A stretch of 64,000 bases of DNA from Dimorphilus gyrociliatus. Lineage: Eukaryota; Animalia; Annelida. A program made the translations under genes and the position numbers. The stretch is from contig CAJFCJ010000014.1 in NCBI GenBank assembly GCA_904063045.1, positions 806,001-870,000 on the forward strand, in the 5' to 3' direction. The stretch's first letter is position 1. The number at the start of each line of letters is the position of its first letter. Shown here piece by piece: positions 1 to 64,000 of this stretch. Below the pieces are notes generated by a model. That model was not told where the DNA came from, made no database searches, and saw only the letters and a program-made list of their open reading frames with translations.

Positions 1-84
1 ATCATCACTTATTTTTCTTATTGGATATTATAATTCCTAATCCTAACAGTTCATTTGACTTTTTTTTAAATAAAATTTCAAAAG

Positions 85-1331
85 TTACCTAAAAGAAGAG
101 CCCGCCGCCTCCCTGGACTACAATTCTTTCGAAAGGACCACCGTAAAGTGGCTCCTCTAGCTCAAGCAATGATCGGTCAACCTAATGGAGAGGAATCAAC
201 TTCTGATGATGACATTGAGGCCAACATCTCATCTCATAGGCCTCTCCCGTATGCGCAGGTGACGGCACGACAAAAAAAGCACTATTCCCTGCCACGCCAT
301 CTAGCGCTATAGCAATTTGTTTTGTTTTTAGTTACAAATCATTTCAGGCTAACTTGATTGATATGTTTGTGATGTTCCAATAATAGCTTATCACTCCTAA
401 TAATTATTAATATGTCTCATCAAAGTGTTTGCATCTGCAACGATAAAATAATTAAAACATAATGATCTTCTTAAGGCTCTTTCGATTGAGTGTCATTAAA
501 TTAATCATTTTCGTTGATTTTGCAGGTGTCATCTGATGACGTTTCAAAAAGGATCGAAGGAACTCTTGGAGGGGGAGGTCGTATGCTGTACACTACTCAT
601 CATCAACCTCTAAAACCGATCCAAAGAGAGAATAAGAACAAATCAATCACCGATCCTCAATGGCGTTTAGCCCTGGCGCCTCAAATGAACGATTCCATTC
701 GTTTACGACCAAAAGGAAGAGACAAAGATTTGGAAATTCATAGAAAGACATCTAGTCATGGATCAAGAAAGGAATCTGGCGTAAGTTCTAATTGTAAGTA
801 TTATTTTGAGCGCGTACCAGCTTGATTTTGTCAACGCTATAGCTGGAAAAAGTTATGCCGTTTATGATTTCTTTTTGTTATTATTTAGTTTACGGATTAG
901 AATTCTTCCCTTATTATTAGGACTGTATAAATATAATATATAAAAAAGAACAGTTATTTCTGTTGAACAGCTTACAGACTTATTTAATACGGTTTTGTCA
1001 AAGATTATTGATTTCTATTAAAGCCTAGAATATTTTGTATTTATCTATCTCTCCCTCAAAGATATTCTATCTGCTAAGGATTAATAGAACTCTTTTTGTG
1101 ATTTTAGCGAAAACGCCCAGAATTTCTAGTGGACCGTCAGCACCTGCGATAACTCATTCGTTCTTAACTGCAGCTCCTCATGTGCTCTGCGATTCTGCAT
1201 TGTCGGTCGTCTCGGCTCCCGCGCCGGTAATGATGAGACCTGATCAAGTAACGCCTCCTCCAATAGACGCTTTTCGTCAGAAGAGGCACGCTATCAGGCA
1301 AATCGACCAACAAGTCATCGCTTATAGGTGA
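85..1331 (+). CDS. 3' part of an unidentified multi-exon gene (5'-partial)
   Basis: Open exons bounded by AG/GT at 85-258 (LPKRRARRLPGLQFFRKDHRKVAPL...) and 526-780, a possible micro-exon at about 821-851, and a last exon at about 1108-1331 (...AFRQKRHAIRQIDQQVIAYR*). No recognisable domain; the junction phase into the last exon is uncertain. Confidence 0.55.
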
Positions 1332-1986
1332 TAGTTACCTCCAGTTTTCTTTCTTATAGATTTATTGTGATGATGGACAAAAAATCCAAGCAACAACAAA
1401 ACAACAAAAACTCTTTTCCGTCCAGCATTTTTTCAAAAATAATACAGAAAAAAATCTCTCAATAATCTATACTTCTTTGATATAATATAATACTCATATT
1501 ATATAAATTTATTGTACTGATATTTATACTTTTTTCCCCTGCCAATCGTTTATTCTCACTTTTAATCGATCTTTTCCTTCTCTCTTCCTCTCTTTTCTCT
1601 CTTTTTCTTTCTTTCTTTTCATGAAAATCGCAAATGAAGGCTTTTTTTATTTTATTACAAAAAAAACAGAGAAGAATGACTGATGACTTTATACATCAAC
1701 TTTACTAATAATGCATGATTTCTTATTAGAGATTCAATAAACTATTTATACTTGTAAAAATATTGCGCCGTTAACTGGTGTTGAATATTTCGTTTCGCGA
1801 TAACCTTGACCTTTAACAGATTTCGCAAAAAGTAAAATGAAATAACTATCCATGATTTTTTTACCACAAACGTATTATTATTTTGAATGTTATCTATATT
1901 GTTGATTAAAGAAAACTAAGGAAAAATCAAAAGCATTTACTCTTAATTTAAGAATACGGATTATTTATGAACAATATTTAATAACA

Positions 1987-3944
1987 ATGTTGAAATATTG
2001 CATTATAAATGCTAAAAAGATAATACCTATATCTTTGGCAACATCTGGAGTATTTTATTGCTGTGATAAAAAATTTGATGGAAAAGCGTCTAGTGCTTTT
2101 CTAAGAATGGGTAGAGCTGTTTCAACAGTAAGATTAAAATTTAAATTAATTGTCGAATCCTTATTTTAGTTTTTTTTCCCTCCTTTAACAACCTAATCAA
2201 TTTGAAAAGGTTTCGGCTATTGTATTTGATTATAAATTAGCGTTAAGAAAGTTAGATGAGAGTTCAGACGTTTATAGAGACGTAAAATCTAGAGTCCATT
2301 CAAGAGCAGCTGTTAGATTAAAGGAACTTTGTAAAAAGAACGGAGGGGTGTACATTAAAGTTGGACAACATCTCAGTTCTCTCGACTATCTGCTACCTCG
2401 AGAATATACGTCATGCTTAAAAGAGTTACTTAGTAAAGCCCCAGTCTCACCAATTGAAGAAGTATTCGCCGTAATAGAAGAGGACCTTAACGATAAGGTA
2501 ATATAACAAAAAAAAATCTATATTGACAAACGGAATATATCCGATATCTTATCAAAAGGTAGAGAATATCTTTCAAGAGTTTAGCGAAGAGCCAATAGGA
2601 GCGGCTAGTTTGGCTCAAGTTCATAAGGCTAAATTAAAGAATACAGGAGATCTTGTGGCTGTTAAAGTTCAACATAAAGTTGTAAAGCAAAATTCAGATA
2701 TTGATATATTAACTATGGAAGTAAGTTAGATAAAAAAATTTGAATAAATTGTTTTTATAACCCGTTTTCTTTACTAGATTTTAGTAACTTTAGTAGGTAA
2801 AACATTCCCGGAATTTTCTTTTATGTGGCTAGTCGAAGAAACAAAGAAGAATTTACCTAAAGAATTAGATTTTATTCACGAAGGAAAAAATTGCGAAAAA
2901 GTTGAAAAAATGTTTAAACATTTAAAATTTCTTAAAGTTCCAAAAGTTTATTGGAAGTTTAGCAGTCATAGAATATTAACGATGGAATATTGCGAAGGAA
3001 ATCAAATTGACGATACCGCCTACGCTATTAAAAATCAAATAAATATACGTAAAGTATGCTAAAAAATACAATGAAATATACAATAATTTAGTGTGTTTTG
3101 TTAACTTTTCATAGACAATTAGCTATTTAACTCAGTTATACGGAGAAATGATTTATGAGAAAGGTTTCATTCATTGCGATCCTCATCCTGGAAATATTCT
3201 TATTAGAGGAAAAGGAAGAAATGATGTTGAATTAGTTCTATTAGATCATGGTTTATATCAGGTGGGAATTTATGTTAAATATGATAATAGATTTCATCTA
3301 TATCTAGTTCTTTTTTATTTAGACGCTAACCGAAGATTTTCGCATCGAGTATTCAAGGCTGTGGTTATCGTTAATGAAATCGGATATCGAAAGCATAAAA
3401 AAGCACGCAAATTTTCTCGGAGTTGGTCATCTTTATGGTTTGCTGGCTACTATGGTTACTTCTAGATCATGGGAGGCAGTTTCCGGAGGGATATCGAAAA
3501 AGGCTTTCGATCAAAACGAGGCAATTAAAGAGTCAATTATAATCTAAAAATACTCAAAAATTTACATTTTTTCAGGAAGAGTATATTCGATTACATGCTG
3601 GAAAATTTATAACCGAAATAGCCGAAGTTTTAGCAACCGTACCACGTCAAATGCTTCTAGTATTGAAAACAAACGACCTTATTCGAAGTATAGAGTATAC
3701 TCATAATATGAGATCCGATCCGAGAAATCTTCTAAAAGTTGCTGAGAGTTGTACTAATGCAGTATATCGCTATGAAAAGGAAAAATCTTCCAAGTTTACC
3801 TATCTGTTTCTTTCTTTTGCTCATTCTATTGCTATTATGAAATTGGGTTTCTATTCCCATTTAATGTCGTTATCTCGAATTGGTTTGAGATATTTTCATT
3901 TCTTTAGGCGTTTATTCAGTAGCTCACAGTTGGCTCTGAACTAG
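1987..3944 (+). CDS. ADCK1: aarF domain-containing kinase 1 (UbiB/ABC1 atypical kinase)
   Basis: Spliced exons give YIKVGQHL, GAASLAQVHKA, VAVKVQH, LPKELDFIHEG, FIHCDPHPGN, LLDHGLY and MLLVLKTNDL, all matching ADCK1. Introns are short GT-AG. Confidence 0.93.
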
Positions 3945-4364
3945 TTTATTCGTTATTGATCCACTCTTAATTCAGTCTTAATAATAAATTACGAAATACA
4001 CTTATACACTTTGTTCAACAATCTCAAAGAAATTCAAAAGAGTTTTTGAAAATCTTCAAGCGTCTCTCAAGTTAAAAATACAATGTATAAGATACTTAAT
4101 ATTTCGATAATTTATTGTTATTCTTTCTCTAGCAATTTACAGCTCTTGACTATATATTTTTACACAATATTAGGTCTAAATTTAAGACACAACTCTGCAA
4201 TTAAAATGTTAGATGTAGAGTAAATTAAAGATAACAATTTTGTCTTAACCAAACATATACTGTTTCTTTTATGTATTATTTACAATAATGAATTCAAATT
4301 ATCAATTAACATACAAAAACATTTTATAAATGATCCGAAACAAATTTGCTTCTCTTCTCTCTAT

Positions 4365-7022
<2,658 letters not shown>

Positions 7023-7416
7023 GTTTCTCCTTTAGATTTATCGACTGAAATCAATTTAATCCGAATATCACTTATAAATCTACGAAATTAAATGGTATTC
7101 TGATGTTTTTTTCAAAACTTATGATCTTATAGCAACAAAGTGAATTAAAAGGGATCTGACTGCATAATTCTTATACTTCTACTATATATACTTTACTTAC
7201 CTTCAAAAAACGATTCAAAAACGTTTAACGTTAGAATGACGCTGCAAGCTGGCAATATGGCTGTTCAAAGTAAAAACATTTATTATTGGATATTTGAAGA
7301 ATATATTAGATTTTTAACCTATCACCAACGCGTTAATAAACAAGACTTTTTAAGATGGTAATCTATTCCATTTAAATGTAAAAATTTGAAAAAGGAATGA
7401 GCACCCCCCTATATAC

Positions 7417-7446
7417 TCACGTGACTATTAATGCATAGTCATGTGA
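7417..7446. promoter_or_regulatory. Paired bHLH-ZIP sites TCACGTGA + TCATGTGA upstream of DDX39
   Basis: TCACGTGA at 7417-7424 and TCATGTGA at 7439-7446, 22 bp start-to-start. The same arrangement recurs at 9386-9415. Confidence 0.55.
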
Positions 7447-7951
7447 TTTCTTTTGTAAACCTCTAAAGAATATTAAAAACTATTTCACTAGTTTATCTTA
7501 AACATAAATGTATTAGGCTTTATTTTACAAAAAGAATAATGAATGTTGTTCAGAGGAATTTTTTTGTGCACCTCTTGTTCTTTGTTCGAATAAAATAATA
7601 ACTGAATATTAATACAGTAAACTGACATAGAATTTAAGTTTAATTAAGTGTCCTAAAAGTAGGTCTACGTTTATCAAAGCCGGATTAGTACCATCTATAA
7701 TATACGACATATGAAATAATATGCAGTTACGTATCAAACAAAATGATAAACGAGTAGTTTGTTGTGTTTATAGCAAATACCATATTTACCATTCTCTTGT
7801 GTAAATGAACACTAGAGCTTCTTCATTAAAAGTTTTATTTCTTATAATAGTTGTACATTACAAAGTAAAATTAGTAACCTACAGTAAAAAAGCTGCAAAT
7901 AAAGACAAAAGATTCAATTTAAGATCATTTCCGTTTCTATTTTGTAATTAT

Positions 7952-8850
7952 TTATTCAAGTTTGTTATTGTATTTGATGTATTTTTCACATAGAGACTGA
8001 AGATCTTCTGTTATTACTGGGGTGAAGGACATAATTTGTTGCCGCTTAGGTATCAAACGAAGGATTTTCTGAATAGCCGCTCTAAAGTCTATTTAAGTCA
8101 TCTAACTATTGACAAAGTTAATTGTATTATTAATAATTTTACCTATTACTAAAAGAAGATCATGACATTCATCCAGTATAAAATGTTCTACGCTATGTAA
8201 ATGTAATATTCCTCTTTGAACAAGCGCCCACAAACGGCCAGGAGTTCCAACAACAATATGTGGTTTATTCTCCATAATTTTCTCTTCATCATTCTTCAAT
8301 GGTTTTCCGCCACATATATATGAAACCCGAATTCCATCCATAAACTTACAAAAGCGTTCGTATTCTCTGCTCACTTGAAATGCCAACTCTCTCGTATGAC
8401 ACAAAACTAGTATGGAAATCTAGTATTGATTTAAAATCATTTATATTTTTTTATACAATTGCAACATTCGAAATTGTTTTCCTACTTGATTATCTTTAGG
8501 ATTTAAGTGTTGAAGTGTTGATAAAATGTATATGATAGTTTTTCCCGTACCAGCTCTAGATGTACAGACGAAACTCTCTCCTGAAATTGCTTTAGGAATA
8601 AACTCCATCTGAACTGTACAAAATTATAGTTGTAATAGTTTAAAAACATATTATAGTATAGACGTTCGTTTGTACTTTTACTAGGGTATTTGATTTCTAA
8701 CTTATCCATTGCTTGTAGAAGTTCTGGTTTGAGATTAAACGCCGTAAAGTCCTTTTTCGTTGTCTGATTATCCTTTGCCTTCTGATTGCCTTGATGATCA
8801 TTTTGGGAATCTATGCAAATTTCTCCCATCTCAGTGTTGCTTTCAGCCAT
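7952..8850 (-). CDS. Truncated DDX39/UAP56 paralog encoding only the N-terminal RecA/DEAD domain (238 aa)
   Basis: Four exons (8676-8850, 8486-8613, 8143-8419, 7952-8088) splice without stops. Internal exons are 128 and 277 nt, identical to DDX39. Q motif, AGTGKT, HTRELA and GTPGR are present; DECD is DECH and SAT is TPV; stop follows YIKYNNKLE. Confidence 0.85.
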
Positions 8851-9382
8851 CTCTTTGGTAATTTAGGTTGTTGACGAATAGTTAGTCAGTTCAAGAATAA
8901 GTCTTTTAAAACTAGTAGAACTACTTTAAAGCGATAAACGTTTAACGAACGTTTTGATCAGGATTAATATCGCCATATTATTACGCAATCTATGAGAAAT
9001 ATTTATATTAAATCATGAGTCGGCAAGAAATATGTCAGTCAATTATCATACTAAATAAAATAAATAATTGTTACACTTTGGTCAATTCCTACTACCATTT
9101 AACGTTCTTTTTCTTGGAATGCATCACATGATGTATTTCATTGCATAAAACTTGTTTATAGCTTGTTATATAAAAAAAAGTAGATTAATTGGAAGTTTAA
9201 ATGGAATTAAATCAAGAAATGGGCCCAATTAATTTATTCGAACTAAATATAGCAAAGAGTTTAGATCTTTTAAGGTTTGTAAAGAGTTTTTGCTGATGTT
9301 ATTGTATTAATGTGGTTCCGTATTGTATTGATATAGCGTAGCGGAGAAATATTTGAAGAGGAGCAAGCTTTGCTGACGACAC

Positions 9383-9415
9383 AAGTCACGTGACTTAAGA
9401 TATCTTGTCATGTGA
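9383..9415. promoter_or_regulatory. Palindromic E-box (AAGTCACGTGACTT) plus TCATGTGA in the divergent promoter of the DDX39 paralog and bublin
   Basis: Perfect 14-bp palindrome at 9383-9396 (CLEAR/USF-type GTCACGTGAC) and an M-box-like TCATGTGA at 9408-9415, about 100 bp upstream of the bublin ATG. Confidence 0.6.
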
Positions 9416-9495
9416 TGAGAGTATGATAAATCCCCTTAGAAAAGCATATGGTTTATATTGAACAAGAAAACAGTCTTATTTTGAACCCCGAAATC

Positions 9496-10424
9496 ATGGA
9501 GCAATACGAAAATGGTATATTTAAAATCCATATATTTATTAAACATAAAATAGCAGTTTGATTTTAATTCTATAATCCTAAAATTTCTAGAATAACAAAT
9601 TAGTAGTTATAGTAATTTTTATTTGTTTTTTTTCTATTATGATATGATCTATTTTAATGAAAAAAAGGATAGAAAAACAAAAAAAAACAAACAAAATATA
9701 ATAAATTCTGACAATTCAATCCTTTTTGCCTAAGGACAGAGTATTTTGTCTATTATAATCACAGCACGACCATAATAACAAGGAATACACAACTCTGTCA
9801 ATTCCAGTAGAGTAATCCTATGAATAAACACATAGGGAAAAGGATAAAAGATTATAATGGAAAAACAGAGACATAAATGTAAATATTTCCAGCAGAAATG
9901 AAAGAGTATAATATCTCTTTTTCTATTTTAAAGAGGCTCTAGCTTTAGTCAACAAGAGTAGGATAAAATTTCAGATTGAAAATCTCTTTAATAATTAAAC
10001 CGGAAATGCACTCTTGAAAGACAGATAAACAATTATATTTACCATTTTCGCAACTTTTATTATGATCTGGCAGAGATTTATTAGTATAGTTTATTCTATT
10101 AATGGAAATAGTACAAATTGCAAATTAGGTCTTTATTCATTTTATGACTAGTAATGGAATAGCATTTAATGTTACTTACTTTACTTATCTGTAGAATACA
10201 ACGAATTAAATTCAACATTGGACGCCATTAATAATATGATGGATAATTTGGAGGCGAGAAACGACAATCTGGCTGACAAACTTCGAAGTCTATTAGATTC
10301 TAATAGGGCTATGAGAACTGAATTACAATCTCAAACAAATGAAAATAACACGCAATCTAATAATTCCGCAGAAAGATCAAATGAAAATGATAATCAAGAT
10401 TCGAATTCAACAAAGAAAAACTAG
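9496..10424 (+). CDS. BBLN: Bublin coiled-coil protein (UPF0184/C9orf16 family)
   Basis: Exon 9496-9514 (MEQYEN) plus exon 10195-10424 gives EYNELNSTLDAINNMMDNLEARNDNLADKLRSLLDSNRAMRTEL, matching the UPF0184 pattern (INSxLDxINSxLDxLExxNDxLxxxLxxLLxSNR). Confidence 0.85.
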
Positions 10425-11466
10425 AAGCAATAGCTTTTTCAGCTAAAAACACTATAATAATTTTTTCTTAGAAGAACAGAAGTGTTGTCTTGTAAATATA
10501 TATATATATATATATATATAAACATATTAGTATATATTTAATGTATATTAATAGAATTATTGTATATATCTATCGTTTTCTCCATTTCCTACTCTCTAGT
10601 CAATACATTGAAGAAGAAATAATTGAATATATGAAGAAGAGTTTAGATAGAATCGCTTAAGTTTCTAGGAAATGTCAAAAATATACAGGAACTCACGTTA
10701 ACAGTCTTATAATTAGTTGACGCCTTAATCTGATTAAAGAAATCACTAGAGAACAAACAAGTCTAAGAGCTTTATTTATAACTCCTATGAGATTTAGCCT
10801 AAGGAAAGATGACGTGGATATTGAAATAAAGCATGTAGTGTTTATATATAGTTTACATCCTTAATTTTGCCTTCTTTTCCATTACTTGCTCTTTCTAATT
10901 AGTATCAAGAATAACTCCTTACACCCTCTAAAACGTATAAAATTTTACTTTAAAGGTGTACAGGAAATATATAATTGTCATATAAACTCCCTCCACGTAT
11001 ACATTTATTGTAACTAGATTCTTATTCTTAGTTCTCCAATCCTTCGAACTAGGTTAATCAAAGGATTCCCCTTAATTACTATTTCGTCAATCTTGGTTAT
11101 TGTTTGTATGCAAATAAAAGAAAGAAGAACGGAGACGGGGGAGGTGAGGAGAAAGAAGAAGTGAGAGATTATTACACCTATCGAGTTCGGTTACTACTTG
11201 AGGTTAAGAGCATTTGTTACACATGTGTGAATTTTTTGCCCGTAAATCCGTCAGTTTCTTCTGATGCACTCCTAATCGATTTTACGGCTTTTCTCTCTTT
11301 TCTTTTATCTAAAATAAAATGAAAACAGTATCTTAAGAAGGTAAAGAACATTTATAAATTACAATAAATAGTGTTTTTTATTTGTAAAACAAATGTAATA
11401 GTTTACCTACCTCTTTTATGTTGCTTATATTAAACTTTATTAAACGTTAGTTCGTTTCTTATTGGT

Positions 11467-11599
11467 AGGCCTACGCTTGCGAACGATCACGTGACAAGAG
11501 TGCAGATTATCATTCTGTGTCGAGCTTCTATCCTCGCCTTAGTCGCTATGGACCTTTCGATTGTTTAATACTTATCGATAATTATTGTCTTTTTACTTG
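11467..11599 (+). promoter_or_regulatory. Putative promoter and non-coding first exon, probably of GPCR 1
   Basis: AGGCCTAC (11467) and ATCACGTGAC (11486-11495) followed by a strong GTGAGT donor at 11600. The next clear acceptor is ttttatgcAG at 13363, just before the GPCR ATG. Confidence 0.4.
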
Positions 11600-13376
11600 G
11601 TGAGTAAAATGACCCTTTTCTTTTTTTTAACGTAATTAACTTTCCTTTTTCTTTAGTCCTTTTATTTTTTAAGTAAAATGTAAAGATAAAAAAGTTTTTT
11701 CTCTTTTTTCTCTCTCCTCTTCTCTCCCTTTCAATCTTATCCATTGAAAATAAACAAGCTACAGAGGATAGAAATCTAAATATATTTCAAAATAATGTTT
11801 CTTCTATGAAAAAACGATGCTCTTTGACGTTTTAATAGCATAGATGAATGTATTTCTTTTTTACCTTGTATTATTCATACAAGTTTTTCATCTCTATAAG
11901 TCATACTTTCTTATTCTTCTTCTTTTTCTTCTTCTTTCCTTTTCTAGTTTGAACGAAAAGAGAAAAATAAGATAAAAAAGGCAAGGAAGATAAAATCCCT
12001 GATGTTACTGGCACTGATTTTTCCCACGATTCTTTTTAAATAGGCTTGAGTGTTTTTATTTCGCTTATTCTCCTTTCCAAATCATGTCTAGCTTCCCTAT
12101 TTCTTACTCATCTTTTAGCTGGCCACTTATGCTTCTCTCTTATAGAGCAGTTAAAAAAATATATAAATCAATGGACATTGACCTTCGAAGTCTTCAATTT
12201 CCTATAAACAAGCGTCGACTAGTTTGCCTAACCATTGCCTATTTTTTGCCGTTAATTGGCAATTATAGTTTAAATATAGTGATTTTGAGGTCAGACCACC
12301 CTCCAATTAGAAGTCGTTTTTTCTCTTACTGACGTTTTCCGCTATAATCTACTCTAGCTAACTGTTTTACGTCTAAACAACCTTTTTATATTTTAAAGAA
12401 GCCTATCTTCTCCTAACCTTTATAAGGCTAAAATATAAGTGTTACTTATAACGCTAACAATAAGTTGGCCGTTAATGTTTCCAAGAAGGGAGAAAACTAA
12501 TTTCTTTCAAACCCGTATTTTATAATCCGATGAAATGATGGACAAATTAATGGAAAGTTGCGAAAAAAAGAGACAGAGTAAGAAAGAGCGAAGGGAAGTT
12601 AGAAAGAGAAAGAAAGGGAAAGAGGCGGAATAAGGCGAAACTGATAGACGGATAAGTTAAGAAACTAGGATATAAGGACAGATATAGACAAGCTGAAGAA
12701 GAAAAAGACAGGAAAGAGAACGGTAATAGTAATCAATAAGAGACGCGGGTAGGGTATTATATAGCCGCAAGAATATGTTATTAGCATCCGTTGAGATTCT
12801 GTCACATTGAAAAGTTTATTTACCTTAAAATTGAATTAAAAAAGCATCATAAAGAAAAACATAAGAATATGTTGAAGAAATATAGAAGAAATTCAATCAT
12901 TCAGACTTAATCTACTCTTTTATAAACTTTCCAGTCAAGCAGGAGACATAAATCAGTCTAATTGATTTTTTAACTTCCTAATTATTGAACATAATTGAAA
13001 AATAATATAAATTCTAAATAGACAGGAATAGAAACCAGCATGAAGAAAGAAAAATTTAATACCATAAAAACAGTACAATATAGAACAAGTGTATTAAACC
13101 GGAAGAAGGCTTAGTGGCTTTATTTTTCTTCATTTTTCTCAGCCCCTTAGCAAAAGAAGGGATGAAGTAATTACAAGCCAGGAAAAAATGTGAATTTGTA
13201 CTTTTTTCCTCTCTTCCCTCAGTATTCTTTTGCCGGTATAATCATAGTCTCTCTTTTTCAATCTCTTTCTTACTCGCACACATACTCTCTCTCTCTCTCT
13301 CTCTCTTTCTTCTCGCTCAATCTCTGATTTGCTACTTATTCGCTATACTTCTTTTTTATGCAGTTACTATAACAAG

Positions 13377-14399
13377 ATGCGAAATGATTTGGTTGATGCC
13401 ACAGCAGATGATTTCTCATCGATTCAAACTAATTCGACGAAAGCTCAACCCTTTAAGATTGCTTGGCCAGTTCTAGTCGTATTTTCATTCTTCTTATTAT
13501 TTGGGATAATTGGAAACTTATTAGTTATATATGTTATATGCTCTAGACAACGTCTAAGGAATGTTACAAATTTCCTTTTGTTAAATTTGGCAGCAGCTGA
13601 TGTCTTGTTCCTTGTAATTGGAGGAGGATTTGCAATGATTAATTACCTATTTTATGAATGGCCACTTGGAGGTATCGTTTGTCGATTAACTCATTTTCTT
13701 ATGTTTATGACTTGCTACGTCAGCGTCTATACTTTGGTAGCCGTCACGGCTGTTCGATATTCGATAGTAGTTAATGGTTTACAATTCATGTGTGTTAGGA
13801 CTCGTTGCCAAGGAGCTTTCCTAATAGCTTCCCTTTGGATCATATTCCTCGTCGCAAAAATACCAGTTCTACTTATTCACGATATAAAGAAGCAAGAGGC
13901 AACAGGGCGAATCGAATGTGTTATAATTGGCGCAAAGCAAGGTAGACACTTCTTTACTACCTTTTTCGTTTTCGGATACGCTCTACCACTCTCTGTTATA
14001 GCTTCACTGAATGTTCTTATAGTAAGATACCTGAGGGAAAAAAAAAGAAACTTGAGTAATCATTCGCACGTCTCACCAATTCAAGATAGGACACGCCACG
14101 TGACCAAGACTGTATTAATTGTTGTCATTGTATTCGCAGTCGTATGGTTACCTCTTCATCTTCACCTATTGATAACCTACAGCTACGGTAATGGAACATT
14201 ACCAAACGTTAAATATTATAAAATAATGGTTGTAGTATTTCATTGTTTTTGTTTTTTCTCGCCTGTCTTCAATCCGATTATTTATAATTTTTGTAGCGAA
14301 GAGTTTAGATTAACTTTTAAAGAGGTTGTATTTTGCATAAAAAGCGCTAATATTGATAATCATCCACAAGATCATAATTCTCCGCCCGTCAACGTTTAG
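13377..14399 (+). CDS. Class A GPCR, allatostatin-A/galanin/kisspeptin receptor-like (paralog 1)
   Basis: Single coding exon of 340 aa with seven hydrophobic segments, GNLLV (TM1), NLAAAD (TM2), WPLG..C, ECL2 Cys, WLP (TM6) and NPIIY (TM7). DRY reads VRY. Confidence 0.88.
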   Translation: MRNDLVDATADDFSSIQTNSTKAQPFKIAWPVLVVFSFFLLFGIIGNLLVIYVICSRQRLRNVTNFLLLNLAAADVLFLVIGGGFAMINYLFYEWPLGGIVCRLTHFLMFMTCYVSVYTLVAVTAVRYSIVVNGLQFMCVRTRCQGAFLIASLWIIFLVAKIPVLLIHDIKKQEATGRIECVIIGAKQGRHFFTTFFVFGYALPLSVIASLNVLIVRYLREKKRNLSNHSHVSPIQDRTRHVTKTVLIVVIVFAVVWLPLHLHLLITYSYGNGTLPNVKYYKIMVVVFHCFCFFSPVFNPIIYNFCSEEFRLTFKEVVFCIKSANIDNHPQDHNSPPVNV

Positions 14400-15154
14400 G
14401 AGAGAGAAAATAAACTTAGCTATGAAATATACTTTTGACATGCATATTTATGATTTACCATCTGAGATATTTTGGTACTTGCTCTACTTTTTTCTTTAAA
14501 AAAAAAAAAGACACAAAAACAAACAACAATTGCTATGAAAAGAATATGTAAGCTATTCAAAGAGAATATACTATAAATAAAGCAAACGAAAATTTACTTT
14601 TCATAAAGAGCAATGTAACAAAAGCATAAAAAATAAAACTGTATGGAGGATCAAATTCTTTTTCTTAACATATTCAATGTATACATTGCATTGTCTAACA
14701 AATGAGAACTTGGAACAATAGATTTTTCTTTAATACTTATACACAGAGCAAAAATAGTTTGTAAGCTGTTTGGTTTGATGTTTAAATATTACAAAAATAC
14801 TAGAAATGTATGGTATATAGTGTATATATAGAAATTGTATACGTATGTACATATTGAAAATGATTGTATATGAAAAAAAGCATTAAAAGAAGCGTTGCAA
14901 GAGCACGACGTTAATTTCCTCTCAGCTCAGCTGAACTACTCTGTGGTCTCTTTATTTTAGAATTTTAAACGTTTTAGTTTAGGTATAAAATATGTATATT
15001 TTATTATATTATATCTAATCATATTTTATCCTGGAACAGTTATATCTTATAAACCCCCTCTGCAATTGATAATTAATCTCCGTTTTTCTATACTTATCAA
15101 CTGATGCAAATCTTTCAAGGTATAGGTTATTATAATAAAAATTTTCACGCTGTC

Positions 15155-15158
<4 letters not shown>

Positions 15159-15205
<47 letters not shown>

Positions 15206-15214
15206 TTCTCTCTC
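15159..15214. repeat. (CT)n microsatellite
   Basis: Near-perfect CT dinucleotide run; one of many in the window. Confidence 0.9.
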
Positions 15215-15965
15215 ACTTTTCATTTTGTTTTGTCCATCATTCCCCTATGTATTATTTGACCCTCAGCGTTTAAAAAAGATATAGAATTCCTATTAAAATA
15301 GAAAAGTTTCCACTCCATTAGAGACGAAAAGGAAATTTATTATCTTTTGCTACTCCTATGTGGAAAAGATTGGTAATATTTACTGGCATATTTTTAAAGA
15401 ATATACAAACCAAAGCTAAAACGTTTATATAGTGTTTCAAAATAGATAAAAAATCCCTTTGAGAGCGTTTTATTCTCGTTTGCAGGCCTGGGAAACAGTA
15501 AAGATTAAGAATGGATGTAGGTAGGTGAAAAACGAAGATAGATAAACGAAGATGAGGAAACAAATGAAGTTTTTATGAATGTATATTTTATTATTTAAGT
15601 GCAAAACGCCTAAAGGAGTTATAAATCTATAGATTCGTAGAACATTATTTAAATAAGAGAATATATATTATAATGCCAAGAGCGCTTTTGCCTTTGCCGT
15701 AACCTTATATATATATATTGCAGGTTTACGAGCCGTAAGAAATTATTAAGACCTTTCTAGGTTAGCAGAACATGATAGAATTTGAAATAGAAGCATCTTC
15801 ATTTATACGAATTGGGGATACAAAGAATTTTTTGACGCCTATAGAATTGGCACTGTGATGTCTGAGCTTATAAAACACTTCCATTGGCACAGTAAATATT
15901 GTCCAAAAAAAACAAAATATATAACATCAGGTTGGCACGTAAAACATCATCATAAGCAGTATCAT

Positions 15966-18490
15966 CTAACAACTCGTTAAAGCGGGAAGTTGCGGTATGT
16001 TAGATGTAGATTCGTTGACCTTGGCTTGAGTTAAAAAAGTTCTGCCCTCGTTCTGATTTTCATTAATACTGTCTTTATCTTGTTCGTTCAAGTCTGGTTT
16101 TGGCCGGTTCTTACTATTATTAATCGAAGCGAATAAATAGCGTAAAACTTTCTCCTTTTGTTCCCAAGTTAGCTCACCAATGTCGACTCTATCCTCACTT
16201 TGCATTCTGTTTTAAATTAAAGAAAGTTTAAAGGGTGCTACTCGAATTAGACATCATACATATAAATAAAAGATAGGAGGGGGAGGGAGGGAGGTATTTG
16301 TTATATGTTTTGAATCGTGTAAAAGATAATAATTAATAGAGTATAAGCGTGAAAAGAGAGAGATATAGGATGATGGAATGGAGAGCATTATCTCTGTCTT
16401 TCAAATGACAATCATAAGCTTATTTCTAAACATGCATATAAAAATTAATAGAAAGATACATAAATTATATATGAAGAAGTGTGTAAGTATACATACAAAT
16501 TCTATAGTTAGAATATATATGGATTTTTTAGGCAAGTATATATATGTACTTTATATATACATCATTAACATATATAAGTATGTATACTTTATTCTAAGCG
16601 ATGATTTTCTATTGAATATTAATTATGTGCAGTGATCACAGCTGCTCAATTTTTTTTTGGAGGTGATGGGGGAAGATAAGATAAGATTTGATATTGTTTC
16701 TTTTCTTTTTCTTTTGACTACTACTAATACTACTATCATGCAACAAATTAGAATTTTGTTTATCATTCAATTTGTTAACTACTATATATAATATGCTTTT
16801 AGGATTTTTGTTTTTTTTTATGGTTGTATCATATAACATATCATACTTGTTTGTCAATTCCTCCATCTGTTTTCGCCTAGTTTGTTAATATACAGTATAT
16901 AATATATATATTATAAGAGATTTAGGTAAATTATATATATATACAATATATAATATTAGAAATTAATAATAAGTTGTTATAAGACACTAATTAAAAGAGA
17001 AAGCTATATGTAAAGAAGATGATAAGAATATCATCTTTTTAATTCTACTTACAATGCTTCAGCTGCTTCTAAATCTTTAAAAACGCTGTTTGTGCTGGTA
17101 TCTGACTTGTTAAATGTTCGAATTCTTGGATATTCTCCTTTACCTGCGTGAGCTATCAACATCCGTTGATTATAGGCCTCCTGAGCGTGTTTCCTATATT
17201 CCGCTCTGGAAAAAGAATTGATGATAAAAGAATTACTTAATTGAGTATAATACAGGCAGTTTCGTTTCTGTTCTCTTTTCTTACCTGTTAGATGATATTT
17301 CATTTTGAACTTGTTGCAGTGCGTCTAAAAAGAAACGCTCAATTTCAGTTCTCTCTTGTAATATATTTTTAGCTAATCGTTTGATTCTAGCGCATTCTTT
17401 TGTTTTCAGCTCTAGCGCCCGTTTTACTTTATCTAATTCGGTCATCGCTGATTGATTCTCCAACTTAGCTACATCGATAAGTCGACCAGCTTCATGATCA
17501 AACTCATTAACCACGTGACTTAGGGCTTTTTCCAGCGTTTCCACTTTATTGTTCAAATCAGTAAGTTCTTTTTTATTCTTTTTCTGTAGGGCTACCTTCT
17601 CTTCGATAATTAATCGATTCATTTGAACTTCATTCTGAAGTTCTGCATTCTCTTCCTTTAACTTTTCATTGCCTTTTTTCAAAACTTCTTCCGCTTCCAT
17701 ATGATAAGATAAGGCCTCATTTATTCGAACATTTTCCATGTATACAGATTTAGTTGTATCGTTTAAGTTAGCAATAGCCTCTGTGTGAGCTCTATTAGCT
17801 AATTCAGATATTTTTTGATTAGCTTCCTGTTGAAGTCTCATTTTTTCTTCAAAAAACCTTTGTTCCATTCTTGTCAAAGTGTCCTTGTGCTCTTTGTTGG
17901 CTAAGAACATCGCTTCCTTAATATCTTCTAATTCCTTTTGCATTTGTCCTCTTTTCCTACGGAATTCTTTAACGACTTTAAGTTCTGCTTGCATAACTTC
18001 CACTTCGTGGGTTTTAGAGGCAAGTTTTTGTTCCAATTCGTTGATTTGACCCTGAAGATCGTCTATTATACGCTCCTTTTCTTTTCTATGCTCTCTTTTC
18101 AGATCTCTTATATTTTGGGCAAGATCCTCTAATTTTTTATCCTTATCAATATCTTGTTTTTTCAAGTACTGTACAACGTCAATAGTATCCTTTTCTGTTT
18201 GAATCATTTGAACAGCCAGGCGTTCATTTTCTTTAACAAGCTCATGAGCTCTTTGTACAAATTGATCCTTTGAATTTTCAGCAATTTCAACTCTAGCTTG
18301 CCATAATTTTGAATTGGCATTAGCCATTGACTTGACTTCGGCATTTTTTGCCTTTTTACGTTCATCCTTCTTACCCTTCTTCCCCTTTTTACCACTATAG
18401 ATATATACGTACACAATGATTAATGAGTCTCGTCTTTCTTATGTAATAGACTACTTACCCCTTCTTCCCCTTCTTTCCTTTTTTAGGCAT
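15966..18490 (-). CDS. BBOF1: Basal body-orientation factor 1 (CCDC176)
   Basis: MPKKGKKGKKG... N-terminus, DUF4515-type coiled coil (IDVVQYLKKQD, RFFEEKMRL, ERTEIERFFLDAL) and C-terminal VDIGELTWEQKEKVLRYLF. Exons 18459-18490, 17285-18394, about 17053-17206 and 15966-16206. Confidence 0.92.
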
Positions 18491-18582
18491 GTTAATAAAT
18501 AATTTGGCACAGCATAAATACAAAAAAAGAAAGAACTTCTAAACAATTAAAACTACAGTATTTTCAACACACCATCTTGCTT

Positions 18583-18605
18583 GTTGCTATCGTCACCATG
18601 ACATC
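18583..18605. promoter_or_regulatory. X-box (RFX)-like element in the BBOF1/stum divergent region
   Basis: GTTGCTATCGTCACCATGACATC; GTCACCATGACATC is one mismatch from GTHNYYATRRNAAC. About 100 bp upstream of the ATG of a ciliary gene. Confidence 0.3.
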
Positions 18606-19714
18606 AAACATAGGTGGCGTTGCAAAAACTGTTCAAAACACAATTATATTCTAGACGAATATAATAATCTATAGACTGGATAAGTGGTTCATGACTAAAA
18701 ATTAAATTGAAAATATAATGAGTAATGGATAACCAGTCGAAAAAATAAAATCTTAGTAATAATAAACTTATTTGAATGTAAAGTTACAGTAGTATTAATG
18801 AATTAAACTTGAAAAACACAAAAAATAGGCAACAAGATGAGAACATAGCATGTAACATTTTGTATTTGACTATAAAAGTAAATACAGACATTAATCGAAC
18901 AAATAATTTACTAGACAGACGGCTAAGCACGTAGTTATATAGATACGATTCCCTCTCTCTCTCTCTCTCTCTTTCTTTTAAAGAATACAAAGAAAAGAGA
19001 GAAAAGATAATAAAATTTGTGTTAATAAAAATAAAACTTTAATTGAAAATCTTGTAATGATTCAACCTTAATTTAAACACTAAACTATTGCCTTGTTGTA
19101 CAGATTCTATTAATCGATACTATTCGTTATTTTTATCGGTTGGATGGTTTGTAAATTGTGTTTGTATTACATTCCCATTAATTTATATAATATATATCCA
19201 GTATATATAATCGACTATTTGACAGATAAATAACTTTAGCCTTTTAATAATATTGAATAAGTTATTAATATATTATATAAATGTAAACGTGTACCATATG
19301 TTAGTATGCAGTATATATAATAAGGAGAGCAGCATTGAATAGGCTCTTGATATTGAAATAACTCGAATAAAGTTGTTAAGTAGAAGATAAAAAAGGATAA
19401 CGGATGAATACGACGATTAGTGGATAAAAAAATGAAAGAAACCTCTAATTATGAATAGGAAAATGACTACTTTAATAAAAGGAAATGTGCAAATAAGTAC
19501 TTCGATAGTTTCTCAATATCAGTTCGATAATAATCGATAGACGGCTTTTTTTTAATCGAGGAAGTAAAATTAAGCTCTATCGATCTAGGATTGAATGGAA
19601 AAGTCTCAGTCTGGCTTTTAATGCCGAACCGTTTGAGTTATCATTTTATTGCTATTTGTTTAGTATAAAGGTAGGAAAAGAGTAATTTTCTTCCACTTGA
19701 TTGAAAATTTCGGA

Positions 19715-20635
19715 ATGGCCGCTCCTAAGGATACTGTCTCCTTAATATCAGAATCGAACACTCCTAATGGAAATGGGTCGGTTGGTGCTCGACGTCCGAG
19801 TTTATGGCCATCGGCCGGAAAGGCTCTGGAATTGGCTCCCCACGAGAAACGGAAGCCAAGTATAGCGAGGAAGGAATCCCTTATCATTCCTGGGAAGATC
19901 GAAGACAGGCCTTCCAATGGACGGGATAGTCCGAATAGGAGACCGTCAATAAGTTCAAGGAGAGAAAGTAATAGATCGAATGATTCCAGAGTTAGTGCGA
20001 TTGATTTCTCAAAGTTGGAAACCACAGGCCACAAGAAAGATGACGAAGAAAAAGGAAAAACCATTACGAATACTGATTCCTATATTAGAACAGCAATACC
20101 CTATCTACCTCAATCGCTAGCCATTCTTTGCTTAATACTCAACATTCTTCTACCAGGTTCAGGTAGCAAAAATCTAGGACATTTTTGTAATTTTTTTATT
20201 GAATAAATATGGTAAAATTTATTACAGGGACAATTCTTAGCGGATTATGTTTGTTTTGTTGCGGAAAATCAAGATTGGCCAGCAAAGACAATGATATTAT
20301 GACTGTATTATGCGTTAACATATGTATTGGAATATCACAACTTTTCACCGTTACTTTTCTTCTAGTTGGCTGGTTTTGGAGTTTAACCTGGGGAATTTAT
20401 ATGGTTATTTTGGCTGGTAAGTTTAATTATTTCACCTCCAAAGAAGCGGAAGTAATGTTTAAAGAATAAATTGAATTGCATATTAACCCTTTCATTATTT
20501 TACATGTATAAACATTTTTAAACGTTCTCAGTTGAATATCGTCAAGAACAGCAGGCTAAACGAGAGAAACAGCTACAAGCTATGGCTTTAACAGCTTTTG
20601 GTTCACCAATTAGACCATGGTCGTTAAGAACGTAA
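19715..20635 (+). CDS. STUM: stum/SPEC3-family membrane protein
   Basis: AIPYLPQSLAILCLILNILLPGSG|TILSG..., SQLFTVTFLLVGWFWSLTWGIYMV is the Spec3 domain signature. Three exons; the last (20532-20635) ends ...PIRPWSLRT*. The start codon is uncertain. Confidence 0.85.
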
Positions 20636-20987
20636 TAAACATAAAATAAATGATACAATTTTTGAATTATTACTTAATAAAGAACACTTGAAAACGACAT
20701 AACTGAAAGATTATTGGCTTGAATGTATTCATTCTTAATAGAGTTGAAAAAGTTGAATTGATTAAGAAACACTGATTTTATCATTTTCTTAAGCTCTTTT
20801 CTAACATCTTCATTAAATTAAAGGTTCAAAATAATCGATCTAACTCTGCTTTGTAAATAATAATTACAATGGCTTTTTCCGTAAAAGATCAATTAATACA
20901 GTATACTTTTGAGATCAATATAATAGATTGCATAACCTGGTAAAAATTATCAATTCTCTAGACGGAAAACCTCGATTTCTCTTTCTT

Positions 20988-21035
<48 letters not shown>

Positions 21036-21983
21036 CGTATCTGTTCTTTTTCTCTTAAATTAATGAATGAAATAGTAGCTCTTTCTAAAATTAACCTTTC
21101 GCTATCTTCAAAGATATCTTAATTATCCCATGGACATAAGATATTTATTTAAAATTTCCTGGAACACAAATAGTTTCATAGCTTACGTTCCGTTAATTCT
21201 CGTATCTGGAAATTTGATAAATATAAATAACCTGGATAAGAAGATAAATCAAGATTCTAATCGAATCTTCATCCCTATTTTGCCGCTTTCTCTCGTTTTA
21301 TGTTAAAACCTTATACTCTCTCTCTCTCTCTCTCTCGTTGCCAGTTTTTCTTTTTAATTTTCCTCTCTACATCTCTATAATACCCCAAACCAGCTAGGCT
21401 TATTTTAGAATTACTTGAATGTTTTTTATACCAGCTCTAAGGTCGACTTAGTTTTGCTTCCACCATCGGTTAGACACGTGCGAATCTACTCAAAAAAAAG
21501 TCGAGTACTTGATGCGTTTAGTTTGTAATTTCGATTGATGGACAAAGAGCAAACACTTCATTATTAGTTTTTATTTCAATAAAAATTAATAACGTAAAAG
21601 TTAGTGAGAAGCCTAGTAAAGTATTTTTCCTGTTTTTCTTATTAAATGACTAAAAATAAATATTGTTTATGAAAAATATGAATAAAAGTCACACATTTAC
21701 TTAGAGCTTCTATGAATAATTCGACGCTTTTCATCTTTTTTTTATATTTAGATCATACAAATTCCCTCTATTTTTTCCTTCTCTCTCTCTTTCTCTCGCT
21801 TTCTCTCCGACTAGATATCTCCTTTTTCTTATTTGCTTTCCAGTGCAACGTGTAGTGGAGGCCTACTTGGTTATTCCAGACGAATCACGTGGCCTGGATA
21901 CGTAGTAGAAAATAAAGCAATCAGTTTTTTCACTTTGTATGCTTGGATTTGTTAAAAGTTTTCCTTATCTGTTATTACGCAAT

Positions 21984-23187
21984 ATGACGTTAAATCTTAA
22001 GTACAGTAAGTAAGAATTTCACTTGTGTAGTGTTTTCTTTTCAATCTCATTCACATTATGCTTTTCTTTATTTTTTTTCCTTTTATTTCTTTTGTAAACA
22101 TGAGGAAAATTCAAAGTTATTCCTTCTCTTTATACATAATATAGAATTATCAAAGTTCGACGATACGAGTACGGATGAGACGAGATTTTTAATATCATCA
22201 TCAAATTCAACAAATATGAAAGCTTTTGAATTAGCTTGGCCAGTTTTAATAATCTTTTCGTTATTTCTACTCTTTGGATTATTAGGAAATCTACTTGCAA
22301 TTTATGTTATTTGTAGTCGGAGAAATCTAAGGACAATGACAAACTTTCTTTTATTAAATTTGGCTGTTGCCGATGTTCTTTTCCTACTAATTGGTGGAAC
22401 TTTTACTATTATCAACTATTTATATAAGGAATGGCCTCTTGGAAACGCTGGCTGTCGTTTAACCCACTTCCTAATGTATACAACCTGCTATGTGAGCGTT
22501 TATACTTTGGTTATTGTTACTTCCGTTAGGTATTCGATAGTTGTCAACGGTTCTCCACTAAAATGCACACAAACCCACTGTAGAGTAGCGGCCTTGATAA
22601 TTTCCCTCTGGATCTTTTTCGTTCTGGCCAAATTTCCTGTTTTATTAATTCATAACATGAGGAGACAGAACATCACTGGTCGCATAGAATGCATAATAGA
22701 CCGTCCAACAGAAGCTGGAAGGCGTTTCTTTACAACATTTTTTATATTCAGCTACGTTCTCCCACTATCGATTATTGCCACATTGAACATCCTTATCGTT
22801 CGATTTCTTCGAATACAAAAGAGAAATTTAACCTATGTAGGTCATGTTCAAGAGAAAACACGTCACGTCACGAAAATTGTCTTTATAGTGGTAGTAATAT
22901 TTGCACTAGCATGGTTACCTTTACACGTTCATCTATTAATCACTTATTGGCGTAATGGAAATCTACCAAAAGTTAAATATTATAGGATAATGTTGGTAGT
23001 TTTCCATTGTTTTTGTTTCTTATCATCCGTTCTAAATCCTATTATTTATAATTGTTGTAGTAAAGAATTTAGAACGGCTTTTAAAGAAGTTGTTTGCCCA
23101 TTTAGAAGAGGATCAAACCATTCACTAATCCAGAACAGTCTACGTTTAACTAAAATGGCTCATAATAAACAGTTAATTTCTGTTTAA
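21984..23187 (+). CDS. Class A GPCR, allatostatin-A/galanin receptor-like (paralog 2)
   Basis: Short exon 21984-22005 (MTLNLKY, GTAAGT donor) joins in frame to exon 22145-23187. 7TM with long blocks identical to paralog 1 (TNFLLLNLA, RLTHFLM, CYVSVYTLV, VRYSIVVNG, WLPLH, NPIIYN). Confidence 0.88.
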
Positions 23188-24434
23188 ACTATAATACTAG
23201 TAGTGTATACTTGTAAGTAAAGTAAATATTTTTAACGTAACGTTCATTGTTTATAACGTTGTAAAGTTTTGCTTTTACATAAATAATCTGTATAGAGAAC
23301 GAGAAGAAGAGGAAATAAAAATGATTTTCTATCTGTATATTGATTAAAGGAGAGAGAGAGAAGGAAGAGAGAGAAAGGGGGAGAGACGTTAGATTATAAT
23401 AATTATTGGTTTCTTATAAAAATTTTATAAATAAATCTATAAAAGCAGATTCGCCTATTCAATATCCTTTTCCTTTCCTATTCTCCTGTCTTTTTTCTCT
23501 CCGTTTTGTAATAAATAAAGTTATCTTCCATCTATCTTCATATATATATACAGTATATACAGTATATTATATCTAATACGAAGCGGGGCTTGTCTACTCT
23601 TATTGTATTTAATTGAAGTGAAAATGAGTCAAGAGAATCCATGTTATTTATACAAATAGCAAAGTAGGTCTATGGCCAAAACATTAAAAACCCGGTAACC
23701 TTCTATTTTCAATTGAAACTGGAAAGGGAAAAAGATTAAATTAAAGTGTATGTGTAGTTAAACCCAAAAATTTCCTTTCTAAGAATTAATTAGAAGCTTA
23801 CTCAAAACCCTTTCAATATGGAATGAGGATAATATGAACGACAACAATATAATCATTATAAGACAATTATTCCATCATTGTTATTATTGTTATTTTTCTA
23901 TTCTTTCTTGTACCTTTTATGTTCTCTATTATTGTGGTTTTAATTATCTAAACATTTAGATAGGCTTTATAAATAGAAATATATATTTTTCTACTTTCTC
24001 TCTCTCTCTCTCTCTCTCTCTTCATTTGCAGAGAAAATTCTACATCAATGTTTAGAATAGCGTAACTATCTTCTTAGATAATATTTTAGTAACTTTATCT
24101 TTTTTGCTATCTCATTGCCATCGTCAAGTTAAATAATAAATGATACTAGGTAAGGAAAGTAGTGGATGAAGAAGTAAAACAAGCCCTTCTTCAATTTATC
24201 TCCGATATCATTATCATTAACTTAAAAGTACTGTTTAAGTGGAATTATAATAAATAATTGGAAAAAGAAGAGAATTTGTATTGAATATAGATATTTCATC
24301 ATTCATAGAGAGAGAAAGAAAATTCCATTATTCGGAGAATAAATATAAAAAAGAATAAAAAATTATTCCTATAAAAGAGAATTCAATAGTTTCAATACGT
24401 CATGACTAAACAATAAATAATGATAGAGAGAATG

Positions 24435-24467
<33 letters not shown>

Positions 24468-25545
24468 AAATGAAAAAAATTGTATTAAAACATGGTCAAT
24501 AAACCTATACAAAGAATGGAGTTTTACTGATTTTTTTCTCTTTTATTATCTATCATCAATTTTAAAAAAGCATTTTTTCCCTTTTTCAGCCTATATTAAA
24601 TTCGATGAAATACTATAATTGGTCTCGTTAATTTATGGTCGTATATATACATACAGTATATATACAAATTATTTACAGATACTATAGAAATATATATATG
24701 TTTAGATTAGACAGAAGCAAATTGATATGGAATGTAAATATGGTATACGTACCATAAAAAATATAAAAGAAGTAGAAATAAACAATTAGAAAACTCCATT
24801 CGGGATGAAAGAAATTCAGATATATATTAACAAATGAGGCAGAAAATGGATAGAATTGATAAAGTGATAGTCGAGCGAAAGTTACAAATTTTTTAAGTCT
24901 ACAATAGGACTGAAGAAAGACTGAATAAGATACCGCCATCGCCACTTTCACTTACTGCTGGGTCAATGATCTCTATCTTCTATTCATCGTTAAATAATCC
25001 CAGTAAAATTAATTAAAAATTCTCTCTTAGCGGTTAATAAGGATAATTGTAATGGAGCCAATAATGGTAATCTTATAGGTATTCCTTTAGAAAAACTTGA
25101 CAGTATTGAAATATTTATAGAGTATTGAAAATAAAAGTGGAAAAGGTACGAATAATATGACAAATATCAAATATTTAGGTAAATCTCTTCAATAAATGGC
25201 CAAATTCATTTCGGTGTTGGTAAGAAAAAAATCTTCTTACAAATCTCCAGCCAAGAAATAGCCAACTTCCTAAAGCCTTATAGCGTCTATTTTACATCGC
25301 CAAAGGGAAATTTACATACTAGTTTTTTAACGAACTTACCACAGGAATAGCCGAAAAAGTCAAGTTGAGTTAACTAAAGAAATATCCCAAATGCGAAAGC
25401 TACCCTGGATAGGGTTAAATTAGTTGTCTAAAAGGGAATAAGAAGCTAATTACACCTGAAGATAAAGAATTATTGTCCAAAGGATTTTGGGTTTTTTTCT
25501 TTTAAGAACTTTAATAGAAAACTTATCAAAAAAAACAAAAATAAT

Positions 25546-25590
<45 letters not shown>

Positions 25591-25595
25591 GAGAC
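25546..25595. repeat. (GA)n microsatellite
   Basis: GA run interrupted by GACA. Confidence 0.9.
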
Positions 25596-25889
25596 AAAGA
25601 ATACTTTTAAAGAACAAATAATAAGAGAAACAAAATGAAAAATAAACATAGTTATAATAGAAAAAAATATTTATTATTATGCTTTTTTTTTCGCCTTTTA
25701 ATACTATTTGCTACATTCCAATAGCTTAAATAACAGAAAAAAACAACAATTTTTTTTAACTGTAGCAGTTAAGTATGTTAATTTTCAGTCTAGAATTAAA
25801 AAAAAAAAAAAAAAAAAAACTGAGACTTTTGAGAATTTTTTTCAATATATACTAAACCAACTGTAGCAAAGAATTTTAATTATTCGTTA

Positions 25890-27100
25890 TCAGAGGAGAA
25901 TACTACTCTTTGGCGCTTTAAGCGAAGTGGGTGTGTCGTTTAATTTACGCATTACGACCTAAGAACAAAAATGATTAAAAGATAAATTTTTAATTCTTAA
26001 ACGATTGATTACGCAATAATTCACTTTACTTACGTTACACATTTCTCTAACGAGCGCCTTCTCCTTTTCATCTAATTCGTCGTCGGATTGGTTAAATAAT
26101 GGAGTTGTAGACCTACTACTAGTTGTTTTTACGTTTGGTTTTGACATTTGCTGATGAAGTTCCATTACTTTAACAGCATTCGTTATCGCCTTGGGCTTTT
26201 CCGGGGGTTTAAGACAATCGTTTTCTTTCTAAAGAAATGTAATTAATCAATCAAATGTATTAAATTAATTAAACAGAACTGAATTATTTACCTCGTAATA
26301 TGAAGATGCCGGTGATAATTCGCTACGAATTGGTAATGGAAAATATCTTTTTGCTCTATCGGCGAAATCAGCATTATATTCTGGAGGTTTTTCTGGTCTT
26401 ATTGAACCACAATTGTTATGCTTTGAATTCTCTAATTTATCTATATATTCTTCTAATTGCTTTATATATTTAAATGCTTGCTCTAAAAATAAAAAAAGCC
26501 AATGAATAATAGTTGTCTTTTTGTCATAAATGATATCAAATGAATACCGTAAACTACGTTCATACTCGAACCGGATGTGTGGCTATCTTGTCCGTTTTCG
26601 TCCGTAGCTTTTTCTTCCTTTTCGGAATTACTACTTCCATCAGCCGAACCACGTTGATCTAATCTCTCTTGGTCTAAATAAACGCATAGCTCTTTCAAGT
26701 CAGTATTCTCTTTGGCCAAACTATTTTGTCGACCCTCTAATTCGCTTAATTTCTGCTGATAATTCAACATTTCACCCTTCATTTTGTCGGATGTAAATTT
26801 GAGCATTTGCCACTCTTTGACAAAGTTTTTCTCGTTCATTTGTTCTTCGTACAAGGAACAACAATCGTCTCTCAGTTCCTGGTTCTCTTTTTGTAATTGA
26901 AAATTCACCTCTTTTAAATGTCGAAGTTCTAAAAGGTTATGCTGAAGTTTACTGTTAAAGTCCTTCATCATTTCGTTACGGCGATTGAGTTCTGTCAATC
27001 TATCCTCTTCACAGTCTTTTAGCATACGAATTAACTTAGTTGGACCTAGACGAGTCAATTCTTCATCGCTAGCTCGAAGAATGTACGATGACGTTGACAT
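25890..27100 (-). CDS. CCDC85: Coiled-coil domain-containing protein 85 (DIPA family)
   Basis: SDEELTR...LQHNLLELRHLKEVNFQLQKENQELRDDCC...KLSELEGRQNSLAKENTDLKELCVYLDQER and C-terminal EKALVREMCN|VVMRKL match CCDC85A/B/C conserved blocks. Confidence 0.88.
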
Positions 27101-27618
27101 CTCCTCATTTAGTGCCACAGGTGTTGTTTTCGATGAAAAGTCTGACTTTTTCTTAAAACTGGTTTTTAAGAATTCGGAATGAAAAAAATACGCACTCAAA
27201 TTACTTTAAGAGTGAACCCGTACTCCATTCAATTTTGAATAATTATCGAATAGGTCTAAAAAACCGCTTTTATTTGCAGATACTGTGCCTTTTCAAGTAG
27301 CGGAAGTAAACAACTTTCTTTCCTCAACAACTGAAAATCGTATATCGGTTTTTAAAAAAAACTGGGTGCAAAGGTCGATGAATATTTTACCTTTTCTCTC
27401 GTTTGTTAATATGTTCACGTAAGAGAAGATTACAAAGTAATCCCGACCAGATTTTAAGTAAACTGAGAGGTGAATGGTGGAACGCTTTCATAAATGCATG
27501 TACAGACCCGTATTTTTCGTATTTTTAGATATTTGACGTACTTTGGACTCTATTTATTCAAAGTGAAAACAACCAAAGTTATTATTTTAAGTATGTTTAC
27601 AGACTATTGAGCAAAAAG

Positions 27619-28797
27619 TCAATAATTCGGTTTATTATTAGTAAATAACGCCGGAGAATAGGGTCTTCCAGTTGCAGGAATAAGATTTTCCCAATATTCA
27701 CGTCCAGCTCTCTTTCTGACACAAGATAAAGTGCTTCCCCGAAGAGCTTCACCCCATGAACCATGCTTTTTGGAAGCATCGCATGCCTTACCTCTCTCCT
27801 TTTCTAATTCTTCTGAGATCGCCCTAGTGTGATAAGGTTCGAAACCACAGCATCCACCTATATACCTAACTCCTAATTCGTAAGCTCGTCTAGCATACTT
27901 TTGAATTTCCCATCTTGTACAAATTCTTGGCTCCATTGCAAATGGAAACTCCGGTAAATCTATGTAACCATTTGCAGTGCAATCTGGTGTCATAAAGCCT
28001 AACGGTTGAGCCATTAAATAAGGCTTTTGACCTGCTTCATCTAAAGCCTTTTTCATCTCTTCCATCGCCTCTAAGAGAAGAAAAGGATCAAATTTACAAT
28101 TAATTCCAACAACATCAGCTCCAGCTTTTGACATTCTAACGGCACATTCTCCTGGTAGAATACCACGTTGATCTCCTTTCGGTCCAATACACATAGTACT
28201 GGCTACCGGTTTATCCGATAATTTTTTGCAGCATTCAATCGCCCATTCCATTTCTTCTATATTTTCAAAATATTCGCATATTATGAAATCAATGTCATTA
28301 TTCTTGAAAATTTGCAATTGTTTTCGAAATTCTTCCTGAACTTCTTCCTTTTCTTTACCATTTTGATAGCCGGTTGTTTGGGATATACTTCCGGAAACCA
28401 ATGCACCACTTTCATCTGCTACCTCTCTAGCAATTTTACAAGCCGAACTATTAATACTGGCGCTTGAATGTTCAATTTCACCAGCACTTATTTTCCCTTC
28501 GTTTGCAAAGAAAGTAAAAGCTTGAACAACATCTGCTCCTGCTCTTAGAAATTCTTTATGCAATTGTTTAACCGCTTCCGGATGTTCAACAGCCGCTTCT
28601 GGTGTCCATGGACCAGCTTGTACGTATCCTCTTTTTTCAAGAGAAAACAGAAATCCTCCATCACCAACAACGATACCTTCGTTTAGTCTTTCTAAGAGAT
28701 TTTTCTTGCTCTGTTTAATTTTAAATTAATCAATCATTAATGAAATTCCGGAAGAAAAACGAGAAAAATCAAAACCAGCATCGTATACCATTTTCAT
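27619..28797 (-). CDS. BHMT: Betaine-homocysteine S-methyltransferase family enzyme
   Basis: Micro-exon MKM (28789-28797) plus a large exon: [50 protein letters not shown] (Zn-binding Cys intact), KHGSWG, GRPY. Confidence 0.95.
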
Positions 28798-29247
28798 TGG
28801 TGACTTGGCAGAGTTCTATTCAAATGTTACGTATAAATCGAGATACGTATTCAAAATAAGGCCTACTTATCTGTTATTGCCTATTGAATATAACTGAGGA
28901 GTTAGTCCTATAGAATCAAACATAGAATTTGAAATATATAAATAATATATTTAAAAGATAAACTATCTAAGAGGCAGGATAAGAAACAAAGAGCATAATA
29001 AATTAGGCTAAAAACTATTATAAAGTCATTATTGTTTAATATTATCTATTCAAGTATTTGCCATTTAATTCAATTCATGAAAGGAATTGGTAACAGGCAG
29101 AAGAGATAATATCTAGATCAAGAGCATCAGTTCTACTTTAAAAAATTCAATTAGATAAGAGAATTTGAAACAAACATTTAATTAAAGGGATATAGAGTTA
29201 GATAAGGCAGAAGGGGAAAGAAGGGAAGGAGAGATAGGGAGAGAAAA

Positions 29248-30699
29248 ATGGATACTATATTTGAAAAGCAATCAACTGATAAGACGGGTAGAGGGGATAC
29301 GGATGATATTGACAGATCAACTGAAGTTGTGCGTCATGGAAAAACTTCAATAATAGACAAGGGTAGAACTGAGCCAAACTTAGCAAATAACATTGCTAAG
29401 GCTAAGGTATCTGTTCGACGTGATTTGTGTAGAAGAGATGCTATGGGTAGAAAGATCGATGAGCTAGAAAGACCTTTAACTAATCAAGCGAAAAGTACAC
29501 CAGGGCCAGCTAATTATATAGATAAGTACTCTGTCTTGTATCCTCACGTATCTACGCCCTCAATGATTGAACCTTTTAACCTCGGTAAGGAGTATGGGAA
29601 GAAGATGCACTTTCCCTTATATAACGTAAGAAAACAGATGTTATGGGTTAGCAAGAGGTTTACTCTTAAAGGAAGAGATTTTACTAAAGAAAATAAAACC
29701 TATCCTGTTGGTCCGGCCGATTACTTTGTAAAATATTATCCCAAGACGATTGGTCCCACTTTATCAGGCCGTTCCAAGTCGATTGCTACATTTAATATTT
29801 CCCCAGGACCTAAATATAATATTAGAAATAGTAAAGGAAACGGACCTTCATTTACGTTAACTGGAAAACAGAAATTTTCAGTAAATTGCCTTGATTATCC
29901 TTCTCCTGCTCATTATGAAATAAAAGAAAGCAAACGTATTAAGGGAGGCTTATTATCTCGGCGGCTCAACAATAAGATGTTAGGGGAAAATTGTTCGCCA
30001 GGTCCTATATATAAACCAAATGTTCCCACGCTTAAAAGAGTCCCCACAATCAAAGGAGGTTATAAATCTCCTTATACGCATTCATCTCGCTCTCCAGGTC
30101 CCCAAGCCTATTACGTAAGATATTATAAGGGCGAAAGAGCCGCTTCCTATAGCTTAACGCCTAAGCCATTCCCAGAAACATATAAAGATAAATTTCCTGG
30201 TCCAGCAAATTATGGTCAAAAGGAAGCTAAGAGAAAAAATCTTGGACCTACCTTAAAGGGAAAATTCAAAGAAATAAAGTCGACTATCTTAAAACCTGGT
30301 CCTGCAGATTACAATATTAATGAAAATTCGATCGGTCGTTCGGCTATAATAACTAATAGGCTTAAAGGAATAAATGAAATAAACTCGAATCCTTCGCCAA
30401 ACTTGTACGAAATCGATACAACATTAGGTAATGGACCAGCTTTTTCAATAGGTTCCAAACGGTCTTTGAACAGAGAAAAAGTAGATGGACCAGGACCAGC
30501 ATCCTACTATCCAAAACAAATAGGATCAATGAAAAAGATAACGTTAAAGAGCAGACAAACAAGTATTTTAAATATGTTAAACTGTTCCCCAGGGCCAATC
30601 TATTATCCAAAAGATATTGGTTATTCCAAAAACATTATTGGCGCTAGTCTAAGTAGTAGACATTCCCCTTGGGTTTATTCTCCCATAAAGCGATTTTAA
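29248..30699 (+). CDS. SHIPPO/PG-rich repeat ciliary microtubule-associated protein (CIMAP1/ODF3-like)
   Basis: Intronless 483-aa ORF with about 11 repeats of the type (S/T)PGP(A/I)xY followed by P(A/S)(F/Y)(S/T)(L/I). Confidence 0.85.
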   Translation: MDTIFEKQSTDKTGRGDTDDIDRSTEVVRHGKTSIIDKGRTEPNLANNIAKAKVSVRRDLCRRDAMGRKIDELERPLTNQAKSTPGPANYIDKYSVLYPHVSTPSMIEPFNLGKEYGKKMHFPLYNVRKQMLWVSKRFTLKGRDFTKENKTYPVGPADYFVKYYPKTIGPTLSGRSKSIATFNISPGPKYNIRNSKGNGPSFTLTGKQKFSVNCLDYPSPAHYEIKESKRIKGGLLSRRLNNKMLGENCSPGPIYKPNVPTLKRVPTIKGGYKSPYTHSSRSPGPQAYYVRYYKGERAASYSLTPKPFPETYKDKFPGPANYGQKEAKRKNLGPTLKGKFKEIKSTILKPGPADYNINENSIGRSAIITNRLKGINEINSNPSPNLYEIDTTLGNGPAFSIGSKRSLNREKVDGPGPASYYPKQIGSMKKITLKSRQTSILNMLNCSPGPIYYPKDIGYSKNIIGASLSSRHSPWVYSPIKRF

Positions 30700-30725
30700 T
30701 ATAAACAAAATGATAAAACAAAATT

Positions 30726-33700
30726 ATGTCTACCGACGAAAGATTACAGGGTAGGAGGGGGTCTTTAGTATTAATAAATCTAACCCAATTCATTGTTAAT
30801 ACCTAATCCTTCTGATCAATTAATTTTCTAACGTTCGCTTATTTGAACAAGTAATGCTTCTCCTTCGGCTTTTTGTTTAAATATACATATATATATATAC
30901 ATATCTTTTACCAATACGTATACATCTATGTATATATAAGTTATATAAGCTATGGAAGAAGACGTCTATGTTCAACAATTGCGGGAAGTATTCAATAGTT
31001 GCGATGAAAGACAAATAGGCTTTTTAGACGAACGTGGTGTTTCCGAGTTGTGCAATAAACTACAAATAGAACAATATTTGAATGAAATCCTTACTAATCT
31101 AGGTTAGTCTTGAATCTATTTATTCTTTAATATTCATATTTAACGTTCATAAACTAATTAATTAACTAACCAACTAGTAAGCATATACTGTAATACTGTA
31201 TAATATCTATTATATATAATATAATGTATGTATCTTTCTTATTCCTGAATAGCCGCCAAATGCAATGATCGAGAATTTGGCATACAGTTTCACCAATTTA
31301 AAGAAGCATTTGTTGAAGTTTTAGATGGAGTATATAATACATTAGAAGGAGAAGAGGAGGAACGAGAAGAGGAAGAACGAGAAGATAAGAAGGAGGAAGA
31401 ATGCGAAAAACAAGATCGAGAAGGGCAACAGCTATCGATAGAAGTTTACGAAGGTTGGTACGAATAAACACGAATTTTAAATATCGGGGGCTTGTTTATA
31501 TTCTGTACCACTTAAACTCAAGTTATTCTATCTATATTCGTCCTAGATAGTCTATTTAAGAAGCTTATAATCCGTTATCCTTTTATAATAGACAATCTTT
31601 GCCGATCATTTTATGGATATTGTACCATATTCTAAAAGCGTTTGCAATGTGACGCTCCTTATACCTATCGATATATCAACAGTTTACTTCTTTTTTGTGT
31701 TAGCCCTCGTCTACTTATTATCTCTGCTAGGTGAACGAAATACGAAGGAAAATAGGGCAAAGAAAAAAAGGCAATGTGGTAACTTTAAAGAGTGTGAAGA
31801 AGAAAGAGCAGGAGAAGGAGGAGGAGGAGGAGGAGGAAGAATTGATGATGCACAAGATTTATGTATATTAGAAGAAAGAATAAAGAGACAAGAGACGGAG
31901 GGGATTTGGTTTCTTCCAATAGGAATACTAGGTGATCGATATATGCTAAATTTTAAGCCAAAGCGCGAAACAGATGTAAAAATCGGGGAGCTTTTGAATC
32001 AATTAATACGCTTAGGTTTTGATAAAAAACAAAAATACATATACACTTGAACGTTCTATACACCTTTTGAACGTTTATGTGTAAACAATTATGTTGGACA
32101 GTAATAATTGGACACTTAAATCTACTTCCGATACAGATCAGGGAAACGTTTCATCGGAAGAGAGTGTTCATGAACAAGTAAGATTAATATGGGACGAGTT
32201 ACGAGTTGGTATAGACGGCTATTTAGATATGAAAGAATTAGGTGTCGTTTGTAATCATATTGGCATGGAAGAGATGGATGATTCGGATATAGACCGATTA
32301 TTTAATCGTTTGGATAAAGATAAGGATGGCCGAGTTAGCTTTTACGAATTTCTGCAGGGTATTTATAATAGGTCGAGAACAGAGAGTAAAATCGATTTGT
32401 TACCAAACGATAATGCATCTATATTTACCGAACTTGATAATAATAAATCTGGTTTTGCAAAATCATCAGAAGTAATAAAACATTGGAAAAATTTGGGAAT
32501 TGAAAATGGCGAAAAAATTCTTAATGTTTGTTTCTATTCTTCATTTTTTATTTGCTCTTTCTTTCTGTCTTATCTATTTACGACCCACTTTTTCGACAGA
32601 TTTTTGGAGTAACAACACCAACTGGGGACGTTAACTTAAAAGAATTATCAGAATGCTTAGAGCAAGAAATGTTGACAGTAGTCCTTAGTAGCGACGTCTA
32701 TTCTGCAGCCTTGGCGTCTTTTAAAAGAGAATTGCATCACTTAAGGTAAGATAAATATCATTATAGTTCTTTTGCTAAAAAATCAACTTCTTTTATTACT
32801 ATTCCCCCCAAAGAATACTTTTGGATGATAGAGAGAATGAAAAGAAGCATTTAGAAGAGAATCTTAAACTGACAAATGCAAGACTACGCCACTTTCTTGA
32901 GGAAAGCGACGAAAGACAATTTGATATGGATAATGCTAGAAAAGAACAATTAAAGTAAATATTTCCCTTTAATTAGGACTAAGATTAGGTTATAAGGAAT
33001 ATCTATAGTTTTGAATGTTAGACTACTATCTAAACTGCACTTTTAGTTAACGTTTCTATTGCACCAACTTTATTATAGATGTGTTCTGATGAGAATTAAA
33101 ACGGTATTTGAGTAAGTATTACGTAACAATTGAATCGGCTCTTTATACAATCTCCATCCAAAGCAAAAGAACAAAAGTAACAATTTTCTGGATGGACAAA
33201 CTTTATACAGTTTTCTCTTTTTCTTCTTCTTCCTCAACTATTTCTCATCCTTCATCATATTTCTCTTCTCTGCCTATATATTTCAAAAATAAATATTTAT
33301 ATATATATATATATATATATATACATACATATATACGATTAAATAGAATCAATAGAGTTATATAGAGTTTGTTTATTTAGGTTACTGGAGAATAAATACG
33401 AAGATCAAGTAAAATCTTTAAGAAATCAGATGAGGAGAGAAAAGAATGAAAAATTAGCATCAACATATCAACAATTGGCAGTTGCTGAGGATCAATTAAA
33501 AGATTGTAGAAAATCCGAAAAAGAACTCAAAAGTCAATTAAGCCTTTGTCAGAAGGTAAATACAATTGAAACAGATCTTTTTAGTTTTCTCTAACCTAAT
33601 TGATTTTCTTAATAATTATATAAATTAATTAATAAACTGTCCAATCGAAAAGCAAACAGGAACAATTGAAAGTATTAAGGAGAAAGCACTAACAGCCAAA

Positions 33701-36700
33701 TCGGCAAGATTTAAATTTTCTATTTATAGATCTACTTTTTTCTCAAAACTTTTAAGAGCTTTGTTTATTTTTAGCATGAATATGCTAATTAGTTTTTTTT
33801 GTCGTTGTTTTCTTTGTTAAAAAGTTGAAAGTAGATGGAGGAAGAGGGAGGAAATTGACTTCTTTATTATTAATATTAATCTCAGTTGATTTGACCCTGT
33901 TAAAAGATACAGTATATACTATATCTTTCTATTTATAGTATATTTATTTGTTAGTATTTTCCTTTCGGTGTCTTCTCACCTATATATACCACCCACGATT
34001 ACCACCCTCGCTCTCTCTCTCTCTTTCCTTCTCTTCCCTGTTTCTTTATTGTATGCTAATTGGAACAATTAATTTATATAAAGGAATTGAAAAAGGCCGA
34101 CAACGATTTAAAAGAAGTTATTGTCAAGTGTAATAACTTGAAGGAGGAGAATATTTGCCAAAAGGAAGAGATTGATCTCATGCTTAGGGCTGAACGGGAG
34201 GTTCATATAAAGTCTCTTTTCTCTTTTTATATTCTAATATGTATTGTATTCTATAATACGGTTAGTTAAGAGAAAGTGAACAAAGAAGGGAGAATAGTAG
34301 AGAAGAACAAATTCGGCTCAGTAAATACAAAATTAACGAATTACAAAAGGAAAAATTGGTAAGGTTCTTGACTATTTAACCCTTAAGAAGGGCATTATAA
34401 ACGCTAGATGTCACTACCCTTCTTTAAGGCTCTCCAAGATAACATTGACGAGTTATCCATAGAATTAGCCGAATTAAAATCTCAAAAAAATGCTCAAAAA
34501 CAAGAAAAAATCTACGATTCTAAATTAGGAAATAATAGACGAACACCAACACCAATTAGCGGTAAAATTAACTATTTTACAAGTTATGAATATTCATAAT
34601 TATCTTCTTTAAACAAAATATCAGACACAGAATTTATAGATGACGATGTAAATGGAACAAAAAGAAGAAGAAAATTACCAGCTCGTCCATCAGGTTAAGC
34701 TTTATTTATATACGTAATAAAGATATATATATATAATATATATATTATATATATATATAGTATTTAATAGAGAAAATCAATAGAATTTAAAGTAACATCT
34801 GCTTGAAAATTGAATGAATTTGCTGGGTTATGAAAAAAAGTGTTACGACTATAGCAGATATATGGGATATATTAGTATATACATATATATATATATATAT
34901 ATAAATTATATATATATATATTTAACTAAATAATGATTTTTAACTATTTATAAACCTAAAATTTTGTATTCTCTCTCTTTTTTTTTTTTTAAAAAAAGTA
35001 TGAATAATATTTATTATTAAATGATGCGAAAATGATAACGTAGAAATTTTAACTCTTAGAAAGCGAAATGAAAGAAATCGATCAAGTCAAAGTTGAACTA
35101 CAAAAGGCAGTATCCGACAGGGATGAATTACAAGCTACTGTTGAAGAATTAGAAACGGAATTTGCCGAAACAATTGAAAAAAATCATAAATTACAAATTG
35201 AAGTTGCAGCCTTAAGACAGCAATTGGAAGATGGTGATATTGATCCGAAAATTGGTAAATTACAAGAATTAGCGATCGAACAGGAAAGAAAAGACTTGGA
35301 GCATTCGTATAAAATGGAAGTTGCCGAAATAGAGGAGCTCAGGGATAGAGAGAGAGAAGAGATGGAAGCGAAATTGGAGGAGGAACGGGTACGTTATGAA
35401 AAAAGTATAATATATAAAAAAAAAGATATTATTGATTTTATTAAATTAGATATAAAAACTAAAAATATAAAAACAATGACTGATTAATTTGTAATTAGAC
35501 TCGGTTTGAAGAATTATTAGAGAACAAATTGAAAGAGAAGGAGGAAGAACTGCAAAAAGTTTTTGCCAACGATCTTCAAGACGTTAGGATTAGGTGCGAA
35601 TCAGAAAAGAATCTATTCGTTCAAAAAATGAATGCGGAAAAGGAAGAGGAGTTGCAAAAACTTCGTGATGAAAATGAGAAACAAAAAGATAGCGATAACA
35701 ATCAGGATATTGTTGATCGTTTAAATAAGAAAATTGCCGAATTAGAAATTCAACTTAAATTACAAAGAGAAGAGTTAGAACTGGAATTTGAACAGAGAAA
35801 GAAGGCCATTATAGAAGAATTTGAGAGGGAGAAAAGTGATTTAGAAAAGGTTCATCGATCCAAGATATACGATTACGAACAAATGTTTGAACAGGTAGGC
35901 CAATTTCATCTTTTGAATATTCACCCTCTATATTTTCTCTTATATCATTCATATTTAACAGGGTCCGAGTGTTCTTAAAGGCAAACTAAAGAATGACTTT
36001 GAAAAGATGCTAAACGACTATAAAGAAGCTGAAAGAAATAAAATGAAAGAAGAATTTGATAACGAAACCATTGAACTAAGCAAAGAATTCGGTTATTATC
36101 ATGTATTGTACAGTATATATTGCTAAATATATTTATACAACAGATAGTAGTATTCAAATAGGGCAAACAAAAATACTTTGATATTTAATGGATTGTATGA
36201 CGTAATTGTTGTATCTTTTAAAGGTAAGAAGCTAGAAGATGAGCAAGTAAGGTTTACGGAGGAATTACAAGAAGAGAGGATAAAGCTACAAGAAAACTAT
36301 GATAAAGAAAATTCAGCTTTAAAAGCTCAACTTAATGAAGTAAAGGACTCTTTAGACAAAACCAAAGACTCTTCTACCTTAATCCAAAATTTACAAACTG
36401 AATTACAGGTATTATTTTGCAGTTGTTACAGATCACGTGATATAAAATGCATAGATATTTCCTTTCTATTATATACATTAAATATACATTAATATAATAT
36501 TAGTATAATACATTGATACATTAAATATGACCTGTTCAAATAGGAAAAGGATGATGAACTTTTGAAACTGCAACAACTTCAAACAAAGAGCCGAGAAAAA
36601 GAAATTGAGAATAATGAGAGATATTTCGATTTGGAAAGACAAAAGAACGATTTGGAGAAAAAGTATCAGGAGCTTATCGATGATTCAACAAGAGAAAAGA

Positions 36701-38559
36701 ATGACTTAAATGTGGAAATTAAGCGTTTAGAATGTGATATTGAAGATCTCAAAGATAAGATATCAAATGTTAATTGAAATAATCACCTATCATTTCCGTT
36801 GTAAATAGAAACTGTCACTTTTATAGGCTCAAAAAGAGATGAATAGGCAGGATGATTATGTTGATAACTTGAAAGAGTTTGAAAAGCAATTAGAAACCAG
36901 AAAGAAACATGAACAAGAGAATCTAAATGCCGCTATGAAGTACCGTAAAGAAGTCGATGACCTAGATTTTAAGTTGAAAGATGCTGAAATCTTACTGAAA
37001 CAGGAAAGGTCGAAAATTGAAGATTTAGAGATAGAACTCAGGGATAAGAATGAAATGGAAAGTTATTCTTTAACTTTAACTAAGATGAACAAAATTGTTA
37101 TTTTTTTTATAGGTGAATGACCATAAACGAAAAATCGACGATCTAGAAATACAATTGAAGATGAAAAATGAGGAGGAAAGTGAAAAGGAAAGATTAAATT
37201 CTTCTAAAAGATTTTACGCTATGGACGATACCGATAAGGTAAATGATTTATGAATTAAGGGATATTTTTTATTACATATATACATATATGTATACATCTA
37301 TTAGAATATTATTTTATTATGGTACTAAAACAAAACTATCTATATTATTCCTGAATAAAAAAGAAGAAGAACAGCGAACTTATGGATGAAAAGAACAACT
37401 TGGAACTATCCTACGTCCGATTACAAGAACGAATAGGCAATCTTTTAAATCAGAATCTTAGTAAAGAATTAACAAAGGTGTGACAAACAGAGATTTCAAC
37501 ATCACACAAAACATAATTAGTTTAATTAACTATAAACAATTTGACATCCTTACCTAACAACTATCTATGTTTATATATGTGTATATACAGTATATATACA
37601 ATTTATTTTTGTTTTCTGACCAAACATAGATTATATAGGACTAATTTTAGCAAATATCTCTCTCCTCTCTCTCTTTATTTTCTTCTTGTTCTCTCATTCG
37701 TCTTCTCTTTATTAAAGTTAATAATTTTTTATATAAATTAATACTGTTATGAATATTTAAATAGTATTTTTTTGCTTTTCTGTGAATATTTTAATAGGTT
37801 CAGAAGGAAAATTGGGAATTTGAAAGAGATAGAATGTCGGAGCAATTAAATAAAACCAATGAAGAAGTAAGTTTAATAAATAGATTAATTTTAAATCACT
37901 TAAAAGCTAATAAATATTAATTAGATGGCTGAGGTTCGGACCATAATGTCTCTTAGACAATCGCAAAATCAGAGAGAAATTCAAATATTAAAAGATAAAC
38001 TGGACAACTCGGTTGATACTCTTAAGTAAGAATTGAATAAGAAGAAAAGAACAAAAAGAAATATAGGCCTAATTATAAATATTTTAAATAGATATAGAAA
38101 CGCTTGTAATAAATTAACGGAAGCTGAATATAAAATTCGCCAATTGGAATCTAGATTAAACGAAAGATCGACACATATCAATAATATTATAACAGGCACT
38201 TTAAATGAACATAAAAAAGGTATATTAGACTTGGAAGATGAGAAAGAAAAGGTCAAGAGGCAATTGGACAATACTAAGGAAGTCTTAGACGATCACGTGA
38301 GAAAATTACAAAGACAAGTATATTGTTCTATGGTTAATTAAAAAGTTCGTGAATATTCATTATCTTTTTTTTTAAAAAGTACGATCAAGCAACAAAGAAC
38401 GAATCTTTAATTAGAAATCTTTATGTGGAAAATTCTAAGTTGATGCAAAATTTGAGTTTAAGTGAAAGAAAAGAGAGAGAAAGTAGGGCAAGATGCGTTA
38501 AATTTGAAGAAAAGTGCAGAACACTACAGAATATACTTTCTAAAACATCAAACATCTGA
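30726..38559 (+). CDS. NIN: Ninein / ninein-like centrosomal EF-hand coiled-coil protein
   Basis: N-terminal EF-hand pair (LREVFNSCD..., FHQFKEAFV), second EF region (LFNRLDKDKDGRVSFYEF), long multi-exon coiled coil and C-terminal LIRNLYVENSKLMQNL...FEEKCRTL, matching the ninein C-terminus. Start is either 30726 (micro-exon) or 30952. NIN vs NINL is not resolvable. Confidence 0.8.
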
Positions 38560-38819
38560 TAACTCAACGCATCTATATTATAAATGCGTATACAAGCAAT
38601 TATACATGTATACTTTTATTTGTTCTTATATTTTACATTTCTTCTCTCCCTGTTTTTATATATTCTGTCTTGTATTCATCTTTGTGAATCATTGATTAGA
38701 GGTGCTTAATTAGCTAACGTTACAACAACGAACTACACAGAATATCCAAACATGTATTGCCAAATGACGCATTCACAATTTGCATAAGTAGATATATGTA
38801 CAAGTATAAAGCATAAGCC

Positions 38820-38854
<35 letters not shown>

Positions 38855-39999
38855 GGAAGAAGTCTACCGTCCATTACATATTTCTATACTAATGATCGTA
38901 GCTTTTCTTTGTCTCTGTTTTATTTTATTATAATAAAATAGTAATAATAATAGTAATAGAGTTAATCAATAATTCTTTTTAATAAAAAAATAAAGAACTT
39001 TTTTTTTAATCAACAAAAGAAGAGAAAAAAAAAACAAGCAGGTGTTTTCAATATAAATTCTAATTGAATTATTAATAATAATCTACATATGTATCGTAAT
39101 AGTTTATATAGATATATACTGTATATTCAGTATATTACATATTAAGCAATTTTCTTTTAAATATAAGATGCTATTCTGTTAGTTTCACTCTTTTTGTAGC
39201 TATTCTCTTTTTATCCATCATCTTATATTGGTCCTTTTAATTCTCTTCCTGTTCTTTTTTTTTTCTTTTTTTCTCCCTAGATTCAATCTATCAAATTCTT
39301 TCTTTCTCTAACTATCTATCAAACGGTTAACGTTGAATATAGGATAAAATAGAAAGGTTGAAAAAAAAAAGGAGCGGTAGGTACTCCCTTTTATTACCCA
39401 ATGGAATATTAAAGCTATTGAAATTAAGGTTATTTTTCCCTTTTTCGATATTGATTAATCAATGTCGTAAAAGAAAAATAATGTTATATATAGGATTAAA
39501 TAATGAGGGATTGGAAGCCTCAGTTTGAATATTTTACCTCTACTACTTTGTATGTTTATGAACAGTAATAATATACATTGTATATAAAATAATATACATG
39601 CAATGTACTGTACACTGTACATTTTATATGAATATAGGCTGTTGCAAGCTTACAGTAGTACCGTACATTTGGATATATTGTCTACATTAATATAATTTTT
39701 TGAAAATTTCTCTTCTTTTTAGGGATAAATTGATAGGAAAGTAATGATTAAGATTATTAATATTTAATAAGAAGACTGATTGTCCTAATCAAGAGGATGA
39801 TGCTCGTAATGAAGATAAGGATAATCTATATTTAATCTTTTTCAAATGGGTTCGTTATGCGAATGTTTCGCTAAATTGAAATTGAAAAGGTAGAGTGATT
39901 TCTATTGATTCCAATCATTTTTTTATATAATTACATTGAGAAATAATGACTTTCTCTTTTCTCATCTTGTTTTATCTTCTCTTCCAATTCTTATTGTAG

Positions 40000-41272
40000 A
40001 AAGGAAAAGTCTTTACGCTCTTTTACATTGGATTCATTTACTGTGAAAAGTGAAGGAACGCCTAGGTCAGAATCAAGCGTGCGAAGTGGAGAAATACTAA
40101 TTACCCCTCATGGTCTTAGGATAGCTAAGCAGAAAACTGAATTTCACAAATTCCTTAGGTCTAATGATCTGTCAACTGTCCTTATTAGTAGAAATCGTTT
40201 ACAAACTGGTAAACTTTTGGCAATTGTTAACAAAATGAGAATATGCAATGGGACTTTGAGAACGTCAACAAAATTTCTACCAGTTAACGTTCATATTTTA
40301 ACCGGGATTAATAATGATGAAGAAAAAATATCCATTTTAGATAGTGTTCGATCCCTACGCCATCTTAAACACCCGAATATACAAATAGCTAAAGGAGCAT
40401 GTATAGAAGGTGGAAGAGGTATTAGAGACGGTTTCGAAGTACTATTAATCACAACTGAAAGAGTTCATAAACACGTAACGCTAAAACGTCTCCTCGAATG
40501 GGCATTGAGCAACAATTCATCTCTGCTAACTCAGCACTGTGCTTTAAATTTTGTAGTCGATATATGTAAAGGTGTGAACTATTTGGAAGAAAACCACTTG
40601 ACAGGATATGATCTCACAACGTCAACATGCTCGTAAGATTCCATATTTTATACAAAACTCTAGATAGCGTTACACAGCATTTTCTAACCCAAATTCAAAG
40701 AAGATATATAATCATTTATATATTTTTCTATCCCTTTTCTTTTTGTTCTATAGGATTGACATTGCCTGTAGAGTTAAAGTATCTGATTTACATTGGAATT
40801 CGTATGATAGCGAATTGGTACGATGGCGTCCACCTCAATCGAATTGTATGACTTGGACGATAGGTGTCGTTATGTGGGAGATCTTCTCTTTCGCATCCTT
40901 ACCATATTCAAATATTAAAGCTAATGATTTACCTGGACACCTTTTAAATGGTCTCCGACTATCAAAACCAGAGAATTGCTCATGGAATATGTATATTTTA
41001 AAAAGATAATCAATTAGTTATTCCTTCTTAAATTTTAAATTTCTCTTCTTAGATATAAGGCAATGCATCTTTGCTGGCACAAAGATCAGGATCTCAGGCC
41101 TAGCGTTCGACATTTAATTAACCTAATAACGGGACTATTACGGTTCGTGCCAAATTCCGCTCCTGCCCATCAACTTTTTCCGGATACAGATCAATTCGAG
41201 GAGGATGAATACTTCCCATCAAAAGAATACAGTTTTAGTAGTAACGAATTTATAGAGGATGAATATATTTGA
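40000..41272 (+). CDS. Tyrosine-kinase-fold pseudokinase (5' end unresolved)
   Basis: Three exons give LKHPNI, ICKGVNYLE, VRW.PP, WTIGVVMWEIFSFASLPY, LSKPENC and MHLCWHKDQDLRP, which are PTK-specific C-lobe motifs. Catalytic motifs are degenerate. Confidence 0.72.
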
Positions 41273-41391
41273 TATACTTGTAGTAGTAATTTGTATTTAT
41301 GGATGTTTTTATAAAAAAAAAAGAAAGAGGAAGAAATGAAATATGACAGAGATTCAAGTTTCTAATGTGCCATTTTGTTTTTATCACTATT

Positions 41392-41423
<32 letters not shown>

Positions 41424-41725
41424 CATCTATGTCTAATAATACAATTACTATCTACCAATTTTTTACTTCATAGTATATAGGTATTTCGTGCCTGTTAAGA
41501 GATACGTGATAGCTTAAAGACGCATAAAGATATATGTATGTAAAGGATTAATAGATTATTTTACGACTTTATTACTTTTTCCTCTCTCTCTCTCTCTCTT
41601 AGAGAGGTTTATTTACATAGAGAAATTATTCATTAATTCAATTAAATTCTTTTTATTTTTTATTTATTAAATATATACGAATAATAGAGGTTAATGGCCT
41701 AATTTAACAAATGTGAAGGTCATAT

Positions 41726-42208
41726 TTAAATAATAGATGTTTTACTGTTTGTAAAAATTGGATTATTCTCTCTAGATATAATAGCATTATTTGTTAAACG
41801 GGACTGGATGATAGTATCTTGCATTAGTTCTTGACCTATTCTGTGATCCAACTCAGATGGTGATAATACTATATCAAATTGACCTTTTCTTATACTTTCA
41901 ACTCCAATTTTAAGTAAAGCTTTTAAACCGTTATTTTCAGCAATTAAATCGCCTTCGTTAGTCTTATTAACCTTATATTCTATATTCAAACTATTCAATT
42001 CTTTCTCGTACATATTTAATAACATTTGATGTTGAATTAATTCTAAACGTCTATTTTCTAGCCCCTCTTTTATACCTCTCAAACTCGATTCAGAACATTG
42101 AAATTTACCCATTGCAGAAGCTAAATCTTTTCTCAAAATATCAATTTCACCTTCAATTAAAGCTTTAACAGTTTGATTATCACGATAAGTTTTATCTTTC
42201 TTACTCAT
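41726..42208 (-). CDS. Hypothetical 160-aa coiled-coil protein
   Basis: Intronless ATG-to-TAA ORF with heptad-like charged composition, long for this AT-rich background. No family recognised. Confidence 0.5.
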   Translation of the reverse strand: MSKKDKTYRDNQTVKALIEGEIDILRKDLASAMGKFQCSESSLRGIKEGLENRRLELIQHQMLLNMYEKELNSLNIEYKVNKTNEGDLIAENNGLKALLKIGVESIRKGQFDIVLSPSELDHRIGQELMQDTIIQSRLTNNAIISRENNPIFTNSKTSII

Positions 42209-43253
42209 TAAATTGTTTTTTTTTATTATTTTTTTTTAAAAAAAAACTTTATACTTTATTATTTTAATACTTTTTTTTGTTGTTGTCCCTTATATACCTG
42301 TTTTAAATATAATTCAAATATTCAAAAAATGCTGTATGAAAATATAGAGGAAATTTTTTAGGGGGGACCTTTTGTAAATAAAACGTGTGAAATTATAAAA
42401 AAAACTACAAAAAAAAATCAACATTTGTATTGCCTCTAATTCACTCTACAATCGTAGTAGTTGTAAACAAAATTCAAAAAAGAGAGAGTGAGAGAGAGAA
42501 AATTCAAAGAAAGACGTAGACAAGAAACGAAGAGGAAAAGCTTCTTATCGTGAGATAATGATTCTTCTATCTATCTGCATTTAAACATTTTTTTCTAGAT
42601 GATTCTCCATGTGCTATTTTTTATCACGTACGACGTGTAACAAGAGACAAAACATTAGAAGACGCATATAAATTTCATTAATATTCATCTAAACATTAAG
42701 ATTGGTAGTAGTAGTAATAATAAAACTACGATCCAGTGCAAGAAAACAAAAACTAACAATGCATTGATGTTTTTGTTTTGTTTTTTATGTTTTGGCTTTA
42801 AATGTGCGTCGAAAGCGTTGAAAAATACTTTTTTTTAATTAACGGCCGACAACGATAGAAAGTGTACATAAAAAAATATTTCAAATTGATTATTTGTTAA
42901 TTAATAAATTAATTAATCAATCAATCAACCAATCAATCATTTTAAATGAAGGATAAGAATTTTTTTCTTAGTGATATCGGTATTCTTATCTTTTTTTTGT
43001 GCTGAACGACTAATATACTATATACATATATATATATATATATATAATAGTATATAACATAAAAACTGTGTGGTCAATGACTTTAAAAAGATGGAAGATA
43101 AAAAAGAATTAACAAAGAATTTATAAGCAAAAAATGTCAAAAATGATTAAGAATTTCACAAATTCCTTTATAAAAAGGAAAAATGAATTTTTCTTTTTCT
43201 TCTCAGCAGTTTCAAATTTGATTTGAGCAGAGTGAAAGTCGCAAAACAGCTTT

Positions 43254-44845
43254 TTAAATATCGGTCTCTAGAAGAACTTGATTTTTAACTGAAAAGTTCT
43301 CCTGTGAGCTATATAAAGAACCCTGAGATGTAGACATTCTATGACGTTCAATTGGTGTCATGGTAACTGAATTTGTGTCTGAACCTTCTGCTAACCTACG
43401 ACCAATTTCAAGTCTTTCCGGTTGATATTTTACCGGTTCATCATTTACACTAGCTATTGTCGGTATACTAGGCGCATAGGCCAGATTAGAATGGTCCATC
43501 TCTCCGTCTTTAACTTCTAATTTCTTTTCTTTCATTTCTCTTTTCTTTAAATAGTACTGAGACATAAAGATAAGAGCAGCAATAATAATGAATCCTAGTG
43601 CAGCCATCGAGCCAACAAGTGCTCCTAAATGATGAAGAAGAAGAAAAAAGGATTAAGTAATCATTGATTATTTATAATCGGCAATTATACGAATGATTTA
43701 TAACAACTTGAAAAAGAATGTCATAAAGATAACGAGAAAATAAAAAAGAAAAACTTTTAATGGTAATGATAAATCCCTTTTTTCACGAAATTGTTGAAAG
43801 GGTCTGTTATAGTTCAAATACCCTTTTTTATATCTTCAATAAGGAAATTTCTATACATCATTTCTATTAAACAGTAAAATGTTTTATATAGTCGTTTTAT
43901 TTCGACAATGAGAAGCTTTTTCTTCTGTCGAAACGAAATCTTAAATAAGGTCCTATTATAGTAGGCTAATGACAATAGAATTTGGCAGAGAGTGAGAGAG
44001 AGAAGGAAGAGAAAGAATGATAAAAAAAAGGGTTTGGGGAAGAAGATTAATAACATAAAAATAAAGATAAGTAAGCTGAAATATATATATATATATATAC
44101 ATTATATAGGTGTTATTTTTCTTAGGTTTCTACAGTAAAAATAGTTAAAATACACCATTTTATATGTATAAATACTCAATCTAGGCCTATAGCATATGTT
44201 TCTTCTTCTATTTCATCGTTGATCATAAATAGTTAATACAACTTACTTTTAGCTGTACTTGTATCGTCGGTAGACTTATAACCAGCTGACTTTGGCGACA
44301 CGTATTGTTTGCAACCACAGTCATCAGGAGCTTTATTCATCTTTGTTGCACAGGTAATTTGTACATGAAGATCGCTGCTATTAATTGAAATTTTCGATTG
44401 AAAAATTCCTCTTTCGTCATTACCATAAAGTCTTAACTTAAAAGAACTGCCAAAGCTCATTTTAGCGTTAGATAAACCTGCGCAAATCCATGTTGTTGAC
44501 CTGGAATCTATTATTTGAACAGAACCTTCGCAACTTTGTTTTTCGCCAGATAAATTCATTTTCCATATTTCAAAGGAAAGTGTAGGCTTCTCTTTGTATT
44601 GAAAATTAAAATCACATTCGCAAAATTCACCCTTTTTTGGCGCAGTAGCATTTAAGAAACCATTGGTATATTTTTCGTATACTTGAGATTCACATAAGTC
44701 GATATCTGTTCAGAAAAAACCATGCTCTCTATCACATATGACATTTATTTATTTATAACAATTATAAATAATATACACCTTCGGTCGCAATTAGCCCAAA
44801 AGAATAAAATATTGTTGAATATATTATATACAAAATTAAAAACAT
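43254..44845 (-). CDS. Type I membrane protein with a CUB-like ectodomain
   Basis: Exon 1 is a signal peptide (MFLILYIIYSTIFYSFGLIATE). Exon 2 has DLC...CECDF...CEGSVQIID...IC, a CUB-like Cys spacing. Exon 3 has a TM helix (ALVGSMAALGFIIIAALIFM) followed by KKR and a cytoplasmic tail. Phase-1 junctions are compatible. Confidence 0.65.
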
Positions 44846-45275
44846 GGCGATTATAATGCAGACGACAACCGTGGGAAAAAGCCTCTGTTCAGGTACGGGC
44901 TGCAGTCACCCTCCCTCCAGATGGCATTACTATCGATTTGGTGGGAGATTTTTAAGTATAGGCCGAATTATTCGTGATTAGAACTACTAAACGATAAATC
45001 ACGAGTCGTTAGTAATAAGAATGTGCATATTATTTAATTTACTACTCTTATTTTAAGAATAATAGTAAAAAAAAGCATTTCTCTGTCATATTGAACACTA
45101 TTATTATATTGAATATATTATATGTTTAACGAAGCGATTTAATTAGGCTAATGGCTTCATCGAGAGCCGAATAAGATCGTGCTAAGAAGAATTGCTTTTC
45201 AGATTTGTCAAAGTGGATTAAGAAGAAATGTTTTGTTAGACGGAAACTCTCACTCGTCGAATGGTTTAAAAGCAA

Positions 45276-45848
45276 TTATTCGTAATAAACGCCAAAGACG
45301 GACACTACAGCAAACAAATCGTTGTGTCGGAACGTAACTGTAGCATAATTATCATGTTCAATGTTCCACAAACACCTTGTAGCGTATTCAATCCCTTGCT
45401 GTTTTTCCTGTCCTAGTACTACATTGACGACAATCTTGTGCCTTGTATAGCCGAGTTCTTTTATTCTTCTCTTAACGTCATCGGCTAGAAACTTGCATAC
45501 GGACGAACATTTCTTCACGTTGTAAGTGTTGGTCTGCGCCAGGAAAAGCTTTATAGAATCTTCTATTGGTTGTTTTACTCTGTGAACGCAGAAGCGTTGT
45601 TCGTCATTCGGTTCCAAACGAAAAGTATTTTCCATTTTTATTTGCGGACGGGCTTGTTTACTGGAGACGGAACTTCTTCCTCCCTTCGTCATACGCCATT
45701 TGGATATTTTACGTTTCATCATCGTAAGTGCTCCAAATCCACCCATACCAGATCCTTCACCTTTGCCAAGAGCTCCGAGACTTATTCTAGATCTCTCTGG
45801 AGGAAGGTACGACTCTCTTCTAACTCTATGCGGAGATTCCTCAGCCAT
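45276..45848 (-). CDS. DYNLT5: Tctex1 domain-containing dynein light chain (TCTEX1D1-like)
   Basis: MENTFRLEP...RRIKELGYTRHKIVVNVVLGQ...GIEYATRCLWN..HDNYA....NDLFAVVSVFGVYYE; intronless. Exact paralog assignment is uncertain. Confidence 0.85.
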   Translation of the reverse strand: MAEESPHRVRRESYLPPERSRISLGALGKGEGSGMGGFGALTMMKRKISKWRMTKGGRSSVSSKQARPQIKMENTFRLEPNDEQRFCVHRVKQPIEDSIKLFLAQTNTYNVKKCSSVCKFLADDVKRRIKELGYTRHKIVVNVVLGQEKQQGIEYATRCLWNIEHDNYATVTFRHNDLFAVVSVFGVYYE

Positions 45849-47744
45849 AATACTGAAATATTGTATAAAGTAAAAAACTATATTGCGTCGTGTCCTTTAT
45901 ATTTATATTTTCTCTTTCTCTCTCTCTTCCTCTTCTTTTTTTGTTTTAAGCTCGACAACAATCTTCACAAAAGCAAGTCCGAAGGTAAAACTAGCTCTGG
46001 ACTGATTTTGTTAGTGCACCAGTAAAAAACTCGTTTGACAGCGCCACACTTTTAAACAAACAAACCAACAATTTCTATTTATTGACCATATAGCCTAAGA
46101 TATAAAATACGAATTATTTTAACGCCTTCTCTTTGTAAAGTAGCTCCAAAAGAAGAAGAAGAAAAAAGCAATTTTATCTTTCCTCTCTTTTCAAATCGTT
46201 AGTTACTTCAAATAAACAAAAATAGACTGACTTTATCAATATTTCGCATGAATTCGATTAAAAAAAAAGAGGATGGCGCACGCATATATTAACATAGATA
46301 AACACTTGAAAAATCTCTTCTAGTGTTTATTCTCACCATCGCAAATTCTAGTTAAAATGCTTCAAACCTGTTTACAGTTCTCTCAAAGTGTTTCGAATGT
46401 ATACAAGTTTAACTGATAGCGGTGTATCGCCCGAGTAAACTTAATCTCTTTTTGATAAAATAGTTCGGTATAGAGTGTTGCGAAAAACGGCTGTTTACTT
46501 TTATTTAGTTAACTCTATACAATACGTACATTAGCTATATAACAAGACTTTATGAAAATATGGTTTTTCTTTCTTTACATTGTCGCTAATATTTTTACAA
46601 CTCGTTGACATCAATATGAAGAATGGCTGACGATTATTACTCAAACTATGTGGGGGAGAGTGAGAAGAGAGAGTAGATAAAGGAATATCTATATAATACA
46701 TATATATATATATGTGTGTATGTGTGCATGTGTATAAATGAGTGTATAGGTCACTCTTTTGTTTACGAAAGAGAAAAGGAAGTAAAGGTACTCTTATTGC
46801 TTAAACTCGTACTGCCATCTATGGGTCGTTTATGTTCTTATTTTAAAATATTTCTAAAGTTAATAAGATCAAGAATAAAATTGCAAATAGTAGCATCTGT
46901 GCGGGATTTAACTGCATACACGATCGATGAAGAAAAGGTCAGAGTATTTAAATGCAGAGAGAGAAAAAAAAGTTTAAACAGCAATACTACGACTGATCTA
47001 GATACGAAAAACTCTAATCATCAGGAAGAGGATACGAGAGGAGAAAAAATAAGTTTTTTTTATTATTGAATTAAAAAAATGGAAAGTAAAAGGCTAATAG
47101 TTGAAAGGGAAGGAATAAGAAAAAAATATATAAAGCCTTCTCAGGCCTATCTTGTTTTTCTCAACTTAAGCATGCAATAAATATTCACAATTCATAAGTT
47201 AATATTAGAAAAAAATTTTTTTTTATAAAAAAAAGAACAGAATAAAACAGTCCAAAGAAAATATTTTTTTCACGACTCACATAGAAAAATGATAAAAAAA
47301 AATAAAGAAACCACGAAAACATTCAAGTATGTCAAAATAAATAACGTATTCCTATTTACACCCCAAAAATATATCTATATATTAGTGCATGTTTACGTAA
47401 TCTGTATATCATTAAATAATTAATCAATATACAGTATTTATATATTTTTCCAATGTAATATTATAGAATTCTGTAACGTACATAAGTGTGATATATACAT
47501 ATATTTCTATTCTAAATGTTTCAAACCTTTCATCAACTTTTTTCTTCATAAATAAGAAAAAAGAAATTCCTTGATATCGATTTCCTTCGGCTGGCTAATA
47601 TTATCCGGAAACGAGAACCTACCGGAATTCTCTAGGAGAAGGGCAAAAATCCGGAAGAAATGCTTTGTACTTAAAACAGCCGTATATTATTTTGTACTCT
47701 TTCTCTTTTCTTTTTATCTTTTTATACCGACCTCTGCTTCCTGC

Positions 47745-47775
<31 letters not shown>

Positions 47776-48584
47776 CCGCTCTACATCCGTCTCTCTTTCT
47801 CACATATACAAGCTATTCCCTATTCGATGCTAAATATTGTAACGTTCGAAATACGCAATTGATAAAGTATTGCACAATACTTGTAGACGTTTATATATTT
47901 TTGATTGTACAAATAAAAACTCTCAAAGCATATAGTCTATATGTACAATGCACATTTTAAAAAATAATAAATTGAATAAATCAACCACTCCCCTATTCTT
48001 ATTAAGTCACAATTTATTATCGGACGCGACTCTATGCAAAAAAACTTACGAGAAAAAATATGGCAAAAAAAAACGTTTGCATTAAATGCACATCAGTCAC
48101 AGTTTGCATACAATTTATGTTATTCGAGTTTTTTTTTTCTTACGACGTTGGTGGGCCAATCACAGTTTGTCATAATTAAAAAGCACCAAATCGTTAGTTT
48201 AATGTAGTATTTCTTTTCTTTTATTTTTTTTCTTTTTTTCCATAACAAAAAATGGAAAAGAAAAAAAAAAAAGAAAAACCAAAAAGAAAAAAGGAAAACA
48301 ACAATTTTTTTTAATACGATTAATTTTTTTTTCATTGTTTATCATCCTCACTTATTATCAGCTTCATATATCCTTCTTCAATTATTAATATTATTATATT
48401 TGCTGTCGATGTTCATGTATCTTGTTGTTGTTGTTGTATTTAGAAAATAGAGTATTTAATAAATAATTGTTTTCATTTTGTTATTTTCAAAGCTTTCTTT
48501 GCCCCTCTTTTTTATATATATATATATATATAAAGATTTGAATAAATATATGTTGAAATATATATATATACATTAATATTTCTT

Positions 48585-51500
48585 TTAAAAGCTTTTAGTT
48601 CTTGATATTTCTTTTGGCGGCGTTTTTTCTTTATTTGTTGTGCATTCTCGTAGCTTAGCTGTCACTATCCGAAGGGATTCTATCAAGAAAAAAATGAACA
48701 ATGAAAAAGAAAAAGATTATTATCACATTAAAATATAGGTTAGACTGGATGGTCTAAAAATAGGATGTGTTTTTTATTTTCTTTTTTTTCCTTTTCAGAA
48801 AAATAATCAGAGCGTGGAATTGAAGAAAGAGAGAGAAAGAGAGAAAGAGAATGAGAAATAAGAAAAAATATTTAAAATGATACCAACCTGCTAATTCTCT
48901 CTGTTGAGTAAGAAGATTAGATCTATAAACTGCATTGACAGCGTCTTTGCTATTAGGGTCCGTTTTTGGACGTTGACTTCGTTTAGTTATCGAACGTTTT
49001 TTCTCAATTGGTAGCTCTTGTTCTTCGCGAGCATCCTCATATTTATCATTTGAATCTTCTTCGGGTTCAATACTTGTTGTTTCGGCTTTTATCATCTCGA
49101 TTTCAATGCGAGACTCCGAAACAATTGATATTGTTTTCTCCTCTGCAATCGAAACATTCGATTCAGCATCATCTTCTGTTTCATCAACAGTTACTCCAGC
49201 TATTTTAATTGTTTCCTTTTCAGTTGGAGTATCAATTAAGACTGACGTTTCAGTTTCCTTTTCATGCTCTTCTTCTTCGTCAGATTTATTTTCCAGGCCA
49301 GGTGAGACTGGCGGAATTGTTTCGGTTACGACTAAATTATCATGTTCGACAATCTGTGGTTTTAAATCGAAATATTTCTGTTTTTCAGTCGGATTATACT
49401 TTGTAATCACATTGAAAAGAGCAGAAAACCAATGATTTCTTTCCGTCTTAGTACTAAATTGTAACTCGTATAAAACAGCAGCACCTTTTTTGCCGTCAGT
49501 AAAAACTATTAAGCCTTTATTCTCGGCAGCATTTTCTTTAACTTGAGCCTCTCTCAAATCAATAACAGGCGATGGTTTAGTGTCCACAGCATATGAGGAA
49601 TTAGATTTAATGTAATTTAAACAATATTTGTCATCTTTTTTATCAAATAATATAAAATACGGGTCTAAAAGGACTCCGTAACAATTGGCTTTACGATTAT
49701 TCTTAAAACTCATATAGCCATGCATAAGTAATTTCAATCCGGAGTCTTTAGAAAGTCTAATGTTATGATGGGGATCTTGGCTCGGTAAACGATTGTCTAA
49801 GTTTCTTTCAATTTCTTGAAATTTCAATTCGTTCTCGAAATCTTTTTTCGCGTTGTTCACGTACTCGGCTAGGGTTTTAGAATGCCTAATTGCTTCTAAT
49901 AGCAGATTATGATCTCCAATTGCGTCTGATGTATTCTTTAGTAGAGTTTCCATTAATAGGGAATACCTCGGTATTCTTAGTGCCTCGGCCACAAGGAGAC
50001 TAGACAAGCTCTGCTTATGACATCTCGGATCCTTAGCTTTTTCATCCAAAAATGTATGAAATCTCGGATCCTTTTTTCGTCTTTCTTCGACGTCAGCTTG
50101 AGCTGATTGTTGCCTTTTTGTAAATAAGGCAGTTTCATGTTTTAAACGATCGCCGTTTTCACCAGAAAAGTGCTCTATGAAAACATCTCCGATACGTTCG
50201 ACGATTGGTCCATCCTCTCGTCGTTTCTTTAAGGCCTTTTCCAAACTTTCGTGCATAACGATAATCTTATCGAGATTAGGAAAAAGAGTCTCTCTCATAT
50301 CGTTCGGTACGATTCTAGATTCTTTCATTGGGTCATGGTAAACCTCTTTGAGAATTGTTAATCGTTTTACGTGGTTACTTTCCGAACAGATTATTTCGTT
50401 AATGAGTTCCTGCCGCTTGCGTTCTTTCGATTTCAAATTTTTTAGGAGTTTCTTTGGAATGAATTGATCTATGCCTGGAATAAACGTTAGCGGATCTTCA
50501 CCAGACGATCCACCGTCTTGAGATGGCATAGCGGTCGTTTGTATATTCTCTGTTGACCCACTATGCTTTGATCCACTGATCGGATTGGACGTAGGTCGTG
50601 GTTGATCCGTGACGATGTCACTGTTATTTTAATTAATAAAACTTATTATTCTTTTTCAAATTTTAATATTACTAAGCCAATTAATTAAGTAAATTAACTA
50701 ATTAAAAAATTTCTTTTAAATGTTTAGATTAAAAAAAAAAAGAGAGAAAGAGAGTAAAAGGGATTGATCGATTAAGACAAAATTAGATTAATTTAAACAA
50801 TTTTTTTAACGGAGAAAATGATTAGTAACGGTATGCTGTCGTTTATTTTTTTTTGTTTTTTTCTCTTTTCAAACAACATAGTTAATTAAATAAGCTGAAT
50901 TTTTTAATGAGTCGTTAAAGAACAATGACAAAAAAAAACAACTTCATGCGTTTTTTAATGAATTGAACGCTCGCCAAAAACTTTCAATACGCTTAAAAAA
51001 CATTAACTAAAAAAAAGGCAAGCTCGGGATGTGAAATTTCATCACCTGCGAGTTCGGCGAACGGTTTTAGCTCTACGCTGCTGAACTGGCCTATTCAGGC
51101 TTTCCGAACGGTTAACCTTGCTGCTGGAAAATGGGATGCGTGTGGGTTTTTTGATTCGTTTTATGCTTTTTTTTTTAATCGCGTTTATACAGAGAAAATA
51201 ATTAAGAGATATTTATATACAAATATCTTGTTTAAATATCTTATATCTATATCTATTTATATTCACATACTTATATACAGTATATTTACTTGAATACTTG
51301 GGTATGCTTATAAATAAATATACATATAAAAGATATAAGATAATGAAAAATGAAATTAAGAAAAAAAAAACAGTAAAAATGAAATAATAATAAATATTAA
51401 AATCTATACGTTCAGTAAAGCCGCGTATAGAAGAGAAATTTAAAATGTTTTATTTTTTTTTTTTTAAAAAAAACTATTATAAAAACTAAATTTCAATCTG

Positions 51501-54152
51501 TACTCACTTAATTTGGCAGGGACCATCACCTTCACGATCTCCTGGTTTTTTTTTAAAAAAAACAAAAAAATACATATTTTAGAATAAATTTAAATAAAGT
51601 AATTTATTAATATTATAAATTTTTCTTTTTTTTCTTTTTTTTTTTTTGCGTATTAATTTTAACTTTAATTTTATTTTTGCTTTGTTTGTCTTTTTAGCTT
51701 CTTTTTGTTTTATATAAAAAAAAATGGTAATAAAAAAAAAAGAAGCTAAAGAGCAATTTAAACAAAACAAAAAAAATATTGATTAATATTATGAAAAAGT
51801 AAAAATAACTATATTACGACAATAACAAATAAAAGAACAACAATAAATTAATTAAGCAAAAACCAGTAAAAAAAAAAGAAAAGGTAAAAATCCCAGGTTA
51901 ATTAGTTGGTAGAATTAAAATAAAGAAAAAAGAAAACGTTGTTGGTGATTTATGTTGAGAAATAGATTTCTTTTCTTTTTCTTTAATTTGTATAATGTTT
52001 TGTTTTCTTTTTTTTTTTTTTTATTAACATTTACCCTCATCTGAATCTTCATCGTGAAATAGTGATGGTATAGGACTACGTCGCTTAACTCTAGGTGAAC
52101 GTGGAGGATTTCCGTGACTTGGTAGAGTCATAAGTGTTTCGGCTCGACTAACTTTTCTACCTGACGTTTCCAGAGCTGAAAACAACAAGCGTGCCACCAC
52201 AAGCATAAAACAATTGCATCTTATACATTCTATTTTCTTTCTTTCTTTTTACATTACTCTTTTTTATTTTATATTTTGCTTCTTTTTTAAGTTTGGAATA
52301 GATATATATATATATACAGTAAAAGTTTAAATAATATATATACAGTATATATATACTGTATATATACTATATATATATATATTCAATTAAGATTATTTCA
52401 TTTGAAATTGTAATTTAATAGAATTAGGACAAATATTTGTATAGGCCCAATTACTAAGAACTGAAACTAGATGCAATTGCCCTTCTTGAAAACGAAAAGA
52501 ATACAAAATGAAAATAAAAAAGGTAGTAAAAAAAAAATAAACAAAATAATAATAACACCAAAGAAAAAACTTTAAATAAAAAAAAAAACACTGGCACTGC
52601 AAAATAAACAGCAGCCTACCATCGTTCTCCCCTTCATTCGGAGGGGGCATTTTCGAAAACGAATCGGATGACTTTAGCGAAGTTGGAGAAACTAATGTGC
52701 TACTCTCCACAGGACCTTCAGGTACTGAATATATTTTATATATACATTATATACGTATGTTATTGCTTAAAGAACATAAGTTTAATAATAATTAAATAGA
52801 GTATATGTATATATATATATTTATAATTTACTATCTTGTAGTTACTTGCTAATATTATAAAATAATACTTAAAAAACTAGTCTGCTACTTTTATAGTATC
52901 TATGGTATCTTATCTAGTTAAAATATGTATATAAAAATTTATATCTATAGAAAAGTAATAAGAGACTTAAGGAATTCGTTGAACATTGAGATAAAGTATC
53001 AAATTTTGGTGTACTCACTCTGATTCGGCCTACGACTAGCCGAGGGTTTCTTCTTGCATTTATCGACTACTTGAAAACAGGATCTGTGAACTCTCATCTC
53101 ACAATTGGAACAATAATAGCATTCCCTTCCCCATAGTGGAATTAAACAATTATCGCAGAGGACAGTAGACAGATCGTTCAATTGTACGCTGAAGGTATGA
53201 TTTTTTCGCGAAAAAGAACGACCTTTACCGAAATCGATAAATTTGGTCATGGAATTTCGATAATGCTTTTCTTTAGATAGGAAGAGGGGTAATTGCATTT
53301 TTGAATTGTACTGTATCTCGCTTTGTTTCAATGTTGAATGCAAGGCGCATAGACGAGCATATTCTCTTTCTTCGTCAGTATACTTCTTCTCGTTGTGAAA
53401 CTTATTCATACACTTTTCCATGTCAATAAACACTTCTTTTAATGTTTTCGTTGCGTCTTTTAGTTTATCGTCACTAAATTTAATGCCACCCGTAGACGCC
53501 CAGCCAAGACCTGTATGGGATGGTTGACATCTTGTTTAACATATCGAATAACATAAAAATCAATTACACATATTTTAACCTAAATGACCCCAACACGAAT
53601 ATGACGCAATTTAATGACAGATTGGTAATTATTAAATATCGCGTATCGTCAGTATCTTCTTACAAAATTTAATGTCATAATAGAAACTATAAAATTTCAA
53701 GGTGAAATTGCTTTTTTCCTTCTCATAGTTGATCAAGTGCGGTAAAGTTTAGCAAAAAAACATTAAAAGAGCGTATTCAAAGGCAATCCGTTCAATATGG
53801 AATAGAGTTACTTAATATGTCAGATATACGATGGACAGGATGTTTATTCAAAAACGGCTTTCAAAGGAACTAAAGACTTATTTGTCCAGGTTACCGGCGC
53901 TCCACTGTTTATTCGTCAAATATCTTCGACCATTCTTTGCGACGGGATACGTTTCGGAATTTCGGCGAAAGACTTCGATCTTTTATTCTATGTTTTTTTT
54001 TTTTTTAATCAAACTTTTCTTTATGAAGTATGGTAAATAGACCTCGAATACAATACGTCAATTTTTAACTTGAATTTCTATCCATATACTTTACAATACA
54101 ATAGGGGCAAAAGTTAAAAAGTTTTTATAATTGTTGTGTGACGGAGAGGCAG

Positions 54153-54197
<45 letters not shown>

Positions 54198-57100
54198 CAG
54201 AATAAAAATTAGAGTAATTTAGTCATAAAAGCCTAGAAAAAAACTTCGTACTCTCTTTTTAACAATGCAACACAAAAATACTAATAATCTAAAGAGTTTA
54301 AAAGGCCATAGGGAGATAAAAAACATGAAATAAAGAGCAGAAAAAACATTGTTAGGTATAATAGATAAGTGAATAAATAATAATACAAAATATTAAAATC
54401 AGGAAAAATAAGCGAGGTAAAAAGTTTTTAAACTAGTTTTATACCACAAGGCAACTTTATTTTGTTTGCTTATAATAGTTACACATAGTATCGATACACT
54501 TATTAATATTACACAACTTAGACAGAAAAGTCTTTTCTCCCAGTTCGAAATGTAATGAAAAAATTGTTAACATTACAGTGGGATTAGACTGCATTTTCGC
54601 CAAACATAGAAAACTAAAGAAAAAACCGTAAAACATAATGAAAACTAAATACACTAACCGTTTGTCAATAAACGTCAGTCTGATTGCGAAACCGCAAAGA
54701 TTTTTAAGACGTATAAGATCTAAACCGCAAAATCTCAGCTTTATTCGCTTCTATTAGCGAATCGTAGTGCTGTACGGTTAATCTTTCGAAGTAAACAGAG
54801 ATAAGTAGCGATTGTAATAGGAGGTGGTTAGTCCGCTCTAGAGTTATAAAAGAGACGCCGCGCGTCTCCACCAATCCAATTCTTTGGCATCACATTATTT
54901 AGACGGTAACGCTCCTCCCACTGCGTTTTTTTTTATTTTCTTCCCCTGTAGATTTGTTTAATCTTTGGGGTATTAAGAGACCGTTTATAAATGTACTTTA
55001 TTTACACCTATGTATAAGTACATATGTGCAATGTTTATATGTTTACTCTACCGCTCTTTATACGCCTAAAACTTTTATGAGCGAAAATCTTAGAATAAAA
55101 TTCATATATTGGCCTTAAATTGTTCAGTCAAAGCAGACTAACAACAAAACGGAGCATTCACCCCACTAATTTCGCTCAACAAGCCGTAAATTCAACTGAA
55201 TCGATATGAACATATAAGCCGACTATTCACCGCTCTAGGCGTTGAATACCAATCGACATCTTCTTAAATGCGAATACAAATAAAAAAAAACTGTTAAAGG
55301 AAAATAAATGTTGTATGGCTTATAAAGAAAAACTAAGTCCTAGTCGGGTGTAAGTTCATTACGATCAAGAAGTTCTTAGCAGGTGCAGTGCCGCCCTCAG
55401 CACGTGACGCCCTTACAAAGGCTCGTATAACAAAGAAACGTAACTTACCAATTGAATATTGATTCTGCAATTTATTGAAATCTTCAAGGACACCTTCAGT
55501 CAAAACAATCTCCAGTTTGTGCCATAACAATTTTGCTATATCCGGACCGAGTTTTTGAGACAGACTTTTCTCTACGTCTTCCACGAGACCACGGTCAAGA
55601 GAAGCATTTAAGATTGATTTAGGGGCTAAGAAAGTATTATACAGTTCATACGACCAACGCCTCAATCGGTCCAAATTCGAGTCTTCAATTGAGGCCAACT
55701 TTCGACTAAGGAAGTACAAAACCTGTAAAACATTAAAACAACATTAATCAATTTAACAATAACAATAAATTTGGAATATTTTAGTAAAGTAGTTGGAAAA
55801 ATATGACCCCCGATTAATTCATTAACGGCCCGATGGACGTCAAGTATAAGTGTAACAAATGGATTGTTGACAAATTAAATAAACAAACTGACGCCCCTTT
55901 CGCATTCCCCGACACGTCATGACTGTCGTGCATACGAGGGGACGACTCAATCAGGCGTAGAAAATCTAAAACACGCTCCGTAAAGAAGGTCACAGGCGAT
56001 TATTTGAATTGACACTTATTACGAAAGTGATATGTCTGCGATAAAGCACAAAATTGGCATTTAAAAACCTATACGAATTAATAAAACAAAGACGAAATAA
56101 CAGAGAAACGTTTATAATGACAAAAATGAAAAGTACCGTATAATGCTACTTTTACAGTGCCAGTGTTTCACGTAATAATCTTACTCAAATTACATAGAGT
56201 ACTTTTCTAAATTAGCTGGCAGCAACATTCCCTCCCATCCAGGTGGTGTATTCAAATACTTGAAACGCACTATGAGACGCTGTAAGACGCCAAATTTAAA
56301 TAGACACGTGTTAAAAGGTGCAAAGGTTCGCTTTGACATAGACTTCCATCACGAACGCACGAGGATTATTCAGTTTAAAATCTAGCGATTAGTCGAGAAA
56401 AATCCGATTAATTCCTAGCCAAGACTACACCTGTTCATTTCTCAGGGTAACGCCCCCCAAATCGCTAGTTAAACGTCCCCCTGACCATTGATCAAACTTA
56501 ACTCCGTGTGTGGCGGAGAACCGTCCCGAACGAACACAAAATTCGTAATTAACCGAATGGGGAGCAATTAAAGTAGCGTGCGAAAACGACGTGACGTCAT
56601 TGCTGCGTCATTAGTCGTCATATCTGATCAATGCCAGTGCCCCCTTCGGGTAATACAGTCTTCCCCCACGTCCATCAGACCGAGTATGACATGTGGTCAT
56701 TTCGACACGCCTATATAAACGTGTACATTTATCTAATATATCTTATCTGTATCTACAATCGTTTTCGCTTTAGTATCGGATGACCGATAGACGCTCAAGG
56801 CGTCATTCTACGCACCATACTGTTCTAATTGGTGAAGCTCGCCCCGAGCTTCGGTTGACGCCTGCAATTTCGCAGCAAGACTCTTACGTCAAAGGATTTA
56901 AGAAAAAACTTACCACTAATCCGAAATTGCCGTATTCATACGCGAAGCGAAGGAAAACAGCCATATATGCAGGATTATTTCGAATATCTTCTAGCGAAGA
57001 AATAGGGCACACTAAAGATTGCTGCGGGGAGACGTGCGGCGAAATAGGAGGTTCATAAGGAATCTATTTAAATTGGAATAAAACATATATAAATTATGTG

Positions 57101-57220
57101 TTGATAAATAGTCTGCAAAAATTATCATTAATCAATTACTCATAAAACTAATACACATATGCTGTATATTAACACATATGTATACAACAAATGTACTAAT
57201 ATATGTACATAGCATACAAA

Positions 57221-57261
<41 letters not shown>

Positions 57262-60200
57262 TTATATACATATAGTATACAAAGTTAAAATCATTAAATC
57301 TTTTTTCTAACAGCGGTGTAATCATGTAATTAAATGAAAAAAATTTTCTAATTTATATACAATTTTTATAGTTGGACATCGATAAAACAGCTTTAAATAA
57401 AAATATAAAAATAAAGAATTTTTTTTTTTAAGAAAAAAAACTACTATTAATAATGATTGCCAATAAATAAAAAAAAAGCGGCTAAATAATCAATGTATTT
57501 GCAGTATATAAAAAAATCAATAACGCTATTCCTTCTTTCTCTTTTAACATTATCTTTACTGCTTTTGTTTATATATACAAATATATATATATATATATAT
57601 ATTAATATATATATTTGTTTATATGTAACTCTAAGATATTTGCAATTTTAAACTTTCACATTTTTTGATTTTTTTTTTGTTGATTTTAGAGGAATGAAAA
57701 TCTTTTTTAAGGCAATCTTGCTTTTCTCAATGATAAAATTATTTGTAAGAACCTTCTGTATTTCGGTTTTTATTGAAACTTTAATTATTGAGTCAACAAC
57801 TTCTTCCGATCCTTCCTCAGGAACAGTTTGGAGACTTTGATCGGATAGTATAGGCTATAGTTAAATAGATTAAGGTATATAAGTTTTTCTGAAACAACGC
57901 GGTCATGCGTATTGAACGAATAAAGTGGATCTTTATAGATCAAGAATAGTTTTAGTCTCGTCTTTTAACCGCCCTACTTTTTTTGAAAAGCACTTTACTG
58001 ACCTCTGGCTCAGGCTTTGGTTGAATGTATTCGCTTTCGTTACTGGACGGTGATACTGGAGCCGGCTCTTGTTCATCCGACAGCACAGATCCCGAATCAG
58101 TAGGCGATGCAATTATTGGAGTTGCAGTAGAATCCGGATTCTGAAAGAAAAATGCCACAAGGTCGTACGTGATCAACAAATATACCATATAAACAAAATG
58201 GGCCTATATTTTAAAATAGGTTGCGTAGTACCTGCGATGACGGAGGTAAATTGTCTAGAGAGTTATTCCTGAACGTCTTCTTTGGATCAGAATTCGATCG
58301 AGTAACAGAGTGGGAAGAAGAAGAGAGCGATCTTTCGATCTTAGAGTAATTAGAAAAATCCATTAATGTCTCTGGATTAGATTCAGTCTTTTTGTGGCTG
58401 GGTCGAGGCCCTTTATTAGAATCCTCCGCAGGGGCAAATGAGGACGGTTTTGCAGGTCCCGGGTGAGGAGGTGGTAACCTATCGGCTGAATTATAGCCCT
58501 CAGGATCTGTGTCCGCAGGAAAGGTTTTTAATATATTTTCCACTACTTTTTTCTTCTCCTCTACATCCTGTGCATTTTTCTGAGAAGGTTTAGAGTGGTA
58601 GGCAGTTTTTGCAGCTTCCAGTTCAGCAAGGGCCCCTTGATAAAAAACCCTTAAATTCGGATGAGGTTGTGTTTGAGTTTGTGTTTGCTGTTCAGAATCG
58701 AATGATTCGTTTCTGTTGTACGGCATTGTGACGTCGATTTGTGACGGTGGCCGAGTTGGGCACTGAGGTGTGAGGACGGTGAGCGAGACATATTCACCGG
58801 CGGCTGAAAATAGAAATCTGTTTATAACTGAACTGGGACAACTATTTCAAGTTATCAAAACGGCCTCCGACGTCGACGGAGTAAAAAGAGGACAAAAGAC
58901 GCGCGTTTGTATGCAAAGCTGGCCTAAAAGTGTCAATAATAATCACATTCGACAACGGTGCAAGAAATGTACTTGAACGTTCAATGTCCCATAAGTTTTT
59001 TTTTCTTTAATTTACGTGATAAGAATACACAATAATGAAATTAATTTTTTTTATCATACAAAAAAAAAATTATTCCAGTATAATTCCAGTTCTGCACTTA
59101 CAACGAATTCTATCTGTACGATTTAAGTTTTGGGCTGTTGTGTTTACCCGTCGTATCCTTATTTCTTTAGTAGGGCAGCTGCTTTCCTCAAGAACTGTCC
59201 CGTATGAGGAAGCAACACTCTTCCTTCTTATAACTTTTCTCCTACGGAAACTTGATTTACGATAGTTTTCGCGACATTGCTCATGCGTATATAGTTCGGC
59301 GATAGACGAACTTGTCACAAACGTATTATCCATGTCTTCACTCATTTCGTTAAAAATGTATATCTTATCCGTCACTCGCGCAGGTGTGTTACTCGAAGGC
59401 CTGTGCCGTTATATAGCGTTCGGCCAATGTGTATAAATACTAAAATGCATGATTTAATTGAACAGTTCAAGGCGTTGCGGCGCCATCTACTGTTTGTTGA
59501 ACGCTTTTTTATCAGATGGAGCTTTACCAAATAGTTATTAAGCAGACAAAAAACCAAGCATCTATTCTTGTTATTTTTCATAAGGTGAATATAGAAATTA
59601 TTTAGAATTTAGGCCGCCTGTTACACACGTGCATAAATCGGCTTTCGAACTCCAAAAAAATACAAAATCGACACAAAAAACATAAATGTATATATAGATA
59701 TAGCGAACAAGCGGGTAACCGGTTAAATAACCAATGACTAATTATAAATTTCCTGCGGTAGGTCATAAATTTAACTTTGTGTACTAAACTTTAGGGTGGC
59801 GCACCTGATTCTTCACGTAAATCCAAAACAGATTGACTAGATATGGAGTCGGCTTTAACTGTAGGCACATCATATTCATCATCATCCTCTACAACTACAC
59901 AATCAGGGAGTTTAGAGCCACTACCAGATACACTATGATTCCTATTTTTCCATGCAGAAGAGCTCTGTAGTCTATTGATGCAACTTTCTGAATTGGCCTT
60001 GCTTAGTGAGGTTCTTGATTTAGAAAATCTCTTGAAAGTCGTTTCTGCTTTTCCAATAAATCCGTTAAAAGATAATCTAAATGGATTCGGTTCCCTTGAC
60101 TTTTTACTATTTCTTCTTACTACACTCATAACGTTAAGGCCTTTTGTCTATTCTTTTAACAGGCGCTAGACGACCGCCCGAACACAAAACGATATAAGCT

Positions 60201-63200
60201 ATAAAAATTTTAGCGATTACTCCGCCACCTACTTTGCTAGGCTATTGATTCGCTATACACCGCAAAAATCGACTCGTTTTTCTCTATTTTTCTCTCTCTC
60301 TCATGCTTTATACTTTTAAACAATCGATGACCAATTCATTTAGGTGATAAAATAGCAACATAGATAGTGAGATAGAGTAGAAAAAATACACTAAAAGTCT
60401 ATATAAATACGGCCTGTACGAACGATTACAGGAAAAAAGTGCAAAGGCAGGACAAGTAATAATACGGGTTTACGCATACATTTCAAACATTCGACCGTCA
60501 CGTCTCGATAATATTCACGAGGCTTTCTCGTTCAAACAACAAAGAAATCGTTCACGGACGCTATCTCACCAACTTGGCACAAGACTGAAATTAATGCGCT
60601 TGCACGGACCCCTCGTTAGGTAAAACCATCGTAATACAATGAGGGACGTACTTGTGCTAGTTTAACACAGGCCTATTATTTTTACAATAGCTTCTTCACC
60701 GCCTACTTCGTGCTCAAATTTATCTAAATTTTCTTGTTTATAGCATAGCTAGTCCACGAAAAGGCCCCTACAAACAAAATATAAACAGGATGCAAACGCC
60801 TTCCGACAAGCGCGTACAAACTTGCGAAAACAAGTCGGCGAGTACAGACGTAATTGCGTCACAATTTAACCAAATTCTTTATTAATTAATTTAAATTATC
60901 TACTTGCTCTTTTATCTTAGTTCCGCCTGTTAATTTTTCATACGAGAGTGAGCACGTTTTATGTCAACGATAAGACAATAAAGAGATAACAGTACAACAC
61001 TCCTCTAACAATGTATATAGTAATTTAAATATACGTTATATATTAATAAGCGGATGTGATATCAAAAAATATATCCTATAAACTCACTTGATATGATGAC
61101 GATAATAACGTTGAAGAACAACAATAAACATATTTATAATTATTATCCGTACAAATATCCTGTGCAATTATATAATATCAATCCCGACAGTTGACGCACG
61201 ACTAAAATACTGATATGAGTATGTTCAGCATAAAAAACATGCAAATCTATATAAATGCGTATAAATAAATGTATGTATATGCATTTATATAGATAATATA
61301 TATACAAATATAAAAGTATTCAAATTTAATAAATTTTCCATAAACCAATCCCTTAATACATAAATAAATATCCTTAATTATATACATAGATTTAGTATAT
61401 CCATTCAATTTGCAGCTTGATGCATTTATATATATATATATATGCTGGACATGCATTCAGATGTAGAACAATTTATAAATAGATATAACATACAAGGTCC
61501 TTGCGTTAAGTACATACTCTATGTAAAATAGTAGACTTAAAGAAATAATATTATATCAATATGCAGAAAAAAAAAACAGTAAGAAAATAAGTTTTACAAA
61601 AATCAAAGTAAAGAAGTAAAAATTTATGTAAAGAAAGAGGATACGATAGTAAAAAAATGAAACTTAGAAAAGTATAAGGCGTGAGAGGATATATAAATAT
61701 ATAATGGGAAAAAGAGACGAGGGTAATAAAAGAAAAAAGGAGGGAGGAGAAACAAAGTTTGGTTCAACAAGTCACGATTTTTAAAAAAAATAACCTGAAT
61801 ATTTAATATATAGATATATTCGTTCTGTCTTTTAATATTCTAATTAAAAAAGCGATTGTAAATAAAACCGTCGTGTGCAGCGAATGCTTTGCATACCCGA
61901 TAGCTCGCAGCCTATTTGACTTTTAATTTGTTTTCTTTTAACGAAATGAAAACACTCTTTTTTTTTTTCTTTACCTTTGATATGCTGGACGACGTCTTGA
62001 TGATTGCTAGTAGTTACCAACGAACCATTAACCTATAAGGAAGAAGAAATAAAACAGATCTTTTAATTAAAAAACGTTTTTATAATATTTAAAAAATGTA
62101 AAGAGAAAGAAAAAATTAGAGATAACTATTAAATTTTTATGCAAAATATAAATAAAACAATAATAATAACAAATGATTTAGATGGGAGAAGAAGGAATGG
62201 TTTCTCTCGATTTTTGTTTTGTTTTTTTTGGGAATATTCTATTAAAAAAGTGGAAGGGAAATAAAAAATATGCTTTATATACTTTTCTTTTAGGAAAACC
62301 CTACTAATGGATATTAAGTTTTTATTAATGTAAATAATATAACAGAATTTCGTAATATCTAGAAAATACTTTAGTATAGACCTGAGAAGCGAACGCCCAT
62401 TATTTTATCAACTACGTTTTAAAAAAAACACTAACATAAAAAGACTTCCTAAGTTTGAAGAGAGAGAGAAAGAGAGAGAGTGAAAATCTTGCTTTTTTTT
62501 ATAGGTTATATATCTATAAAAAGGAAAAGTGCCAGAAATCATTCATAGAACAATAATACAATTGTAGGCATAGATTTAGTCTAGAATTTTCATCCGAGTC
62601 GTCATTGTTTTACGAGTACATTGTAAAGATACTAGGCTTATTTAGGTAGGTACGGAGCGGTGCCAAGCAGCGTTTGGTGACTCACCTTGATTATACGATC
62701 ATTCTTCCTGATACCAGAACGATAGGCAGGTCCCTCTGTCGGGTAAAATTCGAATTAAAATACGTGGATTAAATATAAAAAAGTACACAAAACTCGATCG
62801 ACTTTTTTACAACGTTAATGTTTGCTTTTGGTATATTTTATTCGATAATCCCGAATGTTTAAATTAGTTTTAAATATTCGCCAACTTAGAGAATAGCATA
62901 AAATAACATTACCTTCTCTTACTGAGGCTACAAATACAGGTTTATCCCCAGTAACAGTTAACCCATAACCATTAGCCCTTTCGTCCCTCTTCAAAATAAC
63001 AGATCGTTGTATCAATTTTCTAGTTTCGTTGTCGAAACTTCTCGAATTACCACCAACTTCTAACCTGAGATTTTGAAAGAGAAATATGTGTAAAAATTAA
63101 TCAACCAGTCAGTCGTTTCCAAACTCGTTTGTTTGTACAATGTTAAATCGCCTAAACTATCGAATTTATTTAAACTATTCAGTTGTTTCGAATACGATAA

Positions 63201-63773
63201 GCTTAACGGTGCATCGCGGTTTTGATTGCATAGTCGATCAGTTGGCCGTTATTTCAGTATGCATAACCGATAAGATATTGATATATTGTCCATTAGACCA
63301 GTCCTGTCGGTAGTTATTGTTTTGTAGTTGATACGGTGACTGAATATCGATAAGCATCCCTCCAGGTTAAATTTTACGACTTAATTTAATCGATTATCGG
63401 TATTTTTCGATTAAATTGTAACTTACATACCGCGTAGGCGGTTTAAAGATACATGTCACCGAACCTCCAGAGAAATAGTGATGATTAATAAAACGAAGGG
63501 TGTTAATAGTGTAGAGAACTTTTTTGTTTCTTGTTGGGCGATATCCAAAGTAAATTGATTTTTGAGTGGCCTAAAACGCAATGTGTTACCGGATCCATTC
63601 TTAAAAAGTCCAATTATAATTCACCAGTTAGAATTAGCACAAAAAAACCAATAGGTAAGCGAAATCGCGAAAAAAAGCACACCTTTGACAGGGGTGGCGG
63701 CGGTCGAGTAGACTTTTACTTACCGTGATAAACTATCGCCAGCACCGACTAAACTATCCATAACTTTTGCCAT
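48585..63773 (-). CDS. PDZ-RGS-C1-DH-PH RhoGEF (RhoGEF2 / ARHGEF11/12-like)
   Basis: Assembled in frame: exon 1 63724-63773; PDZ exons at about 62909-63064, 62686-62735 and 61975-62032 (GYGLTVTG, GDR-like KNDRIIK|VNG); RGS-like exons 56913-57064 and 55449-55722; C1 domain (HTF...CDNC...CSNC...H..C...C) at about 53021-53510; DH-PH on exon 48888-50620 (RKRQELINE...PRYSLL); last exon 48585-48679. Confidence 0.92.
54157..54193. repeat. (GA)n microsatellite
   Basis: Perfect GA run in a RhoGEF intron. Confidence 0.9.
57225..57258. repeat. (TA)n microsatellite
   Basis: Perfect TA run in a RhoGEF intron. Confidence 0.9.
59102..59345 (-). CDS. Candidate alternative first coding exon B of the RhoGEF
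   Basis: ATG at 59345, 81 codons plus 1 nt, then a GTAAGT donor at 59101. Phase 1 matches the acceptor at 58803. TATATAA at 59415-59409 upstream. Confidence 0.6.
59805..60129 (-). CDS. Candidate alternative first coding exon A of the RhoGEF
   Basis: ATG at 60129, 108 open codons plus 1 nt, then a GTGCGC donor at 59804. Phase 1 matches the acceptor at 58803. Confidence 0.55.
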
Positions 63774-64000
63774 CAAATCATCTATCACAGCCTAAAGGAT
63801 TTGATATCCATACGACGTTAACAACGTCAAAATTTTATCCTGTTTCAGCCGTTTAATCTTCGAAAATTCATTTTAAAATAACTTCATCTCTAGTTTTGAC
63901 CTACTTGAAACATCTGCAAATAAGTGCGAGCCTGCACTCTGCGAAATAACCAATCACGAATCGTCTTACAATTAAATTAAAGAGACTTGAAATTTCAGAA

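Follow-up and report, generated by a model that had tools for sequence, protein, structure and literature searches.

The stretch of DNA analysed here (the window) comprises 64,000 nucleotides from the miniature annelid Dimorphilus gyrociliatus. Its minus strand carries a complete UAP56/DDX39 gene and, 930 nt upstream on the same strand, a shortened copy of that gene. The coding sequence of the complete, or parental, gene (4364-7022) encodes 426 aa in seven coding exons (7022-6815, 6757-6630, 6567-6291, 6226-6108, 5150-4764, 4585-4438, and 4378-4364). Its first RecA domain (RecA1) is 80-88% identical to the UAP56 of cnidarians, arthropods, molluscs, and vertebrates. Intron 4 of the parent (5151-6107, minus strand) is 957 nt long in a genome whose median intron is 66 nt (PMC7854359). 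It lies at the boundary between RecA1 and the linker, between the residues FMQD and P, a position homologous to the end point of the copy. The parent also has a non-coding first exon (7201-~7260) and a 156-nt 5'-UTR intron (7045-7200) on the minus strand, as confirmed by a joint at 7044/7201 in its mRNA contig. A search of positions 4000-9600, covering parental intron 4 and the intergenic space, for snoRNAs or other structured RNAs in Rfam gave no match at E ≤ 0.1.

The copy consists of 238 codons and a stop in an uninterrupted frame. Its protein is a 100% match to the annotated D. gyrociliatus product DgyrCDS9846 (contig CAJFCJ010000014.1, assembly GCA_904063045.1), which carries the UniProt name 'RNA helicase'. 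The genome paper and its supplements make no mention of the copy, of UAP56, or of helicases; beyond its annotation in the public assembly, the gene has not been described.

The four coding exons measure 175, 128, 277, and 137 nt and are separated by GT..AG introns of 62, 66, and 54 nt. Exon 1 (8676-8850, minus strand, 175 nt) begins with an ATG at 8850 in the context AAAGAGATGG and codes for the first part of RecA1, preceded by an N-terminal tail that is diverged and disordered. Exon 2 (8486-8613, minus strand, 128 nt) encodes the Q-motif glutamine and Walker A (AGTGKT), and equals parental exon 2 in length and phase. Exon 3 (8143-8419, minus strand, 277 nt) encodes motif Ia (HTRELA), the GG doublet, motif Ib (TPGR), and a motif II that reads DECH, with the length and phase of parental exon 3 (6567-6291). 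Exon 4 (7952-8088, minus strand) has 119 nt homologous to parental exon 4, followed by 18 nt that encode NNKLE and the stop. In this last exon motif III is replaced (TPV), and the residues of the C-UBM site (R196, Q200, R204, and K229) are kept. At the position of the parental donor GTAAAT the copy has AATAAC, so that it reads on into NNKLE. Intron positions are identical in the two genes, with phases 1, 0, 1 in both and internal exons of 128 and 277 nt in both. An earlier note on this DNA had described these exon coordinates, intron positions, phases, and exon sizes, the open frame of 238 codons, the colinearity of exon 4, and the lost donor, and each of them was found in the sequence. Its estimate of ~57% identity over exon 3 agrees with the 59.6% over 89 aa given by tblastn.

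The protein matches the Pfam DEAD domain PF00270 (E = 3e-35) and has no match to PF00271. Its best solved relative is 1t6n, the isolated N-terminal domain of human UAP56 (E = 8e-61). Matches to UAP56/DDX39 chains reach E ~1e-60, versus ~1e-29 or weaker for DDX6 and eIF4A. Judged by its closest relatives and the gene structure in common, the copy belongs to the UAP56/DDX39 subfamily by descent. An origin as a processed (retro)pseudogene was ruled out by the three introns at parental positions.

Transcription of the copy and its surroundings

Expression was assessed in one public run stored as contigs, which was compared over positions 6800-9300, a range that leaves out parental exons 2-7. A single spliced contig of 1201 nt (7607-8989, minus strand) covers the copy in four pieces (7607-8088, 8143-8419, 8486-8613, and 8676-8989) with 0 mismatches. 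Its joints skip 54, 66, and 62 nt, bounded by CT..AC on the plus strand (GT..AG on the minus strand). The spliced junctions that had been proposed for checking (8676/8613, 8486/8419, and 8143/8088) are all present in this contig. Since all three introns are removed exactly as predicted, the run is derived from RNA. The contig gives the transcript a 5' UTR to at least 8989 and a 3' UTR to at least 7607. The copy is a separate transcribed gene with exactly the predicted splicing, and its open reading frame is presumably translated.

Beyond the stop codon the contig is unspliced for 345 nt and has no joint into the parent, so that no exons for the second RecA domain (RecA2) are added in this transcript. 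Downstream exons supplying RecA2, which would have overturned the reading of the gene as a half-helicase, are therefore absent from the transcript contig. The stop lies in the last exon, and the mRNA is thus no obvious target of NMD. A poly(A) site had been expected near 7836, but the contig runs past the proximal AATAAA (7839-7834, minus strand) to 7607. A candidate distal poly(A) signal (7634-7644, minus strand, with ATTAAA at 7644-7639) lies ~32 nt before the contig end, which as the end of a contig cannot prove the end of an RNA. A 16-codon upstream ORF (8926-8976, minus strand) would belong to the 5' UTR provided that transcription begins upstream of 8976. Contig word depth, which reflects expression only poorly, stands at 116 for the copy versus 2734 for the parental mRNA contig.

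On the opposite strand, a spliced piece is seen at 9096-9274 and from 9337-9366 onward; the intron between them (9275-9336) measures 62 nt and is of the GT..AG type. The piece begins ~100 nt from the 5' end of the copy, and its contig depth is 113.7 versus 116.4 for the copy. No gene is annotated there, and the piece looks like a divergent (bidirectional-promoter) neighbour of the copy. Further along the plus strand, an unannotated interval holds a 68-aa ORF (10218-10424) that is coiled-coil-like and rich in Asn, Asp, and Glu. It is possibly an exon of this spliced plus-strand transcript; a (TA)n run follows at ~10500-10525.

Divergence, age, and selection

Over RecA1 the copy is identical to its parent at 96 of 198 residues (48.5%), and the values against other metazoan UAP56 proteins (44-47.5%) are barely below this figure. 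Among 114 positions that are invariant in 19 metazoan UAP56 sequences, 51 are replaced in the copy. In a maximum-likelihood tree its terminal branch is ~70 times the median, and because this branch is so long the tree does not settle the placement of the copy; dating the duplication by phylogeny was given up for this reason. By the NG86 method, the comparison with the parent gives a dN of 0.37, a dS of 1.33 (pS 0.62), and a pairwise dN/dS of 0.28. Fourfold sites in conserved codons are identical in 17 of 31 cases, versus 30% expected at random, so that dS is not fully saturated and lies at ~0.7-1.3. By this synonymous distance of 0.7-1.3, the duplication is old. Introns 1 and 3 of the two genes are without detectable similarity, and intron 2 retains a weak trace with several gaps. 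In a search for the duplication breakpoints, the sequence downstream of the copy showed no detectable similarity to parental intron 4, and the regions upstream of the two genes showed none to each other.

Searches for an ortholog were made in two very large collections. Among 5.8 billion proteins, nothing was closer than generic UAP56 (≤48% full-length identity), and among 1.84 billion representative proteins the copy is its own representative, being known from one species. The representatives also include a protein of 1195 aa with UAP56-like sequence in two distinct places (E = 4e-109 to the copy, 41% identity); it may be a gene model that fuses tandem UAP56 genes of some other organism.

Several features of the coding sequence point to selection. 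Exons 2-4 have 0 indels in 525 nt relative to the parent, while all introns have changed length. Differences at codon positions 1, 2, and 3 number 68, 35, and 88 per 175 codons (position 1 versus 2, p = 1.7e-4), whereas an AT-biased neutral model expects near-equal change at positions 1 and 2. In AT-biased neutral simulations that start from the parent, 0.2% of runs at a raw divergence of 0.24 keep the 175 codons free of stops, and at 0.35 the share falls to 0.01%. Scored by BLOSUM62, the 90 replaced residues average +0.39, versus -0.56 to -0.62 under neutrality (sd ~0.17; maximum of 3000 runs +0.12). Averaged over the history of the copy lineage, dN/dS may be ~0.5-0.95, an imprecise figure that depends on the true dS, with nearly all dN assigned to the copy.

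Stops or frameshifts, a dN/dS of ~1, and equal change across codon positions, by which a pseudogene would be recognised, were not found in the copy. The claim of selection in the earlier note is upheld by the indel-free frame, the stop-free simulations, the codon-position pattern, and the conservative replacements. The dN/dS comparison with DDX39 that it had called for gave the pairwise value above, beside the higher lineage average. These values fit a burst of change in the copy, followed by selection that preserves the fold. We consider it quite likely that the copy is a selected, expressed protein consisting of RecA1 only.

Fold, catalysis, and partner surfaces

The AF2 model of the copy has a mean pLDDT of 82, with values of ~80-96 in residues 31-230 (the model is confident over 31-232) and below 50 in residues 1-30, which are predicted to be disordered. 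The best Foldseek matches are UAP56 RecA1 domains (1t6n_A: TM 0.92, rmsd 1.1 Å), and the extent of the copy is almost exactly that of the 1T6N construct, the crystal structure of the isolated human UAP56 N-terminal domain. Because that isolated domain is stable and the copy spans almost the same construct, a stable stand-alone domain is plausible.

The motifs have fared unequally. The copy retains Walker A (G-x-GKT), motif Ia (HTRELA), the GG doublet, motif Ib (TPGR), and, in motif II, the residues D-E. The residue equivalent to human F65 is Ile, DECD has become DECH, and SAT of motif III has become TPV (residues 216-218). In the N-terminal tail, the acidic character of the parent has given way to a polar/basic one. 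The retained AGTGKT and the changes in motifs II and III are as the earlier note had stated. Its statement that the Q motif is kept holds for P, S, and Q but not for the adenine-stacking aromatic (human F65); the replacement by Ile weakens the case for nucleotide binding by the copy. The second RecA domain is missing as claimed: the ORF stops five codons past the end of RecA1, and RecA2 (Helicase_C, with motifs IV, V, and VI) has no counterpart in the protein, in line with the lack of a PF00271 match.

DEAD-box proteins require both lobes and the arginines of motif VI to clamp RNA and to hydrolyse ATP, and their motif III (SAT) couples hydrolysis to clamping. A protein with neither RecA2 (motifs IV-VI, including the arginine finger) nor motif III is expected to have lost helicase catalysis. 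The copy is thus very probably a non-catalytic pseudo-helicase. Compared with UAP56/DDX39B/Sub2, the DEAD-box ATPase of TREX, its RecA1 is homologous (46% identity to the human protein) and superimposes at the rmsd given above. It differs in the missing RecA2 and motif III, in DECH, in the F65 to Ile change, and in TREX-2 contacts that are changed or deleted.

Partner surfaces were mapped with residue numbers taken from published mutagenesis (PMC12823420), with a primate sequence as the ruler. The resulting pattern is a post hoc reading of eight residues. In human UAP56, the site on RecA1 that receives the C-UBM of ALYREF comprises R208, Q212, R216, and K241 (PMC12823420). All four are kept in the copy (R196, Q200, R204, and K229), in a region (human 200-245) that is only 26% identical. 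The chance of such retention is p = 0.003 given the local identity and p = 0.04 given that of the whole domain, for four residues chosen post hoc. The RecA1 residues that face PCID2 of TREX-2 (D49, L51, Q78, and L81; PMC12823420) are all changed in the copy, to A, N, K, and S. NTD interface I (a TREX-2 contact, NTD residues 10-15) is degenerate and has lost its invariant Tyr, and NTD interface II (residues 39-44) falls in a 12-residue deletion. F336 and R339, which are critical for THO in human UAP56 (PMC12823420), the N-UBM site, and the SARNP site all lie in RecA2 and are absent from the copy. Among the THO, TREX-2, and ALYREF determinants of a functional TREX component, the copy has kept in sequence the C-UBM site alone. 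This pattern suggests that the copy could hold a C-UBM-type helix but not be loaded by THO or received by TREX-2.

Published data on the human protein bear on the strength of such binding. UAP56 truncated at the C terminus (beyond residue 381) loses its nuclear localisation, and REF binding in two-hybrid assays required residues 51-428 (PMC3142171). Single UBM peptides bind with mid-micromolar affinity only (PMC12823420). Together with an mRNA less abundant than that of the parent, these truncation and affinity data would make a 27-kDa RecA1 module a weak competitor. The human truncation data argue against strong ALYREF binding and against a potent decoy. A protein of 27 kDa could still reach nuclei by diffusion.

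Origin of the copy and its possible role

The simplest origin would be that the promoter and exons 1-4 were duplicated in tandem, with a breakpoint in the long intron 4, an event that would leave the downstream gene intact and the upstream copy truncated. Intron 4 makes up about one third of the length of the gene, and a breakpoint there therefore needs no special explanation. The earlier note had placed the end of the copy exactly at this intron, and the end is indeed found at the RecA1/linker boundary where intron 4 lies. On this account the truncated copy runs from exon 4 into the former intron and halts after five codons, so that it encodes a whole RecA1 domain able to fold by itself, with a new tail and without RecA2. 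It has evolved very fast, but under selection that preserves the fold. Pseudoenzyme paralogs and truncated tandem duplicates offer a parallel, in that an enzyme domain is selected after catalytic loss and an intronic breakpoint is the simplest origin. Word searches of open-access text found no published RecA1-only DEAD-box paralog kept by selection and no dominant-negative UAP56 N-domain.

The boundary at FMQD is also a frequent end point of other short UAP56 proteins. The best 119 other short UAP56-like proteins were collected by a length-limited search, which enriches for such entries. Fifty of the 119 end at most 60 residues past C[KR]KFMQD with a tail that begins with Val, and with ~20 more that have longer Val tails, ~70 of the 119 are read-throughs at FMQD. 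They come from primates, rodents, cattle, birds, turtles, fish, mosquitoes, a weevil, a limpet, mites, and many transcript contigs. A Val after FMQD corresponds to read-through of a phase-0 GT donor, so that the intron position is conserved across Metazoa and its retention is very widely recorded. These short entries were predicted from transcripts, and the proteins may not be made at all.

Two further observations concern the same boundary. The wide read-through suggests that the FMQD intron, 957 nt long in Dimorphilus, is ancient and regulated, as a detained intron or through a poison exon. In DDX39B isoforms annotated in cnidarians and vertebrates, FMQD is joined directly to V(V/I)IFVKSVQRC; these isoforms skip the exon(s) for the linker and the start of RecA2 and form a second recurrent variant there. 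In human erythroblasts, 'intron 6' of DDX39B is highly retained and carries a decoy exon (PMC6097662), and its equivalence to the intron between FMQD and P is putative.

The idea put forward in the earlier note, that the copy fixes the product of intron-4 retention as a gene of its own, is fair as regards structure, given these read-throughs, but not yet as regards function. The predicted product of retained-intron UAP56/DDX39B transcripts ends at the same boundary as the copy. These transcripts are, however, isoforms of the full gene with an unchanged RecA1, and they are probably detained in the nucleus or degraded as NMD substrates. The copy, in contrast, stands as a gene apart: it has a promoter of its own, has lost the donor, carries its stop in the terminal exon, and is strongly diverged in sequence. 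One might go further and suppose that a RecA1-only UAP56 is a physiological product of the retained FMQD intron across Metazoa, and that in Dimorphilus it was handed to a dedicated gene that shed the THO and TREX-2 surfaces and kept the C-UBM groove; we regard this as a long shot.

Overall, the best explanation, at a probability of roughly 0.6, is that the copy is an expressed, coding partial duplicate of UAP56/DDX39, a RecA1-only pseudo-helicase that acts by binding. From its sequence features, it most likely works as a binding module rather than as a catalyst. With its P-loop, motifs Ia and Ib, and C-UBM groove kept, it could bind the C-UBM-type helices that export adaptors carry, and it might also bind a nucleotide. 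Since the TREX-2 determinants are lost and those for THO are lacking, such binding would take place without entry into the cycle from THO to TREX-2. The copy would then act as a competitor or as a specialised partner of adaptors. We propose this C-UBM-binding mechanism tentatively, and at less than even odds.

In an alternative that we consider unlikely, but not negligible, the copy is a RecA1 protein that has become neofunctionalised for a task outside TREX and mRNA export, and its C-UBM residues are coincidental or reused for another ligand. Truncation would have freed the domain from nearly all constraints on UAP56, and it would have taken on a new partner or a nucleotide-binding role. The replacement of 51 of 114 invariant residues, the branch of ~70 times the median, the polar/basic tail, and the lost TREX-2 contacts all agree with such a course, and a dN of up to ~0.37 with conservative replacements fits a shift of function that was followed by constraint. 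It accounts less well for the retention of all four C-UBM-site residues in the most diverged part of the copy and for the fully kept motifs Ia, GG, and Ib, and no new domain or motif was detected in the protein.

That the copy is instead an unprocessed pseudogene, still transcribed but decaying after a partial duplication and without protein function, is improbable. A truncated, very fast-evolving gene with degraded catalytic motifs (DECH, TPV, and F65 to Ile), found in a single species, might be expected to be such a relic, and its lineage-averaged dN/dS may be near 1 if dS is ~0.7. Against this, a stop-free frame arises in at most 0.2% of neutral runs and no indel occurs in 525 nt. Codon position 1 has changed about twice as often as position 2, and the replacements are more conservative than neutral ones by more than 5 sd. 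All splice sites are intact and used, and the fold is predicted with confidence.

A role at the level of RNA or in cis, in which transcription upstream of and towards the parental promoter tunes UAP56 and the ORF is incidental, is very improbable. The arrangement as a same-strand tandem would allow it: the copy transcript ends at or beyond 7607, and the first exon of the parent lies near 7260-7201, ~350 nt from the contig end. UAP56 genes elsewhere are under post-transcriptional control via a retained intron (PMC6097662). Yet a role of the RNA alone leaves the conservative replacements, the codon-position pattern, and the kept frame unexplained. Moreover, the run has no contig depth at 7304-7555, between copy and parent, so that read-through from the copy into the parent is not evident. 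Least credible of all is a split helicase, in which the copy pairs in trans with a separate RecA2 or a rare isoform splices into parental exons 5-7: the P-loop, motifs Ia and Ib, and D-E in motif II remain, but the elements that couple to RecA2 (motif III and the final Asp of motif II) are lost, no donor exists at the homologous position, the contig is unspliced beyond the stop, and the window holds no Helicase_C-like sequence besides that of the parent.

UAP56 is an ATP-gated switch that hands mRNPs from TREX to TREX-2, and its partner surfaces have been dissected by mutagenesis only recently. The RecA1-only pseudo-helicase that we favour would offer a clean example of such a protein arising by partial duplication with an intronic breakpoint, in a genome known to be compact and to have lost genes. 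It would also give a handle on whether the widespread RecA1-only products of retained introns in DDX39 genes have a function as proteins. If the copy keeps the C-UBM groove but has lost the other surfaces, it would represent an evolutionary experiment on the capacities of an isolated RecA1 lobe. If, in addition, the physiological product of the retained intron was indeed handed to a dedicated gene, the copy would be a natural separation-of-function allele of a central mRNA-export ATPase.
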